A DNA stretch of 64,000 nucleotides from Epiperipatus broadwayi (Eukaryota; Animalia; Onychophora). Positions 1 to 64,000 of this stretch are shown piece by piece. The stretch spans positions 28,024,001 to 28,088,000 of the forward strand of contig JAQFVV010000003.1 in the NCBI GenBank assembly GCA_028023455.1. The letters run 5' to 3'. The position numbers were made by a program, and so were the translations under genes. The notes under the pieces were generated by a model, which worked only from the letters and a program-made list of their open reading frames with translations, ran no database searches and was not told the DNA's origin. Positions within the stretch are counted from its first letter, which is position 1. Every line of letters starts with the position of its first letter.

Positions 1-714
1 TTTTAAAAGAAAAAAGACGGAATATTTTAAAAAGCCAAAAAAATAAAAAAACAATTTTTATTTTTAAGAAATATACATCAAACCAGTTACAAAAAATAAA
101 AAACCAATAACAAACAACAAAATTTGAAAAACAGCCCGGTAATGTTATATCTATTCGTTTTTCACTAGCAACAGCGCCATCGGACGGTGTGGATCAATAG
201 ATGCTGTGTTACCAATAATTCTTATATATTATCAAGTTTAAGTTATTTGTTAAATAAATAATTATTATGTTTTATATTAAACTAAATGAGGTCTTCAATT
301 TTATTTTATTTATTTGATATTAAAAGATAAGAACATTTAATATAATAATCTTTATTGATTATTATATTAACTTCATGAAACCCATTTAAAAAGAGTTAGT
401 GAGATTTATTATTATTATTACTCTTAGTATATTGATAGGAACACCCGAAGAGAGTCAATTGTTAAACTTCCCTGAGTTCAAAACCTAAGCATAACAGTTA
501 AGTCAATTAAGGTGAAAATTGATTTGATGTGGTTTAGATATAATAATTTATTAATAATAAATTATTTATTTGGAACAGATATAGTTTTATATCAAAATTA
601 AATCACATCATTCGAGGTATCCTATATGAAGATCTTAAATCTGACTATAGTGAGATGCGACTGTCTTAGCTTATCTCGAGAGGGTGCATACCGTTACAGT
701 ATATATATATATCA

Positions 715-1130
715 ATGATTTATTATGATGTTTTTATAGAATTTTTAGTTTCTCTCACATATTTGTTTTCAATCCCACTATGTAAACATTGTTTGCATTT
801 TATCACATACCCTCCATTAATTATTTCTTTATATTCTATATATTTATTATCTATTAAATTTAATGTTTTCTCTTTTTTTATTAACTATTTTTCTAGTAAT
901 TATTCTTTTGCATTTTTTATTAATCTTTATAATTTTATTAAACCTATTCACTATATTATTAATTTTATTCCTATATATTTATTTTCACCTTTCTTTTTTT
1001 CTTCACTCTTTTCATTTTTATTTATCTTATATTCCATTTTTTCAATACTTCTTTTAATTATATGTATAGAAAAACCATTCTTTTTTAATTCATTGATTAT
1101 TAAATGTTTTTGTTTAATATTTTATTTTGT
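715..1130 (-). mobile_element. Penelope-like element remnant, GIY-YIG endonuclease region
   Basis: Minus-strand translation gives NGGYVIKCKQCLHSGIENKYVRETK, resembling the PLE GIY-YIG signature (GVY.I.C..C...Y.GET), preceded by K-rich IINELKKNGFS. Stops are present. Confidence 0.6.
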
Positions 1131-1151
1131 GTTGGCTGGATTGTTTGGTTC

Positions 1152-2166
1152 TTATAACCTAATCGGGCTTGGCCGCTTGATGGCATTCTGGCTCTCCAAA
1201 ACACCTAACAAATGCCGTTTACAAGGCCTGACTTACGGCTATAGAAAACATCTAATGTTTGTCTTAGCCATTAGAAGGCCGTTGATGATGACGTAATGCA
1301 GAAATAATATGGCCTATTTCTGCGTCGCGACAGTTACTGTGAATCCACACACTTATCTTTCGTGTACAGTTTGATATATATGTGTGTCTAGTTTGATTAG
1401 TCAAATTTTTACAATATACATTACACAATCTTTGTATTTGTAATGAATTTAAAAAACCTGACTTTATAGTAATTTTCCAAATGGCCACGAGAAGGTGTAA
1501 TGTGTAAAAGCTTGCCGAAGGTACATCAAAACGAATTCAGCCGAGTTCGCGTGCGAAATCTCATTTTCACGTGAAATACCACATAGTTCATAAAATGGCT
1601 GGCGATTGCGTAACTTTTTCCGCAAAGCCGAGTATTTCTGCTGTCCAATAAAAATATACATGATTTTTTGTAAATTTCATAAAAAGCACATATTATAAAC
1701 ATATTTATGTGTTTGTTGTTGTTTAAAAAAGTTTGAGTTTCTTTCTTTTGTCCAACTATGTTTACGATTTTGATATTTTTTATTTTAGCATTACAAACAA
1801 CAGAACCCTAACCCTAAAACTAACCCTATACAGTTATTTAGTTATGTAGAAAGCAATAATTAAGCAAAAGACATCGATAAATAGACATCGCAAAAAAAGT
1901 TCTTGCAATCAATCAATTAATAACTAAAAAGGAGGAATGATGATAATTTGTCCAAAAACAGCGATTTAAAAAAAAAAAGGTTGTCGTTTACTAAATACAA
2001 AATTAAAAAGGCATGAAAAAAAAAGTTATAGCAATCAATAAATTAATAACCAAAAAAAAAAAAAAAAACAGCGCTTTAAAAATCACATGGCTCCGTAAAC
2101 CGTACATTGTATTGTTTTTTGACTGCCAACAACGCCATTAAGTGGCCAAGCCCGATTACGTTATAA
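1152..2166. mobile_element. Unclassified non-autonomous DNA element with 36-bp terminal inverted repeats
   Basis: TTATAACCTAATCGGGCTTGGCCGCTTGATGGCATT (1152-1187) matches the reverse complement of 2131-2166 with 4 mismatches. No clear TSD or transposase. Confidence 0.65.
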
Positions 2167-2169
2167 TTA

Positions 2170-3700
2170 CCGATTGTTTTATTTGGATTTAGTTTATTTC
2201 AGTTTCATTGGGTTTTATTATATATTTTATGTTATTTTTAGGTTTTAATTTTTTATTGATTGCATTTTTTATGGTATTATTTGTACAGTTATGTATTTTA
2301 TTTTATTTTGTTCATTATATCATAGCTTTGAAGAAGACTGCAGGACAGTCGAAACGTAGGTATATGTGTATATATGTACAATGAAAGGTTTTTGCTAAAA
2401 ATCATTCGAAGTGATTTGGATAAATTGGATTTATATAAGATATTACAGCAAAAATAAAGGAAAAAGTGTTTTTAGTAATATTTTTGACAAACTGTTTATA
2501 AAAATAAAATGAAATAAAAAATATGTTAATAATGTAAGCTCTATTTAATATTAAAAAGCCAACCTAAAATGTAAGATAGTGATATAATTAATCTGAACAA
2601 TAAACATGGGAATATCTTAATATCATTTGCAAAAATAAAAACAAATAAAAAGATATATTATTAAAGCTAATTTATAACTTTAATGAATATAAGACTCAAA
2701 ATCCTAACGAATTAATTAAAAAGTAACTAGAATTTAAGAAAATTCAAATTTGCAGGAATTTATTGGAATATAAATGGAATAAAGCTTACCAGAAATCAAG
2801 AAAATATTGATGTGATATAGAACAAATGTATCCAAGTATACCACGTAAAGAAATCACTGATGTAATAATTAAAATGTTACAAAAAAAATAATCAAATACA
2901 ATAATATTAATATAAAAATATGTGTTAATTGACAAAAATTTATATTTTAGATATAAGGGAAAAATTAATAAAGGATATAGTTATCGGCTGTGGCATCATT
3001 GTTTATAAACAATGTGAAAACATATAATAAGTAAGTATATGAATATTACTGCGTATAAAAGATATGTTGGTAAAATAATTGGATAACAATAAAAAGTAGA
3101 GTAAAAATGTAATAATTCAAAAATTTTCTGAATAGAATCAATATTAATAATTTTATATTAGTACAATAAAATGATATAATAATTATAGCAAGAATTGATC
3201 CATTATAATGATTGTATCAGAAATTAGACACAGCAAAAAATTTCAGATGGGGTAAGAGGAGATATACTAGCATGATTTAAATAGGAAATAAAATTTTTTA
3301 TACAATTATAATATATATCAATGATATATTATTCAATAAGTATACAATGTATTGTTTAACAATAATGATATAAAAATAATAAAATGAATTAAAATATATT
3401 CTGGAAAAATATATAAAATAAAAAAATGGAATAAAAGATTATAAAGTTGCATGGACGATAGCAAAAAACTCAGAATATTTGACAATACCTAGAAAAGTAG
3501 TAAAAGGTAAAAAAGAACATAACATTTCAACTGACATGATATAAAATCAGTATCATTTTATAAATACAGTAAATAAACTAGCAATATTATAAAACTAATA
3601 ATAACCTATGAAATTAAAATAGTAAAATATCAACTAACGCACAATCATTATATCCATATTTATACAAATATGATTGCATAGCATGATTATACAATATATT
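2170..3700 (+). mobile_element. Degenerate Penelope-like retroelement (pLTR with hammerhead remnant followed by RT remnant)
   Basis: CDIEQMYPSIPRKEITDVIIKML (~2812-2880) resembles the PLE RT motif DIxxLYxxIP; KRYVGKII lies at the YVDD position. Many stops; a hammerhead-like motif lies upstream. Confidence 0.6.
2321..2366 (+). ncRNA. Degenerate minimal type I hammerhead ribozyme motif (Penelope type)
   Basis: TTGAAGA(2328-2334, C3>T)-A-GACTG-CAGGA-CAGTC-GAAA(2351-2354)-CGT. Perfect 5-bp stem II, palindromic ACGT stem III, imperfect stem I. Confidence 0.6.
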
Positions 3701-5188
3701 TAGAAATTTATTTCATAACCCAAATGTATGTTTAGTATAATAATATATGGTGTCAGTTTACAGGTATATTTGTATTACAATTAAATTGTCATTTATAATA
3801 AGGATTTATACTTTATTTTAATGATAAATTCATATTGTATATATAAATATTAATTTAGAGTTCAGTAATATTAAAATGTTATATCTGTGATTTTGACTAC
3901 TATAGTTTCAATAGCTTAATTAATAAAAGCTAGGAGCTGAATTTATATATATATATAACTAAAAATATATAAAGAAAAGCAACAGGCAGGCAGATATTCA
4001 AAAATAATTGTTTAAGAATATTTTCCAAAGTATAAAAATCACTTTCACAATGCATACATAGATGCATATAAACAATAAAAAATAACTTCAATAACAAAAA
4101 AATCGACAACTTACTTTTTAAATTATACATTATTTTACTCTTTACAAAAGATGTTATAATAAATTAGAATACATATTAATTCTAGAAAAATCAAGCAAAA
4201 CTAAATTCAAAGTTATCCAAATCTGATAACATTAAATAAATAAAATATTTAATTATCAATGAAGAAACAAATGTTTAATTATTTATTAAAATATATTGTA
4301 AATCTGCAAAAAAAAAAAATAATAATAATTATATAAGTTGAAGTAATTTAGCATATTTTGTTGAGGTGGTATAAAAATGATAGAATTTTTTGAAAAATAA
4401 GTTTATAAATAAATTTACATTTAATATAAAATGTTTTCAAATATTCAATAAAACATATTTTTGGTTAACAGTTATACTTTGATTTGTGTAACATAAATTA
4501 TATATTCACTTTTATGACACATTATCTAACTATTTCTTTATTTATTTGATATCGCATTCAGCTTATTACAAATTATATTAAAACAATTTTTTTTAAAAAA
4601 TATAGTAACTAATCTTCAGTTTAATATTTAACTTATAAATTTTAAGATACAATATGGTTAATTTATATATTTTATTTAAGTCATTTGCTCAAGTTTTAAG
4701 CCCCAGGGAATCTTTGGGATCCGATTCTATTAACAAAAATTCAGTATTAAAGCTAATGATGATTGGTACATTCATAATACAATTCAATTTTATATTACAC
4801 ATAATAAATGGAACAACTGTTCATTTACTTACTAGATATTTTTATTTGGGCATTATTATTATATGAACATATTTTGTTTTAGCTATTATTCTTAAATCTT
4901 CATGTATCCGAGTTGTTTTTTTTTCTGTTTACGTTTTAACTGAGTCATTATATTTAAAACTTTTCCTTTTCATATATTTATCTGAATTGTTGTTTACTTG
5001 CTAATATATATAGATGCACTTTAATTACTTTTAAATGAGGCTGTAAACATTAAAAAACTAATAATGCTAGGAAAGTATCAAATGATATTTTCTATTATAT
5101 ATTTAGTCGTTTTTTTCCATAATTGATACTTTTAGACAGAATAGTTTACACTTTCTCTAGTTATTTATACACACACATACATGCTTAC

Positions 5189-5302
5189 CTTGCTACAGCT
5201 CCAATCAGATTTATTGGCATTAGCTCGCAGATTATGATCATCTGGCCGTGGCATACTATAGTGCATACTGCACTTGGTACCATCAGAAAATGATAATGAT
5301 CC
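5189..5302 (-). CDS. RBM5: RBM5/RBM10-like coding exon 7 (end of RRM1, start of RanBP2 zinc finger); gene continues beyond window start
   Basis: TTTTAG|GGA...AAG|GTAAGC; 114 nt, phase 0/0; GSLSFSDGTKCSMHYSMPRPDDHNLRANANKSDWSCSK (MHYS and DWxCxK motifs). Confidence 0.9.
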
Positions 5303-6548
5303 CTAAAAAAAATAAAAATGAATTAAATCAAAATAAAAAATATATTCCCTTAGGTCTAACCATCACACCCAACCAATCGAAACATACGTCACAATTTTGG
5401 TAAAAAAAATGCTTCTATTTTATCCGATGCTGATCCATAAATAAATATAATAAATAATGCTCAAATCTTTAGATGACTTACTATTTTAAAAAAGCAATAA
5501 AATAAAATCTTTTCTAGGAAATTGCCAACTGCCATTGAGAGACAAAGCCAATTTTTGATATTTACCTCCTTTTACATATAGTATTAATACATAAATATAT
5601 GTGTGTGTACAATTTTATAAGCAAATAATTATATATATTTATATATTAAAAATAAAATTATGTATTAAAAAGAGGTTAATTCCAGTCAAATACATAAATA
5701 AACTAAAAATAATAATAAATTGGCTTCATTTAATTAAAATTCTTATTATTTTTAAAGACATTTTTTTCATAATTAAGACTTCATTGTTAACTAAAAAAAT
5801 AAAAGAAAAAAGAAAATGTTAAATTTTAAATAGTTAAAATATTAATTTTGTCTTTCTTCTTAGTGTCAAATAGTTCATTAATAATAATAAAAAAATAACT
5901 ATATAAAATTTATCATTTTCTCAAGATATAATTCAGCTCTATTGTAATCTAAAAGTGTATTTAAAACATGCACTACAAGACAGATAAAGCAGTGGCTAAT
6001 TTTTTATTATTAAAAACTGTTCCCCAATATGGCAGAGATTCAAAATTAAAGCTAGCTATATTAAAATCTGTAAATTAAATGAATGAAAATATGAATCTCT
6101 ACTATTATATAACCAGCACAGTTTATTATAAACTGGTCTAAATTTATTAAAATTAAATTTATTTTTATCTTCTCCTAATTATGACAACATAGTGTAATCT
6201 ATCGACAATGTTTTTTTTTATATACAGTAAAGATATCATAAGTAAAAATGGTTTATTATAAATTTTAGCTTTATAAAATTCTATTTTAAAATAATTAATA
6301 CTGCTATATTAAATTTAAAATTATTTTTAGAAAATAAAGGGAAAAAATTAATGAGAACAGATTATTGCATTTTACAAATTCAAAGAATTGTTTTTTGTTT
6401 TTTTTTAATAAGCCAATTTTTAAATGGGCCAATATTCTGAAATATTTTAATTATCTCCCCCAGCCACATCTTGAATTTTATAAAATGAAATAAAGAAAAA
6501 AGATTAAAAAAGGAAAAATGACTGGAAACCTCAATGTTGTTTGCAAAG

Positions 6549-6604
6549 ACCAGTGACCTGAAGAACCCCCAATAGCATTTGATATAGGTTACTAGGTCAC
6601 TGGT
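6549..6604 (-). other. Intronic hairpin with a perfect 11-bp outer stem
   Basis: ACCAGTGACCT (6549-6559) and AGGTCACTGGT (6594-6604) are exact inverted repeats, 50 nt into the intron after exon 6. Confidence 0.6.
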
Positions 6605-6653
6605 TGAAGATTTAAATACCCACGCATTCTTACAAGTTTAGTAGATGTTACAC

Positions 6654-6727
6654 CTGCTTTTGTTCCATCCAACGCGTGGCATCCGACATGTTCTGAAACT
6701 CCACAAAAGCAAATCCGCGGGATGTAC
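6654..6727 (-). CDS. RBM5: RBM5/RBM10-like coding exon 6 (RNP1 of RRM1)
   Basis: TGTGCAG|GT...CAG|GTGTAA; 74 nt, phase 1/0; (G)TSRGFAFVEFQNMSDATRWMEQKQ. Confidence 0.93.
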
Positions 6728-6755
6728 CTGCACAAGTATATGCAGAATGTGTTGT

Positions 6756-6762
6756 GTTAGTG
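6756..6762 (-). promoter_or_regulatory. Branch point consensus upstream of exon 6
   Basis: CACTAAC on the minus strand with branch A about 30 nt from the 3' splice site; weak polypyrimidine tract. Confidence 0.6.
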
Positions 6763-9700
6763 ATTACATTGGGTATTGATAATTCCACTACGGCAACACA
6801 CATAACTACCTCCCAGTAAATTTTTTTATGGCATAAAAATCGGCATTTACAAACATTAAAAAAAAAAAACAACTATATACAGACTAAAAAGGTAGCTTAT
6901 GGTGAACAATTATGCATTAAATAAAATAAACAAATATAATAAATTAGAATCAACATGCAAATATTATACATTGATAAAACTTACCCATTATAACAATATC
7001 CCACACTCAATAAATATTTCTATTTTCTAATGTTAGGAGAAATTTTTTTTTACAAATGATTTATTTAAGCATGAAGATAAAAACAGCAAACTTATTCATG
7101 ATTTCTATATGACTTTTCCAATATTTGTGTCGCCCCCCCCCCCCCCAAATTATCACTCTCTAGAGATGTAAATATAAAACTATTCAAACACAAATTCATT
7201 TTAAAAATGATCTCACTTCTTTTACTTTATATGTATGAACAAGAAAAATCTACAGATTTAGCAATCCAAAAATTTTAACGGCCTTTTGATAAAGGAAGTT
7301 CTTTTAATGCAATAAAAAGTATAATCTTCATATTTTGCAAGTTTAATTAAAGCAATCACAAAATTTTTAATTGCTTTTTTTATTCTATCATGAATTCATT
7401 TAAATATTTTCTGTTTTGAAAAAATATATACACATATTTAATCAATTTTATTAACAAAATTAAGATACTTCAAATTTCAATGCACATTTTCTGTTGAAAC
7501 TGCTAATTTAAACTTCTATTTACAAATTATTCAGTTTATTTTAGTTTAAATAACACAAATTGCAAACACATAAACAATCTTCCTGAAATACTGGGTGTAA
7601 TAATGATTAAAATCTTAATCCCAGTGTATAATATTTACAAGACTTAAAAGTGCCACTGATATTAATAGCAACTAGTAACAAATTTAAAATAATTTGCTAA
7701 ATAAACACAGATATAAAGAGAATCTCTTGGAATAGTGGTTTGCATAATGGCTGGCTATACCAACAGTTTGGGATTCAAATTCTAAATTCTTTTCGGGCAA
7801 TTATTGATTGATAAGTAAGTATCTAGCTAATCAAACTAGAAGATAAATCAACAACAAAAAATAAAAAGGTAAGTCTTCACCCTCTAAAATTATTTGGTTA
7901 CTCCAATGAGTATTATATTATTAAGTTTTCTTTTATTGAAGGATACTGGTAAGACATGCTTTGCAGTAGCCTAAACAAGGATTGTTTTACCATATCTACA
8001 TAAAATTCTTTTTAGTAATGACTCTTAAAACTTATAAAATTATTGTAAAAATCATCTACTAATACCAGTTTAATATTTAAAAAAAAAAAAACATTTTATA
8101 TTGTTCTTAAGTTGATTGAAATAATTGTCAGATATATTTCAAAATGTAGTTTAACTATATACACGTGCACATTTATTATAGATAAGAAAAAAAAAAAAAA
8201 CATCTATTTATATTTTTCTTAATCTCTAATTTAATTTAATACCTTACCTGGGATTAGAAATAACTTACTTGTAAGTGAACATAATATTGTTTTGAAAGAA
8301 AGATACATTTGAATGATTTCACAAAGATGTTTTTCTAGGTAACTAAAAAAAAAATGGACTTTTTTAGCATATAAAGTTATATTGTTTATACAAATTTTTT
8401 TTCAATCCTTTCAAAAAAAATCTGAGCAAAAATAATACTTTTTAAATAAGTATAAAATATACTTGTCCTCCATTGTTAGTCTGTGAAAGAATATTAAAAT
8501 GTATTAAATATGAAGATACATATGCATAAGTATGTATATATGATGAGAAATAAAAAATTATAACTTCAGATTTAGCATAAAAAATACTGCATACCTAAGT
8601 TATATATACATAAGTATGTATATGATGGGAAATACAAAATTATAACTTCAGATTTAGTATACACTGAATACGTATTAGTGATTTAGTTACTCATGAATAA
8701 AATAATTGTTATTAAACTATTCTAAAATCTTCGCAAAATGGCAAAAAAATTTTTTTAAAAAAATAATCTTTAAATTCATGAATTTAATTAATGTGGTTAT
8801 AAATTCAATTAACTTAATTTCACTGGAAAAATGTTTAAAATTTAAAAAAATTACATTTTCTAAACTGGGCAACAATAACAAAAAAAAAAAAAATTATTAT
8901 TACTTTTTTTTGTGCAATATTTATTTTGTGTTTACAAAAAAATCATTGCTAAAATGTATCAGCAAAAATTTCAGTTTACAATTCACATACATATAAATGT
9001 TATGAATCCTATCCCAGATTTAATAATGCTGCATGTATTTTTTAAACAATATTCTTATTACAAATTACATCCCATAAAAGATCAGAAAGTATAAATATAT
9101 TTAATTGTGACTGTGTGTGCATATATATATTTTGATTTTATCAGTGCAACATTCCTATTCACAACAATCTATTAGTCCAGAAGTCAGAACAACCTTCCAC
9201 ATTATAGATACAGGAGGAGCATACATTTTTTCAAGTAAGACATATAGCATGTTACAATTTAACTTCATATACACATTATTTTTAGATTCTTAAACTTAAC
9301 TTATATATATTTTAAACAAATTTTAAACTTCTATTCCATCACACATTACTGAAATACATGATCCAAGACATGTGAAAAAGGAAAAATGACCCCAAAAATG
9401 TGCATTATGGGATGAGTCAACATGCATCAACTGAACTAAATTACAATCTCTCACACATATTTTCATCATTTGTTCAGGGCATATATTGATAGGAAATCAT
9501 TATAGTTTAATTAACAGACAGATGTCAATTTTTCTGTGTCACTAAGTTATTATTAAATTTCCATTAAGTGACTTGTATCTAGCTATGAGTGCAGAAAATT
9601 TGAAACCTGTCAATTAAGCTATAATTTGTTATGAACAAATGCTGAAGGGGCCAAATCATGAGTATTGGTTTAGCACAAAATGTGTATCTTGGAGATCATT

Positions 9701-12025
9701 TATCTTTTTTCACATGACCTATATCATATATTTATCTAAAAATAATGTGTATATGAAGTTAAATTTTAACATGTGCTATATCGCTTACTTTAGAAGAGTA
9801 TGATCCTAATGTATCAATAGTGTGAGAGAAGTTGGTCTGACTTCTGGACTGATAGATAGTTGTGGTAAGTTGAGCTAAAGGTGAATGATGCACTAATAAA
9901 ATTAAAACTTACAATGCATACTATTGTGTAGTGTACATTCCTCCCCAAGATACTAAAAAAAAAAAATGGATGGAAACTTGTCCTACCTTGCCGGAGTGGT
10001 GTAGTTAAAATTCAAATGCACTGATAGAAACAAATGACATACATATATATATATGTAAATTTTATTTAAAATCATTAAAAATAAATTAATAATAAAAAAT
10101 TGATCTATAGGATTAAAAAAAAAAAAATTAAGAAGTTACTTAAGTATTATTCTCTGAATTTTTTCCAGCACAGAATTCACAAAAGCTCTGCAATGTAATT
10201 GAGAGAATTTAAAACAAAATTCTCTACTAATATAAATCAATTCACTTTCTCTTTACGATTTTCATACCCATTAGATTTTACCTTGTATATATATATATAT
10301 ACTCAATGCATTCTCAAACACATACTTCACCCTGTGAATAACTACAAAATTATAATTATATAAAATTCCTGTTAAGAAATTCTTAAAAAAAGCGTAGTGG
10401 GTAAACTACTCAAATAATAAATCAATAAACAGCAAAATGATATACAAACCATAATATATGCAATAATAACAACAAATAAATATATATTTAAATATTAATT
10501 TGATTAAAATGAAGAAAATTAATCTTTCACAAAAAAAAAGTTCACTATTTTGTCAAATTAGTTGCTAGGAGCTTAAAAACAAAACACTGTAAATAAAGCA
10601 TTACTACTTGAATGAGTGAAACTATATAATGTTTTCATATATTAAAAAAAAATAAAAAAAAATGAAAAACTAAAAAAAAAAAACAGTGAGAGAAAATATT
10701 TAATATAAATATGTTAACATACAACAGATATTTAATTTTCTATTTAATTCCACATTAAATCTACCCTAAGAAATTGCAATCAATTATAAATATATATGTA
10801 CATGTATCCTATAAGTATTTATTAAGTGTGTATATAAATAACTTACCATTAAATACAATTTTTTAAAGTCATACATTTAAGTAACATGTAAATATTTAAG
10901 ATCAAACCACAAACTTTTAATACTTCATTTTTACTCTAAAAAATAATGTATATGCATCAGTGAATCTCACTACCTTTATATTAGTATCTGCAATTTTTTT
11001 TTCTTTTTTTTACAGGCACTAATATAGAGCTGTATAGATATGTACATAAATAGAAGCAATGTGGTATGTCAAAAACAAACTATATATAAATATTTTCTAC
11101 CTCTAGTATTCTAGTACAAGTGATTTCTAAAATTCAAACATAACTTTTAAGTATGAATACTTAACAAATAATGAATATGAACAAAACACACAACATTCCT
11201 CCACAATTTGCAGTGCTACACTTCAAGGCAAATAATATCTATGTTATAATGCAAATTTATAATAATTTATTAGATATTTAATAAATTCTATAATTGGTAT
11301 GGAAAAAAAAAAGATTTCTAATAAGTAAACTCTTTTCAAGTTTAGAAGTGATTAAAAATATAAAATTAGCTGATAAAACAGGCAAAACTCCCCATACAGT
11401 AGTACCACTCAGTGCATGTAAAAAGATGAAAAATATTTATACTATTTAGAAAAATGAATACTTAAAAAAAAAAATCTCACAAATATATCAAAGTCTTAAA
11501 AAAGAAAGCCAATCAAAAAAACAATGGAGATAGTTAACCAAGGTCAGAATCAAATCACGAGCAGTCATTTTTTTGAAAATGCAAACAACTATAAAAATAA
11601 CAAACTAAATTTTATGATAAATTTTGAAATTATAAAAATAATTATCAAATAATATGACTCTTGAAAAAACAACTGAATAAAATCAAATAAGTTGGAAAAA
11701 TCTACAATCTCATGCACAGTGTTTTGTTCTATTAGTTGCAATCAAAAAGAGCCAATTATAAAGAAAAAACGGTTAATAATGTGGTGAAATATGTCTATCA
11801 AATCAAATTATTTAAGTCAATATAATGAGATTAAAAAATAAATATTCTAATGGCTGAGCTTATAAACAAAAAACAATGCTATTAATTTTGATGAACTAAT
11901 AAAGCCACAGAACAAATAACTCAATTTCAGTGATTATACTACGAAATGAACCACCTTTTTGAGGCTATATGATGTTTTTTATAACAATTTGTAATTTATT
12001 TACTTACTGTAAAACAATAAGTGGA

Positions 12026-12066
12026 GAAAAATGTATACATTTTTCAGAAAAATGTATACATTTTTC
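12026..12066. repeat. Tandem pair of a perfect 20-bp palindrome
   Basis: GAAAAATGTATACATTTTTC at 12026-12045 and 12047-12066, separated by one A. Confidence 0.9.
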
Positions 12067-13549
12067 AAATTTACTTTCTACAACCACTTTAATCGTTCTT
12101 ATTTTCAAACTTGTTTCTTTTTTCCATATTCTAATTTCAATAATTATCTCTATATTTTCACTACCATCTATATCCATCTTGTTCCCCTTATCTTCAAAAT
12201 CAGGGGGGGGGGGGTGAAAGTAAATTTCAATTCTATTATTCAAATCTGTTTAACTTAAAAATATATTAAACACATATCTAAAGCAGATCACACCAGTTTC
12301 ATAATTGCAAATCCTTAAAAAAAAAAAAAAAATCAAAGGTTTATTGCTTGAGAATCCCACAAGTTTGAAAGCTGTTTGAATTCGATAATCTGCCATTCTA
12401 CCATGAGAAAACAAAACTCTTAATTAAAACTTACTATATATTCAAAAATTAAAAAAAGCCAGAATGAAATATAATTTCCCATTTAATTTCAGCAAAAAAA
12501 GGCATTAATATTCTACATACTAACAATATTATTCTGCTAAAAATAGTAACTAGTTATAAGAGAGAGGAGAGGCAAGAATGAAATAAGAACTGCCAATGAA
12601 AATAAAACCACAAAAAATAATTATTCTCTTGAATTAATTTATACACCTTAGTTTAAAAATATAAACAAGCTTTTATTGAATATAAAGCATTAAAAAAAAA
12701 AAAAAAAAGATTTTGGGAAAAAGACAAAAATAGAATTGTCTAATGATGGAATTGATATCTAAAAAGTATTAATATATTTGAACTATAATACAGTATTAAT
12801 AAAAACTTTTATGAAGTGTAATTATTACCCATAATATATGTATAAAAAAGGACTATCAATATAAAAAATGAATCAAAGTAGAAAGAAAAAGATGTTTATT
12901 AATATTGCTTTTGAAGAAATGAATAACAATGTATGATATAATGTAGAGAAAGATAAAACAGATTATGTATATTTTTGGAAGCAGGAGAAGCCACCAAAGT
13001 TAAAAACAATGACTGATTATTAAAAAAAAAATAATGAGAGGAATGAATGTTCTATCAAGAAGATTAAAGATCCAAATTGAAAATATCAAGAAATGAGACG
13101 TAACTATAAGCTAGAAAGAACTCTAAATTAGTGGAATTTATTATAAGAAAATTTCATATTTATAATTACAAACTTTTATAAATTTAGCAAATTTTCACCT
13201 CCTTAAAACCGAGGGCTATTTTGTCAAGTCTACATGGAGATTACACAGAATACATATATATTATAATACTAATTAATAAATTTAAAAAGAACATTTTTAA
13301 TAATTAGAAATTTTTTAAAACAGATGAAACTAATACTAAAGGTAATACAGAAGTTAATAATATATTATTTTAATAACAAAATAAACAAAAAAAAAAAAAA
13401 ATGTGAATTTGTTTTTATTCACCAATAAGCCTTTTAGCCTGTATATGGGAGGAGTTTGTTTTAAATTAACTTGTTTTTTTTTATATATTCACATATATAA
13501 AAAAAAAACAAGGGCAACAGAAAAAAATAATTGTTTAGTCATATCTCAC

Positions 13550-13619
13550 CTGTATCCTTTTTCCTCATTAATCTGACATCAATAATAGGAACTCCAAGTG
13601 GTAAAACTTCTGCACGAAT
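13550..13619 (-). CDS. RBM5: RBM5/RBM10-like coding exon 5
   Basis: TTTAG|ATT...ACAG|GTGAGA; 70 nt, phase 0/1; IRAEVLPLGVPIIDVRLMRKKDT(G). Confidence 0.92.
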
Positions 13620-14621
13620 CTAAATAAACAAAATGTATAAGGATTTAACATATTTATTTTTACCAACTATATTTATTGCATTTTTTTTAAAAAAAAGTTT
13701 AATGTAACTTTAATTTATACAACTGCATAATTTCAAATATATTTAATAATATTCAAAACTCATAAATATTTTGTTTCTTTAAATCAGCCATACTTAACCT
13801 GTGGCCTACCAAACTTATATGTGCGGCCCAGCAAACAGATGTGACAACTCTCAATTAACAAATAATCATGTGCAATTGATTTTTTTTTTTATTGATGCAC
13901 TAATAATGTTATGTTATTTTTTTTAATTTCACAAATCTGAAGAACCTGCCAAGTCTATACCAGAAGTGCCAGAGTATCTTCATATATGGCTTGTACTTAC
14001 TCTCAACCCGCTATCTTTAGCATTATCTCAATGATTTTAGTACCTTCAGTATTTTTTTACATAATAATGAAGTAAATCTGTCTTTTCAAGCTTCTGATTG
14101 GTTGTTCCTTCCTTTCTCCATAAGGAAGCGCCAATCCATGACTTTGACACAGCTGCATTTCTATGTTTTGAATTCGAAAACAAAAACATAATTTGCTAAA
14201 CTTTTTTTTAACAACTTGTTTGTTTCTCAGATATTGGTCAAAAATATTTACTTTTACACTAAAACATATTAATAAGGAAATCAATGAATTACAGCTGGAA
14301 TTTATAATTGGATGCTAAGCCTTTATTTTAATTTGACCGCGTTAGATTATTATCATCAATTATAAATAGATATTTATTTTTTAAAAACCTTTTTTGTAAT
14401 CTGACAAATTATGAATTTGCATTTTAGATATTAAACTAAAACGAATATAATTTTTAAAAAATATATATATTTACTGCAATTGACCAATCAAAAGTTTGTA
14501 ACTTTAATTCAATCTGCCAATAGCCAGTGTTTTGAAGGCAAGGTGAGATGTCAGTTTTATACGTGAATTAGTATAAACAGACGTGTAGTATTTTGTATCA
14601 AACTATAATTTAAACACCATA

Positions 14622-14796
14622 ATGATATCTTCAAGCAACAAACAAAAATTATTGGATGAAAATAGACTATTTCAAGATAACTGGGAAGAGGAATATTTTG
14701 TTGTGTTAAATAACAAAGGTTCAGGAATGTGTTTGATTTGTTGAGAAAGTGTCACATTAACACTGATCGTCATTATACCATGACACATTTGTTTAA
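14622..14796 (+). pseudogene. hAT transposase N-terminal fragment
   Basis: MISSSNKQKLLDENRLFQDNWEEEYFVVLNNKGSGMCLIC*ESV...RHYTMTH, typical of the zinc-finger start of GTF2IRD2/SPIN-type transposases. Confidence 0.75.
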
Positions 14797-15644
14797 TGAC
14801 ATTTTTGCTCATGGTCTTCTTCGTTATTGTGCATGCAAAATGCGGGCAAGAGTTTTCAAATTATAAACATCCAGTTTGAGGTTAATATTAACAGAAATCT
14901 ACACAGTCTTTACATGCGCTTTTTACACCTTCGTTTCCATCTTTCTAGTTTCAGAAAAGGTACGATTTTTTTTTTCTACGTTAAAAAATAAAATTTTATG
15001 ATAATTTTTGTGATGAAGTAAATTGAATTTTTTTGTCATTCTTTCAATTTTTTCATCGTTTTAAGGAAGAATATTTGCCCTGAAAAATACATCGGAAAAA
15101 ATACAAACTGTTACCGATGTATTTAGAAGCATCAACGTTATTGGGAGCCGATGGTAAGTATTTATTTTTATATATTTTTTAATTATTATTTGATAAAAAT
15201 ATATGAAAAAAATGATTACTGAAACGAACATATACATTGATAAAAAAAAAAGTCCATGATTGTGTACATTTATATCGTGAATTACCTGCATTTTTTATGA
15301 TGTTGGCTTGGGTCCAGTATTTGAATTAAGTGATATGAGATAAAGATAAACATATTTTGCAAATATTATGACCCGATTTAGATTTTTCTATAATGTCTTG
15401 TCTGCATTTTAATAATAAAAATATGCAAATGCTAAAAGTAAAGATTTTGACAGTACAGTATATATATAAACTTAGACCGATTGTACACTACTGCAATGTA
15501 AATTTCAAAGCTGCATATCAAATGCAAAGAGAGGTGGCAGTTGAAGCAATTACTAAATTTATGTTCATAGTAGCATCAAGCAATATGAGCCTTCAAGACC
15601 TATAAAGATAGGATAAATAATATTACATCGCACTGACTCTAAAC

Positions 15645-16167
15645 CATTGATCTTCAACCCTTGGTTCGCGGACCTATGCCGGGCCGCAGGAAAGTTTGTA
15701 ATAACAAAATAATAAGAGTTTAAACTTTAATTAATATAAACAATTTTTATTTATTTTTTCATCTCATTTTTACCCAATTAAAAAAAAAATAAACAGAACA
15801 AAAACAAAATCTAATCAATCATACATAAATTAATTTGTTTTTTTAGTTATCACAGCTGCTTATGGGGGGAGGGGGGTAGAATTAAATTTTTTATTACTTT
15901 TCTAGAAAAATTCAAAATTAAAAAAAAAAGTTTTTTATTATACAAACTCCATATATATATATAATTTAAATTTATCTTGTATATTTAACGTTGTTTTTGA
16001 TCAGTTATAACAATTATGCTCATCTAAAGCTAAGCAGTTTACATCTTTAAGAAAATTTATCTATAGACTTCTGCCGTCCGCGAAACCTTATTCTTATTTT
16101 TTCCGAGTCGGGAAACCTTATCCTTATTTTTACCGGTCTGCAGGTGTGAAAAGGTTGAAGACCACTG
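15645..16167. mobile_element. hAT MITE (family copy 1)
   Basis: TIRs CATTGATCTTCAACC / GGTTGAAGACCACTG; perfect 8-bp TSD CTCTAAAC; homologous to 45316-45712. Confidence 0.9.
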
Positions 16168-16789
16168 CTCTAAACTAATAACTTATGTACCTCAAGCTTA
16201 ATTCTATAATGAATTTAGTATTTCAATCACTTTTTATTTTATTGGTAATAGTTTAGAGACTGTACTGCCGCCGTCAGATGGCGCTGTGACACCGTCAGCA
16301 AACAGCCCAAAACTTGCAAGTGATAAATTTATTTACGAAAGTGGCTGAAAATCAAATGCCTCAGGCAATAATGTTCAAGAAATACGTAGAAAACTACAAA
16401 TTATTAAAAAAAAAAAAACCAAGAAAATGCTAAAAAATTCAAATTATAAAAAAAAAAAAAAACGAAAATAAATATGAAAGAGCTACCCCCCCCCCCTAAA
16501 ATCTGAAAATCCACAAAGAAGCATGTCGGACAAAGTGTGGAAAATACAAAAACATCAAATTATTTACCTTTCAACATAAATATGCATCTAAGATCATATT
16601 GAAAAGCAATTAATTGTTATCTGGCTTTCACATTACTGCATATCTAAATTGAGCAATAATATTTAAATAATCAAAAAGCAATACACAAAAAATAATTATC
16701 AAAGTCCTTCCAATCATTTGTAGTAGGCACTTAAATGTGTTTAGCATAAAAATCCATTAAGAACATTATTTTGATTTAGAGTTCACATT

Positions 16790-17500
16790 TTAAATAGTAA
16801 CAGAAGATTGAATAATGGTGGTTATTTGGTCTAAAAAATACAGCAAAGATGGCATAATTTGAAGCTTTTAACACACTTGAATAGTAACTGAAAATTAAGT
16901 AACAGTGGTTATTTGATGACAGCATTTTGAAGCTTTGAACACACTTGAATAGTAACAGAAGATTAAGTAATGATGGTTATTTTGTTAAAAAAAATACAGC
17001 AAAGATGGCAGAATTTTGAAGCTTTGAACACACTTGAATAATAACAGAAGATTAAGTAACAGCGGTTATTTGATGGCAGCATTTTGAAGCTTTGAACACA
17101 CTTGAATAGTAACAGAAGATTAAGTAATGATGGTTATTTTGGGTAAAAAAAAATACAGGAAAGATGGCAGAATTTTGAAGCTTTTAGCACACTTGAATAG
17201 TAACTGAAGATTAAGTAACGATGGTTATTTTGTGTAAAAAAATACAGCAAAGATGGCAGTATTTTGAAGCTTTTAACATACTTGAATAGTAACTGAAGAT
17301 TAAGTAACAGTGGTTATTTGATGGCAGCATTTTGAAGCTTTGAACACACTTGAATAGTAACTGAAGATTAAGTAACGATGCTTATTTTGTTTAAAAAAAT
17401 ACAGCAAAGATGACAGAATTTTGAAGCATATTGGAACAGATTTTAACACAAATAGAAAGAGAAAAATAGGTAACGGTGGTTAAAGCAAAGATGGCAGAAA
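16790..17500. repeat. Tandem array of interleaved 68-bp and 89-91-bp related units
   Basis: Anchor CTTGAAT at 16876, 16944, 17033, 17101, 17192, 17281 and 17349; order L-S-L-S-L-L-S-L(partial). Confidence 0.9.
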
Positions 17501-17523
17501 TTAGCAGATTATAATTTAGAAAT

Positions 17524-18378
17524 TTAAATGGATGGTATATTAATCGCTTGCAATATTGCATCGAAAAGATCTTCACCATCATGCAATCGTCGCCACATGA
17601 ATTCATCTAAGTAGGAATCAAGATAATGGCGAGAGGTCTCCCTCTCTCGTTTATTGTGACATTTTAAAAGCCCCCAAAGTCTATCTACATTTTGGGTATG
17701 GGCCCCAGTAGTAGAATCGACAAAATTGTATGAATGATCTACTTTGAAGTGTTGGAAACCTGCAGCATTCAATACATCCATTTTGTAGGCCTTCCAGCAG
17801 TCCGTATATACGGTGGGTCCTGGTGCTACATGTTCTTAATGGCATATAGAACAGATGCTGTTCGATCTGGAATAGCAACAATGAAACACTCATTTCTCTA
17901 CATAAACCACCAAATAACCACTGCTGTGAAAGAATTCTTCCCTGTTGATTTTTAAGTTTACTAAATAAAGTTTCGTCGACCTCTACAATTTTTCCTGGGC
18001 CTCCAATTTTGCAGGATGGGCGACAGAGTAGAGTTTCTTTACATGCTTCTCTCAAATATTGCTTCCATGCAATGACAGTATTCCTATTCAAATCCAAATC
18101 ATTTTTTCCCAAATGCATGGTCAATTGGTTTTTGCTCCAATAATAAATGATTTGGATGGATGTGACAACAATTTGCAGCCTTCCAACCAGGTTCCTTTCC
18201 GAAGTGCTACACAACATTGACATGCCTTAATGTTGCACTTCCATTGCGCCCTTGCATTCACATAAAGCTTCATTTCATGACCATTAATACACACTCGTTG
18301 AGAAGGCAGAACACTTTTACTCTGGAGGAACTCCACTGCTTCAAGTTCTGTCTTTGGTAGATCCCAAACTGTCATCAT
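17524..18378 (-). pseudogene. Merlin/IS1595-like DDE transposase, frameshifted
   Basis: CINGHEM zinc finger, KIGGPGKIVEVDETLFSK, QQWLFGGLCRE, VDHSYNFVDSTTGAHTQNVDRLW and YLDEFMWRR, spread over three frames. Confidence 0.9.
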
Positions 18379-20788
18379 TTTGAGTAAAATAAATGAATAT
18401 CACAGAAAGGATGACATTTAAATTTCAGCTGCTACTGATACTTCAATGCAGGATTTTGAAATGTTGTCTCAAAGTTTGCGCATATTTAATAGTGTATTCT
18501 TCTGCATCTGAAAATAATCCTTATTAACCCTGTCAAAAAGTAAAAATTATCCCCAACAACTTTCATTTCTAGCAGCACAAAATAATTAACATGTTATAAT
18601 AGAACTAAGCAGGTATTTCAAAAGTCTACTTTAGTTACATTTTAATTAAATTTGTTAGCTTTGGAAATTACTTTTTCATGTAAAATGTCTATTACGTCAT
18701 ATTCATTTTGAAAGTACAAACTGTGATTTAATATATTACGGTGCGATTATATTTAATTTGTTTATGCATATGGATTTAATTCAACATTTTCCTAAGAATC
18801 TCATATAGCATACTTATGTGATGAAATGTTTAGGATACTATTAACCAGTTTCTAGCTGTTTCCAGTACGTTCAATGGTAATTTAAAAAATTAATTTCGTT
18901 TAGAGTCAGTGCCATTTTTCATTTTATTTTGGGAGATAGCTAATGGATTTATATCTTGCAAATAATCTTTTTCTATGGCACATCACACTTTGTATTTTCA
19001 AAATGAAATGCGATTTTCACATGAAAAACAATTTTAAAAAACTGAAAAAATCCAAATGCCTACTATAAATGAAGTAAGTAATCGGTAATTATTTTTTGAG
19101 TATTACTTGTTAATTATTAAATATTATTAATGAATTTAGATATGCCATAATTTCAAAGCCAGAAAAAATTAAGTGCTTTAAAGATAAATAATTTGATTTT
19201 GAAAATCTTTTAAAAGTATTTAGTATATTTTTTGAAAATCTACGCCGACTTACTTTGTCAATTAAAGCTATTGTGAGAGGGGAGGGGGAATTTACCTTGG
19301 TAATTAGACATCTCACATTAAAAAATATAGATAACATTTGCAACTTTAAATAAAACGTAATGAAATATTAATCTTATATATATTTACTATGCACAGAATA
19401 TAGTACTAAAGTATATTTTATGGAAAATATTTTCTCTTTGGCAAACAATCATTTTTTATTTGAAATTGCATTGCTATATTATATACATGTGACCGTAACT
19501 TTCTTTAAATAACTCTGCTAGTGTTTGTAGATATCTTCTGTTAAATTATTTTTTTTAATCTGCTGGGAATCACCTTTGATAAAAGTGTTAAGAAATTTAC
19601 CAATAGAAAACTAAATTTTGCAGAACATCATGATGATCAACTCATTATTGTGCAAATGGCGCTGAACCGAATCTGGAACAAGGTAATTTTTCCACTTTCT
19701 TTTTTAAACTTACTATATTTAATTACTTACTATGTATTAATCTGTGTTATGAGTTATTACTATATCTGTTTCTTCAATAATTTTTAAATATTGATAAGAT
19801 TTAGTACATTTTAGAAAAGTTACTGTGGCACGCTTCTTTGTGGATTTTCAGATTTGGGGGAGGGGGGGAAGCTCTCATATTTTCGTTTGTTTTTTTTTAT
19901 AATTTGAATTTTTTAGCATTTTCTTGGATTTTTTTTATAATTTGTACTTTTCTATGTATTTGTTGGACATATATTGCCTGAGGCATTTTATGTGGCGATT
20001 TCAGTGAGGAAATTATGATTTGGGGGGGGGAGAGTATCTCTTTCTCGTACTTTCATGGGTTTTTTTTTATAATTTGAATTTTTTAGCATTTTCTTGGGTT
20101 TTTTTTATAATTTGTAGTTTTCTATGTATTGTTGGACATATTGCCTGAGGCATTTTTATGTGTAGATTTTCAGCCACTTTCGTAAATAAATTTATCACTT
20201 GCAAGTTTCAGGCCAGTTGTTGATGGTGCCGCAGCGTAACTATTTTAGTAGTACTTTTTAATAAATTACAAACTGTATTGAAGTTATAATATTCAAATTA
20301 TACTAATTATTGATCAATATTAACTACTTGTTATAAGGAATGTCATATTCATTGCAAACCCCTGTATGGAAATACATTTTGAAGTGCTACTAGGAAAAAT
20401 GAAAGGTGCTAATGTCTTTATTCTACAAAGTTTTCAAGTGATGGATTACCTTAGGTAAGTGTTATTATATACCAATTTTCTAGAAATTTTATGATGAATC
20501 CAACTAACCTACTAACAAAATATAATTTTAGGTTGTACGCACGATAATTTTGAATTTATAAAATAATATGAAAATAATTATTAGAAATATTAACTTTTAT
20601 TCTTTTTTTTTTATTACTTTGAATATCAATGACTATATTTTTTTGAGCTTAATTACATTCTTTGGTGTTTTATGTTTCAAACAATACACATTATGTCATT
20701 TTTGAATAATAAAAATTTATGATAAAATTTATGATTTAACATAATTTTTTAAATATTCATATGGCTGCTTCGTCAGCCTAAAAGTTAA

Positions 20789-22267
20789 TAAGAAGTGAAA
20801 AATTACCTTTTCATGAAATCATTGCAACAAGATATTATGTCAGTGGCAATCTCATAAGAAGCAGCAATGACATAAGCATCATATGAAATTTCTTATATAC
20901 TTGGCAAAAATATGAAACCATTTACGGATGCTGAAGTTGTGAAAGAATGTTTCATAAATGCTTTGAATATATTATTTGATAAATTTAATAATAAAAGTCA
21001 AATATTATTATAAATTAAGAAATTACAACTGTCAGATTCTACATATTGGAGATATTGCAAAACTGCAAATATTTTAGTTTGGCTGTTGATTCTAGTTCTG
21101 ATATTTCAGCATCATCACAACGTGCTATTTTCGTCAGATACTGTATGGAACAAAATTCAATTTATGAAGATTTTTTGAAATTTCTTCCTATGAAGGATCA
21201 AACTAGAGGTAGTGATTTTCTCAATAGTCTTTGTACCTTTTTGGAGAAGGATATTGAAATAAAAAAATTGGTTTCCATGTGCACTGATGGATATTCTTCA
21301 ATGATTGGATCTGAAAAGGGATTTGTTTCCCTATTAAAAAAGAAATATAATCTAAAAAATCTCATTATTTCATTCAACAAGAAAACTTGGGGGCACATAT
21401 ATCCATTAAGGAAGTAGATGCTGTGATGAAAACCCTCATAAACATTGTGAATTATATTCGAGCCCGTGAATTGAACCACAGAATAATTAAAAAAAATTTT
21501 GATAAAAATAAATAGTAATTATGGTGATGTATTTTTGCATACTTCGGTGTATGATGGCTAAGTAGAGGTAATGTTTTGGATCGGCTTTTTTTATTATGTC
21601 ATGAAATAAAACTTTGTGATCTTAATATTAGTTTGCAAGGCAAAAACAAAATTATTTCACAAATGGCAAATAAAGTATTTGCGCTTGAAGAAAAACTAAA
21701 TATTTATTACCAAGATATACAAAACCAACTAATACATAATTTTCCAACATTGACAAATGCTAAGCAAGATGGTATTGACCTTTCTTCAGAAACCTATGTA
21801 ATTATTCAAATTATTTAGCTACCAAGAAAGAATTTAAAAGTATATTTCAAGATTTAAGAAATATTAAAAATTGTCTTTTATTTATAGAAAATCCCTGGCA
21901 CTTAGAAATAGCAACTATTACACAATTAGCTGCATTTGGACATTATGTTAATTACACTATTTGACGCATTTAAAAATGACACAAATTTGGAAGCCATTTT
22001 TAAAGAAAAAATAAAGAGAAACAAGCATATGGAATTTTGGAAATTAGTACCTGAAAAATATAAAAATGTCAAGAAGTGTACACAAATGCTCACATTGTTT
22101 GCATCAATATATCTTTGTGAATTATCTTATTTGAAAATAAAATATGTGAAGAATGTATATAGATTCACACCTTAATAATATATTAAAAATAGCATGTATG
22201 TAGTACTTATAAACCAGATTTATTTAAAATTGTTAAAAGTTTATCTCAATATCAAAAATCACATTGA
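20789..22267 (+). pseudogene. hAT transposase main body (GTF2IRD2-like), degenerate
   Basis: ASYEISYILGKNMKPFTDAEVVKECF, FSLAVDSSSDIS, LVSMCTDG..SMIG, DLNISLQGKN, LFASIYLCE and the C-terminal QYQKSH*. Confidence 0.85.
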
Positions 22268-23215
22268 TATTTAAATAAATGTTTATGTCAATTAAAAGTG
22301 ACTGCATTTCATTAAAATGTTAATTCTAAGATATAGTAAAGTGATCGACAACCTGTGGCATGCATGAATTGAGAAGTCAGACATTTTTTCATGTGAAACC
22401 AATTGGCTGCCGATCGCTTATATAAGCATATTGCGACCTGCTTGATGTAGTACACAAATATATGCGGCCCAGGAAAGAAAAAGCGTGAGTATAGCTGTTT
22501 TAAATTAATACTTCATTAAAAATCTCATATTTACAATATTTATAACTGCATGATAGAAAACAATTTTTAATTTTAACCATTCATTATATATATATATATA
22601 TGAGTTTGTCTTTCAGATAACAATTATCTATAAGAAATTACATTAATTCTTTGAATCTAAATGAAGTGTAAATATGCAGAAATACTATTTCCATTCAAAT
22701 AATATTAAGATTATTGTTAATATAAGATTGGGAAGAGTTTTTTATAACAATCACTAGCCTACTTTAGCATGTTATGATGGCTGACAAACAACAGTAAAGA
22801 TCATCAAATTAATGGCATTCTATCACTATTAAAATAAGTGATGCAAAAATAAAACCATTAAAGACCCTAAATTTACTGCAGATATAAAATTTATTTCTAT
22901 TTTTATTATTTTTTTTATTTTTTTATGGAAATGAACAGAATCAAAAATTCCATTAAATTCTTCAAATTATATATTAGTTTGTGATAGATAAAGACTAATA
23001 CCATTCTTGTGAACTCCTTTTCTTCCAAGTATTTACGTTCAAGTAGATTATTCATTACTATAAGTTTTATCAAAACTAAGTTTTAATCTGTTAAAAAAAT
23101 TAAAATTTCAACAGTAATTAGGCTTTAAGACTATAATTATTTCTTAAATGTCATTTTTTCTCTAAAATCCAACAAATTCTGGATAAACAAATTTTATTCT
23201 TTATTAGCTTGTTAG

Positions 23216-23640
23216 TGTGCCGGTCGGATTTGTATGTTAACGTAACAAGATCTAGCATCTAGGCAAAAGTACCTCGAATCCAATCGTGCGCAAGATACAC
23301 AGGTCAGGAACACTCATGAACTCTGCCCTATTTGCATATTTCCCAGATCTATAACATTGTGAGCAACAATCCCGATGACATCGATTAATTTACTTCTCAC
23401 CCGCCGGCATTGGTCATCGGAGACACAAAAAGACTCTAGGCTAAACTTATATGATAGAATAACTTAATAACTAGCTATGTTTTATGAGCAATGAAGGCTC
23501 GTGACCTAGCATATTAATTATGTATTGAGCGGAGATCATCTAGTCATATTTGAGCTTAAGTAATAACTTAATATTTTAACTTAACTAAAAGAAAGCAATG
23601 GTTCGAGTTTGATATATATATTTAAGATTTATTAATAACA
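23216..23640 (+). mobile_element. LTR-like repeat of unknown family
   Basis: Starts TGT; the first ~130 bp are homologous to the reverse complement of 40962-41088 (GCAAAAGTACCT.GAATCCAATC...AGATACACAGGTCAGG). Right end and TSD uncertain. Confidence 0.4.
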
Positions 23641-23691
23641 AAATTGTCGGGTTATTTAAGACTCGTAGTTTTGTAATCAAGTGGAGATAAG

Positions 23692-23960
23692 ATGGCTACT
23701 AGAGGGTTGCATTAGATCCTAAGATCTAGGTGCAGTACTCTCAGATTCAAGGCTCCTCACTGACGAAGGCCTCAGAAACTAGTCTGGGGATATTGGATGA
23801 GTAGGCACTAGATGGAGATTTTATGCACAAGCCTTCTGGCATCCATTGATTACTCTAGCTTGCTGTGTGTGGCAATACGTATAGCGAGTTTTGCCTGTTT
23901 TAAAACAGTTATAAGCATAAGAGGTGGTGGTCAGGTGATGTTTGTTGGCATTATACAAGT
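23692..23960 (+). mobile_element. Hammerhead-bearing non-coding repeat (retrozyme/PLE pLTR-like), copy A
   Basis: Closely similar to 49217-49407 and 44260-44510; contains TCCTCA-CTGACGA-AGGCCTCA-GAAA-CTAG-TC-TGGGGA (23754-23790). Confidence 0.75.
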
Positions 23961-24130
23961 TATTTCATGTGTTGAAAAAGAACAATTTATATATATAGAA
24001 GTTTATTATTTTATGAAAATATGAACACATTTGTGTGAACGGATTTAAATATGTTAATGGTTAAAACCAATGTTTTGGGCTTTATACAATTGATCATTTT
24101 CAATTTTTCATTATATTTTCTTTTTGAAGT

Positions 24131-24170
24131 TAATTCTGAAGATGGCCAATAGTGTTTGGCCAAAGTGATA
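24131..24170 (+). ncRNA. Degenerate hammerhead motif of a different sequence family
   Basis: CTGAAGA(24136-24142)-T-GGCCAA-TAGTGT-TTGGCC-AAAG; perfect 6-bp stem II, G12 missing. Confidence 0.45.
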
Positions 24171-24614
24171 ATAACAAAACTTTTTCTTTTTTAATTATAC
24201 AATTATGATTTTAAAAATCGCTTTTAAATATTTTGAAACAGAAACTAAATTTGCTTTGCATGATAAATTAGATAAACAATTTATTTATATAGCAATGGAA
24301 ATATATTTCATTTGCATTGTATAAATATTTAACTTGAATAAAATATTGCCATGAAATAATGTACATGTAAATTCTCAGTTCCATATCAACAGATAATTGA
24401 AGTTTGATTATAAAAATTAACAATAATTTAAATTTTTAACCAGTTATATCTAAAACATTCTTTCATTAAAAAAAAAAAGTAATTGGCAGGTTATATACAA
24501 ACAGCACAACCTGTATTCACGCTGGATATAGATTTTACTACAATTATAGTTATTCACATATAAAACAATAATATATCTTTTACAATATCTACTAAACTAA
24601 ATAATAAAACTTAC

Positions 24615-24839
24615 ATGTTCCTCAGTTATATGCTGTGCCAAATTCCTTAACATGATAGTATTATTTGGTTGTTCTTCTCTCCAACTGGTACGATCCCTAT
24701 CTCTTTCCCGTTCTCTTTCTCTCTCTCTATCACGGTCACGATCTCTTATTTCCCGATCATAGCTACGGCTTTCATAATTCCTTTCACTATGATAGTCAGC
24801 ATCATATTCTTCATATCTATAGTCATCATAATCACTTCT
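24615..24839 (-). CDS. RBM5: RBM5/RBM10-like coding exon 4 (RD/RE-rich, start of RRM1)
   Basis: TTGCAG|AGA...CAT|GTAAGT; 225 nt, phase 0/0; ...WREEQPNNTIMLRNLAQHITEEH. Confidence 0.92.
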
Positions 24840-25409
24840 CTGCAATAAAAAAATACACAACCATATTAAAAATTAAATTTACAAAATCCCAATATAATTC
24901 TAAACTATAAAATATTTCTTACTCTTAAATTTTACTCAAATAGCTAAAACATGTTTCCTTAAATTTCTGAGTTATGAACACACACACACATTACTGCAAA
25001 CAAAAATATTTCAAACTAATTAACAATAAAAAAAAAAAATAATAAGGATTTATTATTATTATTTCTAAATATTAATACAATTTATTGAAAATATATTTTG
25101 TTTCAGATCATAATTCTTTATTGGTTGATGAAATTACATTATGGAATTAGATATTTGTTAATAATATAAATATGTAAACAGCTATTCACTTAGGCTTATT
25201 ATTTACATTCAGTTAGTTCATGATTTACTTTCTTTGTTTTATTCTCTACATAAAAATTACCAAATGACCATTGACTAACCAATAATTGATAAGCTATTTG
25301 AATTATTGGTCATCTACTGTAAGAAATTCAAAAGTTGCTCAGAAATCTTTATATATTTAAAAAATTTTCTAATTTCTTATTGAGATTTGTAATTTGATAG
25401 CTTTTTCAT

Positions 25410-27850
25410 TACCATCATTAATTTCATCCACTATAAATCCATTACACAATAAAGATATATCCAAGTTTATACAGGTTCTCTATCAACAGCTATTCATCTT
25501 CACAATATTCTATCAAACTACCTTACTTCATCCATGCATTTTGTCCATGGCATCTTTCTAAGTTTTTCCAATCTCAAGTTTCATTTAAAAACTTTCACCT
25601 ATACATCTATTATGACCATGTGATGTTTAGTGATCTATTTTAAGAATATGTCCCGTCTAGCTCCATTTCACTCAATTCTTTTAATAATGTCAGTAAAATT
25701 GTCCTCATCCATGAATTTTGTTTTCAATCTTTTCATATTATTCTTAGCATATATATCTCTCTCCATATTTCATCGAGTGATCTGAAAGTCTTTGAATAGC
25801 TCTTAAGTCTCCAAGTCTCAGATACAAAAAAACTTATTATATATTAATATATCAATTTATTTAACTTTTAATATGAAAAAGCACTCCAAGCTTAATTCTA
25901 TGTTTAATTTCATCCATTATGTTTTCATTTGCATTAATAATCTGAGCAAGATATTTGTAGTTATTAATTTGTAGTTCGTGATTATCAATCATTTTTTCCC
26001 TAGAAAAATCCATTAAGATTAGACTTATTTGAAAGATTATTTGTAAAAATCATAGCCCCTGAAATAATTAAATAATATCCATTATCTTTTTTCCCCATAA
26101 CTTCTCATTTTAATCCACAAAATACAGGTACAATAAATTGTGGAAATATGGAACCACTCTATCATATACTCTTTTCAATGTTAATTTATTTAATATACCA
26201 TGTAATCTAACAACTACTGATACAATTGCATAAATATTCTTCATAATAACAATATCTTAGTTCTATAACTCTATGATACAAAGTTTTAATCAAAACAAAA
26301 ATTACATAAGTCGAATGCTTTTTCACAATTTTCATACACAAAGCATAATGGCAATTCATATTCACTGGTCTTTTCTAGAATCTCTCCATACATAGACGTG
26401 ATCCACTATGTTAAATTCATTTTTAAATCCAGAATGTTGGTTAGAATCTAAGGTTCGTTGTAAACAAGTTTTAATTATCTTGTAGATTTTGTATAGAACT
26501 AATGGTATAAGTCTGTAATTTCTAATATCTTTATCATTCTCAAATATCAATATTACTAATGCATTCTTCCACTCACCTGGTATATGATTTTGTCAACACT
26601 TGTATCTATTTCTTTCTCTGCTTCTTTTAAAATAATAACTTTATCATTTCCTAGAACTTTTTCCTTTCCTATAAATTCAATTTACATCTAATTTCTACAT
26701 TTAAAATACTCAGCAAATCAGAAGATGCAATAAGAGTAGGGAATATTTTATTTTCTTGTTCTTTATTACTTACTATACAATACTTTCACACATGTCATCT
26801 CTCCTAATATCAAGATGTTTTATATTTTGATAAATTATAAGAACTATTCTGTTATCTTGTTCTTTATTATTACATAATTTTTTCACATATACCATAATGT
26901 CAACTCTCTTTTCATTCAACATCAATATGTTTAACAATTTTCATACTTTTATGCTCTTCTATGCTTTCCTTGCCATTCGCAATTATATTTTCTTATATTA
27001 CTGTTGACATTTTTTCTTACCATTTTACAAAATTAGATATTCAATTCTTAATGAATCACTTTTTTTTTTCCCATTTATTGGTAAATTGCTTTTTTTTTTG
27101 ATAGCAAACCACCATTTAAGTTTTAACATTTTACAAGTTCTAATTTAAATTCTTAGGAATACAATTTAAAAATGTTATTTGGTCTGATCAAAAGCATTTT
27201 ATACTTCCATCACAGATAATTTCTATTAATTTGAGTAACTAATCCTGCCATTTTAAAATTCACAATATTATACCTCCATTATTTTTAATGAAATTTCTCC
27301 TCACCAAATCCAACAATGTCCAATTTAATATTAGATACTTCTTTTCCAATACATGCAATCTTTCTTCACTTGAAAGTGACTTGCAGTTCTGATAACTATA
27401 TAAAAACTAATGAAATAGCTGCCCAGGTCCTAGCACTCTCTACATTCCAATGTCAATCACAGCTTTGGTTGAAAACTTTACAAACTAGGAACTAAAACTT
27501 GTAATTTAGTTGTGTGCCATAATTATCAATATCTATCTAAAACAAAAAAATTGGATCACACATATTCATTCTGCTTTCAGAAAAAAAAAGCAATTGAAAA
27601 GATAGACTATGATGTTTCTTGATAATCTTAAATATAGAGATAAAAATCCAATAAACCCATTGACTGATGAATGGTGATAAACAGCTCATGCATTTTTATT
27701 TATCATATAAATAATCACACAACAACTGCTGTAAATGACAAGAACGTATGTAATGGATATTAGGAATTTGCTCTATTTGGTTCCTTTAAGGCCTTAAACA
27801 AAAATTAGGGTCTTCTTTCAATTAAAAGTCAACTCCTTTCTACACCTTTA
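25410..27850 (-). mobile_element. Older, internally deleted RTE LINE copy including a decayed 5' UTR
   Basis: DKDIRNYRLIPLVLYKIYK...LQRTLD matches the intact neighbour; 27700-27850 is homologous to the neighbour's 5' UTR (31985-32125). Confidence 0.85.
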
Positions 27851-28937
27851 TTTTTATTAAATAATATTAAATTCAGACATCCTTAGAAACTAATTGCTAA
27901 CATTTAAAATATATTTTAACAATATAATTTCAAATACTGTTTAAAAACCATGCTAATTTTTAATCTCAAAAAATTTAAATATAAAGATAGATCTACTTTT
28001 GCATAGTCATCAGTAATTTTAATACATTCTAACTTTTATGTTTATTAGACTAATTTAATATCAAAAATTTATTTTTTTGCAATATTTGTTCTTATGAAAG
28101 AGAAAATTTTATAATTGTATATTTTTCTTTAAAACGGAAGTACATATATCCTGTTAAATTATTCAATGCTATATTCTACCATGTTTTTATTACGTATTAA
28201 TTAATCTTCATGACCAAAATTAACTTTTTTAAAAATACGAGTTCACTCCATTTAAATCATTATTTAATATTTATATATTAATAATAAAGCATTAAAGTTA
28301 TTTCTTTTATTTCCAATAATTTAATAAAATTTCAAAAAAGACTTTATATCACTGTAATTAAAATAACTAATGATTGACCAAGCCCTGAACAGTCATATAG
28401 AACTATAATTACTTGGATAACAAATTTCAATTTCAAAAACTTAAAATGTTTTCAAATTTTGGACTGAATATGAAAAAGTATTAATATTTCATATTATAAA
28501 AGTGAAAAATTCTAATGCTTCCCACTATGGATGATTTAAAATTAGTATGGCATCAAGTTTAGTACTTTGTTATCTCTTGAAAAATTTATACAATAGTTAT
28601 CTCAACTGTAGTCATAATTAACTATAATTTATAATGACAATTTATAGTGGAAAAAGACTAATTAAAAACTATATACTCATTTTTTAAAATAATAGACCTC
28701 CTATTTTAATTTAAAATGAAATCTTTTATTACTAAATAGCTAAAAAAAATACATTATCTATACATTTCTCAGTACAAGATATTGTTCTCTGTTCAACGAT
28801 ATTTTCACTTTTCCACAATCATGGGCAATATATAATCATCATCATCAACCATTATCAATCCACTGCAGGATGAAGGTCTCTCCAAGTTTAATCCATCTTC
28901 TCCGATCTTTAGCTTCTCTTTTCCACAACACCCCTGC

Positions 28938-31799
28938 TCATTTTCTTATTTCATCCATCCATCTCACATGTGGTCTCTTTCTGGGTCTTTTACAATCTCT
29001 TGGAATCCAGTTTAAAATTTCAATTGTCCATCTATTATCATTTCTTCTAGCAATATGTCCAGCCCAACTCCATTTCAATCTTTTAATTTTTTCAATAAGG
29101 TCAGTAACACCTGTTTGTTGTCTTACCCATACATTGTGTTTTCGATCTCTTCTTGTTACTCCCAACATACATCTCTCCATACTCCTTTGAGTGGTCTGAA
29201 GTCTCTGTATTGCTCTTCTATTAAGTGTCCAAGTCTCAGATCCATAAGTAAGAACTGGTAAAACACATTTGTTAAAAACCATTCTTTTCAAACACATAGG
29301 CATATTTCCTTTTAGTATCAAGTTATTTCTACCAAAAGCACTCCAACCAAGTTTAATTCTATGATTAATTTCCTCCATTATGTTTCCATCTGTATTAATA
29401 ATCTGACCTAGGTATTTGTAACTGTTAACTTCTTCTAATTCTTCATAATCAATCTTTATTTTCATATTTTGAGCAAATCGATTAAATATTACTTTAGTCT
29501 TTTTAACATTTATCTTTAGTCCTACTTTTCTACTTTCATCTGCTAACTCCTGCAACATTTCCTGCAGCTCTGAAGCATTATTTGCAAAAACAACTACATC
29601 ATCTGCAAAATCTAAATGACTTAAATACTCTCCATTTACTTTCATTCCTTTAGTTTCCCATTTTAATCCACAAAATACTTCTTGCAGCACTGCTGTAAAA
29701 CGTTTTGGAGATATGGAGTCACCTTGTCTTACACCTTTCTCAATGTTGATTTTTCCAGTATCATTATGTAATCTAATGGTTGCTGTTGCATTTTTATAAA
29801 TATTCTTTAAAATATGACAATATCCTGGATCTATACCTTGATGATCCAATGCTTTAATCACTGAAGAAATGTGTATAGAATCGAATGCCTTTTCATAATC
29901 TACAAATCCAAAACATAATGACAACTCATATTCATTTGTCCTTTCTATGACTTCTCTCAATACCTGGATATGATCTATTGTACTAAAACCACTTTTAAAT
30001 CCAGCTTGTTCTCTTGGTTGGTGGAAATCCAAAGTTCTCTGTAGACGAGTTGTAATTATCTTGGTAAAAATTTTATATAAAACTGATAAAAGGCTGACAG
30101 GTCTGTAATTTCTAATATCTTCTTTATCACCTTTTTTAAATATTAATATTATTACTGCATTCTTCCAATCTTCCGGTACATCTTTATCATTTAGACATTT
30201 GGTATATAACTTTGCTAAAATTGTTTCTATTTCTTCACCTCCTTCTTTTAATATATCAATTATAATTCCATCATTTCCTGGAGCCTTTCCTTTCTTCATA
30301 CATTTAATTGCATGTCTCACTTCTTCATTTAAAATTCTGGGCAATTCAGAAGATGTAATAGATATAGGAGGTACTTGTTCTTTATTACTATATAATTCTT
30401 GATAAAAATCTTCTACCAATTTCACGATGTCATCTCTCTTTTTAGTAATAATTCCATCTTTTTTTCTTATTGCAGATATAAATTGCCTACCAATACCAAA
30501 ATGTTGTTTAACATTCTTGAGACTTTTATTGTCTTCTACAGCTTTCCTTGCTATTTCACAGTTATACTTTCTTATATCATTTTCAACTTTTTTCCGTACC
30601 ATTTTACAAAATTCGAGATATTCAATTCTTTTTAATACATCATTTTTGTATATCTTCATATTCCTTCTTTTCTTCATAAATTCTCTAGTCTCAGTAGAAA
30701 TTTTATTAGTCAATTGCTGCTTTTTTCTACCAGTTATCTTTGTTGCAGTTTTTAAAAGTGTATCAGTTATTTTCATATTAATTTCATTCAAATCTGAATC
30801 ATGTTCAAAATCTAACACTTGAAACCTATTTGTAAGTTCTAATTTAAATTCATTAGAATGTTTCTGAAGATTAGGAACATCAACTGTAAATATTGTTTTT
30901 CTCAATAATTTTTGTCTCTCTAGTTTTACATTAACACGTAACTTACACCTTACTAATCGATGATCACTTCCTGTGTTAAATTTATTAAGAACATTACAAT
31001 CTTGAAATATGTATTTCCTGTTAGTCAAAATATAATCCAATTCTGCTGTACCTTCATTTGGATGCTTCCATGTCCATTTCCTTTTAACATTTTTCTCAAA
31101 AAATGAATTCATAATATAAAGTTTTTCTTTTTCTGCAAACTCCACAAGTCTATGTCCTCTCTCATTTCTATTACCATAACCAAAATTACCTACAGCAATT
31201 TCATCTTTCATTTGTCTACCAATTCTAGCATTAAAGTCTCCCATAACAATTTTAAAATGTTGTTTACTCTGATCAAAAGCCTTTTGTACATCCATATAAA
31301 AATCTTCTACTGCTTCATCACTATGAGAACTTGTTGGGGCATAAACCTGAATTATCTGCATTTGGTATCTGCTATTAAGTTGTATAACTAATCTTGCAAC
31401 TCTGTCCGATACACCATCAATCTCCACAATATTGTTCTTCCACTTTTTATTTATAATGAATCCTACTCCACTTGTATTTCCAATATGTGTGCCTTTATAA
31501 TAGAGTATATGACCACTTTTTAAATCAATTGTTTCTTCACATTTTCTTCTAACTTCACAAAGTCCAATAATGTCCCATTTAATATAAGACAATTCTTCTT
31601 CTAATTCTTGCAATCTTCCTTCACTTGAAAGTGATCTGCAATTGTAAGTACCTAAATAAAAAGTCGTCATCAAATGGCAGCCTGGGTCCACAATCAGGGG
31701 ATTCTTAGCACCCTCCGCCTTCGGCCACCAACCACTGCCTTGGTTGGTGACTTTACAGCCTCCTGGAAATAAGGGCCATGCTTTATTTTTGTCTGTCAT
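28938..31799 (-). CDS. RTE APE endonuclease-reverse transcriptase ORF (953 aa)
   Basis: GTYNCRSL, DIIGLCEVR, VMGDFNA, GSDHRLV (APE); NYRPVSLL, GVRQGDSISP, FADD (RT). The TGA at 28938-28940 looks premature: the frame continues AGVLWKREAKDRRRWIKLGETFILQWIDNG*. Confidence 0.95.
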   Translation of the reverse strand: MTDKNKAWPLFPGGCKVTNQGSGWWPKAEGAKNPLIVDPGCHLMTTFYLGTYNCRSLSSEGRLQELEEELSYIKWDIIGLCEVRRKCEETIDLKSGHILYYKGTHIGNTSGVGFIINKKWKNNIVEIDGVSDRVARLVIQLNSRYQMQIIQVYAPTSSHSDEAVEDFYMDVQKAFDQSKQHFKIVMGDFNARIGRQMKDEIAVGNFGYGNRNERGHRLVEFAEKEKLYIMNSFFEKNVKRKWTWKHPNEGTAELDYILTNRKYIFQDCNVLNKFNTGSDHRLVRCKLRVNVKLERQKLLRKTIFTVDVPNLQKHSNEFKLELTNRFQVLDFEHDSDLNEINMKITDTLLKTATKITGRKKQQLTNKISTETREFMKKRRNMKIYKNDVLKRIEYLEFCKMVRKKVENDIRKYNCEIARKAVEDNKSLKNVKQHFGIGRQFISAIRKKDGIITKKRDDIVKLVEDFYQELYSNKEQVPPISITSSELPRILNEEVRHAIKCMKKGKAPGNDGIIIDILKEGGEEIETILAKLYTKCLNDKDVPEDWKNAVIILIFKKGDKEDIRNYRPVSLLSVLYKIFTKIITTRLQRTLDFHQPREQAGFKSGFSTIDHIQVLREVIERTNEYELSLCFGFVDYEKAFDSIHISSVIKALDHQGIDPGYCHILKNIYKNATATIRLHNDTGKINIEKGVRQGDSISPKRFTAVLQEVFCGLKWETKGMKVNGEYLSHLDFADDVVVFANNASELQEMLQELADESRKVGLKINVKKTKVIFNRFAQNMKIKIDYEELEEVNSYKYLGQIINTDGNIMEEINHRIKLGWSAFGRNNLILKGNMPMCLKRMVFNKCVLPVLTYGSETWTLNRRAIQRLQTTQRSMERCMLGVTRRDRKHNVWVRQQTGVTDLIEKIKRLKWSWAGHIARRNDNRWTIEILNWIPRDCKRPRKRPHVRWMDEIRK

Positions 31800-31959
31800 A
31801 ATTGTATATATGAATTGGAAAAATATTTATCATTTACACAAACATTCATTCTGCCTTATCAGGCACTGAGAAGAAAGACCATGGTGTTTCTCGATCTTAA
31901 ACTCAGAGGTAAAAAGCCAATAAACTCACCACGCTGGCTAATGCGTGTTGGTGAGCAGC

Positions 31960-32125
31960 CCATCCATGTTCGTATACTATATGAATAATCACATAGTAAT
32001 AACAGCTGCAACGACAAGAACGTATGGAGTGGACATTAGGAATTTGCCCTGCTCGGTTCCTTTAAGGCCTCCAAGAGGAATCAAAGGGTCTCCTTTCAGT
32101 TAATAGCAAACTCCTTTCTGCAGCC
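31960..32125 (-). ncRNA. HDV/CPEB3-like self-cleaving ribozyme at the RTE 5' end
   Basis: P1 GGCTGCA(32125-32119)/TGCAGCT(32010-32004) with G.U at position 1; P2 TCCAT(32028-32024)/ATGGA(31967-31963); P3 ACG/CGT with L3 TTCTTGT; P4 TACTATGTGA/TCATATAGTA; J4/2 CGAA with C at 31972. Confidence 0.8.
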
Positions 32126-34699
32126 AATATATAATAGTTTACATAATATATATTGATGACCTAAAGATTCAATCAGAATTGAGAAATTAGTCTGATTTTT
32201 TTAAAAAAAAACTCAACTACTCTCTCCAAATCGTAATGAAAATTTCTATGTTCAATGCATGTCCAGTAATTATAAAATTTTCCCTATTACCACTATAACA
32301 TCTAGGTAAATTCAAGATAACCAAACAAGCAAACACAAATATAAAAATTAGATTGATTAATCCTGAAAATATATCCATATTGTTCTACTTATGTACACCA
32401 AAACAAAGAAACAGGACTCTTCTAGTTCACCAAATTCAGTACATAATATTAACACAATTTTTTTTTGTTAATTACATGATTCATTACAAATTATTTTAAA
32501 TAGCACAAGATTTTATAATATATTGTATTTATTTATAAATTATAGCATCCCTGGAATGTATATTCAATCCCAAAATATGAAAAAATAGATGTAATAAAAA
32601 CATGAATCTTTAATACATCTCTTAAAAATAAAAGAAAAATCAAGCTCACAGTTGAGCCATTTATTTTAATAATGGCCCTTTCTTTATTAATCATAAAGTA
32701 GTGAATATATACAAATAAAATTTTTGACAGGATTTAAATTAACACCATTCTTTAAATTTTCATCAGATATACTCCAAATACATATTGGTCAAATAAATAT
32801 TGAATAAACTTATAGATGTTAATATTCAAAATGACTATGAATGATATCTTTACAATATATGCTTCTAATATTTAATCTATAAACATTTCTTTATACACGC
32901 CAAGATGAAAATTTTTACATTTTACAGCAACCATAACCTAAAGAGTTAAATTATATATTGTGTCAACCAGTATAATGTCAAGCAGAATTTTTTTTTATTT
33001 TCTAATGTTTTTATAGGAAATGTGTTAGTCTAAGAGCATTGAAATAGGTTGCTATGACAATGAAATGTTAGAGCAAGAAATACGTTATGATTGCAACAAA
33101 TTTATAAATTAATTTTATTCATTTAAAACACATATGTAAATAATAAAATTAACAATTTTGATAGTTATTGTTTCTTTAGATCATAAACATTATATATAAA
33201 TATTTAATGTCCTAAACGTATATGTTATTTATAAATATGTAATATTTAAATTGTGAGAATGTAGTAAATTAAAAGTATTATTAGTGTTTTAAAGTGTGAA
33301 TATTATTTGTTATATGTAATGATTATAAAAAATTTATTATTATTATTATTAAACATATATAACGAGTTATCTTGTTTGGAAAGGAGAGTATTCATTAAAT
33401 GTTTAAATTTATCCAGCACATGTGGAGTGATCCCTAATTATTATTATTGTACAAGGAATTTTTAAGTATGGATCACAGTTATTTTGGTATTAGAGTGAAT
33501 AAAGAGCAAAACCTTAATTTTGGAAACGAAAATATCAATTATATGGTTATAAATATGACTAAATGATCCAAATTCACTCTCTAACATCCTGCTACGTTTA
33601 TATATATATTTATTTATTTTAAAAGTATTTGCTTAATAACTTCAAAATGATGTAGAAATTATATTTGTCCAAGAAACTGAACTGGATTGCCAAATATTTG
33701 TCAAAAGGAGAAAAGTAATTTATAGCATTCAAATTCATGTCAAAGGAGAAAAATAATTTATAACATTCAAATTCATTTTAATATTTCCCTATTTAAAAAT
33801 GATTATCACATGTGAACAAAACATTTTAATAAATAAACATTGAAGCTGACAATATACTACTGTATATAAGAATTGTTTCTATCTAGATATTTTATAATAT
33901 CAATGGAATATTGTAACAGGATTTAAATCAATTTATTTCTATATTGTATTGTTGTAAATGGAGACCGGTATCTGTTTATGCAGAATGCCATTACGATATT
34001 AAATGTTTGCTAAATAAGGGATAAAAATAATACTTCAAGAATATTGGAATTTAATATACACATTGTTTTGAATAACTGTTTACGATACTTTTATCCTGTT
34101 TGGATCAGTGAATATCACCAAATTATAGCTCACGAAAAAGTCATTGGAATTATTGCATTTCTTTGAAGTGCCATGCAGGAGGATTGAATTCAAGTTATAT
34201 GTTAATATGTTTTACTTATGTATTTATTTATATATTTTATAAATATTATTGATGACTATATTTTAAGTTAGTTTGTTTTATATGTGTAAAATAAAAGAAA
34301 GTTAAATTTGGTTTAAATTTATATCCTAAATTTTAATGATTAAAACTTTGATTTGAAATAAATATTTATCTGTTGACTGCAAATTACTTTACGATATACA
34401 TTGTAAGTATTGAAAATGTGAAAGGATTGTATTGTAACAATTACTCATTGATGTTTTATTTGGAAAATAAGGTGAATGAATAAACAAACATTATTATTAG
34501 TTTATCTTAATCAATTACTTATAGTTATCATTCTTATATTTTAAAGTGTGCGTGTGCAGCAACATTTTTGCTGTATAAGCACCAGTTTTTATTAATATTA
34601 ATTTAGATGAATCTATTTCATATTTAATTAGAGTGTATGTCACAAAGATTTATTATCTATTTGTAATTTTTTTATATTTATCGTTAATAAATTTTTAAT

Positions 34700-35900
34700 T
34701 CATTTAAACAAATAAACTTGCTTTAGTTGTCATTCAATTAATAATGCAAATCCCTGGCTAAGAAAATTTTAATATATAGTAGTTATATATTGATTTACAC
34801 ATATTTTATAATAATCATAAAATAGTCTGGGAATCAAAACAACTGGATTGGTAAGTGTATGTATTTATTTGCTCTATTAAAAATCCAATATATTATTATT
34901 CAATCTAGGTATACATCTTATATGATAATATATCAATTAATTTGGTATAGCTAGATGTTTAATAATTAATGAGGTCATCACAATTATTTTAAGTTATATG
35001 AAAGTTATTTTTGGATAAAAATTTATATCTGAGCTAGTTCGATAATTTATGAAGTATATTAATTATTTAGGGTAAACAAAGGCGATTATAATTGGATGCC
35101 CGAATTTTCTCTTAAACTATTTATTGGATGTTATAGTAACTTATAATTTAGATGATGTTATAAAATTGATAATTGTATACATTGAAACTAGTATTTAAAT
35201 TACAATAGAATAATTTGTTTTGATTAGACTTAAAACTTATCGATGTAAAATATATATTTAATTTGGATATAAGTTTTTAATATTCATAATCATTTAAAAG
35301 ATTAATGGTATCATATATATATTATGTTATAATTTAGAGTTTAATGACTTGATTTATTGTTTTGAAAATTAACTTGCAATTTGCTAGTTGTATTTGTAGG
35401 AATATCAAATAAGTCTTTCATTTATTTCATGTTGTTATGATTTGGATAGTGATTTATAGGGCTATTTGAGATACTGGCTTCCATTTTCTATCATTATAAG
35501 TTGGCACAAGTGAGGAGTTATTTTAGATGAGTCAATTTTCTATATTGTGTTTTATTAAGAGTTTTAGTATTTGTGAACATTTTATTACATTATGATTTGA
35601 TGTAAAATTTATGGTTTTAAAAGAGAAAATTTTGTTAACGATAGGATAATGTGCATAAGTTTGTAGGATAACAAAGCCTCTTACCATTATTAAGTATTTC
35701 TATTCTCTTACAATATTGGTTTACCTAACAAGGGGATATTAGTATTTATAAGAGTGTTGCTCTGTTAGCATTACTTTCATTTTATTCTGTAAAAATTGGC
35801 TCCCAAATTTACGGTGTGATCTAAATATTAGCTTCTCATATTTTTATTCAGTTACAATTGGCAATCAATGATTAGGATATGCTTTTATTTTATTATAATT
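34700..35900 (+). mobile_element. Highly degenerate LINE RT remnant
   Basis: GVNKGD...LFIG near 35070 resembles GVxQGD..SP.LF; mostly eroded. Confidence 0.3.
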
Positions 35901-36599
35901 GGTGTTCAATTTCATAAGTTATATCAAAGTCTTTCTCTTCTATCCTTATATTTTTAATTGTTACAAATGCCAGACAAATCTGTGGGGCTATTAAATAAGA
36001 ATCTTTCGCTATTTTTATTCTATTACAATATATAAATGGAATTTTTTTTTTTTGTATTTTTATTAAGCATAAAATAATTATATTCATATGAACATTTAAT
36101 TATAAATGGATTATAAAAATAAATTTTTACTAATTACTATCTTAAACTCAAAAGCAATGAAGAGAATATATTACCTCAACAATGATCATTATATATATAT
36201 TTTTTTTACAAATCATCAATAATTAGCTCATATTACATTTTTGAGTGTTGAATACAATTTTTTAAAAAAGTCCAATTTCATTCCATATCATAGCAAAGAT
36301 GTTTGTTTATATATATAAAAAGCATTTTTCTTTAAAAGTGTTAATCAAAAAAAAAAGAAGTACCATTATTTAATGGAAATGAAATTATTTCTAATATATT
36401 ATACATTTTTCAAAACAACTTAAACAAAATATTTTATTAATAAAATGCTTTAAAATAAATAAATAAAATATCTTTTCATACTTTCAACAGGAATTTTTCT
36501 ATAATAGAGACAAAGAAAAAAAGTTGATATTTAACTTTTTATCTTCAGTAAATGTCTAATATTGTTTTTTTTTTTTTAGTTATACAACAACCTTGTCAA

Positions 36600-38300
36600 G
36601 TTTTTATTCTGAACTTATTTCTAAATTCTATAAATTATGTTTCAATGATGAAAAGCATTGATCAAATCCTTATTGACTGTGAAGCAAAAATGATTAAAAA
36701 AAAAAAAAAAATTATATAAGCTTTGTTTCATTCAGACATTAGAAAAACACTCCCAGTTTTCATACAATAACTTTTTTTTAAAGGCTCCAGAACTAATTTA
36801 GTCAAAATACAAATCAAACAACAAATGACTCTTTTTTTGTTTCTTATTTTTGTTTTCAAACTGTTCACCAAAAACCATTTAATTTTTTGATATTAAATAA
36901 ATTATTAAATTTATTTAGACCACAGGGGTTTTTTTTTTCAATTATTAATAAAATATAACCTGTACAAATGTCAACAAAAAATTGATTCACTATTGACTTT
37001 ATTAAGCACTTTCAATTCTACCACTGCAGTCGTAAATTGAAATCATTACCTGTGTAGTTCAAAGTGTTTGTCTACATCTACATAAAACAGTGTTTGTTAA
37101 CATTCATTTACAAACAGATGAAAACAAAGACTCCAATAATGTCTAAGATTAAATCTAAATTGTTTTACTCTTAGATTTGGGGTAAAAAATTTGTCTAACC
37201 TCATAAAAAAATGTTAATTTTTATGAATAATTTTTTCGTTTAATGAGATTTAGTTGAACATCATCTTAATCTAAAAGAATTTCTAGATGGTGAGACTACA
37301 TTTTTAAAGAGTTATTGAAAAATCCAATTTACTTTTAAGATTTTTGTACATTTTCTAAGAGAAAATTCTTCTTTTGATAATTGAAGAAAGACTATGAGGG
37401 GGAAACACAGTCAGAGAGATAAAACATGAGTGTATATGGAGACTAAATTATTCATCAATAGAATTGTTGTCCATAAAATACTTGCATTACAATCCAGTAG
37501 AGCCAGCCAATTTTCCAAAAAGGTAACTACAATTAATTTTTTTTTTTAAATCTAATATTAGATAAATGAGTAAAATAAATTAGATTATAATCCAAGATTA
37601 CTCTTAAGCATGTTCAATCTATTGTTGCAAAATATTTCATTGTTCCTTAGAAAACGATCATTAGGAACAAGACCCCGATCTTTGGGGGGGGGGGGAATGT
37701 TCCTAACATTAACGATTAGCAATATCAACAGCATAAATAAAATTTCTGTATTGTTATAGAACAATAACTGATGAATATATTTAATAAAGTGAGAAAACTG
37801 AACCCCGAGGAAGACAGTTCTGCAAAACTTTGCACCTACTAATGACATTTAGATTTTCCAATTGGAGATCACTCTGTCAAGTAAATTAATGGTTTTCTTG
37901 CATTTAAGGATTTTACAGACTTTTAAAACCTATTTAACCTAATAGAATCATCAACTAAGATTAGACCAGTAAAAGTAACACCAGTTTTTAATTTGTTTTG
38001 AAGGTGTTTTTCTCTATGACTTATTAAAAAAAAAAAAAATTTACAGCCAATTCTTCCAGTTCTGATCTGCTCTGGCAAGCATTCTAACAATCATCAGAAA
38101 ATTGCTAACAAACTTATTAAAACACTAGAACCTAGAAAAATCCAATTTATACAATATCTCATTATAAAATGATTGCTTTTAAATAATCTACATGGTTGTA
38201 AAAACATCTACAGAAGTACAACTCCTGTCACTGCTAGTGAGATTGCCCTTAAATAGTTACAGACCAGACTTCTAAATTAAAGATTGTTGTAAAAAAGGGG
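36600..38300 (+). mobile_element. Degenerate CR1/L2-like LINE remnant
   Basis: VKVTPVF (~37970) and NLQPILPVL (~38040) resemble AKVTPVFK and NYRPISILP. Confidence 0.4.
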
Positions 38301-38885
38301 GTGGCTAGAGAGTGAGCAAAAACTGCAAACCTCTCTTACAATATTCCTCTAATACTGAAACAGTCAATCTGCTTTGCAGATTGAGCTTCATGGTTTATCC
38401 AACTAACCAACCAACAGGGTTTGAATTAACCCCACACGGTTAAATAATGTATATGTTATACATATATCAGCAGTGGGTACACATGCATGAATGTAATAAA
38501 TTTTATGCTAATATATTTAAAATCAATCATGTGTATGTGTAATATATATATACATGAAAGAAGGGGGGGGGGGTGTTTTATTATATGAAACAAATATTGT
38601 CAGTTTGTATGTATTATTTATTTCAATATATATATTTTATTTTTATATAAAAATATACCAAAATGGCGGAAAGGAAAATGCAATTGTTGAGAAGGTTCTG
38701 GAAAACATTCACTATTGAATTATACAAAAATGCATATAAGGATTTTACTTTAAGTAAAATTACTTGAAACTTTTACTAGTAACCTCTAATGGAAATTTTA
38801 CAGTGCAGGCCTTATTAATGTGCATCTTCTCAAAATGTAACATAAATGTATATCCTCGATAAAAAACAATGAGGTTAAGAAAGTC

Positions 38886-39480
38886 TGTTGGACATCGCCT
38901 TAGGAAGTTAACAAAAAGCATTCTCTAAATATTTCCGAATTAGTATAAATGGGGCTGAATTTAGTTATGAAAAAAAAAAAAGTTTTGTTCTGCAGTGTTG
39001 CTAACATATTCCATGCCAGTTTGAATTTTGAAATGTTGTTAGAAGGACCCAAGCCATCTTTCCTCAATCTCCGAGACCGTCTCCTTGCCATGACGCAACT
39101 TAGCTCCTACCATTCAAGAGTGCCCGAGCAGTTAGAGAAATGCAGAGGCCAAGAGGAAGGTTTTCTGCCTAAATTATAACTTGCCTGCCCAGAAATTAAA
39201 GAATGCTGCATCAAGACAGGATCCGTCCATGCCGTTGCCCCGGAGGATCATGAGGCAATACTTCAGAGTCGTCTTAGCTACCTGTCACTGATATATCAAT
39301 TAAATAATTAATCATAAGTTTCACACCTTCTTTCATTAATGCTTTATCTATTTTAACTCGCTGACCAGCAAGTACTTTAATATAACTCTATAACCTCTGT
39401 ATGTCGACTCTCTATAACTATAATTAAACATTCTGTAAACTTACTCATCCAACTCATGCTCATTATTATATATGTATTCA
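38886..39480. mobile_element. Possible solo LTR
   Basis: GC-richer island beginning TGTTGG and ending at a candidate CA with imperfect AGTC/AGTG flanks. Confidence 0.3.
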
Positions 39481-40961
39481 AGTGTGGCAGTAATTTATAG
39501 TCGTTAATATTTTTGTATTTTTCTTGATTTATAAAATGTATAACGCCTATCAATCAAACCCAATCTGACGAGCTTCATATCTGTTTTAATTCCGCTTGGA
39601 AAAGGGGGGCGGGGTTATTTCCAAAATAGCTTGTGAGGTTGAGTTATTTTTCTAACATGTGTTCATAATAATTTATAGCTAATTTGTTTAAATCTTATAA
39701 AAGTAATCTTCCAACCTGCGTGGACTTGGGTGTCAGTTTCATTTTATTAAGCTAAATTATATTTTTATAATCATTGTCAAAATGTAGGCGATCAATTAAT
39801 TTTATTTGCAGCGCTTTCAAGTGCGCTGACTCATATTATTAAACTAAAGGGAACTGATTATTGGAAAGTGGGGAAATCGTATGCTTTTTAGTTATAATTT
39901 TATTTGCTTATTAATTATTATTCTATATTATGTGGGTTATTATGTATACATATCATTATGAAATATATTCAACTATTTAAGGCTTTAATTTTTAATATCA
40001 AATAATTAATTTCATTATCGTCACATTGCTAGCATATGTCAGAATTAATTTATATTTCCTTGCTTTGTCATTTGGCATTGCCGAAGTTTCCCTATCTTTT
40101 TCGTATAATTGTTCAGAACAAGGGTATACAGATATGCCCTGGAACAAGCATGAGTTGCCGTACACCAGACCATAGCACCTTCCTACCTACCTCTCCATCA
40201 GGTATCGCTCTGCCAGAAGTGCAGGCATACCATCGCCAGTTAAAATAATGATGAAGCGCTCCATCGGCCAAAGATGCCGCATTCCTTTCCACTGTCATTT
40301 ATGCTAGTACCTCAACTCTCAAGCCCTTTTTAAATAAACCATTCCCATATCTATAAAATTTCGCTAGTTATTAGATATTGTTCAAATAAGTAAAATAAAT
40401 AATAAAACACTTGTTTTAGCAAACATGCAAATAGAAATGTATTCTTATCATATTTCATAAATAAAAGTAATAATCCTTTATAAATTTATGTATTATAATG
40501 CCAAAGGCACAAATGTAATAATTAAAATAGGGAAAACCCATCATTTTATATACATATAACTTTTTAATATGTAGAGCGTCCACCGACCACCCAGATAAAT
40601 AGCTTGTGTAAATATAAATAAAATATGATTTCCAAATTAAGTTAATCTATTAATACCGCACTTCATCTATATCAGTAATTCCATAAACAATTTGATTCCA
40701 TGATGAGATTTATTAACAAAATGTATTTACTTGTAAATAAATGAAAAATATATATGCGTGAAGTTGGTATATTTGTATCTAAACTTAATCCAGTGGGTTT
40801 GAATCATTAATTAATCTTATTGATATATATGTCTTAAATAGTCTTTCGGGTTCAATTAATATCTCATCTATCATCATCATCAAATAAAATCTCATGTAGT
40901 ATGCTGTAGCCCCGGGCCCAGAAATAAAGAATTTACGTTGTATCACTGCAGGTGTTGGCCG

Positions 40962-41088
40962 TAGTGTCATAGATTTGGGGAATGGGCATGACTGACCCTG
41001 ACCTGTGTATCTCGGACATGATTGGATTCAGGTACTTTTGCTCAGATTCTGAGTCTTGTTGGATGGACCTACATTTTCAACCGGTACA
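40962..41088 (-). repeat. Fragment homologous to the start of the 23216 LTR-like repeat
   Basis: The reverse complement begins TGTACCGG and shares GCAAAAGTACCT, GAATCCAATC and AGATACACAGGTCAGG. Confidence 0.7.
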
Positions 41089-41750
41089 ATATCAATCTAA
41101 TAAAAACCTAATATTGAACATTAATCTGCTTTTGATTGCATAACATACTTCCAAGATCTAAACACAATATAGAATTCAAAGCCAGGACAATTAGTAAAAT
41201 CCTTACAAAAACTATTCTAAAAATCTGATATAAAAGCAAAATAATTGCATTTTAAAATCAAATAAATCTAACAATAATTCAAAAAATTACCATCCAATCC
41301 GATTATATATTCCCTACAAATTATTTTTTTTACAAAAGCTTTTTGATTAATTTTTTACAGAAGTAATATAAATCAAAATTGTTTTATTTAAAATAGATAC
41401 ATTGCACATGCAGTGATAGTGGCAAGCAGATTCTACATTTCAAGATCAATGGATCATGATTCAATTGTCAGCTCTGATTTTTGCATTTCATTTGACTTCC
41501 AAAAAATCAGATTTAATATTTCTTGAAACGAGTTATTTCGAATATAGTTACTTTTTTTATTTTCATGGTCAATACTACAAAAAACTTTAAATGACACTAG
41601 CATTCATATAATTAGATGTTAATGACAAATATTATAAAAAGAGCATTATATATTAAATAAATATTTCATAATAATGTAAAAAAAATTGCTATTGATGATT
41701 TACTACAGAATGTTTGCTCAAAGTTTTAAATACTGTTTTATGATCTATAG

Positions 41751-42153
41751 CAGGGATGTCCAACAAGTCGATCCATTTTTGGTCAATCACGAGGCCAATC
41801 TGGCAAGAGCTGTCGGGTAACGAGTGAAACAAATTAAGTCAAGCAAGTTTTTTTGTTATTTTTGTTCTAAATTTTTTTCCAATTCTAGATAGGTGAAGTC
41901 CACTAAGATGTATCAAAATAATATTTTTAATCTTGATTTAATGTAGCTAATTTGAATTAATAAATATTGTTAATAATTACTCATTCCCCTGACATGAGTT
42001 TTTTGGCCCGTTAAATAAATATTTTTTACTAGATAGACAAAAATGGTACGTATTTCACACCTTCCTCCAATTAGACTACGCCTGACAAGTCGATCGCAAA
42101 ACATTTTTGAAATAAAAAGGAGATCTTATGAACACAAAAGTTGGCCACTCTTG
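41751..42153. mobile_element. hAT MITE (second family)
   Basis: TIRs CAGGGATGTCCAAC / GTTGGCCACTCTTG; near-TSD ATCTATAG / ATC-ATAG; subterminal CAAGTCGATC repeats. Confidence 0.7.
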
Positions 42154-42179
42154 ATCATAGCTTTTTTATAAAAACTCCC

Positions 42180-42720
42180 AACAAAAATATCTTTAAATGG
42201 TGAATGGATTTCAGGTGTGGAGTTTTTCTAATTTTTAAGATTTCTTGGTATCCAAGTTGTCCATCTACTGCCAGATCCAGTCCATTTTTATTGAAGCCTC
42301 TTAATTCTTTCAATGATGTCGGTTATTTTTTCATCCAGATATTTAGTTTTTAATCCTCCTTGTTATAATCAACATACATATCTACATATTTCAGTGTATG
42401 ACTAAAGATAACTATATTGATCTTTATTACACATCTAAGCACTAGATCCATACATAAGCATTGATAAACTTATTTCTTAAAAACATTCTTTTAAAGAAAT
42501 AAATACATTTCTTGAATTATTTAGAAAACATATCCACATGCATATGTATACTATTTCTAACAAATGCATTCCATTCACTTTTAATTCAATGACTAATTAA
42601 ATTCATTGTTTCCAACTGTTAATAATCTGACTAAGATATTTGTAGAGTTGTCAGTTATAATAATTCATTATCATAAGTCTATTTCTTTTTAAAAAGATAA
42701 TGAATATTATTTTAGCCCTT
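42180..42720 (-). mobile_element. Degenerate RTE 3' fragment
   Basis: Similar to 28950-29450 (RWTTWIPR-like region and RT C-terminus). Confidence 0.55.
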
Positions 42721-42826
42721 TTAGCATTTACTTTAAGTTCTACAAATTCACTGACAAATTAATAGTAATAAGTAGATTATAATGCTGAATTTTACAATAG
42801 TATTTATTTTTCAAGCCATTACTTAC

Positions 42827-42938
42827 TTCGTATCTGTAATCTCTTTCACGTTCTCTCCGTTCTCTTGGCACTCTGATTAAAGAACGATCTCTTCCTCGTT
42901 CTCGGTAGCGCTCCCGGGACCTCTCTCTCCGTCTGTCT
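42827..42938 (-). CDS. RBM5: RBM5/RBM10-like coding exon 3 (RE/RS-rich)
   Basis: TTACAG|A...GAA|GTAAGT; 112 nt, phase 2/0; DRRRERSRERYRERGRDRSLIRVPRERRERERDYRYE. Confidence 0.88.
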
Positions 42939-43503
42939 CTGTAATATAAAAAACTACGCACAAAGTCAAATTGCTTCTTTCATAAATAATAATAAAAATT
43001 TATTTAAAATAGCACATTAATATATGTGTTTATACCTACCTAGATTATTTAAATACTATACTACATCAACGAAAATTTTACTTTCCTTTAAAATATACTA
43101 TTTACAACCATAAAAAATTCAGCATTTTAACTTCAACCCTTATGCCAACAAAAGTGAGACTGTTTTCTAATAATCCAATCTTTTTATTCCAATAAAAGAA
43201 TTCAATTAAAATTAAGTAAATCTCAATTTTAATAACATATTTTAAAATGTATCTAATTTCACTTTCAAATTTGCATTTTCATATTTAAATTTACCTAATT
43301 TCACTCTCAAATTTGCATTTTGTAAAAGCAGCTGAATCAAAAAAATGAGATGTTTCAATAGGCCCTTGGTATGTGCCATGCCAATCTTTAATTTGTGTCA
43401 TTTTCTGAACTCTCATTATAGAAAGCTGAATAATTATCCTGAATTATATTTCTAGTGAAATTTTAGAAAGGTATTGAGAAAATATTAAACGTAATTATTG
43501 TGA

Positions 43504-44560
43504 AAACAGAGATAAAACTCTCCATACAGTAATGTCACTCAGTGCAAGCCAGAATAATGAGAAAGCAAGATGTGTGCATAAAATCCCTATCTAGTGCCCA
43601 TTAATTCAATACTCCCAGACTACTTTCTAGCTTGTTGCTTTCATCAGTGAGGAGCCTTAGATCTGTGAGTACTGCGCACCTAGATCTTAAGGATCTAATG
43701 CAACCCTCTAGCAGCCACCTTTTTAGTTAATCATAAAGAATAAAGCTAGGAGTTCAAAATTGAAAACAATAACATTTTCAATCCAAGCTCATTTAGTTGT
43801 ATAGTCACATAGATCTGAACTCAGTTCAGTATCTATATATTTTAGTGTCTTTAATATCCATATTCACCATTATTTTATTGAGCAGGATTGGTATTAAATC
43901 ACTAAACATCATATGATTACTATTTCTTATGCTTGCCAAAGTAGTTAAAAGGTTTGTGCATAAAATCCCTATCTAGTGCTTACTCATCAAATATCTCCAG
44001 TTTAGATTATAGCTTGTGGCTTTTCCATCAATGAAGAGCCTTTGATTAGATCTTAGAATCCAATGCAACCCTCTAGCCACCTTTTACCCTTTAGTTAACT
44101 ATAAAGCTACGAATCCAAAATTGAACAATATTTTCAATCCAAGCTCATTTGCTTGCATAGTCATATAGATCTGAATTCAAATTATACTAGCAAATCAGTT
44201 TGGATTGAAAATATGTTTTCAATTTTGGATTCGTAGCTTTATAGTTAACTAAAAAGGTAAAAGGTGACTGCAAGAGGTAGCATTGGATCCTAAGATCTAA
44301 GTGCAGTGCTCTCAGATCCAAAGCTCCTCACTGATGAAAGCCACAAGCTAGAAGCTAGTCTGGAATAGGGATTTTAGACACAAACCTTCTTGCAGCCATT
44401 GATTACTCTGGCTTGCACTGAGTGGCACTACTGTATGGCCCATTGTGCCTGTTTAAACAGCTTAAGCAAGCTAAGAAATAATGATCATGTGATGTTTAGT
44501 GGTTTAATGCAATTATTATAATTTAAGTTGAACTGTAAATAGAAAAAAATCAAGGTGAAT
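43504..44560. mobile_element. Cluster of three hammerhead-repeat copies: two head-to-tail on minus (B, C) and one inverted on plus (D)
   Basis: B core CTGATGA at 43647-43641; C decayed core at 44031-44025; D core at 44331-44337; inversion junction near 44190. Confidence 0.8.
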
Positions 44561-45315
44561 ATTTAATAAACCACTAGACTAATGAGTCATAGAATTAGCA
44601 TCACTGAAACGACAACTATGAATACAATAAAATTAATACCGTATTATACAAACCAAATATTTCTAATATAAATTTTACGTTGGATTAGAAAGCATTTCAA
44701 AGATTTTTAGGCTGACTGTGAAAAAGATATTTTCTATAAATAAATAAATACTTATATATCTCAAACAACTTTACTGTTTTCAATATGATGATCAACTATC
44801 AGTTTTATCATAAACAACCTTTAAAACCATGTTAAAAATATGCAGTCTACATATAGCCATCCATACAAAAAATTTTATGTGATCCTTTGAGGATTAAAAT
44901 AAACGCTAAAAGCAGAAATAAAAAAAGTTGATAGAAAAAGCTTTGTAGAAAATTATTTCTAAATTATTCACGTAAAATATATATAATTATTTCACACAAC
45001 AAAATACAAATTTCCATTAAATCAACTATTAGACTTTAATTAATAGTAAGGTGCCATGCATACTTCTAATGATAAGCGCTTTATAAACTAATAAAAAAAT
45101 ATTTTTTGACATCTAAAAAAAAGACTCAATACAGTTACAAATAACACAATCCCCTTTTAGGATTTTAACCTTTTTTAAGACTGATTATAAAAAATGTTTC
45201 TACATATTTCTCATTTGCTAAATAAATTCAATTTATTACTTATCTATTTTATTAGTTAAAAAGAAATTGCAAAATTTTAAATTTATTAACCGTAAACAAT
45301 TACTTATGTATATAC

Positions 45316-45712
45316 CAGTGGTCTTCAACCACCAGGCCGCAAAGTTTTTTGCTGGTCGTGCTAGACTGGCAAAAAGTTCGTAATAACAAAATAATAAGAT
45401 TTTAAACTTTTAATTAATATAAACAATTTTTATTTATTTTTTCATTGCACTTTTACCTGATTAAAAAAAAAGAAACAGAACAAAAACAAAATCTAATCAA
45501 TCATACATAAATTAAATTTTTTATTACTTTTCTAAAAAAATTCAAAATTTAAAAAAAAAGTTTTTATTATACAAACTCCATATATATATAACTTCATCTA
45601 AGGCTAAGTTTTTTACATCTTTAAGAAAATTTATCTATAGACTTCTGCCGGTCCGCGAAACCTTATCCTTAGTTTTCCCGGTCCACAGGAGTGAAAAGGT
45701 TGAAGACCACTG
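45316..45712. mobile_element. hAT MITE (family copy 2)
   Basis: TIRs CAGTGGTCTTCAACC / GGTTGAAGACCACTG; TSD GTATATAC / GTGTATAC. Confidence 0.9.
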
Positions 45713-45911
45713 GTGTATACATAGAATGATTAATTGCTAAATCATAATTAATCAAGTTGACAAAACGAAATTTATCAATCAGATATTTAAAAATATATTA
45801 ATATACTACATTCTTGATATTGTGTGGTATTGCTTAGGTATGGCTGCTTTCATATATTTACTATATTTATTGTATTAATAGTATAATAATAAAACAATAG
45901 CTAAAACTTAC

Positions 45912-46004
45912 TTTTCTCTATCTCTCTCTCTATCTCGTCTGCTGTCACTTAATCCTACACGAGGATCATACAATGGATCATCATCATAAGTTGAACCCAT
46001 ATCT
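45912..46004 (-). CDS. RBM5: RBM5/RBM10-like coding exon 2
   Basis: TTTTTCAG|AGAT ATG...AA|GTAAGT; 93 nt; DMGSTYDDDPLYDPRVGLSDSRRDRERDRE(K). The phase matches exon 3. Confidence 0.85.
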
Positions 46005-49000
46005 CTGAAAAATATAATTTGTCAATGTTCAAAAAAAAAAATTCACAGAAGCTACAATATAGTTTTTGATAAAATTTTAATTATCAATAAAAAAATATTG
46101 CAAGCTAGTTTGATGAAGGAATATTATGATATCATTACAATAAAATAAAAGTCAGTCCCTTAGGTGCAAATGATTGCACAAACTTCTATGTAATAGATTC
46201 AAGTTTTAAATAACAGATAGAGCCCCAAAGCAATTACACAATGCAAAACACTTAAGATCATTATAGAAATTGAGATTACAACTTAACTGTAAAGTTCACA
46301 TTTGTGCAAGTTCAACCAATGCAGTAACTAGTTTAGTTCAATTACTGATATTCAAAATATTTGGATTTTTTTTCTTTCTGGCAATTGTTCATGAATAGGT
46401 TTATTCTTTTAATCACATGATCACCATCTGCTGTGTGGAGAGTTTTGCCTGTTTATTCTTTTAGTGAAGTGCTTTCAAGAAACAAATGTCATCCATCTAC
46501 TTTTTCTTTCAGTTAATATTGAAATATGAACATCTTAATGAATTTTTATCACTGGAAATTCACTATTAATCACAATACAAATAAATGTTTTAGAAAGTAA
46601 TTCTTTCTCTGATAAAATAAATACAACATATAGCTCACTCAACATTTAACAGAAAAAAAATATTTCTGTAACTTAATAAGCCATTATTTTAGAATTGATT
46701 TTTCAAATTGTTAGATCTATAAGCTTATAGGAGTGTGTAGTGAAGAACATATGTTCGTCACATTTGCTGCACAATGTCAATTTCTCATCGATAGAAGACA
46801 AATTTTCAAAATTTTTCAGGTTGTTTCATACATAAAGAAGCATTAGATAATTTTTTATACAATATTTTGGGACAGTACCTTCTCAACATTTGACTGGCCA
46901 GTGAATGAAATTTACAAAAATGACTATATCCTTCATGAATTATGTGACAATCGTACCCATAAACTTTTGAAAATGAGCATCAGTAAAATTTTCATGGTAT
47001 AGCCATTAGTTTTTATAAAATACCTGTGTAACTTTGGCTCTAAGGCAATAACCTCACACATTAATCCCAAAAAAAAATCATACATTTCCATTATTTTCCC
47101 CATGGATCTCACATTTAATGTTAGTTACCCAATCCAAAAATATGCTAGTTTATTAACACATTCTTCTTCTCAAAATGAAAATTCTCCAGACATGCATAAA
47201 TTAGAGGGGAAAAAGGGCTAGCAAAAACATCACTTAGAAACATGAAACTGTTCTATAATTAGCAAAATCTGGAAATATTTTTTAATGAAATGGCAGGCCT
47301 TAAAAATATTTATTTAAAACCTACAAATTTAGCACCCATACTATTTCATTAACTGAATTCCAAAGAAAAAAAAATTTGCAAGTTAAATGAAGCAAATAAA
47401 TTACTTTTGGTGTTACAAGTTTTTGTCCTAAAAATAGTACTTCACAAACTTTTTAAAAATATTTAGTCACTTTTCTACATATTTCAGTTGTAGTCTCAAT
47501 ACTAAATCAATAAAAAATTTTACAAATTGTTTTTCTTTGTAATCAAAAAATATTGTAATTTATCGGTGATTAAAGTAATACTGCAAAAACTTGCAAATAT
47601 ACATTTTTCATTACTACTAACACAATATTATATGATTCCTTCAATTTACTTTAGTTTTATAAATAAGCAGTCTAGTGCCATTTATTGTAAGCTTGAGAAA
47701 TCAATGATTATCAGATGGGAATAACCAGGAAGAAAAGATACCTATAGTTAGAACTAAGACCAATTAAAATGGTTTCTGATCAGATGTCAGATCCATATAT
47801 AACAATATAAGCATGTTGGCTTGGATTTAGAACTTTAAAATTTTTACATTTTCATAGTATCAGCTTGATAGTACAAAAAAATAGTAATGGCTTGCAGATA
47901 CATAAATGCATTGTTTCCAGCCTGATATACCATGTTAGTCATTTATAGCCTAAAATATAATTAATAAATATTCAAGTACAACATAGTTGTTAAGTGTAGT
48001 TGTTTGAGGGTGGAGAGTTTTACTTTTTTTTTTAAAAAAAAAAAGAACAAAATCAATGAAATATAATCTTAGACGTTTTGGTAAGTAGTTTTTTTTTTTA
48101 ATGGAGAATTATAGTCAACCAGAAAATTTTCATGAAGTTTTTTGAATATGCTGTAATTTAAATTTAACATTTATATAAATATTGTGGAATAAATAAGTTC
48201 AATCTTAAGAAACAATTTAAGACTTGCTGCAGTAGTTTCACAGGCGATTATATAATTTTTCTTAAAATATAAATATTTTATGCATAGATACATTTTAAAA
48301 ATAAAAATAATAATTATTTGCATAATCACTCATAAAAATAGATTTTAAAATTGTTTAAATAGTTTACTATTTATTATAATTTTTTTATATAATGTATAAA
48401 TAACAGAAATAACTTACAAATTTATTTCGTTTCAGAAAAAAAACCAATATAATAAGGATATTTCAAATCCCTTATATGATGCATAAATTAAGCACACAGA
48501 AACAGTATAGTTCGAGACTTTGATAATCTTAAGCTAATTAAAACTATTTCAAAGTTGTATGCATTAGAATAGTTTGCTATCTATTTTATAGCAGTTACTC
48601 ATTACTATGACTTTGCAATATAAAATTCACTGACATCATGAAGTTAGAAAATAATTCGTATTTTTAGGACAGTTGCAATTAGTAAATTATCTAATAGGTT
48701 TAACAGTTGGGTTTGTAAGTCATTATTACTGCGCTTTCGTAAAACGTTGTGATAAACTCGGGCATAAGCAAAACAAATTGCTAATGTGAAATATGACCAT
48801 CACAGAATGCATAAATTGTATTCACGCTAACGACTTTAGTCTGACCTCGTGAGATTCTTCCTCTCCTGATATATAGTCTCTAAATAAATTGGCGTCATAG
48901 CAATAATTTCAAATAAATTATAGATACAGTTTTCCATTTTAATAGAAAAATACATCCTAAACCACAAAGTGACTCTTCTTCATTTATTAAAGTTTAGATA

Positions 49001-49216
49001 TATCTAAGTACTTTGGTAAGCTATCAGGTAATAAACTAAAGACAAGCATTTCTATTCCTGGTTGTTGTTATCCGTTTGAAAAAAAAATGCACAGACGAAA
49101 TTTCGAGAGAAATGTTATTCAAGTTCATTCCTTTAAAGTTACTACTTCCCATCCATAAAACATCAGAAAAACCATTCATTGCCTTACAGTAAATGCATAG
49201 AGGATAAACACCACGA

Positions 49217-49407
49217 CCTAAGATCTAGGTGCAGTGCTCTCAGATCCAAGGCTCCTCACTGACGAAGGCCACAAGTCAGAAACTAGTCTGGGGATATTGG
49301 ATGAATAGGCACTAGATGGGGATTTTATGCACAAGCCTTCTGGCATCCATTGATTACTCTAGCTTGCTGAGTGTGGCAATACGTATAGTGAGTTTTGCCT
49401 GTTTTAA
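49217..49407 (+). mobile_element. Hammerhead-bearing repeat, copy E (best-preserved ribozyme)
   Basis: Homologous to copies A-D; ends at CCTGTTTTAA. Confidence 0.8.
49253..49294 (+). ncRNA. Type I hammerhead ribozyme with minimal palindromic stem III
   Basis: TCCTCA-CTGACGA(49259-49265)-A-GGC-CACAA-GTC-A-GAAA(49279-49282)-CTAG-TC-TGGGGA; predicted cleavage after 49288. Confidence 0.7.
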
Positions 49408-50313
49408 TGTATAGAGGACTAAATCATATCTAACGTTAATTACAATTACAGATAATAAAATATATAAAAAAGAGCTTCTTACAATGTCTGAAACATTTTT
49501 TCTTCATAAAAATCTACAGCCACAAGTTTTCGGCTCACAAATTAAATTTAGCTTTAAGTCTGCAAAATATTAATTACGCAGTCAATACGTAATCTATACA
49601 CACCTTTCGACTATACTTTTAAGTAATTAACTACCTTTACAAATAAAAAAACACAAATATTATAATATATCGGCAGACTAAACGCATTTTTTAGAAATAA
49701 TGCGCAGCAGTTATTTCTTATATATAGACCGAACTAAATGATCAATATGAGTATTTCAAATTTTTCGGGGAAAAATAATTATATTCACAGGTTTGCTCAT
49801 CAAAATTTCTTTACCATTTTTTCTTACACAAATCCAGCACTACTATCAAAAGATGATTTAAGAAATAATCAGATTAATAAAATAATTTAAGTGAAAATCA
49901 AAACCGTAGACCATCTAGTGGATATAAAAATCACTTAAATAGAACAGCCAAGCTTATTTTATCGTTGGGTAAACGTTATTTAGGATTTAATATCTTCAAT
50001 ATTTTATATAAAAGTATTAAAAATTGACTGTTTTGGATTTTTTTTTTGACGTTATTTAAAATCATTTTAACTTTAAAAATATATTTATTAAACTGCATTA
50101 AAATTCAATTTCGCGCGGTTAATACAAAATTGATATATATTTAAGATTGTGTACTCAAGCAATTATAAACTAGAAAATTTCTTATGCCAATTTTTTTTAC
50201 TAATAGTAAAATGTCTTTTTTTTTTTTCAAGCACACAAAACATCACCATACTAATACAATTTCCGTTGACAAATAAAGAATAATTACTTTTCTTTTAAGA
50301 ATTAAAGTCATAC

Positions 50314-50324
50314 CTGTAATCCAT
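50314..50324 (-). CDS. RBM5: Putative first coding segment of the RBM5/RBM10-like gene
   Basis: ATG GAT TAC AG|GTATGA joins exon 2 in frame to give MDYRDMGS. Confidence 0.6.
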
Positions 50325-50460
50325 ATTTGATGAATAAAACGATAAAAAGCATAAAATTCTAGGGGGAAAAAATGGAATCTATATTCTTAAACTTCTTAGA
50401 AAACAACCAGAAAGCACTAAAATGGCGTCTTCAGAGAACACGAAAAATGTATATCTCGAT
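50325..50460 (-). promoter_or_regulatory. Putative 5' UTR/promoter-proximal region with a YY1-type motif
   Basis: AAAATGGCG at 50419-50427 (CGCCATTTT on the gene strand); CpG is more frequent in the flanking region. Confidence 0.45.
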
Positions 50461-51634
50461 CGTTCTTGAAAAATGTTTTCAATTTTATTGGACAAGAAGA
50501 AATCACATGATTCAAAAACAGAATGGCGTTGCTGAAATAATTGAGTCATTTTAACCTTACTCAAAAAAAAAAAAAATGGATGAATGGATCCTAGCCGGAA
50601 AATCTAAAAAATATTTAACTAATTTTAAATATTTACATTATTCTTTACTTCCACATGTATATGCTAGCAATAAAACCGAGAATTTAAATCTAACTAAGGA
50701 AAATCAAAATGACATTGCTGAAAATAATCAAGCAAACACTAATTTAAAATCAAAAACTTTATTCAATTACGATGGCTGGACAAGACTTAAAAAAATGTTT
50801 CTAAGAAAGTAAGTCATTTACATTTTACTTTAATGATTCCATAGCTGCATTAAACTTTCATCACTCGGTTAGAGTTTAGCCTTTATGGGTAATGTCTTAT
50901 CTTTTATTGATAATCTTTGGGTAATTGCTGGAGAGACATTTCTATGGGTTAAATGCTGTTTTATCTTAGCTGGAATGCCATTTATAAATATTGTACTTGT
51001 ATTTTTTCATCTATTGATTATATCTTGTCTTGGTCTGATAATTGCCTTTTTTAATCTTTCATAACGAGAGACAGCTTTTTTTAAATTTTGGTTTCTCCTG
51101 TTTTCTTTTTGTTTTGTTTATTATTTTTCAATGTTTTATTAATATTTATTAGGCATATATTGATTATTTCAAATTCTTGTCAGCAGCAAAACATTTTAAC
51201 TGCATTTGAAAAAATAATCGTAAATTATTTCTGTATATTTGTTAAAACTTATTAAAAAACTGAATAGTATTTATAAGATATTCAGGCATCAAATTCGACT
51301 GTCAATTGCAGAGTAAATAGTTCATTAACATCTTTCTCATGAAAATAGTGAAAAGATTATTCCCCATTTGGCAATTGATATTTTATAGTGACTGATGGAT
51401 ATTTAAAAAATTTTCCGCTAATTAATAATAAGATCGTTCAGTATATATGTATAATCTGTAATAGTAAATATATTAAAATAATAATTGCATCTAAACTGAA
51501 TGTTTTGTTTAATTTAAGATCTGTGCTGGTTAAATTTAAATAATTTTTTGATATAAAAAAGAATTAATAGAAGTCTATTAAAAGTCATTGTTAAAAATAT
51601 GTAATAAGAAATCGGTATGTTTTATATTTATTAT

Positions 51635-52154
51635 TGTGACTGTCATATCTGATCTTGCCTTTAGAAATGGACTATCCCAGATTCCTTGCCTGATCAGCTA
51701 GCACCCGGTCGCTATCCAATGGGGATAAATCCTTCATCAGAGTTCGCGCACATAATCCGAGTGTTTCCAGTAAGGTAGGGGATTTGCCATTAGTTAGCCT
51801 TTTTTGAGGCAAGGTAGAGATCAATTACTTCTATCAACCTGAACAACTGAACGTGATCTCCAATAAAACCTCTGCCATCAGCAAAAATATTTTCTCTAGT
51901 CATTATAGCGATGTCCACACAGTGAGGCAAGTCCACATAGGGACTGGAAACTGCTACATCCGCAACCGACTCAAGGCAAGCTGTCTTGTACAGTTGAAAG
52001 AGTCTCTTACTTGAGCTCACGAGACAGGCTATTTATATAGCTGGAAGTGAGTTCCATTACTCTGCATGACTACCTCAGCATTAACTTGAATAAACCATGT
52101 GTATATGTTTGATTAACTAACGTATGTATTTTTTTGTAACTAATAAATTATACA
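51635..52154. mobile_element. GC-richer LTR-like island
   Basis: Bounded by TGT...ACA, with TATTTATATA and AATAAA near one end; no TSD found. Confidence 0.3.
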
Positions 52155-55100
52155 TATTAATTGTTGAGTAGTTTGTTATTATTTGTCTGTTGGTTTGGAA
52201 CCGAATCTGTAAACCAAGCCAAACACAACAGTGACATTATATTTAATTAAGTTAATAAATATTTTAAGACCAATCAGTATGTTCTTTAACTTGTTGGATA
52301 TGATAGTACAGAATCCCCTATTGAAAATTATACTTTCATTGGATGAAATAAATAAATAATACAAAACTTCCTAAAAAAGTGCTTCATGGTGATCTTGAGC
52401 TTGGTTTTCATGAGTGAGATAGAGTACATTTATGCTATAAAGAGTGGTTCAAAGATATTCGTATGAAGTGCATTTCATTGGGAAAATATGGTAAAGAATA
52501 GAACACATTAGAAAGTTATAGATATTGCATTAAACTATTTCAAATACAACAGTTTTCACAGAAATAAAAGACAACATCACAAAATACACAGATTGGTTTG
52601 TATAGTCAACACAAAAATTTTCTCTAATGTGGTATTTTTTATTGTTTTGTTTTTTTTTTCTCTCTTGGAATTGGAATGGTCATTTTCATTTGTGAGTGGA
52701 TGATTCTGAAAAAGAATAAATACTATTGGAAAGAATGACCTTGCTGATTCTCATAGAAGTCTTTCTGTGTATTTTTTGTAGAACCTGATTTGTTTAATAT
52801 ACATGTTATCCATAAATTATTCACTCCAATTATTATTGTAGAATATTAAAATGGTATGCATAATTGGCATCTCAAATCAATTCTCAGTAGATTATCATAG
52901 TGTAATTATTACTTTAGTAAAATAGGATTTAACTACAAGGTTCATTACTAATACATGAAACATTACAATATAAAATTTCTTGCTGAACATTAATAAGCAC
53001 ATCTTGAGTATATTCTGAACTGTAATGTATCACTTTTTTTTTGCATATCTGTGCATATACAGTAATGTTATTAATTTTCTTTGTATTTTTATCTTGGAAG
53101 CAATGATATAAAGTAGATTAAGTAGATCAATCCAATGAAAAAAAATTTCATTGAGAGATTTGCGAATTATGCGAATATTTGTCTGATGGTTGTCTCATCT
53201 TGCTGAGTAAACATAAGGTCAATGTCATCAAGCTAAGTAAATTGGTCATTGTGAATATCTAAGTATTTTTAGTCATAACAATTTTCTTATGGTAGAAAAT
53301 TACCTAAAAGCTGGTCCTAATATAGATTGTCAGATTTATTGCTCTACATAGTTCATACAACTGAGTGAAAGAAAAACTAATGGATACAAAATAAAATGTC
53401 TGCATTTATTGTTGAATTCACATGTAGCAAGATTATATTAAATAAAATCAAGAAAATAATATATTTTGTAATAAAAATTATTTATTTATCAAAATAACAA
53501 TTATTTAACAAAAAAAAAGTACATCAGTGACAAATCAAGCATATGCATAAATGCTGGTATATACCAAATGTGTGCATTTGTTGTTGAATTTAAATATATT
53601 AAATGTTGCTTGCTTTTATTTCATAGCCATATTGTGCATGGACTAGTTTTTTCTTTTTATTTAAGAAACATTTTTGTTGCAAAATATATACTTTTTGTAT
53701 GTATTTAATATATACTTGTTGTAATAATTTTAAGAATAAATGTGGACATATAAATTTAAAAATAAATATAGACATTACTTATGGGTTTTTATTTCTTTGT
53801 ACATTTTATTTGTTATTGATGTATTTTTTAATTAAATAATTGATGTTGTTTTGGTAATCAAATTATTACAAAATATTTTGTTAATTTTATTTGATATACT
53901 CTTGTAAATAATTAGTGCAAACAGTTTATTTTTTATTGATTAGTTTTTTTCATTCTATAGTAAATACTATATAACTCTATCAAATGGTTAAACCATATAT
54001 TATATTGGCAACTAAAAGTTTTTCATTATTTCTTGAAATCCCCCCCCCCCCCCAAGCCTCTGTATAATAACAGGTAACTTGATTCTTATAACAAAAATAA
54101 ACATTTTTTTTCCTCCATAATTTTTGTTGTTCAACCCTACATGAATTATAGATGTCATCCATATTGATGAATACCATACACAAAACAAAAATAAAGATAT
54201 AATTTAGACTTGTTGTTGGTATAATAGTTTGGTTTTGCATGAATAGGACATAGTAAAATGATAGCACTTCAAAACATTTCTAATAGATAATGAATAAAGT
54301 TAAATAGGTTGAAAATGAAAACTGAAAATAAGAAATTGTAATAAATAGTTTGAACTGAAATTCAGGCTATTTAAATAGTTTTAATTATTTAAAAAGATTG
54401 AATAAGTAAGTGTTAGAGAAATATAAAACTAAATTAGGATTGCACTAATTAAAAAGTTTTAATTTAAATAGATTATTTGGATTCACTGAAAGATTTTTAA
54501 TTGTGATTCATTTGAAATAAAGAAGAAAATGGGTATTTAGAAGCTTTATGATATTTACATAAAGTTTATTAAACAAAATAAATTGGAAAAAATGAAGTCA
54601 GAGAAAATATCTCTATAGAGACGTATAGTTAGAGAAATTATAGAAGGCTATAAAAGATAGGGCAAAAAAGTAGATAGTTGGAAGAAAATCATTTCTAATT
54701 AATTTTAATGTGAGAAAAATTTATATTAGAAAAAAAATATAAAGATTATATTAAAAGGTGTGCAAAATGTATCTTTAGGGAATAATACTTGTTTGACATT
54801 GCATTATCCCTATTAAATTTAAATATTGTGCTAAAAAATGAAAATGATGCTATCTTGGCTGGCATATTTTTGATTTATTAGTGAGAAAAGGCTTAACATT
54901 GTTAATTTAAAAAGTTGGTGAAATGAAATATTATGTTTAAAGAGAATATTGTTTTAAATGCTAGGTATAATTTATTTAAATGACCCTGTACAATTTATTT
55001 TATAATGATAAAATAGTTGAAAGTTTAATTGCTTTGGATCCTGTAAGACATTGAGTACCAGATATGACGTATTGAACTTCAATTTAGGTACCTTTAGCTC

Positions 55101-56401
55101 TCAAATCTTATGACTGTGTTAACTTGCATAAGGAAGTATAATGCTGAGAATGATGAACTCAAGCAAAAGATTTTCAATCAATTCCTAGCTGAGGCAAATA
55201 AAACAAAAAAGTAACTTGTTGGTACTTGAACATTATCTGACTTTTCAAAAAATTGAGAATATCATTTATTTATATGTTATTTAATTATGGATCCATATTT
55301 TGAGCCATAAGCTTTTGCTGGGAGAATAATAGTGACCCAGAAACTGTAATAATGTTTATTATTATATGAAATATATAATATAATAGAGAGTTAAGAAATA
55401 GTGGACTTATGAAAGTATCCTCTCTAATATACAAAGTATTCTTATGATGCAAACAATTTCTTTAGTGCCCTTCAATGACCTAACTGTAAATTTAAGCTTT
55501 TAAATCCAGAAGCATTATAATAATTACTGTTTATGAAAGGCAGAGGAAAATTGTTGATGGAACACACATTTGCTTTAATAATAATTAATCAATAATTATA
55601 AGAAAAAATTTAATATTTCTGATTATAACAATGTTTTTTATATTTTTATTTCAATATTGTAACTTTTCTGGCCTTTAAATAACTATAATAACAAAAACAA
55701 TAATGCTTAATGAAGAAAAATTGCTTTATGCTTTTACTCTATTAGAAACCTGTATAAATAAAGGACATGGAAACTTAATATCAATATGTACTTGAGCCAG
55801 ATGCATATAATAATGGAAAAATTAATATATATCTTTTATATATATACTTCATGTCTGTAAATTAAAAATCGTGAAGTTTTAAATAATTTTAATAAATAAA
55901 AGTTATAGATATTTTATACACACAAATAAATGTGTACGGTATAATTAATTATAAAGTTATTTTGTTAAATCAAGTTAAAAAGATATTTTTCTAAAGTTTG
56001 TCAAAAAAAAAAAAGATAATTGATTCTAAATTTATTTTTAAAAGTAGGTTAAAATAAAAGATGTTTTTCTATTAAAAGTGGAAATGACATTCTAGGAAAA
56101 AGTAATTAAAATGCTTGTAAACAGATCAGTAGATTATAATAAGGAAATAAATAATTGCCATGACTTAATTAAAAAGACTGTTATTCCTGCTCAAAGATAA
56201 GAACTTGGGCAAATAAGCTTGGACAACAACAGATTCTCTGGAGTTATCTATAGCCAATAAATCAAGGATCCAAAAGAAGAGCGATGGATTCAAATTTTAC
56301 TGTTAAGCTAATTGCAGCAAATATAAATAGTGTTTACAGTTTATTCAGAAGATAATTCTTGTCTGCTTTTAGCAATCTATTCTGCTTCCAATAGTCTTTG
56401 T

Positions 56402-56627
56402 ATGCTATTATTAAGAAGATTATTATTGTTTGTTTGTTTTGCCTGATCTACGATGCAAGAGTAGAGAAGCTGTTATCTGCTTCACTCTGTCAAGGTGGCA
56501 GAGGGCAAGCTGAAAACTCACCCCCAATAATCCCGAAAGAGAAGCTGTTAGCAAATGGTGAAGCCATCCAAACATATGTCCGCTATGCATTGATAAGCTA
56601 ACTCCAGCGAATGCTGTTATTAAGAAG

Positions 56628-56660
<33 letters not shown>

Positions 56661-56822
56661 CTGTTTTGTCATATCTGCAATGCAAGAGTAGAGAAGATGT
56701 TAACTGCTTCACTCTGTTGAGTTGATAGAGGGCAAGCTGAAAACCCATTGCTGAATCCCGAAAAAGAAGCTGTTAACAAGTGAAGAAACCATCCGAATGT
56801 GTGTCTGCTATATATCCACTTA
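56402..56822. repeat. Two tandem ~209-bp diverged units, each starting with a TTAAGAAG(ATT)n tract
   Basis: Units start at 56402 and 56611 and share GCAAGAGTAGAGAAG, GCTTCACTCTGT, GAGGGCAAGCTGAAAAC and ATCCCGAAA. Confidence 0.85.
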
Positions 56823-57113
56823 AGATAAGTAGAAGTCTGATGTCCAGTGCTACAGGAAAAACCAACCATTAAACCAAGATGAAATTACTGCCAAATCATT
56901 CTAATAATGTCTGGTCATTTAAACCTTTATCTACCATAGCTATGGTTTTAAGAATATTAGCCAAAATAAACCAGTAACTAATGACTAAACATGAATTTTT
57001 GATGCTGAAAGAATAAATATAAACTTTAAACTCATCTTTAATTAAATATTATTTATCTCCTATCTAATGAAATATGTTAGCAAATAGTTATTTATTTAAT
57101 CTGTTTATGAGCA

Positions 57114-57227
57114 GGTATGGCAAGAGATTGTAGTTCTATTTATTACACCACAGTTTAGATGGTGATAATTGTATAAAATTATTTTATAAAAGGCAATTAG
57201 ATTGTAATTGCAATCTCTTGCCATGCC
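57114..57227 (+). repeat. 21-bp inverted repeat (small MITE or hairpin)
   Basis: GGTATGGCAAGAGATTGTAGT vs ATTGCAATCTCTTGCCATGCC. Confidence 0.7.
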
Positions 57228-59319
57228 ATTAAACATTTATCAGTTATTTATCATTAAACATTAAATCAGTTATTTTAACTTTAAATAAATTATCAACAGT
57301 ATGTAAAATCAACTAGTTAAATTATGAATGGAGTTCAATCATGCTGCATAGACCAGCTAGATTAAAATTATATTAAATAGAGTTTGTGCGAACTATTCTT
57401 GTGTTTCAAGGTGGTATAATAGATAGAAATGGATGACAGTTAACCATTAATTCAGGTTATGCTTGTTACATCTGTAACTCATTTTTATTAAACACATTGA
57501 TATTAAATGATTGTAAAACTATTTTGTGACTGCTGGTCATTTACTTTTATTATTTGTTTAAACAATTATGTGCAGTAGATGAACAATTCCTATTGTATAT
57601 TATCAATTTTATTTTTATACATGTCTTGTTGTGATATATTTGCGACTGCTGGTCACTAATACGCTGTACCAAATACTCTAAGAAGTAGAATGCGGTAGAA
57701 ATTTAATTCCTATTTTATGCATGCAATTGGCACGTATATAATAGCTCTTATGTATCAATTATTATAGTACAGATGTGGTTTCCTGTATTTTACAATTATT
57801 TTTGTTTTAAACAGAACAAAACTCTCTATACAGTATTGCCAACAATTAATGTGCTAGTATAGGAGATGTGATCATGTGATGCTTAATTATTTTTGTTTTA
57901 ATTGCTTACTAATATCATAACCTGAATTGAGCACACAGTCGATTAATTAAATCGTTCATTTATAATATTGTATTATCTTCATTTGGCAGGGTCATTTACT
58001 CTTAGAATAGCGATAATGAGAGGTGTAAGCAGTTAAATGTGTATGCAGTAGATTGAGATCCATTCACAAACAAATAATGATAATATTATTATATTAGTAA
58101 TTTTCAAATACTAATTGTTTTAAAATATTTAAGCATCACACCACCATATTCAATATCTGTATGTAAGATAAATTAAAATAATATTAATAAAATTTAGAAA
58201 GGCTTTTACCTTTAATTAAAGTGCTGTATATGTAAATAAATTGTGTTTGTCTCATTATTTTTGGCAGTTTGTCATTCTTATTTGTAATCAATAACCTAAG
58301 TAAAATAGTTAAGAGTTTCACCCTGATTTGTCAAAGAAGTTATAGGTCTGTGATATCAGAATATGGAATATACATGTAGATTGCCTTCGGTTGATTTTCA
58401 TGTCAATTACAATATGTGCATGAACCAGGTGCATGTAATAATGGAAAAATTAACATTTTGCCCCAAGCAATTACACTCACCATTATTATTAAAAGATATG
58501 ATATTTTTAAGTTGTTTATTTTTAAATTATGATTTAATTGACAAAAAACAAAATTTCTAAATAAGCTAAATACAAGTGAATGATATTTATTTAGAAGAGC
58601 ACAAGTTGAATAAAATGTAATAGTAAAAAATAATAGTAATTAAAACAAAATTTTGAAAATATGTAAAATCAACATAAATACATATTATATAATGAAATTT
58701 TTGCTGTTGTACATTGGATGCCAAATATTAGAATGTGGTTTGTATATTTTATGGTGTTAAGTGAATTATTCAGTGTGGAAGATATAAGATGGTGATTGGG
58801 AGAGAAATATCCATATGAAATCCTAGGTGTTAGGGATATGTTGAAATCTGTTGTATGTGAATTAAATTTTTATACATAAACCTATTTTAGCTAAATAAAT
58901 CCTGAGTTTTTTTAACTCCAGCATATACAATGTATTACTTATTGTTAGAAAATATAATTTTTTTTGTACAAAGCACTGTGCTTAATAATTAGTAAATATT
59001 GTATAAAATTGTATAAGTAATGTTATTTAACAATTTAATATATTACTAAAAAATAATTTTATTATTTTATAATGTTTTTCTATGATCATTTTATAATCTT
59101 TGCTATTAAATATTTTCATTACACACTTATTCAATAAATAACTATTTCAGATATTTTATATTTTTTATATAATTACACATTATTATTATCATTATCATCA
59201 ATTGTAGTAAAATGAGAGATTCTTTTTTTTTATGAATTTGTTTCTCATTCTTTGAATATATTTATTTGTAGCTAATATAGAGTTCATTGTAATAGCATTT
59301 ATACTTGTGATAATATTGT

Positions 59320-60060
59320 TTTGGTTGATAATTATTGTTATTTTGGGAGTGTTTATTGATTCTAAGTTATCCTGGTCAAATCATATTATGTAAGATTAAT
59401 TATTTATTTTATTATTTAATTGAATTTTTGCCTAGATCTGTTTTGTTACCTATTTATGAGTCTTGTTATAATATTTCTATTTGGGGTCGTTGCACGACTT
59501 ACACTTTGTCATCATTATGTGTTTTACAAAATTACACTATGTGTATTATTTTGGGAAAGTCTAAATCAATTTTGGTTCAGAATATCTATAGTAATGGCTG
59601 TGTTTTATCTGTTGTTAATCTTTATAAATATAGCATAATTATTGATATATTTCATCATTGTTCTTTTTTATGTGAAAGAATTTTTAAAATAAATATTAGA
59701 TTAGCTAAAATCTTTCACTTGACATTGACTGCTTTTAATTTGGAAGGTAGTTGTAGGCAATTCAATTACAGTGGTATTAGGTTGCTTAATTCTTTTGTGT
59801 CTGCTTATTTGTTAGATATTGACCACATATCACTTGCTAAGTTTAAAAAACATTTGCGATATTGGTTATATTCTATGTATTTATTTTGATGAATATTTTG
59901 TAATTTATTATATTGTTTATATTATGGCTTTGTAATTAAATATGAATTATTATTATTATTTTATGTGTAAATCTATATATGACTTCTCGCACAACTATTT
60001 CCTTGATTGGAGTTATATTAATTTTGTATTGTTTATAAATTATTTTAATAAATAAATAAA
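59320..60060 (+). mobile_element. CR1/Crack-like LINE 3' fragment
   Basis: ILGVFIDSKLSWSNHI, ISIWG and LCVLQN motifs; ends in an (AATA)n tail. Confidence 0.7.
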
Positions 60061-60570
60061 TTACTATTATTATTATTACTTTTACTACTGTGATGTGATG
60101 TAATGCACTGTGCCTTCTCCTTATACGGAGTCAGGAATCTCAGCAACAATGCCCAGAGAAACCTGTTAGCCACTATACCTTCCCTTTCCATTCCCCATCC
60201 TAAGTTTTTCCATATCCTTCTCCACCCCATTTCCACAACATAATCTTTGTCAACTCCATGGCCTTTATATCTAACTCCCCCTTATCTTTTCCCAAACCCA
60301 GCATAAAAATCAATAACCCACTTTCTGTATAATCATTTTCCTTATATTTATTTTTCCACAACTTTATTATTTGTATCCTTTCTGTTTTCAAGCATTTACA
60401 TTCAATTATCAAATGTCTAATATTTTCTATGCCTTTCTTACACAACTTGCAGACTAAATCACCCATGTTTTTCCATTTACGTATATAATCCCCTGTTGCT
60501 AAAGATCTGTTCGAGCCTTAAGCAATGAACCACTTTCCTTGCTATTATCATAAATTGACTCGCACTTAAT
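60061..60570 (-). mobile_element. Non-LTR retrotransposon 3' fragment with a C-terminal CCHC motif
   Basis: IYDNSKESGSLLKAR followed by CKLCKKGIENIRHLIIEC; TAA-rich tail. Confidence 0.7.
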
Positions 60571-60679
60571 ATTCCGTTTACTTCTATATATATATTTAAA
60601 CTACTGCTATTACTACTGGTGCTGCTTAATGTTTACTTCATAGAATAAATTGAATTGAATTGATAGTGATGATGATGAT

Positions 60680-61060
60680 TTTGTTGCATATTTTCATTTG
60701 ATTTCATTTCAAACTGAACTTTTATTATTTCTTCTTTTACTTCCAATCTTTGTTGTTGGATTATCAGCTCTTTTCATTTCTTGCTGAAGATTTTCATTTT
60801 CTCCATTCTCTGTTGATTTTGTAGCAAATTTTCATTCATTTGATTCATTTTCTGCTCCATTCTTTGCATATTTTCATTCATTTGACTCATACACTGCTGA
60901 TTTTCATCCATTTTCTGGTACATATTTTTATATTTTCATTTGATTCATTAATCTTCTGATTCTCATCCATTTTCTGTTCCATTCTTTGCATATTTTCATT
61001 CATTTGATTTATCATTCTCTTCAACATTTGCCTTAATATTTCCATATTCGACATACAATA
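60680..61060 (-). pseudogene. Decayed repetitive coiled-coil ORF (gag/ORF1-like)
   Basis: MEILRQMLKRMINQMNENMQRMEQKMDENQK, with the QMNENMQRMEQKM unit repeated in shifted frames. Confidence 0.4.
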
Positions 61061-62399
61061 ATTTTCTTTTTTTTCACCTATTTTTGTAGGTTTATTTTCC
61101 CTGATTACAATCTGAGGTTCCTTAAAGATTATTTTAGCACTTTCTAATTCTACTACTTCAAGTTGTGACTCAGTTCTAACACTACTAACCTCATGATCCT
61201 GACCACTCTTTCTCTATCTCCACCTAAATTTTGTCCATTAATCTAAATAATATAAATATTAATCAGTTTTCTATCAAGAATGGACACAAAAACAAATGAA
61301 TTCTCATCATTCTATCTTCATCAAAACTATCAACTAAACTTTACTTTGCTGTTTAATTTTAAAAAATTTAAATTGACACAAAATATATTATATAAATAAA
61401 AATATATGTGGTTCTCCAATATTCAAACTTATACCTTTTAAAATTTATAAAAAAAAATCATAAATTTTTATTAACTATCTGAAAGTTTTTACTTTATTTT
61501 AAATTCATCAAATTGGGAAACCACAATTTAAATTTAAAAAAAATTATGTTCTTCAATATCTCAAAGTGCTTTGCTTCTATCTAATTAAAGATAATAGACA
61601 TAACTTTTTAAAATCAAAAGTAAAATTTATCAGGCCCCAAATATTTCAGAGTGCTTTATATTATCAAGCTTTACACATTAACACCAATTTTTTTTAAAAA
61701 ACCTCTAATTGTCATATAGAAAAGAAACAATATAAAAATATGCTACTACTATCTTTCATGGTATAACTTTATTAAAATCACTAAAATTAAAATGTCAAAT
61801 CTTAAATAAAAAATACTACTCTTATCTCTCAAGAATGAATTTATCGAAACCCTTAAAATTGGGTGGCCAAAACAATAAAAAAAAACACAAATAACTTTTT
61901 TTCTCTCTCAGGATATAAAGCTTATCAAAGCCATAAAAATTGAGTTGCCAAAATGCTAAAAAAAATATTCTCCTGTAATTGATAAATAGTTCCATAAATA
62001 ACTTTACTGAAAGGCGCCACTAGATACCTCTTTCTTAAACAAATTGTAATTTAATAGTGTTAAATATTATTAAAAATACTAAAGAAAGAAGTAAAGTTAA
62101 GTTTACTATTAAAGTCACAATTACACAAAAATGTTGGGAAGCTATAAATTATAAAATGAAATTCTTCCAACTAATAATAAATATTGGAAATAAAAAGATA
62201 AATTTACCCACTGTGAGTTACATTTGGACATTTGTTAATTTGGCATATCAATATTTTATAATTCAAGTAATAATCAATAACAAAAGAAACAAAATTATTA
62301 TTAAACAAAGTAATTTATTTAAAAAAAATAAAATAACAATAATGTTATTGTAATAGCTACCAATATCAAAATTGATATTGCCAAACCAAGCCATCCGTG

Positions 62400-63054
62400 A
62401 TCTCAGTACTTAGTAATTCGGTAATCAATACACTGAGAGCTTTAAGACTATGCAATGAGAGAAATGTCTGTTAAATATAAGATTAACTCACTGCTTTCAC
62501 ATATATAGTTTAATCTTAACTGTTTTCTATGCTCATTGTTCGCAATCTTTTTAATTTGATTGCAATTGCTGGAATCCATTTGATAATTTCCATGAACATA
62601 TGGCATAGGACTTGAGCACCTATTCGCATTTTAGCATTTTTATTTTCATGGTTTGTTCTACAGTTCAAATCTGGTTTCTTACTAACCACACCTAGATAGA
62701 TCTTATTAGATTTTATTTTTAGCTGGTTCACTTTAATCACTGTAAAACCCAAGTGATTGAATAAGTCATGACCTAATAAATTGCTATGTTTCCAGCAGAC
62801 ACAACAAGAGGCAAATAAATTGTTTTATTAAGGATAGTAACTTTAACTTTTGTTTGACCCAAACATAATATTTGATTGCCTTGATAATTAGTAATCAATC
62901 TCCTGGTAGGATGGAAGTGATCATTACTTTTTCTATTAATGATAGCCCACATATTTTTTAAAACAATGGACACTGCAGTTCCAGGATCCAGTTCCACTGT
63001 TATTGGCATATTATTAATAATAATTATGCTTATGAAAACCAAACCAGTACTCAA
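62400..63054 (-). pseudogene. Gypsy-type LTR retrotransposon protease/pol remnant
   Basis: INNMPITVELDPGTAVSIV (retropepsin DTG decayed to DPG), followed by an LLGHDLF-like motif. Confidence 0.7.
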
Positions 63055-64000
63055 TAATATTTATACAAGCATTGGTGTTTTTATTTGATTTTATATTGCC
63101 TTTCTGGCTTTTTAATTTGATTTTTAGGATAGGCCAGATCAAACTCTTCTAATGAGCAATTGTAGCCATATTGATTTTTTTTTTGTACTGAGAGAGTGAA
63201 TTTTTTTTTTTACCCTGACTTCTTTATAGTTAATGAGTAACCACTCACATTTGATTTTTAAAAAAAAAAATTATTGATGCACTAAGAATATTAGTTGTCA
63301 ATATCCTGTCATAACTACACCAACTGTTGTTTTTATTGCATGATTATGATAAATATAGACTCATAAAATACTATTAAATATTTATTTATTAAAACAAATA
63401 TACAAATGCGTATTTAACATATACAATTGTTATATCTTTGCCTGATATCTTTGGCTTGGTATAGTATTTAATTGATGTTCAACTATTAATGTAAGAGACT
63501 TCAGATACTCTTAGATTTACTTATCACTTCAAACTGTATTATGAAGCTTGCTTTGTGTCTAATCTAGGTTCTCGCAGCTTTCAGTTCTAACAAACTTTCC
63601 TCACTGCTTTAACCATATAGTGGATAATGAACCTACTGCCATTCAGATTTGATAGTAAGTTATTTTCTTTACTTTCAACTGGACTGATGATAGCCATATT
63701 CTTCCACAATGAAAATAATTGAATTCACTACGCATCATTATCCATTAGTCTGTTTTTACCATTCGATGTTATCTATTCATATATCTATTGGTCCATGGCA
63801 ATGAATGCTCAGTCCAATCAAGATAAGATGGAATCTGGATTAGTGTTTCAGTTGAAGATAAGTTGAGATAGAACAACTATCATCTTTATTATATTCTGTC
63901 ATTATCGATTCACTTCAGGACAAAAGTCTCTTCAATTTTAATTCAGTTATTCCAATATTTAATTTCTCTACATTACACCAGCAACTTCCTTATTTCATCT

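Follow-up and report, generated by a model that had tools for sequence, protein, structure and literature searches.

The CPEB3 ribozyme of mammals, positioned within an intron in sense orientation, has a core in which L3 comprises 7 nt (UUCNNGU), P1.1 is one C-G pair, J1/4 reads GU and J4/2 reads CGAA. Transcription of the promoter-less RTE, R2 and L1Tc elements takes place as part of longer RNAs, from which the elements are freed by a 5' HDV-like ribozyme (PMC3774820; PMC6765202). [quoted passage not shown] The processing of retrotransposon 5' ends by the HDV-like fold, including in RTE elements and including variants with a structured J1/2, is already known from the literature of 2009-2016.

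In the case of the window, the whole stretch of 64,000 nucleotides from the onychophoran Epiperipatus broadwayi analysed here, positions 32125..31960 on the minus strand very probably constitute an HDV-like self-cleaving ribozyme, with which an intact RTE non-LTR retrotransposon opens and which accounts for its initial 166 nt. Among described systems it comes closest to the drz-Agam-2 family, which is likewise associated with RTE elements and has a structured J1/2.

Fold, carrier and boundaries

The region 32300..31800 was read on the minus strand, with the RNA position calculated as 32126 minus the window coordinate. Positions 32125..31960 can be folded into an HDV-like nested double pseudoknot of 166 nt with the parts in the order P1, P2, P3, L3, P3', P1', J1/4, P4, J4/2 and P2' (Table 1). 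This bears out the earlier note, which had described on this strand all parts in canonical order, namely a 7-bp P1 with a G1.U wobble, a J1/2 insert of about 90 nt (86-90 nt as measured), a P2 of 5 bp extendable to 8 bp, a 3-bp P3 closing a 7-nt L3, a single G for P1.1, a 10-bp P4 and the CGAA of J4/2. The wobble at the base of P1 is formed by G 32125 with T 32004, and the core of P2 by TCCAT (32028-32024) with ATGGA (31967-31963), to which CCA/TGG adds 3 bp over a bulged C. The only possible P1.1 pair connects the L3 C at 32018 (C108) with G 32003.

The J1/2 domain forms a helix rod of approximately 78 nt with its own conserved motifs, which starts 3 bases past P1, stops 5 bases short of P2 and is closed by P1.2 (32115-32105 with 32048-32038). 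RNAfold, unaided, recovers P1, the rod-like J1/2, P3 and P4 in the minimum free energy structure (-50.9 kcal/mol, z -2.9, none of 200 shuffles being as good); P2 and P1.1 are absent from this structure because both are pseudoknots. The catalytic C (31972), the G1.U wobble, P1.1 and the CGAA of J4/2 are all intact in the copy of the window. All sequence features required for an HDV-like ribozyme are present and, as described below, kept with compensatory changes in relatives, which supports the prediction of self-cleavage.

Table 1. Features of the ribozyme, its carrier element and the surrounding exon-like segments in window coordinates
Feature	Position	Strand	Remarks
P1 5' strand GGCTGCA	32119..32125	-	G1 = 32125, predicted first base after cleavage
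P1 3' strand TGCAGCT	32004..32010	-	7 bp with GGCTGCA; U at 32004 opposite G1
J1/2 peripheral domain, rod of four helices	32033..32118	-	MFE fold; alifold with L002
P2 5' strand CCA-c-TCCAT	32024..32032	-	
P2 3' strand ATGGATGG, ribozyme 3' end	31960..31967	-	
P3 (ACG/CGT) and 7-nt L3 TTCTTGT (32020-32014)	32011..32023	-	3-bp P3 closes L3
J1/4 GTTAT	31999..32003	-	G 32003 makes the single P1.1 pair
P4 hairpin, 10 bp, 4-nt loop	31975..31998	-	31998-31989 with 31984-31975 in RNAfold MFE
J4/2 TACGAAC, including CGAA	31968..31974	-	C 31972 corresponds to catalytic C75 of HDV
Second conserved 5'-UTR structure, H-type pseudoknot	31915..31956	-	hairpin directly after ribozyme P2
RTE ORF	28938..31799	-	953 aa, intact; AP endonuclease, then reverse transcriptase
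TSD, 5' copy ATTATATATT (plus strand AATATATAAT)	32126..32135	-	directly upstream of G1 (32125)
Element 3' end	28827..28850	-	(TGA)n tail to 28837, then 3' TSD copy 28836-28827
Copy B, second, older, degraded RTE	~27846..25424	-	same orientation, about 1 kb downstream of first
Dead ribozyme homologue at head of copy B	27686..27846	-	catalytic C now T
N-terminal MGS... segment	near 45985	-	motif scan
RD/RS-rich segment	near 42913	-	motif scan
Start of RRM1 (TIMLRNL...)	near 24746	-	motif scan
RNP1 segment (SRGFAFVEF)	near 6719	-	Pfam RRM_1 match, 21.3 bits, E 2.5e-4

The same 10-mer, ATTATATATT, is found at 32135-32126 and behind the 3' tail; for two of the ten bases an assignment to the (TGA)n tail is equally possible, so that the target site duplication (TSD) measures 8-10 bp. 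The insertion therefore extends over 32125..28837 of the minus strand (about 3.3 kb) and opens with the ribozyme G1, its first base being the first base of the predicted cleavage product; the adjacency of G1 and the TSD, which had been claimed from the letters, is thus confirmed. The element has the features of the RTE clade, a single ORF with APE and reverse transcriptase (Pfam Exo_endo_phos and RVT_1), a short simple-repeat 3' tail and a TSD. The nearest proteins, at no more than 59% identity, are RTE proteins from insects and metagenomes; the closest of them possess the same endonuclease and reverse transcriptase domains, two are named endonuclease-reverse transcriptase, and the named ones are from insects.

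Copy B is 65-69% identical to the first copy and shows internal deletions and no long ORF; another RTE fragment is located at 42335-42743. A separate repeat family with CTGAYGA...GAAAC-like motifs occupies 23718-23903, 44289-44431 and 49217-49407, with inverted copies at 43573-44023. The window has 26.6% GC and a CpG observed/expected ratio of 0.43 (0.29 within the RTE element).

Directly after the ribozyme, the 5' UTR contains a second conserved structure, a hairpin CTCACC...GGTGAG with an inner CGC/GCG, the loop of which (AGCCA, 31939-31935) pairs with TGGCT (31919-31915) located 16 nt downstream. Both pairings are kept with compensatory changes in the loci L001, L002, L003, L013 and L047, in the last of which both sides are expanded to GCTGAC/GTCAGC, and are degraded in copy B. 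The pseudoknot may have a role in translation start or protein binding. A tentative extension of this thought, which we would not yet favour, is that ribozyme and pseudoknot form a two-part 5' module that links the 5' processing of an RNA lacking a cap with its cap-independent translation or with the recruitment of the element's own protein, the intronic sense copy in addition cutting the pre-mRNA of the RBM5/10-like gene in which it lies.

Relatives, covariation and curated models

Relatives were collected as the contigs encoding the two closest proteins (L001 and L002, whole elements) and as 80 further loci found by scanning metagenome contigs with an N-terminal protein alignment, from which L004, L023, L047, L043 and L013 were selected by nhmmer and a covariance model. 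L001 and L002 are preceded by (TA)n and start with GGGCTGC and GGCTGC, respectively, and the folds in the relatives' contigs generally begin directly after microsatellite flanks. The eight relatives parsed have a common architecture of P2a, ACC/ACG, TTCNNGT(T), GGT/CGT, P1', GTT, P4, ACGAAC and P2b, with a P1' of 6-7 nt ending in T and an L3 of 7-8 nt. The GTT of J1/4 is identical in all eight, and ACGAAC in J4/2 is kept, C included, in seven of them.

The helices vary in sequence and remain paired. P1 occurs as GGCTGCA/TGCAGCT, GGGCTGC/GCAGCCT, GATCCCT/AGGGGTT and GGGGGGG/CCCCCCT, each version complementary, P3 as ACG/CGT or, by a compensatory swap, ACC/GGT. The P2 pairs among relatives include TCCGC/GCGGA, TCCAC/GTGGA, CCATGCCC/GGGCATGG and GCCGCACC/GGTGCGGC, and the extended 5' strands CCAcTCCAT, CCAaTCCGC, CCTaTCCAC, CCATGCCC, CCTGGCCT and GCCGCACC are each accompanied by their complement. 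P4 is variable in length and missing from L001. The base of P1 is G.U or G-C in L001, L002, L013, L031 and L043 and is lost in the L047 lineage.

In this sister lineage, which consists of L004, L023 and L047 and comes from a single metagenome, the position homologous to G1 is preceded by a 47-nt leader (L047:487-533, L004:218-264, L023:about 620-655) composed of two CCGGTAAACCNGGAC-like units; two of the three loci begin with GGCCGG directly after the microsatellite, and P1 pairs at only five of seven positions. Therefore, not every relative begins at the homologous G. The lineage may have a weakened or decayed ribozyme, may have acquired a leader or promoter, or may form its 5' end by another route. 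Alternative partners for P1 of the L047 lineage were sought at the true 5' end and elsewhere, none of them convincing; AGGCTTC was rejected as it competes with P1.2.

In the loci L083-L090, a homologous 5' UTR was not found by nhmmer with a three-sequence seed. Two of these, RTE relatives at 52-53% protein identity, display a different, compact HDV-like fold as judged by eye (L085:76-215 and L087:109-end), with P1 ACCCCTCC/GGAGGGGT, P3 GCC/GGC, L3 TCAACGG and a long P4. This fold follows directly after (TA)n, and its +1 base is A, not G.

For the quantification of covariation, a covariance model (R1) comprising the nested helices only (P1, the J1/2 rod and P3, no P2 or P1.1) was seeded with the window and L002, the seed being restricted to two sequences because L001, which is devoid of P4, was misaligned by MAFFT. 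Eight sequences were aligned by this model, and P2 and P1.1 were added afterwards as pseudoknots (alignment A6). In this alignment 90.0% of cells form standard pairs versus 31-44% when partners are slid by 1-3 columns, 29 of 46 pairs have changed on both sides, those of P2 among them, and none of 500 shuffles attains any of five pairing measures. The helices that had not been part of the model are paired to 87.5% (inner P2), 95.8% (outer P2) and 87.5% (P1.1, C-G in seven of the eight sequences), most failures being due to the decay of copy B and to misalignment of the L043 3' end. Helices 2-6 of J1/2 are paired to 90-96%, and in 19 of 27 pairs both partners have changed. Both the alignment and the explicit parse demonstrate compensatory changes across relatives, P1 and P3 included, on which the earlier reading of the structure had been made to depend.

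In a leave-one-out approach, a second model (R2) was built from six relatives from other assemblies only, with the window sequences excluded. Its match in the window is exactly 32125..31960, end to end, with 135.3 bits, E 2.4e-30 and no non-standard pair, and it also recognises copy B (27846..27686, 44.9 bits, E 1e-8). A marginal match at 62643-62788 (E 0.12) showed no homology upon alignment, and a covariance-model match in L071 (E 0.22) was spurious.

The comparison with the Rfam HDV-like and CPEB3 models, which the earlier note had proposed as a check, turned out otherwise. At gathering thresholds Rfam has no match in the whole window. The core aligns in register with drz-agam-1 (RF01787) at 16.1 bits, below the gathering score of 37, and drz-agam-2-2 (RF01788) spans the whole region at 10.6 bits, below its gathering score of 38; in the permissive search (E up to 10) these drz-agam matches stand sub-threshold amid noise, and the models of CPEB3 (RF00622) and HDV (RF00094) have no match here. 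By score, the ribozyme is outside every curated Rfam family, and a seed of its own would be needed.

Genomic copies, host gene and the readings weighed

Assembler contigs from four runs were compared with 31700-32500. The DNA run of the source organism contributes 42,215 contigs with a match to this region; their summed depth is 1.56 million over 32105-32131 and 2,390 over 32132-32158, a decrease of more than 600-fold, and stays below 1,000 in each bin beyond. Altogether 427 contigs exit the element into unlike AT-rich flanks (agreement 0.45), at 32125 (154), 32126 (176) and 32127 (97), a spread of 1-2 bases that chance matches in AT-rich flanks would give. RNA-labelled runs from this and other organisms show the same edge; as these are contigs, they are silent on RNA ends. 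The predicted cleavage site coincides with the 5' end of the genomic copies, and the expectation that full-length copies start at the same G is borne out by hundreds of contigs. The further proposal that the ribozyme set the 5' end of the insertion stands with respect to the RNA of a progenitor copy, the cleavage of which would have produced this end, and falls with respect to cleavage by the present copy, which inherited the ribozyme.

Where genomic copies commonly differ within the ribozyme, nearly all of the variants are CpG transitions. The catalytic C is affected by plus-strand G>A at 31972 in 36% of the summed depth, its neighbour 31971 in 30%, and the CpG of P3' at 32013/32012 is variant in 22% and 38%; CpG decay has removed the catalytic C from about one in three genomic copies. 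CpG transitions also killed the ribozyme of copy B, in which ACGAAC has become ATAAAA and the CGT of P3 CAT, with one base deleted in P1. At all variable ribozyme positions recorded, the window's copy has the base of the family majority; it is therefore considered, unlike the dead copy B, young and competent by sequence.

As a more general observation, CpG transitions at 20-38% of depth are the main differences among RTE copies which, together with the low CpG ratio, suggests germline methylation of RTE repeats. Also, 52-68% of the 31-mers of the 326-nt 5' UTR (31800-32125) occur in runs under more than 10 different organism labels, so near-identical copies exist under many labels. They could stem from species that are closely related, from horizontal spread or from contamination common to these runs.

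A motif scan identified exon-like segments of an RBM5/10-like gene on the minus strand (Table 1), among them TIMLRNLAQHITEE and SRGFAFVEFQNMSDATRWME, the latter with the Pfam RRM_1 match; Pfam detected no host-gene domains in ten neighbouring ORFs. These segments flank both RTE copies on the strand of the elements themselves, so that the two copies are sense insertions between the 42.9-kb and 24.7-kb segments, and the window's RTE should therefore be co-transcribed with the host gene. We know of no promoter in the RTE element. It would be transcribed inside a longer RNA, here probably the pre-mRNA of the RBM5/10-like gene, and the nested double pseudoknot (P1, P1.1, P2, P3, P4) would fold during RNA synthesis, with the P1.2 rod of J1/2 holding P1 and P2 together. 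C 31972 and a bound metal ion would then catalyse the attack of the 2'-OH of the upstream nucleotide, with a cut just 5' of G 32125. The freed RNA would begin at the first base of the element and retain the ribozyme, so that every full-length cDNA copy regenerates it. Directly demonstrated are the fold, its conservation with covariation and the shared 5' end of genomic copies; the cleavage chemistry, the co-transcription with the host gene and the present-day activity are inferred from the family.

How far do other readings account for these observations? Covariation proves a conserved fold and not catalysis, and a non-catalytic 5'-UTR element, such as a protein-binding site or translation element, combined with a precise internal promoter at G1 would likewise yield uniform 5' ends; the sub-threshold scores of the Rfam ribozyme models and the adjoining pseudoknot, which demonstrates that this UTR carries structure with other roles, are in line with such an arrangement. 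We nevertheless regard it as unlikely, as the most conserved nucleotides are unpaired ones needed only for catalysis (ACGAAC in J4/2, the G of J1/4, UUC..GU in L3) together with the G1.U wobble, the topology is that of the full double pseudoknot, and RTE ribozymes of like kind cleave at the 5' end of their element, as cited in PMC3774820. Chance had to be taken seriously on other grounds. A loose descriptor, which required P1, P2 and P3 to be perfect apart from wobbles, U as the first base of L3, a C in J4/2 and no more than 200 nt for J1/2, has about 10 matches over both strands of the AT-rich (27% GC) window and, on the relatives' loci, 18 matches on the wrong strand versus 7 on the right strand. 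The motif alone therefore proves little, and the case rests on comparison. A fortuitous arrangement of short complementary segments in AT-rich DNA is refuted by the strong covariation of the eight-sequence alignment and the leave-one-out match at the exact coordinates, the position at the TSD-defined end of the element also speaking against it, and its probability is close to nil.

A different question is whether a ribozyme that worked in the progenitor is still at work in the window, where it might be a silent fossil, competent by sequence and either untranscribed or non-cleaving in vivo. Most copies of this huge RTE family are decaying, CpG having been lost from the catalytic CG and from P3 in approximately 30-38% of depth; the neighbour, copy B, is dead, and the CpG ratio of 0.29 suggests methylation of the element. 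Set against this are the majority bases of the ribozyme and the intact 953-aa ORF, as well as the sense position between RBM5/10-like exons, which lets transcription be expected; we judge a fossil to be very unlikely. The reading to be preferred is that of a self-cleaving HDV-like ribozyme at the head of the RTE element.

Comparison with described ribozymes

The significance of the locus is mainly at the level of the family. What is known about HDV-like ribozymes is unchanged by this case, which explains the precise 5' end of a very abundant, promoter-less RTE family in the genome. New is a covariation-backed seed for a ribozyme subfamily missed by Rfam (at most 16 bits versus 135 with the relatives' model), and the conserved pseudoknot directly after the ribozyme is of specialist interest. 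With respect to the host, intact copies are located in sense inside introns, where cleavage would sever the host pre-mRNA.

[quoted passage not shown] Sequence similarity, on the other hand, is not useful (10.6 bits versus the gathering score of 38), the J1/2 of the window is a four-helix rod of about 78 nt with motifs of its own, and the two ribozymes differ in host organism and in RTE lineage, the nearest proteins reaching no more than 59% identity.

In comparison with CPEB3 (RF00622), the form of L3, the single P1.1 pair, GU in J1/4, CGAA in J4/2 and the sense intronic position are alike, and the L3 of L047, TTCACGT, is the one given for CPEB3 in the earlier note. The CPEB3 ribozyme, however, is without a J1/2 insert, single-copy and outside of mobile elements, and its Rfam model has no match even at E 10; the likeness is a resemblance of the core and not membership.

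The R2 ribozyme (Eickbush and Eickbush; PMC3774820) is equally located at the 5' end of a promoter-less non-LTR element, which it frees from a co-transcript, and varies in the size of J1/2 and P4. R2 is a member of another clade, uses a restriction-like endonuclease and has its fixed target in 28S rDNA, and many of its lineages cut 9-36 nt upstream in host sequence (PMC3774820), whereas here the predicted cut is at the first base of the element. With the L1Tc ribozyme of Trypanosoma cruzi and the genomic and antigenomic HDV ribozymes, the common denominator is the fold class and the definition of an RNA 5' end (PMC6765202), although these are compact, devoid of a J1/2 domain and found in unrelated carriers. 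Cumulatively, these comparisons place the ribozyme of the window in the class of retrotransposon ribozymes described in 2009-2011, with drz-Agam-2 as its closest known case.
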